From the NCBI GenBank assembly GCA_963736115.1, contig CAVTNR010000023.1, positions 1 to 15,079 of the forward strand: DNA of 15,079 bases, given 5' to 3'. Both the position numbers and the translations under genes were made by a program. Source of the DNA: an uncultured bacterium (GTDB taxonomy: Bacteria > Zhuqueibacterota > QNDG01 > DTFT01). Shown here in pieces: positions 1-15,079 of this stretch; positions within the stretch are counted from its first letter, which is position 1, and each line of letters opens with the position of its first letter. Below the pieces are notes generated by a model. It did not search any database. It had not been told where the DNA came from and saw only the letters and a program-made list of their open reading frames with translations.

Positions 1-3
1 GTG

Positions 4-32
4 TCCTGTACTTGGTTCAGTTGGTGTTTGCT
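4..32 (+). other. Probable Oxford Nanopore ligation-adapter remnant (technical sequence)
   Basis: Bases 5-32 CCTGTACTTGGTTCAGTTGGTGTTTGCT match the ONT ligation adapter CCTGTACTTCGTTCAGTTACGTATTGCT (recalled) at 22/28 ungapped positions, at the extreme 5' end of the window. Confidence 0.85.
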
Positions 33-765
33 AGACGCGTCTTTCGGATACGGCATGTGGGGCGATGAGCTCCGTGAATGTCCGGCTCACGGATCCGGAC
101 AGATCGTTCAGAATTTCACCTTCCGGCTTAAGCGTGGCGTACCCGCCTTCGACCACCTTGCCGCTGTTGTAACTCTTCGAGTCGGTGTGAGCCGCGAGCA
201 ATTTCCCCGTCTCCACATCCACCACCCGGAAATTCACGGCCACGGTCCCGCGCCGGATGCGGTACTTCTGGTCCACCAGGACGGTGCGCATGATCTCCCG
301 CTTGACCTTTCGTTTCTTGACGGTCACCGTCTCGTATTTGCCGGTGCCTTCCTTTTTCTCCACCTTCTCCGCGCCGATTTCGTCCTTCTCGACTCCGTAC
401 CGGCTGACTTCGCCGAAGACGAGGGCATCGACGCCGAGCAGCTGTCCGACCTGTTTGGCCGTAGACTCGTTCACCACGCCGGCCATTCCCAGTTTCTGCT
501 CGTCGAGTATCCGCGCCAGACGGTCCCGTTCCACGATTTCGAAATAGCCACCATGGAGCAGCTGGGACTGGACGAGGGACGAAATCTGACCGCCGGACAT
601 GCCCGGCCCTTGGAAATCGGCGATGGCCAGCTTGCGCACGCCGGGTAGATGGATGGCGGCCGGTTTCTGAACGTCCACCCGGATCGCGGAGGAGCCGGCG
701 CAGGACAGCATCCAGACCGCCAGGGCCACTGCAGGTGCTGTTACGGATCGGAGTGTTTTAATCAT
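31..765 (-). CDS. CsgG/HfaB-family lipoprotein (probably 3'-truncated)
   Basis: ATG at 765 preceded by AAAGGA; lipoprotein-type signal MIKTLRSVTAPAVALAVWMLS-C; CsgG-like segment FEIVERDRLARILDEQKLGMAGVVNESTAKQVGQLLGVDALVFG and VAVNFRVVDVETGKLL. The TAG stop (31-33) overlaps the adapter-like bases. Confidence 0.8.
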   Translation of the reverse strand: MIKTLRSVTAPAVALAVWMLSCAGSSAIRVDVQKPAAIHLPGVRKLAIADFQGPGMSGGQISSLVQSQLLHGGYFEIVERDRLARILDEQKLGMAGVVNESTAKQVGQLLGVDALVFGEVSRYGVEKDEIGAEKVEKKEGTGKYETVTVKKRKVKREIMRTVLVDQKYRIRRGTVAVNFRVVDVETGKLLAAHTDSKSYNSGKVVEGGYATLKPEGEILNDLSGSVSRTFTELIAPHAVSERRV

Positions 766-896
766 AGCAAAAGATCCTTTCCCGGGAATTTCACCCGACA
801 CGGTAATGCTTGCGTACTGGTTTGCGCGTCCCACGTGCCGAAAGCCCGTACGGACAGCCGTCCGCGCGGACCGCGGGCGCAACCAGCTCCCCCGGT

Positions 897-1505
897 TCAG
901 AATAAGCCGAACTTGAAAGTCAGCACCGCGGACGGTCCGCCGATGACCGACTCAGTGAGTCCCTCCTGCTCGAGTCCGGAGACAAAACGGTAGGACACGC
1001 CCGCATCGACGCGCATGAATCCCGTTACGTTCAGCTCAAGCGCGACGCCGGGTTCGAGGATGAAGAAGGAATCCAGCGACGGATCGTCTTCCCAGTCGTC
1101 GTTCAGATCCTCCTCCCAGGACTCCCGGATTCCGGCGCTGCCGCCGCCGATGAGCAGGGAGACCGTCGGATGAATCAGGCTTTCCGACCGCCGTGTGTAC
1201 TCGATCTCGAAACCGCCGTATCCCACATGCAGCACGGGATCCTGCATGCCGGTAACGCCCTCGGGATTTCGGATCCGGCTGACCAGTCCATACCCGCCGC
1301 CGCCGAGGCTCATTGTGTGGTTGATGATCCAACCACCGCGGCCTCCGATCAGGACACCGAAGGAATCGTGTATCCGCGTCATTTTCACGACCGGTCCTCC
1401 GAAACCTCCCGAAGTGACCGGACCGGACAGGAGGGTTTCCTCCTCCCGTGCGGATACGGAACCCGCGACACACAGCACCAGCATAACTTGGAACATCCGT
1501 TTCAT
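897..1505 (-). CDS. Exported hypothetical protein, predicted outer-membrane beta-barrel
   Basis: GGGAGG RBS; signal peptide MKRMFQVMLVLCVAGSVSA; Gly-rich amphipathic beta-strands (LHVGYGGFEIEY, MRVDAGVSYRFV); C-terminal aromatic LTFKFGLF typical of BAM substrates. Confidence 0.75.
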   Translation of the reverse strand: MKRMFQVMLVLCVAGSVSAREEETLLSGPVTSGGFGGPVVKMTRIHDSFGVLIGGRGGWIINHTMSLGGGGYGLVSRIRNPEGVTGMQDPVLHVGYGGFEIEYTRRSESLIHPTVSLLIGGGSAGIRESWEEDLNDDWEDDPSLDSFFILEPGVALELNVTGFMRVDAGVSYRFVSGLEQEGLTESVIGGPSAVLTFKFGLF

Positions 1506-1518
1506 CGGGACCTCCCGG

Positions 1519-1637
1519 TTGAAGCTCCCCGCCGCAAGCGGCGGGGAATCTTCTATCTAGAGAAGAGACATCTAATATTCGCTTGCTTACCCCGCGGTTC
1601 CGCTTCGTGAGGCCGCGGGGTAAGCAAGCGGACAGAT
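1519..1637 (-). mobile_element. Non-autonomous palindromic element (IS200/IS605-derived MITE/PATE-like), copy 1
   Basis: Hairpin TCCCCGCCGC-AA-GCGGCGGGGA (1526-1547) and perfect 18-bp inverted repeat CGCTTGCTTACCCCGCGG (1580-1597)/(1613-1630). The minus strand ends hairpin-GCTTCAA like IS200/IS605 right ends. A homologous copy lies at 12544-12731. Confidence 0.65.
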
Positions 1638-1979
1638 TCAGGCTTTGAATATAAAATACACCGCGGCCAGAATGCAAAGCCCGGCGTACAGGTAGTTCGG
1701 ACGGAGCGGCTGTTTCATGTAAAACCAGGCGAAAGGCACGAAAACGGACAACGAAACAGCCTCCTGAAGAATCTTCAGCTGGGGAAGAGACATGCGAGTG
1801 TATCCGATCCGGTTGGCCGGCACCTGGATCAGGTATTCGAACAGGGCGATGCCCCAGCTCGCCAGGGCCGCGACGATCCACTTGCGGTCGCTGAGGTTCT
1901 TGAGATGCCCATACCAGGCGAATGCCATGAAACAGTTGGAGAGGACCAGGAGAACAGTGGTCTTCATCACAGGCGACAT
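1638..1979 (-). CDS. DMT-family small membrane protein (DUF486 type)
   Basis: ATG at 1979 with AAAGGA RBS; 113 aa, about four hydrophobic segments; family motifs SNCFMAFAWYGHLK, SWGIALFEYLIQVPANRIG, QLKILQE. Confidence 0.9.
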   Translation of the reverse strand: MSPVMKTTVLLVLSNCFMAFAWYGHLKNLSDRKWIVAALASWGIALFEYLIQVPANRIGYTRMSLPQLKILQEAVSLSVFVPFAWFYMKQPLRPNYLYAGLCILAAVYFIFKA

Positions 1980-2060
1980 GACAATCCTTTCAACCAGGCA
2001 TGGAAAACGAATGATGCGGTCCGCCTGCAACGGAATCATCCGGGTGCGGATCTCCGACGT

Positions 2061-2435
2061 TCAGAACTGACCGGTGGACAGCAAAACCAGCGTGCAGGCA
2101 TCGAGGAATGGAATGCCGGCCGCGGCGAGTTTTTTCTGAAGCTCCGGCGTCTCCGTTCCCGGGTTGAAAATCACCCGGCCGGGCCTGAGGGCCACGATGG
2201 CGTCCGACATTTCGAGGGCGTGATCGGGTCCCACATACAGGGTCAGCGTGTCCACGGGTTCGCGGATTTCTCCGAGAGAGGCGATGACAGGGATGCCCTC
2301 GACAGTCTCCAACGCGGGATGCACCGGGATGATGCGGAACCCTTCACTTTTCAGAAGGCGCACGGCCTTGTTGCTGTGACGTTCCCGCTTGGCGCTGGCG
2401 CCCAGAACCACAACGCTTCGTTTTCCGGCTTCCAT
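2061..2435 (-). CDS. CoA-binding protein (YccU-like)
   Basis: 124 aa; VVVLGASAKRERHSNKAV, IIPVHP, VDTLTLYV, RVIFNPGTE, ACTLVLL motifs of the stand-alone CoA-binding family. Confidence 0.9.
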   Translation of the reverse strand: MEAGKRSVVVLGASAKRERHSNKAVRLLKSEGFRIIPVHPALETVEGIPVIASLGEIREPVDTLTLYVGPDHALEMSDAIVALRPGRVIFNPGTETPELQKKLAAAGIPFLDACTLVLLSTGQF

Positions 2436-2444
2436 GTTTCCCTC

Positions 2445-2966
2445 TCAGGGTTTCAACGCGTCCGAGACGCGGAGGGCCAGTGTGTCCATATCCCCCGGTT
2501 TGTACCCGAGGGTCTGGAACGCGATCCGGCCGTCCCGGCCCACCAGGATGGTCCTGGGGATGAAACGGTCGGCATACAACCGGAAAATCGATCGGTCGGG
2601 ATCCGGCGCGAAATCGAAGGTCAAACCGTGCCGCATTCGGAATGTGTCGAGCTCGGCCGCGGTATGCTCCCGGCCGACTGCCAGCACCTCGATGCCCGTG
2701 TTCCGGAAGGGCTCCCATACGGTTTTCTGAAGTTCGGGCAGTTCCATGCGGCAGGAGGGACACCAGATCGCGAAAAAATTGATCACGACCGGCCTGCCCT
2801 TCATATCGGATAGGGTGAATGACCGGCCTTCCAGTGTGACGACGCTGAAATCAGGCGGGATCCGGCCGGCGACGGTGTGTCCGCTGGTGTCGGCCACCTG
2901 GCCGCTCAGGAGCGCGGTCAGGCAGAGGATCAGGAGGGCGAGATGGAATGGAATCGGCTGTTTCAT
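2445..2966 (-). CDS. TlpA/ResA-family thiol-disulfide oxidoreductase, exported
   Basis: ATG at 2966 with GAGGAGG RBS; signal peptide; PDFSVVTLEG, INFFAIWCPSCRMELP (CxxC), cis-Pro loop FIPRTILVGRDGRI. Confidence 0.9.
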   Translation of the reverse strand: MKQPIPFHLALLILCLTALLSGQVADTSGHTVAGRIPPDFSVVTLEGRSFTLSDMKGRPVVINFFAIWCPSCRMELPELQKTVWEPFRNTGIEVLAVGREHTAAELDTFRMRHGLTFDFAPDPDRSIFRLYADRFIPRTILVGRDGRIAFQTLGYKPGDMDTLALRVSDALKP

Positions 2967-2976
2967 GTGAACCTCC

Positions 2977-4065
2977 TCATTCATCGAACCGGATGGGAGA
3001 CGATTCAATGCCGATCTGGAACCGGACCATCTTCTCGAACACGGAAAGCCGGACGGCCTGCCGCGCGTCGCATTGTATCGTTTTCCGGTCCGTGTCGTCC
3101 GCGATCACTTCCACGAGCATTCCGTTCGCGCCGTACACGGAGGCCGCGCAGAACTGATAGGGCACGAGCTCCGCGCGTCCCGCGCTGTGGCTCGGATCGA
3201 TGATGACGGGAAGAATCGTGCGGTTGCGGATGGCCGGGATGACATCCAGGTCGATGTGCGACCGGTTGTAATCGCCGGCCACGGTGGATTTGACACCCCG
3301 CTCGCAGAGCAGGATGTTCTTGTTCCCCTGAAGCGCGATGTATTCGGCGGCGGAGAGCCACTCCTCGAGCTCCGCCGATACGCCGCGCTTGTACAGCACC
3401 GGCCTCCGCGTCTGGCCGACGGCTTCGAGCAGGTCGAAATTCTGGTAATTACGCGTTCCGATCTGGATCAGGTCCGCGCGGCGTGCGACTTCCTCCGCCT
3501 GGGACACGGCCATGACTTCGGTGCAATAGGGGAACCCGATGGTCTCCCGCACCCGGTCCAGAATGTCCAGCGCCTCCCACCCCAGGCCGCGGAAGTCCCA
3601 GGCTCGCGTGCGCGGCTTGAACGCCCCGCCCCGGAGCATCATCCGGTCACGGCATCCCAGTCGGTCGGCGATCGCGGCCAGTCCGTCGGCGATCCGCGCG
3701 GTCTGGTCGTAGCTCTCAACGGCGCAGGGTCCTGCGATGAAAACCGGCCGACCGTCCCGGAATACGCGATCGAGACCGTCTTTCCCCCGCACGGCGATCT
3801 CGATCCGTTTCCGCTCCACTTTCTGGTTGTTGTCTCCGATCACCCGCCGGGCGATGGTTTTGTACGGCGAGGAGATGCGCCAGGCCCGAACCACGCCCGG
3901 GAAGGTCAGGACGTAGTCCATGTCGATCCGCGTGGCATCCCCTTCCACCGCGATGACGGTGAAGAGATCGCCGTGAAGAATGTCCGGCCGGCAGTCGCGG
4001 GAACGGACCAGTTCCCCGACCTGCCGCACGGTGTCCGTGGATTCCTTCTCAATTTCGATGATCAT
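2977..4065 (-). CDS. aroF: 3-deoxy-7-phosphoheptulonate (DAHP) synthase, type I-beta with N-terminal regulatory domain
   Basis: IAGPCAVES, RGGAFKPRT (KPRT = DAHPS rather than the KDO8PS KANRS), QIGTRNYQNF, LCERG, IIDPSHSAG; ~70-aa ACT/ferredoxin-like N-terminal extension; start taken at ATG 4065. Confidence 0.88.
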   Translation of the reverse strand: MIIEIEKESTDTVRQVGELVRSRDCRPDILHGDLFTVIAVEGDATRIDMDYVLTFPGVVRAWRISSPYKTIARRVIGDNNQKVERKRIEIAVRGKDGLDRVFRDGRPVFIAGPCAVESYDQTARIADGLAAIADRLGCRDRMMLRGGAFKPRTRAWDFRGLGWEALDILDRVRETIGFPYCTEVMAVSQAEEVARRADLIQIGTRNYQNFDLLEAVGQTRRPVLYKRGVSAELEEWLSAAEYIALQGNKNILLCERGVKSTVAGDYNRSHIDLDVIPAIRNRTILPVIIDPSHSAGRAELVPYQFCAASVYGANGMLVEVIADDTDRKTIQCDARQAVRLSVFEKMVRFQIGIESSPIRFDE

Positions 4066-4085
4066 GCTCGAACTTTCATTGAATT

Positions 4086-4610
4086 TTAACGGCCGGCCTG
4101 CGCTGTCCACACCGCAACGATTTCCCCGTAGTAAACCCGGTGATAATCCTTCAGCGGGTAGTGGTCGGAAATAGACGGATCAAGAAAACGGGCGGGATCC
4201 AGATCATGCCGGTAAATTTGGCGGCATTCGAGCGCCAGTTCAGCCTCTGCGAAGCGGGGCGCGGCCACGACCGATGACGCCTCGGGGGTGAGTCCGGACG
4301 GGCCGATCTTGTCGCCGTCCCGGCCCGAGCGGGAGCCGAGAAGCGCGAGGGCCTCCCGGTGGCGTTCCGGAAAGGCGCAGAGGGTGAAAGTCCCATGTTG
4401 TTCCATGAAACCGTAGGTGTGCCGTGTGGGGCGCACCACGACCTGGACAAAGGGTTTTTCCCACAGAAATCCCATGGCCCCCCAGGAGACGGTCATTGCG
4501 TTGTAGTCTCCCGAGGCCCAGTCTCCTGCCGTCAGAACCAACCAGTGTTGCGCCCACAGGGCCCGCGGCGAGGCGATCCACTCGTGCGGGGGAATCGAAC
4601 GCATCATCAT
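4086..4610 (-). CDS. Flavin reductase-like (flavoredoxin-type FMN-binding) protein
   Basis: AAGGAG RBS before ATG 4610; NAMTVSWGAMG, VVVRPTRHTYGF, GSRSGRDGDK, LECR, DYHRVYYGEI motifs. Confidence 0.9.
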   Translation of the reverse strand: MMMRSIPPHEWIASPRALWAQHWLVLTAGDWASGDYNAMTVSWGAMGFLWEKPFVQVVVRPTRHTYGFMEQHGTFTLCAFPERHREALALLGSRSGRDGDKIGPSGLTPEASSVVAAPRFAEAELALECRQIYRHDLDPARFLDPSISDHYPLKDYHRVYYGEIVAVWTAQAGR

Positions 4611-4738
4611 AAAGTCGCTCCTTGCTGAGGGACGGCGCATTGGAGTCTCCGGGAACGGCGCGATCCCTTAAATGCGGAACGGGCGGCTCATTCCGCGCCG
4701 CCCGAACCGTTCCAATGGATTCTCCGGAACGCGGCCGG

Positions 4739-5326
4739 TTATTCGAGGACTTTCACGGAAAGGATCAAGACGGGCGTGACCGGAACGTCCTGCATGCCGT
4801 TTTTCGAGCCTGTCGGCGTGCCCGCGATCTTGTCAACCACGTCCATGCCTTTCAGCACTTTTCCGAAAACGGCGTAGCCGAATCCGTTCGGCGACTCGTC
4901 GCGATGATCCAGACTCGGATTATCCTGGTGGTTGATGAAAAATTGCGACGTCGCGCTGTTCACAACCATGGTGCGCGCGTACGACAGGGTGCCCCGGCGG
5001 TTGGACAAGCCGTTTCCGGCCTCGTTCTCGATCGGCTGACGGGTTTCCTTCTGGACGAGGTCCTTGTCGAAGCCGCCGCCCTGGATCATGAATCCCCGGA
5101 TCACCCGGTGGAAAACGGTGTTCGTATAGAAACCGTCGTTCACGTACTGCAGAAAATTCTCCGCCGACACCGGCGCCTTGTCGGCAAACAGTTCACACGT
5201 GATCTCCCCCATGCTGGTCTGCATGAGGATCTTCGGATTCGGCTTTTTCAGGGCGGCAACGGCGCACCCGGCAAGCGAGAGCGCCAGGACGATCAGTGCC
5301 GCCGACATCGGAATGTGGCTTTTCAT
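4739..5326 (-). CDS. ppiA: Cyclophilin-type peptidyl-prolyl cis-trans isomerase with signal peptide (possible lipoprotein)
   Basis: FHRVIRGFMIQGGG, SATSQFFIN, GYAVFGKV; N-terminal hydrophobic stretch with LAGC; GGAGG RBS; ATGA overlap with the HIT gene stop. Confidence 0.9.
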   Translation of the reverse strand: MKSHIPMSAALIVLALSLAGCAVAALKKPNPKILMQTSMGEITCELFADKAPVSAENFLQYVNDGFYTNTVFHRVIRGFMIQGGGFDKDLVQKETRQPIENEAGNGLSNRRGTLSYARTMVVNSATSQFFINHQDNPSLDHRDESPNGFGYAVFGKVLKGMDVVDKIAGTPTGSKNGMQDVPVTPVLILSVKVLE

Positions 5327-5856
5327 TTTCGACCTCCATTGAGACGTTTAAATTCTCCGGCCAGTTTCTCCCGGGTCTGCTCCAGCCCCTCGGAAACAAC
5401 CTTGGTATGACCGAGGACCGGCATGAAATTCGTGTCCCCGTTCCAACGGGGAACGAGGTGAAAGTGCAGGTGATCCGCGATTCCGGCTCCCGCGGTCCGT
5501 CCGAGGTTCATCCCGAGATTGTACCCCTGGGGATGCATCACCTCTTCCAGCGCCTTCCGGGACGCTTCGAGCAGATCGAACAGTTCAACCTTCTCCCGCT
5601 TTTCCAGGCCGCCCAGATCAGCCGTGTGACGGACCGGGACCACCATCAGGTGGCCGTTGTTGTACGGGTAGCGGTTCAGGATCACGAAAGCGGACTCGCC
5701 GCGGTGGACGACCAGTGAAGCGCGGTCGTCCTCTCCTCCCCAGGCCAGGCAGAACACGCAGCCCGCCGGCCGGTTGACGGATTCGATGTATTCCATCCGC
5801 CAGGGCGCCCAGAGAATGTCCGGGCCGTCCCCGGCATTTCCGGAAGATCCGCTCAA
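5323..5856 (-). CDS. HIT-family protein (FHIT/Ap4A phosphorylase-like)
   Basis: LWAPWRMEYI, CVFC, LNRYPYNNGHLMVVP, histidine triad HLHFHLVPRW; TTG start with GGAGG upstream (exact start uncertain). Confidence 0.92.
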   Translation of the reverse strand: MSGSSGNAGDGPDILWAPWRMEYIESVNRPAGCVFCLAWGGEDDRASLVVHRGESAFVILNRYPYNNGHLMVVPVRHTADLGGLEKREKVELFDLLEASRKALEEVMHPQGYNLGMNLGRTAGAGIADHLHFHLVPRWNGDTNFMPVLGHTKVVSEGLEQTREKLAGEFKRLNGGRK

Positions 5857-5860
5857 GGGG

Positions 5861-7954
5861 TTATTCCTCCTTTTCCTTCTCCTTGTGCTTCTTGAACTCC
5901 TCGACCACCTTGGCCTCGATATCCTTCTGCATGGGCTCGTAATGAGAGAAAGCCCTCGTGAACATGCCGCGGCCCGAGGTCTTGGAGCGCAGGATGGTCG
6001 CGTACCGGTCCAGTTCGGCCAGCGGCACTTTCGCCTTGATGACCTGGAAATGGCCCTTACTGTCCATGCCCATGATCTTGCCGCGGCGGCCGGACAGGTC
6101 TCCCATGACGTCTCCCATGCAGTCCTCGGGCACCTTGATCTCGACGTTGTAGATCGGTTCGAGAAGGATGGGCTTGGCGTTCAGCATACCCTGTTTGAAC
6201 GCTTCGCGTCCGGCGATCTGGAAGGCGATGTCCTTGGAATCGACCGGATGCTCCTTGCCGTCATAAACGATCGCCTTGACATCGATGACATGGCAGCCGG
6301 AAAGCGGGCCGGTCACGAGAACCTGGCGCACGCCCTTCTCGACGGCCTGGATGAAGGGCCCCGAGATGTGACCGCCGGAGACTTCGTTCTCGAACACGAA
6401 ACCGGTTCCGCGGGGAAGGGGCTCGATGCGCATCCAGACTTCGGCGAACTGGCCGGCGCCGCCGGTCTGCTTCTTGTGCCGGTATTTCTCGTCGGCCTTG
6501 CCGGTGATCGTCTCCCGGTACGGGATGCGGGGTTTCTCCTCGAGCACTTCAACACCGAACCGCTCCTTGAGCCGCCGCATGATCACGGCCAGGTGCAGTT
6601 CGCCCTGGCCGGAGATGATGGTCTGATGGAGCTCCGGATCAACAAAAATCGTGAAACTCGGGTCTTCGAAATTGAGCATATGGAGACCCGTGGAGAGTTT
6701 GTCCTCGTCCCCGCGCGCTTTGGGTACGATGGCCACGGCGATGACAGGTTCGGGAGCCTTCACGGGCTCGATGAGGACGGGGCTCTTCTTGTCGCACAGG
6801 GTGTGTCCCGTATGCGTGTTCTTCAGCTTCACCAGGGCGCCGATGTCGCCCGTGGTGAGGGTTCCCATTTCCTTTCGGGTCTTGCCGTTCAGCGTGTAGA
6901 TCTGGCCGATTTTCTCGGCATGTTTCTGTTTCGAGTTGAAGACCTCGGCACCCATCGCCAGGGAGCCGGAGTACACGCGGATCAGCGAAAGTTCGCCGAC
7001 GTGGGCCTCGGCGACGGTCTTGAAAACGAAACCGCAGAACGGGTCGGATGCCGAAACCTTGCGGGTGACGGCCTGTCCGGCATCGGTTGCGGCCTGGAAC
7101 GTCTTGAAATCCGGCGGCGCCGGGGCGTATTCCTTCAGGAAATCCAGAAAAAGATCCGAACCGATGTTTTTATCCGCTGAGCCGCACAGGACGGGAACGA
7201 GATTGCGTTCCAGAATGCCCTTTCGGATGCCCTGGTGCAGTTCCTCGTCGGTCAGGGTGCCCTTGTCGAAGAAAACCTCGATGAGCTTGTCGTCCGATTC
7301 TGCTGCGGCCTCGACGATGCGCGTGCGCATCGCTTCCGCCCTGGCCTGCAGGTCGGCCGGCAGGTCGGACACCGTGTTCTTTCCGCTTCCGCCGGGCTCG
7401 TACGTGACGAGCTTCATCCGGAGTACGTCCACGATGCGGTTGAAGCCCTCCCCTGAATTCACCGGGAACTGAAAGGCCGTGACGCCCTTGTCGACCCGGT
7501 CCTGAACCGACTGGAACGCCTTGTCGAAATCCGCGTGTTCGTTGTCCATCCGGTTGACGAAAAAACACCACGGCCGGCGGGTTTCTTCGGCGTATTCGGA
7601 AACCAGTTCGGTACCGACCTCCATCCCGTTCACGGCGTTCAGCACCATCACGGCCAGATCCGCGAAGGCTAGAGATCCTTTCGTGTCTCCGATGAAATCG
7701 GAGAATCCCGGCATGTCGAGACAGTTGACCTTCACTTCTTTCCATTCTCCGTGAAGGAGCGTCGTGCTGATGGACGTCTTGCGCTCGATTTCGTCGAGAT
7801 GGTAATCCGATACCGTGGTCCCCTCGGCTACCTTTCCGAGGCGGTTGGTCTCTCCCAGTGTGAACAGAAGCGCCTCGGCGAAGGTTGTTTTGCCCACACC
7901 GCCGTGTCCGACCAGGCCGATATTTCGGATGTTTTCCGGGATATACTCCTTCAC
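5861..7954 (-). CDS. fusA: Elongation factor G paralog (EF-G2/EF-G II type)
   Basis: 697 aa; G1 GHGGVGKTT, DMPGF, NRMD, GQGELHL, PYRETI, KKQTGGAGQF, HPVDS, LLEPI; GTG start with AAGGAGG RBS; not flanked by rpsL/rpsG/tuf. Confidence 0.95.
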   Translation of the reverse strand: MKEYIPENIRNIGLVGHGGVGKTTFAEALLFTLGETNRLGKVAEGTTVSDYHLDEIERKTSISTTLLHGEWKEVKVNCLDMPGFSDFIGDTKGSLAFADLAVMVLNAVNGMEVGTELVSEYAEETRRPWCFFVNRMDNEHADFDKAFQSVQDRVDKGVTAFQFPVNSGEGFNRIVDVLRMKLVTYEPGGSGKNTVSDLPADLQARAEAMRTRIVEAAAESDDKLIEVFFDKGTLTDEELHQGIRKGILERNLVPVLCGSADKNIGSDLFLDFLKEYAPAPPDFKTFQAATDAGQAVTRKVSASDPFCGFVFKTVAEAHVGELSLIRVYSGSLAMGAEVFNSKQKHAEKIGQIYTLNGKTRKEMGTLTTGDIGALVKLKNTHTGHTLCDKKSPVLIEPVKAPEPVIAVAIVPKARGDEDKLSTGLHMLNFEDPSFTIFVDPELHQTIISGQGELHLAVIMRRLKERFGVEVLEEKPRIPYRETITGKADEKYRHKKQTGGAGQFAEVWMRIEPLPRGTGFVFENEVSGGHISGPFIQAVEKGVRQVLVTGPLSGCHVIDVKAIVYDGKEHPVDSKDIAFQIAGREAFKQGMLNAKPILLEPIYNVEIKVPEDCMGDVMGDLSGRRGKIMGMDSKGHFQVIKAKVPLAELDRYATILRSKTSGRGMFTRAFSHYEPMQKDIEAKVVEEFKKHKEKEKEE

Positions 7955-7966
7955 GAAAGGCCTCCT

Positions 7967-9505
7967 TTATTGGGACTGTTTTTTCATGGCCGGAATACGC
8001 TCCGCGAGCATCTGACGGACCTTGTCGCGGAGCACCCGGCCCGTGGGTCCTTTGGGCAGGGACGGAACGAAAAGAACGGAGCGCGGGCACTTGTACAGCG
8101 CGAGGCGCTCGCGGACATATTCGATGATTTCAGACTCGGCGGGAGGTTCCCCGTTCCGCGCGACGGCGCAGGCGTGGATTTCCTCCCCCTGGACGGGGTC
8201 CGGGAGGCCGATGACCACGGCTTCGAGGATGCCGGGATGGGCGGCGATGATCTTCTCGACTTCCACGGGATACACGGAGAAGCCGCTTTTCACGATGACG
8301 TTCTTCTTTCGGGTCACGATGAAACCGAAACCGCTCTCATCCAGCAGGGCCAGATCGCCGGTCCTGAGCCAGCCGTTACGGAGAACCTCCCGCGTGGCCT
8401 CGGGGCGGTTCAGATACCCTTTCATCACATTCGGGCCCTGAACGATGATTTCGCCGACCTGCCCGGGCAACACATCCCGATCGTCCTCGTCCACGATCTT
8501 CATGTCGACGCCCGGCAGGGGAAGGCCGATGGATCCGGCCCTCCGTTCGCGGGCCGTGCTGTTGAAGGAAACCATCGGCGAAGCCTCGGTGAGGCCGTAC
8601 CCTTCGAGGACCGGCACGCGCCACTTCTGCTCAAAGGCTTCCAGGGTCTCCGGACGGAGCGCATCCCCGGTGGACAGGGCGCATTTCGGCGCAACCTCCG
8701 GGCTTTCGGGCAGGGCCGCCAGCTCCGCGATCGTGGCGGGCACGCCGATAATATGCGTCAAGCGGTATTCGACGACAGCCGGCGGAACAGCCGAGGGATC
8801 GAATTTCGGCAGGAGTACGATCGAGGCACCGGCGCGGATGAATGTATTCATGACGAGCGTCTGGCCGGTGAGATGAGAAAGGGGAAAACCGCCGATCACG
8901 CCGTCTGACGGCTGGAGTTTGAGAAAATCGAAGCAGGCCTGCGCGTTCGACATGAGGTTGGCGTGCGTCAATTCCGCCCCCTTCACGTGCCCCGAGAGGC
9001 CGCCGGTATAGGCGATCAGCGCCGTGTCATCGGAACCGACTTCGGCAGTGGTTTCGAGCGGTTCGTGCTTTTCCAGCAGAGAGTTGATACGAAGTTCGCC
9101 CGCCTGCGGCTGGTCGGTGAGCACAAGCAGGTTCCGGCACCGGTCGAGCCCATGAACAGCCTGTTGCACATAGGACCGGAAACCTTCGAAGTACAGGATC
9201 GCCTTCGCCTCCGAGTCCTCGAGCCGACGGTGGATTTCATCCGCGCGGAAGGACCCCGAAAGCGTGACCAGAGTTGCGCCGATCTTCAGAGACGCGTAGT
9301 ATCCGATCGCGAAATGAGGCACATTCGGGAGCATGAGTGCAATCCGGTCTCCGGCGTCGAGACCGAGGCTTCTGAGTCCGGAAGCCAGCCGGTCCGCGGC
9401 ATCCTTGAGGGCCGCGTACGTCAGCGTGTGGTCCCGGAAGATCACAGCCGGGTTATCAGGATGCTGTGCTGCGGACTGTTCGAGAAGTTGATACAGATTA
9501 TTCAA
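7967..9505 (-). CDS. Long-chain-fatty-acid--CoA ligase-like AMP-binding enzyme (atypical motifs)
   Basis: ANL-superfamily motifs YTGGLSGHVKG, EGYGLTEASP, GEIIVQGPNVMKGY, GWLRTGDL, LPKGPTGRV. Start placed at TTG 9505 (AGGAG 8 nt upstream) rather than 9559. Confidence 0.88.
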   Translation of the reverse strand: MNNLYQLLEQSAAQHPDNPAVIFRDHTLTYAALKDAADRLASGLRSLGLDAGDRIALMLPNVPHFAIGYYASLKIGATLVTLSGSFRADEIHRRLEDSEAKAILYFEGFRSYVQQAVHGLDRCRNLLVLTDQPQAGELRINSLLEKHEPLETTAEVGSDDTALIAYTGGLSGHVKGAELTHANLMSNAQACFDFLKLQPSDGVIGGFPLSHLTGQTLVMNTFIRAGASIVLLPKFDPSAVPPAVVEYRLTHIIGVPATIAELAALPESPEVAPKCALSTGDALRPETLEAFEQKWRVPVLEGYGLTEASPMVSFNSTARERRAGSIGLPLPGVDMKIVDEDDRDVLPGQVGEIIVQGPNVMKGYLNRPEATREVLRNGWLRTGDLALLDESGFGFIVTRKKNVIVKSGFSVYPVEVEKIIAAHPGILEAVVIGLPDPVQGEEIHACAVARNGEPPAESEIIEYVRERLALYKCPRSVLFVPSLPKGPTGRVLRDKVRQMLAERIPAMKKQSQ

Positions 9506-9615
9506 AAAAATTTCTCCTGGATCTTTCAGGACATGCGGTTTTTTTCGCTGTGAGGACAAATTCGTTCGCCGTCAGATTCCCGCCGGGATCAGATCCGGAA
9601 TGGGATCGAAAGCGG

Positions 9616-10503
9616 TTACCGGCTGGCGGCCGCCTGATCGGCGTGATAGGAACTCCGCACCTGCGGTCCAGAGACAACGATCGGTATTCCGGCGGCTTTC
9701 GCCGCGGCCGCCATCCGGTCGAATCGCTCAGGCGTGACATACTCGGCGACCGGCAGACTGTAAAGGTCCGGCCGAAGGTACTGCCCCAGGGACACGATGT
9801 CGCACCCGGCATCGGCCAGTCTCCGGAGGGTCTCCCCGACCTCGTTTTCGGTTTCCCCCAGGCCCAGCATCAGACCGGATTTGACCCGCACCCCGGATCC
9901 CGCTTCCCGGGCGGACCGGAGAAGCCGGAGCGAGCGTTCAAAATCAGCGCCGGGACGCGCTTCCGGGTAGAGCCGGGGAACGGTCTCCACGTTGTGGGCC
10001 AGCACGTCCACGCCGGATCCGAGTACGCGTTCAAGGCTTTTCCCGTTTCCGCCGAAATCGGGAACCAGGACCTCAACAGCCGAGCCCGGGCATTCGCGAC
10101 GGACCGCGGCTGTCACTGCCGCAAACAGGGCTGCGCCTCCGTCTGCGAGATCGTCCCGGGTTACGGAAGTGACGACGACATGCCGCAATCCGAGTCTGCG
10201 GACAGCCGTTGCGACCCGCTCCGGTTCATCCGGATCCGGCGGAATGGGAATTCCCTTGCCGACGCCGCAGAAACGGCAACGGCGCGTGCAACGGTCTCCT
10301 AGAATGAGGAATGTGGCAGTGGATCGGTCGAAACATTCAGGCAGGTTGGGACAGCCGGCGGATTGGCAAACGGTGTGGAGATTGAGCTCCCGCATAAGCC
10401 GTTTGACGGCGCGCATCCGTTCGTTTTCCGAAGGCCTCCGCAGGAACCACGGAGGCAGTCGTTGAGGGCAAACCGGTGGGTCTCCGGCGCGGGTTGTTTC
10501 CAT
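9616..10503 (-). CDS. lipA: Lipoyl synthase
   Basis: CX4CX5C (CQSAGCPNLPEC), radical-SAM CX3CX2C (CTRRCRFC), HNVETV, KSGLMLGLGE, GQYLRP, C-terminal RSSY. Confidence 0.97.
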   Translation of the reverse strand: METTRAGDPPVCPQRLPPWFLRRPSENERMRAVKRLMRELNLHTVCQSAGCPNLPECFDRSTATFLILGDRCTRRCRFCGVGKGIPIPPDPDEPERVATAVRRLGLRHVVVTSVTRDDLADGGAALFAAVTAAVRRECPGSAVEVLVPDFGGNGKSLERVLGSGVDVLAHNVETVPRLYPEARPGADFERSLRLLRSAREAGSGVRVKSGLMLGLGETENEVGETLRRLADAGCDIVSLGQYLRPDLYSLPVAEYVTPERFDRMAAAAKAAGIPIVVSGPQVRSSYHADQAAASR

Positions 10504-10511
10504 AGTCTTGT

Positions 10512-10540
10512 ATTTTAAGAAATAATTTGCCTCAAATCAA
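10512..10540 (-). promoter_or_regulatory. Putative sigma70 promoter of lipA
   Basis: Minus strand TTGATT (10540-10535), 17-nt spacer, TAAAAT (10517-10512) in an AT-rich island; ATG 8 nt downstream of the -10. Confidence 0.6.
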
Positions 10541-10640
10541 CAGAAAAGAACCGGGCCGGAACGGGTTATCGCCTTCCGCCTCAGTCTGAGTCCGGGTCAG
10601 GACTTGTCGGATCTGTTTGCGGATCAGCTTCATTCCCGAT

Positions 10641-11558
10641 TTACGGGGATGCCCGTTGAAGGCGGGAAATCCTTTCGTACAGGGTCTGTATCCAGGGCTC
10701 ACCGGATTCCGCGTCGGGAAGATCCTGAACGCCCGCGATCAGGCTGTCCAGACGGAAGGCGAGAAAAACGCTATGATAAGCCGAATGCGCGGCCAAACCC
10801 TCCTGTCCGGGCAGATGCGAGGGGAAAAGCCGTCCCGTCATGGAATGAAAGGTTCGGAGTTCTTCAAAACCACGACGGGCGTCGGCAACCGAGTCGAAAA
10901 TCACGACAAAACACGTGACCTCGGACCCGTTCAGGCTGTACCGCGCTTCCAGTCCGCCCGGCAGAAAGCCCTGATTGAGCATCTCGCGCCGAACATACCG
11001 GAGCGTATGGGGGACCTGCTGTTCGCCGGGCAGGGTTTCGAGCAGAGGCGGTATTTTTCCGGTGCTTCGGATCCGTCTTGCAGTTTCACGGGCCACGATG
11101 AGCGCCGCCCTGCGGCATTTCTCGGAAAAGTCACCCAGCTTGATGTCCACCAGAAAGCGGCCCTTGTAGAATTTCATGCCGTAATCATGTACGAATCCCT
11201 CATCGCCGATTTCTTCAAACCGGTAATCGGGATGACGCAGATTTGAGTAGACGCCGAAGGCGTTGAGCGCCGATCCCATGTCGTAGATATCAACGACGAA
11301 AAACGTGTCCGAGGGGCTTCCCCAGTAGTACAGGAGCGTGCCGAGTTCTTTGATTCCATAACCGATGTACAGGTCGGCTTCCCCGTCAATCGCCTCGTAG
11401 AGATTCTCAGGCGTAAAATGCCTGGGTCGGCCGTCCCACTTCCACCCTTTTTCGAAACCCGGGGACGGAAACAGCCGGTCGAGCCCTTTCCTTCCGGAGC
11501 AGCAGGAAGTGAAGGCGAAGGCTGCCGCGGCAAATAGAATCAGGGGTGCGTTCTTCAT
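10641..11558 (-). CDS. DUF6599-like putative lipoprotein
   Basis: Signal MKNAPLILFAAAAFAFTS-C; segment NLYEAIDGEADLYIGYG...VDIYDMGSALNAFGVYS recognised as DUF6599-like; AAAGGT upstream of ATG 11558. Confidence 0.7.
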   Translation of the reverse strand: MKNAPLILFAAAAFAFTSCCSGRKGLDRLFPSPGFEKGWKWDGRPRHFTPENLYEAIDGEADLYIGYGIKELGTLLYYWGSPSDTFFVVDIYDMGSALNAFGVYSNLRHPDYRFEEIGDEGFVHDYGMKFYKGRFLVDIKLGDFSEKCRRAALIVARETARRIRSTGKIPPLLETLPGEQQVPHTLRYVRREMLNQGFLPGGLEARYSLNGSEVTCFVVIFDSVADARRGFEELRTFHSMTGRLFPSHLPGQEGLAAHSAYHSVFLAFRLDSLIAGVQDLPDAESGEPWIQTLYERISRLQRASP

Positions 11559-11570
11559 ACCCGACACCTT

Positions 11571-12515
11571 TCAGCGGACCGCAATGCGCGAACGGGCCAT
11601 CTGGCCCCGGCAGCGCAGGTTCCAGGCTTTACGGACGGCCGACTGCTTGTCGGTCAGTCCGGTAAGCCGGTTCAGCGACTCGACCGAACGTTCCAATTCC
11701 TCTGCGGCCCTGCGGATTTCAAGCCGTAATAGCGGTTGCCGGCCGGCGGACCGAGTGGCTTTGTTCTTCTCGAAACGCGTGAATACGGTGGCCAGACGGT
11801 TGCTCCGGGTCATGGAGTGGATCATCTCCGACTGGAATCCGCCGCGCTCCTCCTCCGGAAACGAGCTGAGAAGCGCATCCGTCTCTTTCAGTCCCTCGAG
11901 AACTTCGTCGTAACGGGCCCGCCCGAAATCCCGTTCCGCGGAAACGATGCGGTTTTCGTATCTGGACAGAAGAGCAGCGAAGCGCTGCGCCGCATCCCCG
12001 CGGGCGGAATCGGGTTCGTGCCCGGCCGGACCGGCCGAAACAGACGAGTCCGGAACGGCCCCACCGGAAACGAGGGCAGGGGCTCCGGAGGAATCGGCCG
12101 ACGCGCGTGCTGCGATGAGTCCGCTAACCTCTTCGGGGTTCACCTCCCCTTCGACGGTGCAGGTCAGTGTACGGCCCTCCTCCTTTTGATCCGTCACCCG
12201 GAGATTCCGGACGTATCCGGCCGCGACGGACCGGATGAGATCCTGCCGGAGAACGCTGTTCTCCACGGTGGATACGGATTCGAGGAAAAGATAGTAGGAT
12301 TCGACGGCGTCCCGGACGGCCAGTTCCTTGCAGGTCTGGCGCGCATCCACCAGGCTTTCACGGTCGCCGTAGGTGTAGGTATAGGTGCCGCGGATGAGTT
12401 CCGCGCCGGAGGCCGGGAAGGCCGCCGAATCGGATGCCGTTCCGGGAGCCGGGCAGGACGCGGAAGACGCGCCGAACGCCAGCGCGACGATTCCCAGGAT
12501 CAGTAACCGTTTCAT
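11571..12515 (-). CDS. Exported hypothetical protein with FlgT-N/LPP20-like N-terminal domain, low-complexity linker and helical C-terminus
   Basis: GGAGGGG RBS; signal MKRLLILGIVALAFGASSA; GTYTYTYGDRESLVDARQTCKELAVRDAVE resembles the FlgT-N/LPP20 strand-helix pattern (tentative); Ser/Ala/Pro linker. Confidence 0.6.
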   Translation of the reverse strand: MKRLLILGIVALAFGASSASCPAPGTASDSAAFPASGAELIRGTYTYTYGDRESLVDARQTCKELAVRDAVESYYLFLESVSTVENSVLRQDLIRSVAAGYVRNLRVTDQKEEGRTLTCTVEGEVNPEEVSGLIAARASADSSGAPALVSGGAVPDSSVSAGPAGHEPDSARGDAAQRFAALLSRYENRIVSAERDFGRARYDEVLEGLKETDALLSSFPEEERGGFQSEMIHSMTRSNRLATVFTRFEKNKATRSAGRQPLLRLEIRRAAEELERSVESLNRLTGLTDKQSAVRKAWNLRCRGQMARSRIAVR

Positions 12516-12543
12516 TGATGAGTCCCCTCCTTTTTCCAAAAGT

Positions 12544-12731
12544 TTGAAGCTCCCCGCGGCCCGGTACGCGGGATCAAGCTATTGTATTTTTGAATTATTG
12601 AAGACGAGCCGCGGGAATCTTCTATCTGGAGTGAAGAAAATATATTATATTCGCTCGCTTACCCCGCCGCCTGCCTTCATTACCCTGATAAACAGTAATA
12701 GCTTGGTCCAGCTTCGCTGGATGGCGGGGAG
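12544..12731 (-). mobile_element. Non-autonomous palindromic element, copy 2 (with loop insertions)
   Basis: TTGAAGCTCCCCGC (12544-12557) identical to 1519-1532; GCGGGAATCTTCTATCT (12611-12627) matches 1541-1558 with one G fewer; 12647-12667 matches 1575-1595 at 20/21. Confidence 0.65.
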
Positions 12732-12742
12732 ATCCGGAAACC

Positions 12743-13192
12743 TCAGGTGCCGCGCATCCACGCCGCCATCGACTCAGGCTCGATCCGAAAAACACTGCCC
12801 GCCCCGCCGAAAAACCCGTGCTTCCGGATCAGATGAACGGACAAACTGGAAAAAAGAATCGTCTCGCCGGACCACTTCCGAACCGCCTCGACGGTGATTT
12901 TCGGTTGAAGCTTCTTCTCACCGAACGGGCAGGGAACCAGTCCCCTCGCCCAGTCCAGCCGGACAATCCAATCCCCTGCGTCCACGGGTCCTTCCAGCCC
13001 TTTCCTGGCCGCTTCGATCAGCGACTGCAGGGTGTCCGCCACGGCCTCCGCCGTCTGTTCCAGCCGCTTCAGAGTTTCGCCGTCCTGACGGACAATCTCC
13101 GCCACGGTGCGCCGGTCCGTGCCGAGAAAACCGTCCCTGGAAATCTGGCCGGGGCGAAAAAACCGGTCGGGGTCTTCCGATTTCATATCCAT
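12743..13192 (-). CDS. Conserved hypothetical protein
   Basis: Likely start ATG 13192 or 13186 (the longer ORF overlaps the upstream gene); globular-looking sequence with PGQISRDGFLG, RGLVPCPF, HLIRKHGFFGG motifs. Confidence 0.75.
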   Translation of the reverse strand: MDMKSEDPDRFFRPGQISRDGFLGTDRRTVAEIVRQDGETLKRLEQTAEAVADTLQSLIEAARKGLEGPVDAGDWIVRLDWARGLVPCPFGEKKLQPKITVEAVRKWSGETILFSSLSVHLIRKHGFFGGAGSVFRIEPESMAAWMRGT

Positions 13193-13230
13193 CCCATGAA
13201 TGTTCCTGTTCCAGCCGGGAAACACCCGGA

Positions 13231-14220
13231 TCAGGAGAAAGGATCGAAATAAACGCTGTCTCCAGCGGCTCCGAAATCCCGAAGCACCTTCTGGCAGGCC
13301 TGAATCATTCCGGGGCTTCCGCAGAGATACGCGTCCAGGCCATCCGTTCCGCCGCGGTTTTTCAGCCATTCGGCCAGGGGAACGGTGACGAGACCGGTCT
13401 GGCCTTCCCAGTTATCGCAGGACTCAGGCTGGGAGACGACGGGAATGAAGCGGAATCCGGGAAGCTTTTCCCGGAGTGCGTCCATTTCCTCGAGATAATA
13501 AAGATCGCGCCTGCAGACCGCGCCGAAGAAATAGGTCACTTTCCGGCGGTCGCCTTCGGCGGCCATATCCCCGAGAATCGAAGCGAACGGACCCATGCCC
13601 GATCCACCGGCTACAAATACGGCCTCCGCCTCGCCTTCGCGCAGGAAAAAATCGCCCATGGGCCCGGCCAGGGTCACGCGGTCCCTGACCTGGAGATGAT
13701 CATGCACCCAGGTGGTGCAGATCCCGTTCTGCACGCGGCGGATGATCAGGTCCAGCATTCCCGGGTGGTCCGGGGTAGAGGCGATCGAATAGGACCTCCA
13801 GACGGTCCCCTCCACGCCGGGATAGGGTTTCGACTGGATCTGTATGTACTGCCCTGCCTTGAATTCCATTTCCCTCGGTTGAAGAAGCCTCAACCGGATC
13901 CGTTTAATGTCATGCGTCAGGGGCGTCATCTCCGACACTTCGGACGCAAAGGCGCGGTACGACAGGAGGGCTTCCGGAATCTCGATTTCCAGGTCCGAGA
14001 GGACCGGTATCCGGCATGCCAGCCGGATTCCCGCCGAGAGTTCCGCGGGTTTGATTCTCTGGATTTCCGCGGGCGTCGGATCGACCGGAGCTCCGGACCG
14101 AATGGTGCATCTGCAGAATCCGCAGATGCCGCGGCCGCCGCAGGCCGATGGCAGAAAAATGCCGTCCGCCCGGAGGGCTTCAAGAAGTGAAACACCGGAA
14201 ACGGACTGAATCGTCCGCAC
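13231..14220 (-). CDS. 2Fe-2S ferredoxin / FAD / NAD(P)-binding oxidoreductase (NqrF/phenol-hydroxylase-reductase-like); true start unresolved, upstream of 14220
   Basis: CGGRGICGFC...RLAC (2Fe-2S), RSYSIAS (FAD), AGGSGMGP (NAD), YLCGSPGM, terminal FDPFS. The ferredoxin first strand DVRIRVNG (from 14244) lies upstream of the called GTG. Confidence 0.9.
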   Translation of the reverse strand: MRTIQSVSGVSLLEALRADGIFLPSACGGRGICGFCRCTIRSGAPVDPTPAEIQRIKPAELSAGIRLACRIPVLSDLEIEIPEALLSYRAFASEVSEMTPLTHDIKRIRLRLLQPREMEFKAGQYIQIQSKPYPGVEGTVWRSYSIASTPDHPGMLDLIIRRVQNGICTTWVHDHLQVRDRVTLAGPMGDFFLREGEAEAVFVAGGSGMGPFASILGDMAAEGDRRKVTYFFGAVCRRDLYYLEEMDALREKLPGFRFIPVVSQPESCDNWEGQTGLVTVPLAEWLKNRGGTDGLDAYLCGSPGMIQACQKVLRDFGAAGDSVYFDPFS

Positions 14221-14352
14221 CCCGTTGACCCGGATCCGGACGTCCGATTTTTGCTCGGATCCGTCCCGGTCCGCCGGGTCCGGTTCGGTGCCTGGACATC
14301 CGGTCGGGTCATGTCCGGGGCTTCCCCCGATCCTTCCCAGAACACCGTCTCC

Positions 14353-14880
14353 TCATGCGGGAGCCGCGTTCTCGGCGCCTTTTCCTTGGCAAGGGCGGTT
14401 TTCGTCCAGAAGTTCCTCGCTTCCGGGGTATCCCACGATGATCAGGGCGAAAATCCTGTAATCCGGCGGGATGCCCAGCGTGATTTTTGCTTTCTCCTCA
14501 TCGAATCCGGCGATGGGATGCCCGATGAGCCCCTCCGCGACGCACTGGAGAATGAAATTTTCCATGGATAGGCCCAAGTCCAGGCTGGCGTAATCACGCC
14601 CCGTGATGCGGCATCCGAGATCGCTCCGTGTTACGGCGGCCGCGATCAGGGGCGCGTGAACCGCCCAGTTGTTCCCCGGATTCAGGCAGTCCCGTACCGC
14701 GGCAAGCGACGGGCCCCGGCACACGACATAGCGCCAGGACTGACGGTTCGCGCAGGACGGCGCCCATCGGGCGGCCTCCAGAATGGACGAGATTTTCTCG
14801 TCCTCCACGGGACGCCCGGGATCAAAGGCCCGGGCGCTGCGGCGTTCGGAGATCAGGGGATGCGCTGGGGTTTCGGGCAT
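14353..14880 (-). CDS. Nitroreductase-family protein (C-terminus apparently frameshifted)
   Basis: ATG 14880 with AGGA RBS; ERRSARAF, EAARWAPSCANRQSWRY, DLGLSMENFILQ, HPIAGFD, IIVGYPG. The family-like tail EKAPRTRLPHEETVFWEG is in a different frame from ~14393. Confidence 0.9.
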   Translation of the reverse strand: MPETPAHPLISERRSARAFDPGRPVEDEKISSILEAARWAPSCANRQSWRYVVCRGPSLAAVRDCLNPGNNWAVHAPLIAAAVTRSDLGCRITGRDYASLDLGLSMENFILQCVAEGLIGHPIAGFDEEKAKITLGIPPDYRIFALIIVGYPGSEELLDENRPCQGKGAENAAPA

Positions 14881-14909
14881 TGACGATTTTCCTGTGATGT
14901 CAATATAAT
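14880..14909 (+). promoter_or_regulatory. Putative divergent sigma70 promoter overlapping an inverted repeat
   Basis: TTGACG (14880-14885), 18-nt spacer, TATAAT (14904-14909); ATTGAC-N14-GTCAAT dyad (14879-14904). Confidence 0.5.
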
Positions 14910-15079
14910 TTCGGATCAACGATTAACGATCGCCAATCGATGCCCGAAAACCGTTGAGCCGAATGTTGATTTTCGATCCGTAATCCGAGTTCAAAAACCG
15001 ATCAACTGAAAACCTGTTCAGTAAAAGGTTCGGACGGAATCAGATAAAAAGTGTCTTAGAGGCGCCGAGCGTCTCGTGG

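Follow-up and report, generated by a model that had tools for sequence, protein, structure and literature searches.

Hairpin repeats within hairpin repeats: two probable nested families of non-coding mobile DNA in an uncultured bacterium

What are the two inserts that occupy the hairpin loops of a short repeat whose other copy, on the same contig, is without them, and how did they come to lie there in opposite orientation? The DNA analysed here (the window) is a stretch of 15,079 nt, the whole of one contig of a 3.34-Mb, 31-contig MAG (G000) that is 87% complete. It contains two copies of what we call the host element. Copy 1 (1519–1638, plus strand) is a host element without inserts, consisting of an L end, hairpin 1, a core, hairpin 3, and the R end GACAGAT; its loops are 2 nt long (arms 1527–1535 and 1538–1546) and 15 nt long (arms 1580–1597 and 1613–1630), just as the initial annotation of this DNA had described them. 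It folds into two local hairpins (z −7.8), and it adjoins the TGA stop codon of a minus-strand gene (1638–2039). Copy 2 (12544–12742, plus strand) consists of an L end, hairpin 1, a core, hairpin 3, and a degenerate right end, with one insert in each hairpin loop. A weak third copy at 7437–7466 (repeat family D5, 70% identity) lay inside a long ORF and had no match to the core profile, and we dismissed it as chance. For the inserts of copy 2 two readings had been offered: a second tiny mobile unit lodged in the apexes of palindromes, in effect a parasite of a parasite, or a structured RNA or single-stranded DNA (ssDNA) that switches between two local hairpins and one long fold-back.

Direct reading of the sequence bore out the arm coordinates and loop sizes given for copy 2. 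The L end of the host element (12544–12557, plus strand) reads TTGAAGCTCCCCGC. Hairpin 1 (12552–12616, plus strand) has its arms at 12552–12560 (CCCCGCGGC) and 12608–12615 (GCCGCGGG) with 47 nt between them, and its loop is occupied by a forward insert (12561–12605, plus strand) made up of a small hairpin, GGGATCAAGCTATT, an AT-rich stretch, and TTGAAGAC. The core (12608–12668, plus strand) takes in the left arm of hairpin 3 (12662–12729, plus strand); the arms of that hairpin, CCCCGCC at 12662–12668 and GGCGGGG at 12723–12729, enclose 54 nt, which form a diverged insert in reverse orientation (12669–12722, minus strand). The degenerate right end (12730–12745, plus strand) is without the canonical R motif and is followed by TCA, the stop codon of a minus-strand gene (12743–13369).

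The two inserts are in part reverse complements of each other, as had been noticed: GGATCAAGCTATT (12571–12583) and AATAGCTTGGTCC (12697–12709) agree at 12 of 13 positions when one is read as the reverse complement. When the first insert was aligned locally with the reverse complement of the second, the score was 22, as against 11 in direct orientation; since only 1 of 5000 mononucleotide shuffles scored as high, the inverted similarity exceeds chance. The mini-hairpin TCCAGC-TTC-GCTGGA (6 bp) that had been singled out in the second insert is present at 12707–12721; it proved to be no extra feature of that insert, being instead the 5′ hairpin of the insert family with CCAGC/GCTGG replacing the usual CCCGC/GCGGG. 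In a search restricted to the window, for which 77 genomic insert copies had supplied the profile, the forward insert matched at 12562–12605 (plus strand; 41.5 bits, E 1.6e-12), and the second insert at 12709–12673 (minus strand; profile positions 11–45; 12.2 bits, E 0.0022). The forward insert also satisfied a strict pattern for the family. A genome-wide search at E ≤ 0.1 recovered the forward insert and missed the reverse one, and we therefore regard the latter as a diverged member. Both inserts of copy 2 belong to one repeat family, which we call M.

The low score of the reverse insert, and its loss from the genome-wide search, are the observations that would favour a chance similarity or an assembly artefact. 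Set against them, the strict M pattern was present in 6 of 31 genomes of the order, 46 times in G000, 23 times in G002, 21 times in G001, 10 times in G003, once in G004, and 6 times in G026, whereas its reversed control gave no match in any of the 31; the same hairpin with the reverse M occurred in the congener G002 and in an independent environmental run; and the shuffle test gave the result described above. We consider chance or artefact to be already refuted by these observations, and its remaining probability to be negligible.

The GGAYCAAGCTATT-bearing insert recurs well outside copy 2, as a separate family with 184 profile matches in the genome. The ~46 nt of M consist of its own 5-bp hairpin, mostly CCCGC-nnn-GCGGG, then GGGAYCAAGCTATT (AYCAAGCTATT), an AT-rich stretch of ~18 bases, and TTGAAGRC; the one small covarying hairpin and the two short conserved boxes are its sole recognisable signals. 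A hairpin of at least 4 bp abutted AYCAA in 158 of the 184 copies, as compared with 75 of 184 after shuffling. Its arms co-varied, with the matched partner found in 118 of 128 copies for GCGGG, 17 of 22 for GCCGG, 5 of 6 for GCGGC, and 2 of 3 for GCTGG. The ends of M are sharp: conservation begins at the M hairpin and ends after TTGAAGRC, in contexts unrelated to one another. The junction with the host loops is likewise fixed, the loop reading AAGC if M is absent and M followed by AAGC if it is present. At least one M was found in 52 of the 77 loci having L or core, and beside L or core it was in forward orientation in 58 of 63 cases. Reverse copies usually lay directly after a forward M (21 of 30) and were found directly after a core in 3 of 27 cases; the lone reverse M in hairpin 3 of copy 2 is thus a minority form. 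Flanks complementary over at least 6 bp were present at 61 of the 184 M copies, as against 1.7% of 5000 random genomic places.

The host element itself has the order L end (TTGAAGCT), hairpin 1, core, hairpin 3, and R end (...GACAGAT, then TCA), and is ~115 nt long when AAGC fills both loops. Its two tips, TTGAAGCT... and ...GACAGAT, do not form an inverted repeat. Among 37 aligned elements of several subfamilies, and also in copy 1, both hairpins are of the type CCCCGCSGC-loop-GSCGCGGGG and lie 8 and 18 nt from the tips. A candidate third hairpin in the core (TCTTCT/AGAAGA) was dropped, as most of its positions pair in 8 to 22 of 37 sequences of other subfamilies. Profile and motif searches of G000 yielded 56 cores, 69 L matches (allowing at most one mismatch), and 82 R matches beside the 184 M copies, and all of these modules grouped into 163 loci with many modular architectures. 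The core of copy 2 stood at the top of the 56 core matches (63.5 bits, E 3.3e-17), but the core profile had been built from the window's two copies. Six host cores were identical in sequence. In the crude gene calls that we made ourselves and used for all counts of gene context, 9 of 36 elements between co-directional genes overlapped a stop codon.

The host element extends well beyond this genome. A query with copy 2, M included, matched 15 of 41 related genomes; core-only matches were found in four genomes of other families (G017, G025, G014, and G028), all without the M pattern; and other MAG records, of Desulfobacterales or Deltaproteobacteria, contained the exact pattern of L, hairpin 1, and core in 29 stretches. 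The L motif was conserved in subfamilies from other MAGs, and the records with the same element were labelled as Desulfobacteraceae, Desulfobacterales, Desulfonema, or Deltaproteobacteria MAGs. As the host element is far more widespread than M, we take M to be a later addition to it and not part of its design. A search of viral contigs with the host pattern found one true host element, in one contig, which we counted as no evidence for phage carriage; the single match to the M pattern in viral contigs lay in a coding region and was set aside as chance.

Comparison of orthologous sites demonstrated that the host element is mobile. The site of copy 1 is empty in G002 and G003, with the junction ...CCCGG/TTCAGG... 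(the slash marking the point of insertion), and in G001 it holds a different element with L, three M copies, R, and no core; the difference in module sets between G000 and G001 at this site is explained as well by recombination as by insertion. Copy 2 is absent from its site in G001 and G003. Among the DNA contigs of the four environmental runs that were compared at this site, a 2228-nt contig of sediment run X1 skips 12546–12754 and so has no copy 2. The relatives without copy 2 have the neighbouring genes intact. Within 341 kb of G003 there were 19 module loci, six of which had both flanks on one G000 contig; two of the six G003 loci were elements whose G000 sites were empty, one stood opposite a possible footprint, one was an M array of different number, one was unalignable, and one was a false R match. 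No sampled G003 element was common to G000, which indicates fast turnover. In four comparisons of filled with empty sites insertion had occurred after GAA every time (TGAA in three and GGAA in one, in gene-parallel orientation), and the element, in the same orientation, ended in CTTCAA; CAGA was followed by TTCA in 53 elements. Note that in these four comparisons two bases, TT (AA on the other strand), could be assigned to either host junction, so that a 2-bp target duplication fits as well as insertion without duplication.

At the site of copy 2 a relative retains what we take to be an earlier form. G002 has there only hairpin 3 with the reverse M, ~90% identical to 12662–12740. The insertion point is a native CCCCGCCG within the 3′-terminal part of the upstream gene, and a 68-nt duplicate of this gene end comes next; a form like that of G002, hairpin 3 plus reverse M, was also found in environmental run X3. 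In G000 the place of the 68-nt duplicate is taken by the core together with the forward M and the L end. On our reading copy 2 arose stepwise, the hairpin with the reverse M being first and the L end, forward M, and core joining it later. The two inserts thus differ in their histories, and their opposite orientation is a historical accident and not a designed pair.

This proposed history bears directly on the idea of a functional RNA or ssDNA switch, in which two local hairpins would alternate with a long fold-back formed through the inverted inserts. The long fold-back suggested by the initial annotation does appear as the predicted minimum-energy fold of copy 2 ssDNA, with long-range pairing of the outer arms and of both M copies (−33.5 kcal/mol; none of 200 shuffles as good); its z value is, however, only −2.54, and such a fold follows trivially from the inversion of the two M copies. 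The covarying helices of the host element would also be in keeping with a structured molecule. In contrast, core-bearing elements took both orientations relative to co-directional genes (13 the same and 23 opposite), and a further 12 lay between divergent or convergent genes. The arrangement required, in which hairpin 1 contains a forward M and hairpin 3 only a reverse one, is rare, as the few reverse copies directly after a core indicate, and in copy 2 it arose stepwise. Close relatives with intact neighbouring genes lack copy 2 entirely. Searches of Rfam gave no match in the whole window at the gathering threshold and none in 12500–12760 at E ≤ 10, and for copy 1 at E ≤ 10 only generic hairpin hits far below threshold. 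From these results we consider a switch function very improbable and have abandoned it as an account of copy 2.

The other reading, that of a second small unit in the apexes of palindromes, fared better. M is a separate family with defined ends, it is found in either orientation in both host loops, and it also occurs by itself in the hairpins of unrelated REPs; that it moves independently is what we infer from this distribution. Confinement to the hairpin loops of the host element, which had been part of the same suggestion, did not hold: 53 of the 163 module loci have a single M apart from the host element, and those M copies lie inside other hairpin repeats. In G000, M was found within the hairpins of at least four sequence-unrelated families, and each of the three RAYT genes of this genome is flanked by an unrelated REP family of its own, in whose hairpins M is found as well; in G026, which belongs to another family, it lies inside a different repeat.

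These same arrangements may be read as a mosaic of the BIME type, in which M would be a linker between small GC hairpins, spread only within composites, and its presence in loops would result from recombination, gene conversion, or fold-back copying. Much in the data agrees with such a mosaic. Hairpins bound M on both sides, and the TTGAAG at its 3′ end resembles the L end of the host, where a hairpin likewise comes next; M forms tandem and inverted arrays that differ in M number between congeners; the position of most reverse copies, directly after a forward M, is what fold-back copying predicts; M subtypes correlate with host and position; and one site, that of copy 1, carries different module sets in G000 and G001. 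Mosaic REP clusters and REPs inside other palindromes have, moreover, been described before (PMC3733652; PMC3333891). The modular architectures as a whole fit a BIME-like alternation with linker motifs, but M has a hairpin of its own and lies inside the hairpins of unrelated families. The sharpness and constancy of its ends in unrelated contexts, its presence in hairpins of at least four unrelated families of G000 and in one more repeat of G026, and the far wider spread of the host (15 of 41 genomes and 29 stretches, as against 6 of 31 genomes for the strict M pattern) likewise argue against a linker carried only in composites. On balance we judge the mosaic, taken as the full explanation, to be unlikely, though well worth keeping in view.

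As M subtypes track host and position, many M copies presumably spread as passengers, and there may have been fewer than ten separate insertions of M. The M copies are accordingly not independent of one another, which weakens both the 58:5 count of orientations and the test of strand bias given below. Some M sites are irregular, with direct repeats of 8–12 nt and, in one case, a 68-nt target duplication, features that a simple model does not predict. Among orthologous host hairpins we found no pair with and without M, and G000 contained no long element bearing the two halves of M, only two truncated copies of L plus the 5′ half of M, which lay beside ordinary genes.

How the host element may move is suggested by its internal sequence. 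When the 37 distinct elements, from G000 and other MAGs, were aligned, two stretches were seen to change together between subfamilies, namely the bases directly after GAATCTTC and the bases directly before the terminal TCA. We refer to them as guide and right tip; four covarying variants were found, ATCTGT/ACAGAT, ACCG/CGGT, ACAT(G)/(C)ATGT, and AAATGCA/TGCATTT. In copy 1 the guide (1554–1558, plus strand) is ATCT within TATCT, complementary to AGAT of the right tip at 1634–1637. Counting Watson-Crick pairs only and including the terminal T, the mean run between a guide and its own right tip was 4.46 bp, as against 2.29 bp across subfamilies, and the register of guide and tip was identical in 35 of the 37 sequences. 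An earlier version of the test, without the terminal T and with G-U pairs allowed, had shown no excess (4.0 versus 3.7), and column-wise counting of the guide helix on a MAFFT alignment was spoiled by register shifts. The CTTC beside the guide pairs with GAAG of the left tip in 36–37 of the 37 sequences, an invariant pair. Thus, with the guide pairing to the right tip and the adjoining CTTC to the left tip, one internal stretch pairs with both tips. Between the guide and the left target flank no covariation was evident by eye in 17 flanks of subfamily 2.

The strand on which the host element lies is also biased. The L-to-R strand was the C-rich strand in 48 loci and the other in 21 (sign of the local GC skew, p 0.0016, for copies that are not all independent), and as compared with the local majority gene strand the counts were 41 and 24 loci. 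The bias of the active strand of the host element points toward the lagging-strand template, with the same dependence among copies. Taken together, the GAA target, the lack of terminal inverted repeats, the covarying guide, and the replication-strand bias suggest transposition as a single strand by an enzyme of the HUH type.

Candidates for such an enzyme were sought in several places. Three genes of G000, at C17:75006–75746, C2:71370–71915, and C19:57393–57902, score above the NCBIfam cut-off of NF047646 (REP-associated tyrosine transposase, RAYT). Each is flanked by a REP family of its own, the REPs beside RAYT2 and RAYT3 carrying GTAG, and host hairpins were found beside none of the three. 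Eighteen Y1-transposase loci in G001, G002, G003, G017, and G025, all incomplete MAGs, contained no core match; at one of the 18 an M lay ~1.4 kb from a weak match. No Y1 homologue was detected by tblastn within 221 kb around 38 elements of other genomes, and no L...R pair 400–6000 nt apart, as an autonomous parent might have, was present in the 87% of the genome that G000 represents. Three L-like matches (2 mismatches) near strong TnpA hits lay inside a conserved 389-aa ORF and were rejected as chance, the TnpA concerned being flanked by another REP family.

The best explanation that we can offer for these observations has two parts. The host would be a non-autonomous ~115-nt element of Desulfobacterales that starts after (T)GAA and ends in CTTCAA, with a pair of GC-rich subterminal hairpins alike in sequence type, termini that are not inverted repeats, and an internal guide that pairs with both tips; it would move as single-stranded DNA by means of an HUH/Y1-type enzyme, like IS200/IS605 elements or REPs, both the enzyme and the mechanism being what we infer from the features above. 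M would be a separate module that, in this genus, came to occupy both hairpin loops of the host, chiefly in a single orientation, and invaded hairpins of other REP families as well; composites of host plus M would then have been amplified whole, and inverted M pairs would have arisen secondarily. That the region is non-coding mobile DNA made up of two nested families of hairpin repeats we regard as rather probable. We advance only tentatively, as a possibility somewhat short of an even chance, the stronger formulation, in which M is a ~46-nt hyperparasitic module that inserts strand-specifically into the apex or stem of hairpin repeats (the three RAYT-associated REP families and the 115-nt element) and borrows the ssDNA machinery of its hosts, while the host sets both of its cleavage points by one reprogrammable two-tip guide.

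Among known systems, the BOX elements of Streptococcus pneumoniae are modular, being composed of end modules plus an internal module whose number varies. The present elements resemble them in this modular build; in BOX, however, the internal modules stand in tandem between the ends, whereas M occupies the apexes of hairpins, in either orientation, and is found in unrelated repeats as well, and there is no sequence relation. Classical MITEs differ in that the host element lacks terminal inverted repeats and has no related long element in G000.

The likeness to REP, BIME, and REPIN sequences is closer, comprising short GC-rich extragenic hairpins in high copy number, clusters that are mosaic, run in either orientation, and include conserved linkers, and persistence across related lineages, and G000 itself has three RAYT genes with their own REPs. 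The host element is longer (~115 nt) than these and combines a core with two hairpins. PMC3733652 takes as a criterion for REPs that GTAG or CGTC stands at one foot of the palindrome, and neither tag is found here: GAAGCT or TTA stands before the host hairpins, and AYCAAG after that of M. The RAYT genes are, furthermore, not flanked by the host element or by M, the three of G000 having other REP families, and M lies inside REP hairpins and not between them. Mosaic clusters and REPs linked to RAYT genes have been described, as have REPs inside other palindromes (PMC3733652). In the nested cases (GTAG-15 of Anabaena, GTAG-23 of Thermomicrobium, and CGTC-1 of Halothiobacillus) the REP is the guest, whereas here a 46-nt module that is not a REP is the guest, in several families, and its hosts are REPs and the 115-nt element. 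Insertion sequences that target REPs, such as ISPpu9 of the IS110 family, are also reported (PMC12288879; PMC3733652); they too use hairpin repeats as insertion sites, but they are full insertion sequences with a transposase gene, and M is 46 nt long.

With the IS200/IS605 family the host element shares subterminal hairpins at both ends, the lack of terminal inverted repeats, and a replication-strand bias; its tips would likewise be recognised by pairing with internal guide bases. Its insertion after GAA resembles the use of a short fixed target by that family, with the 2-bp ambiguity noted above, under which a short target duplication fits equally well. In IS608, insertion neither adds nor removes DNA, and the cleavage sites are paired with guides; cleavage takes place on the left outside the element, 19 nt 5′ of the left hairpin, and on the right at TCAA, 10 nt 3′ of the right hairpin (PMC3201880); in the host element the left junction is 18 nt from the hairpin, and the right end, TCAA, is 8 nt from the hairpin foot. 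They differ in that IS608 has for each end its own 4-nt guide at the foot of the corresponding hairpin, whereas the host element would use one Watson-Crick guide of 4–7 bp, near one hairpin, for both tips. They differ also in that no transposase gene bounded by host ends was found for the host element.

The nesting of repeats within repeats is real, and it belongs to a known kind, the REP/BIME-like mosaic repeats. In the main texts of the literature on REP, RAYT, or MITE sequences with Desulfobacter, and on nested or loop insertion, we found no description of a 46-nt module lodged as a guest in several families of host hairpins, of a 115-nt element with a two-tip guide, or of such repeats in Desulfobacterales. 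Were the BIME-like mosaic the correct reading, the loci described here would be an ordinary repeat landscape. If the hyperparasitic reading is true, they would provide a clear example from nature of genomic parasitism in layers, at the smallest scale of bacterial mobile DNA, with a 46-nt module resident in the loops of REPs and of a 115-nt hairpin element. The repeats fragment MAG assemblies and can alter the 3′ ends of genes. The host family offers signals of single-strand transposition that can be read from sequence and tested, namely a fixed target, a TCAA right end, and a guide that covaries with the tip, and it extends the biology of REP/RAYT-type repeats to uncultured Desulfobacterales.

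Within the window, the two copies of the host element, a two-hairpin repeat of about 115 nt, lie among minus-strand genes: copy 1 (1519-1638) between a gene at 897-1505 and the gene for a DMT_6 (DUF486) membrane protein at 1638-2039, and copy 2 (12544-12742) between genes at 11571-12515 and 12743-13369. The genes other than that for the membrane protein had no Pfam match. For the gene at 11571-12515 an upstream TTG, offered as the start by a mechanical ORF list, was rejected in favor of the ATG at 12515. Each copy directly adjoins a TGA stop codon, which terminates the minus-strand gene upstream of it (1638-1640 and 12743-12745, respectively), and the element target (T)GAA frequently overlaps with such a TGA stop. 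In the genome holding the window (G000), 9 of the 36 elements between co-directional genes overlapped a stop codon, as judged from our own crude gene calls. The same caller placed 16 of 96 composite loci inside genes, either because a number of elements are situated in coding sequence or because the caller ran through them.

Outside the window, G000 carries three genes for REP-associated tyrosine transposases (RAYTs; C17:75006-75746, C2:71370-71915, and C19:57393-57902), each flanked by a REP family of its own; a GTAG tag was present in two of these three families. The congener G001 gave nine matches to Y1 transposases, the class that includes RAYTs, and contained at least one additional REP family, of the CCCACGGCTGAAGCCGTGGG type. 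Compared with congener G003, contig C28 of G000 has an extra ~190 nt (~53875-54037) built of another repeat family, with the motif CGGGCTTCTGGCCGCTCCGAC, which at other places in the genome also hosts modules resembling M, the ~46-nt module of the hairpin loops. One host-family element was located on an IMG/VR contig filed as viral (L108:7402-7510); it has a guide/tip pair of its own, AATG/CATT, and ends in TTCT, not TTCA.

In congener G002, the region orthologous to window 12662-12810 (contig C142) has the reverse-M hairpin within the 3' end of its counterpart of gene 12743-13369, and a 68-nt direct duplicate of the gene end follows the hairpin. Because of this duplicate, the reading frame remains intact. 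A contig from the environmental sequencing run X3 had the same arrangement. At the copy 1 site, a single insertion site holds differing module sets in two congeners: in G000 the left end (L), core, and right end (R), whereas in G001 (contig C28) L, three copies of M, and R, with no core. Either the site was used more than once, or the elements exchanged sequence with each other.
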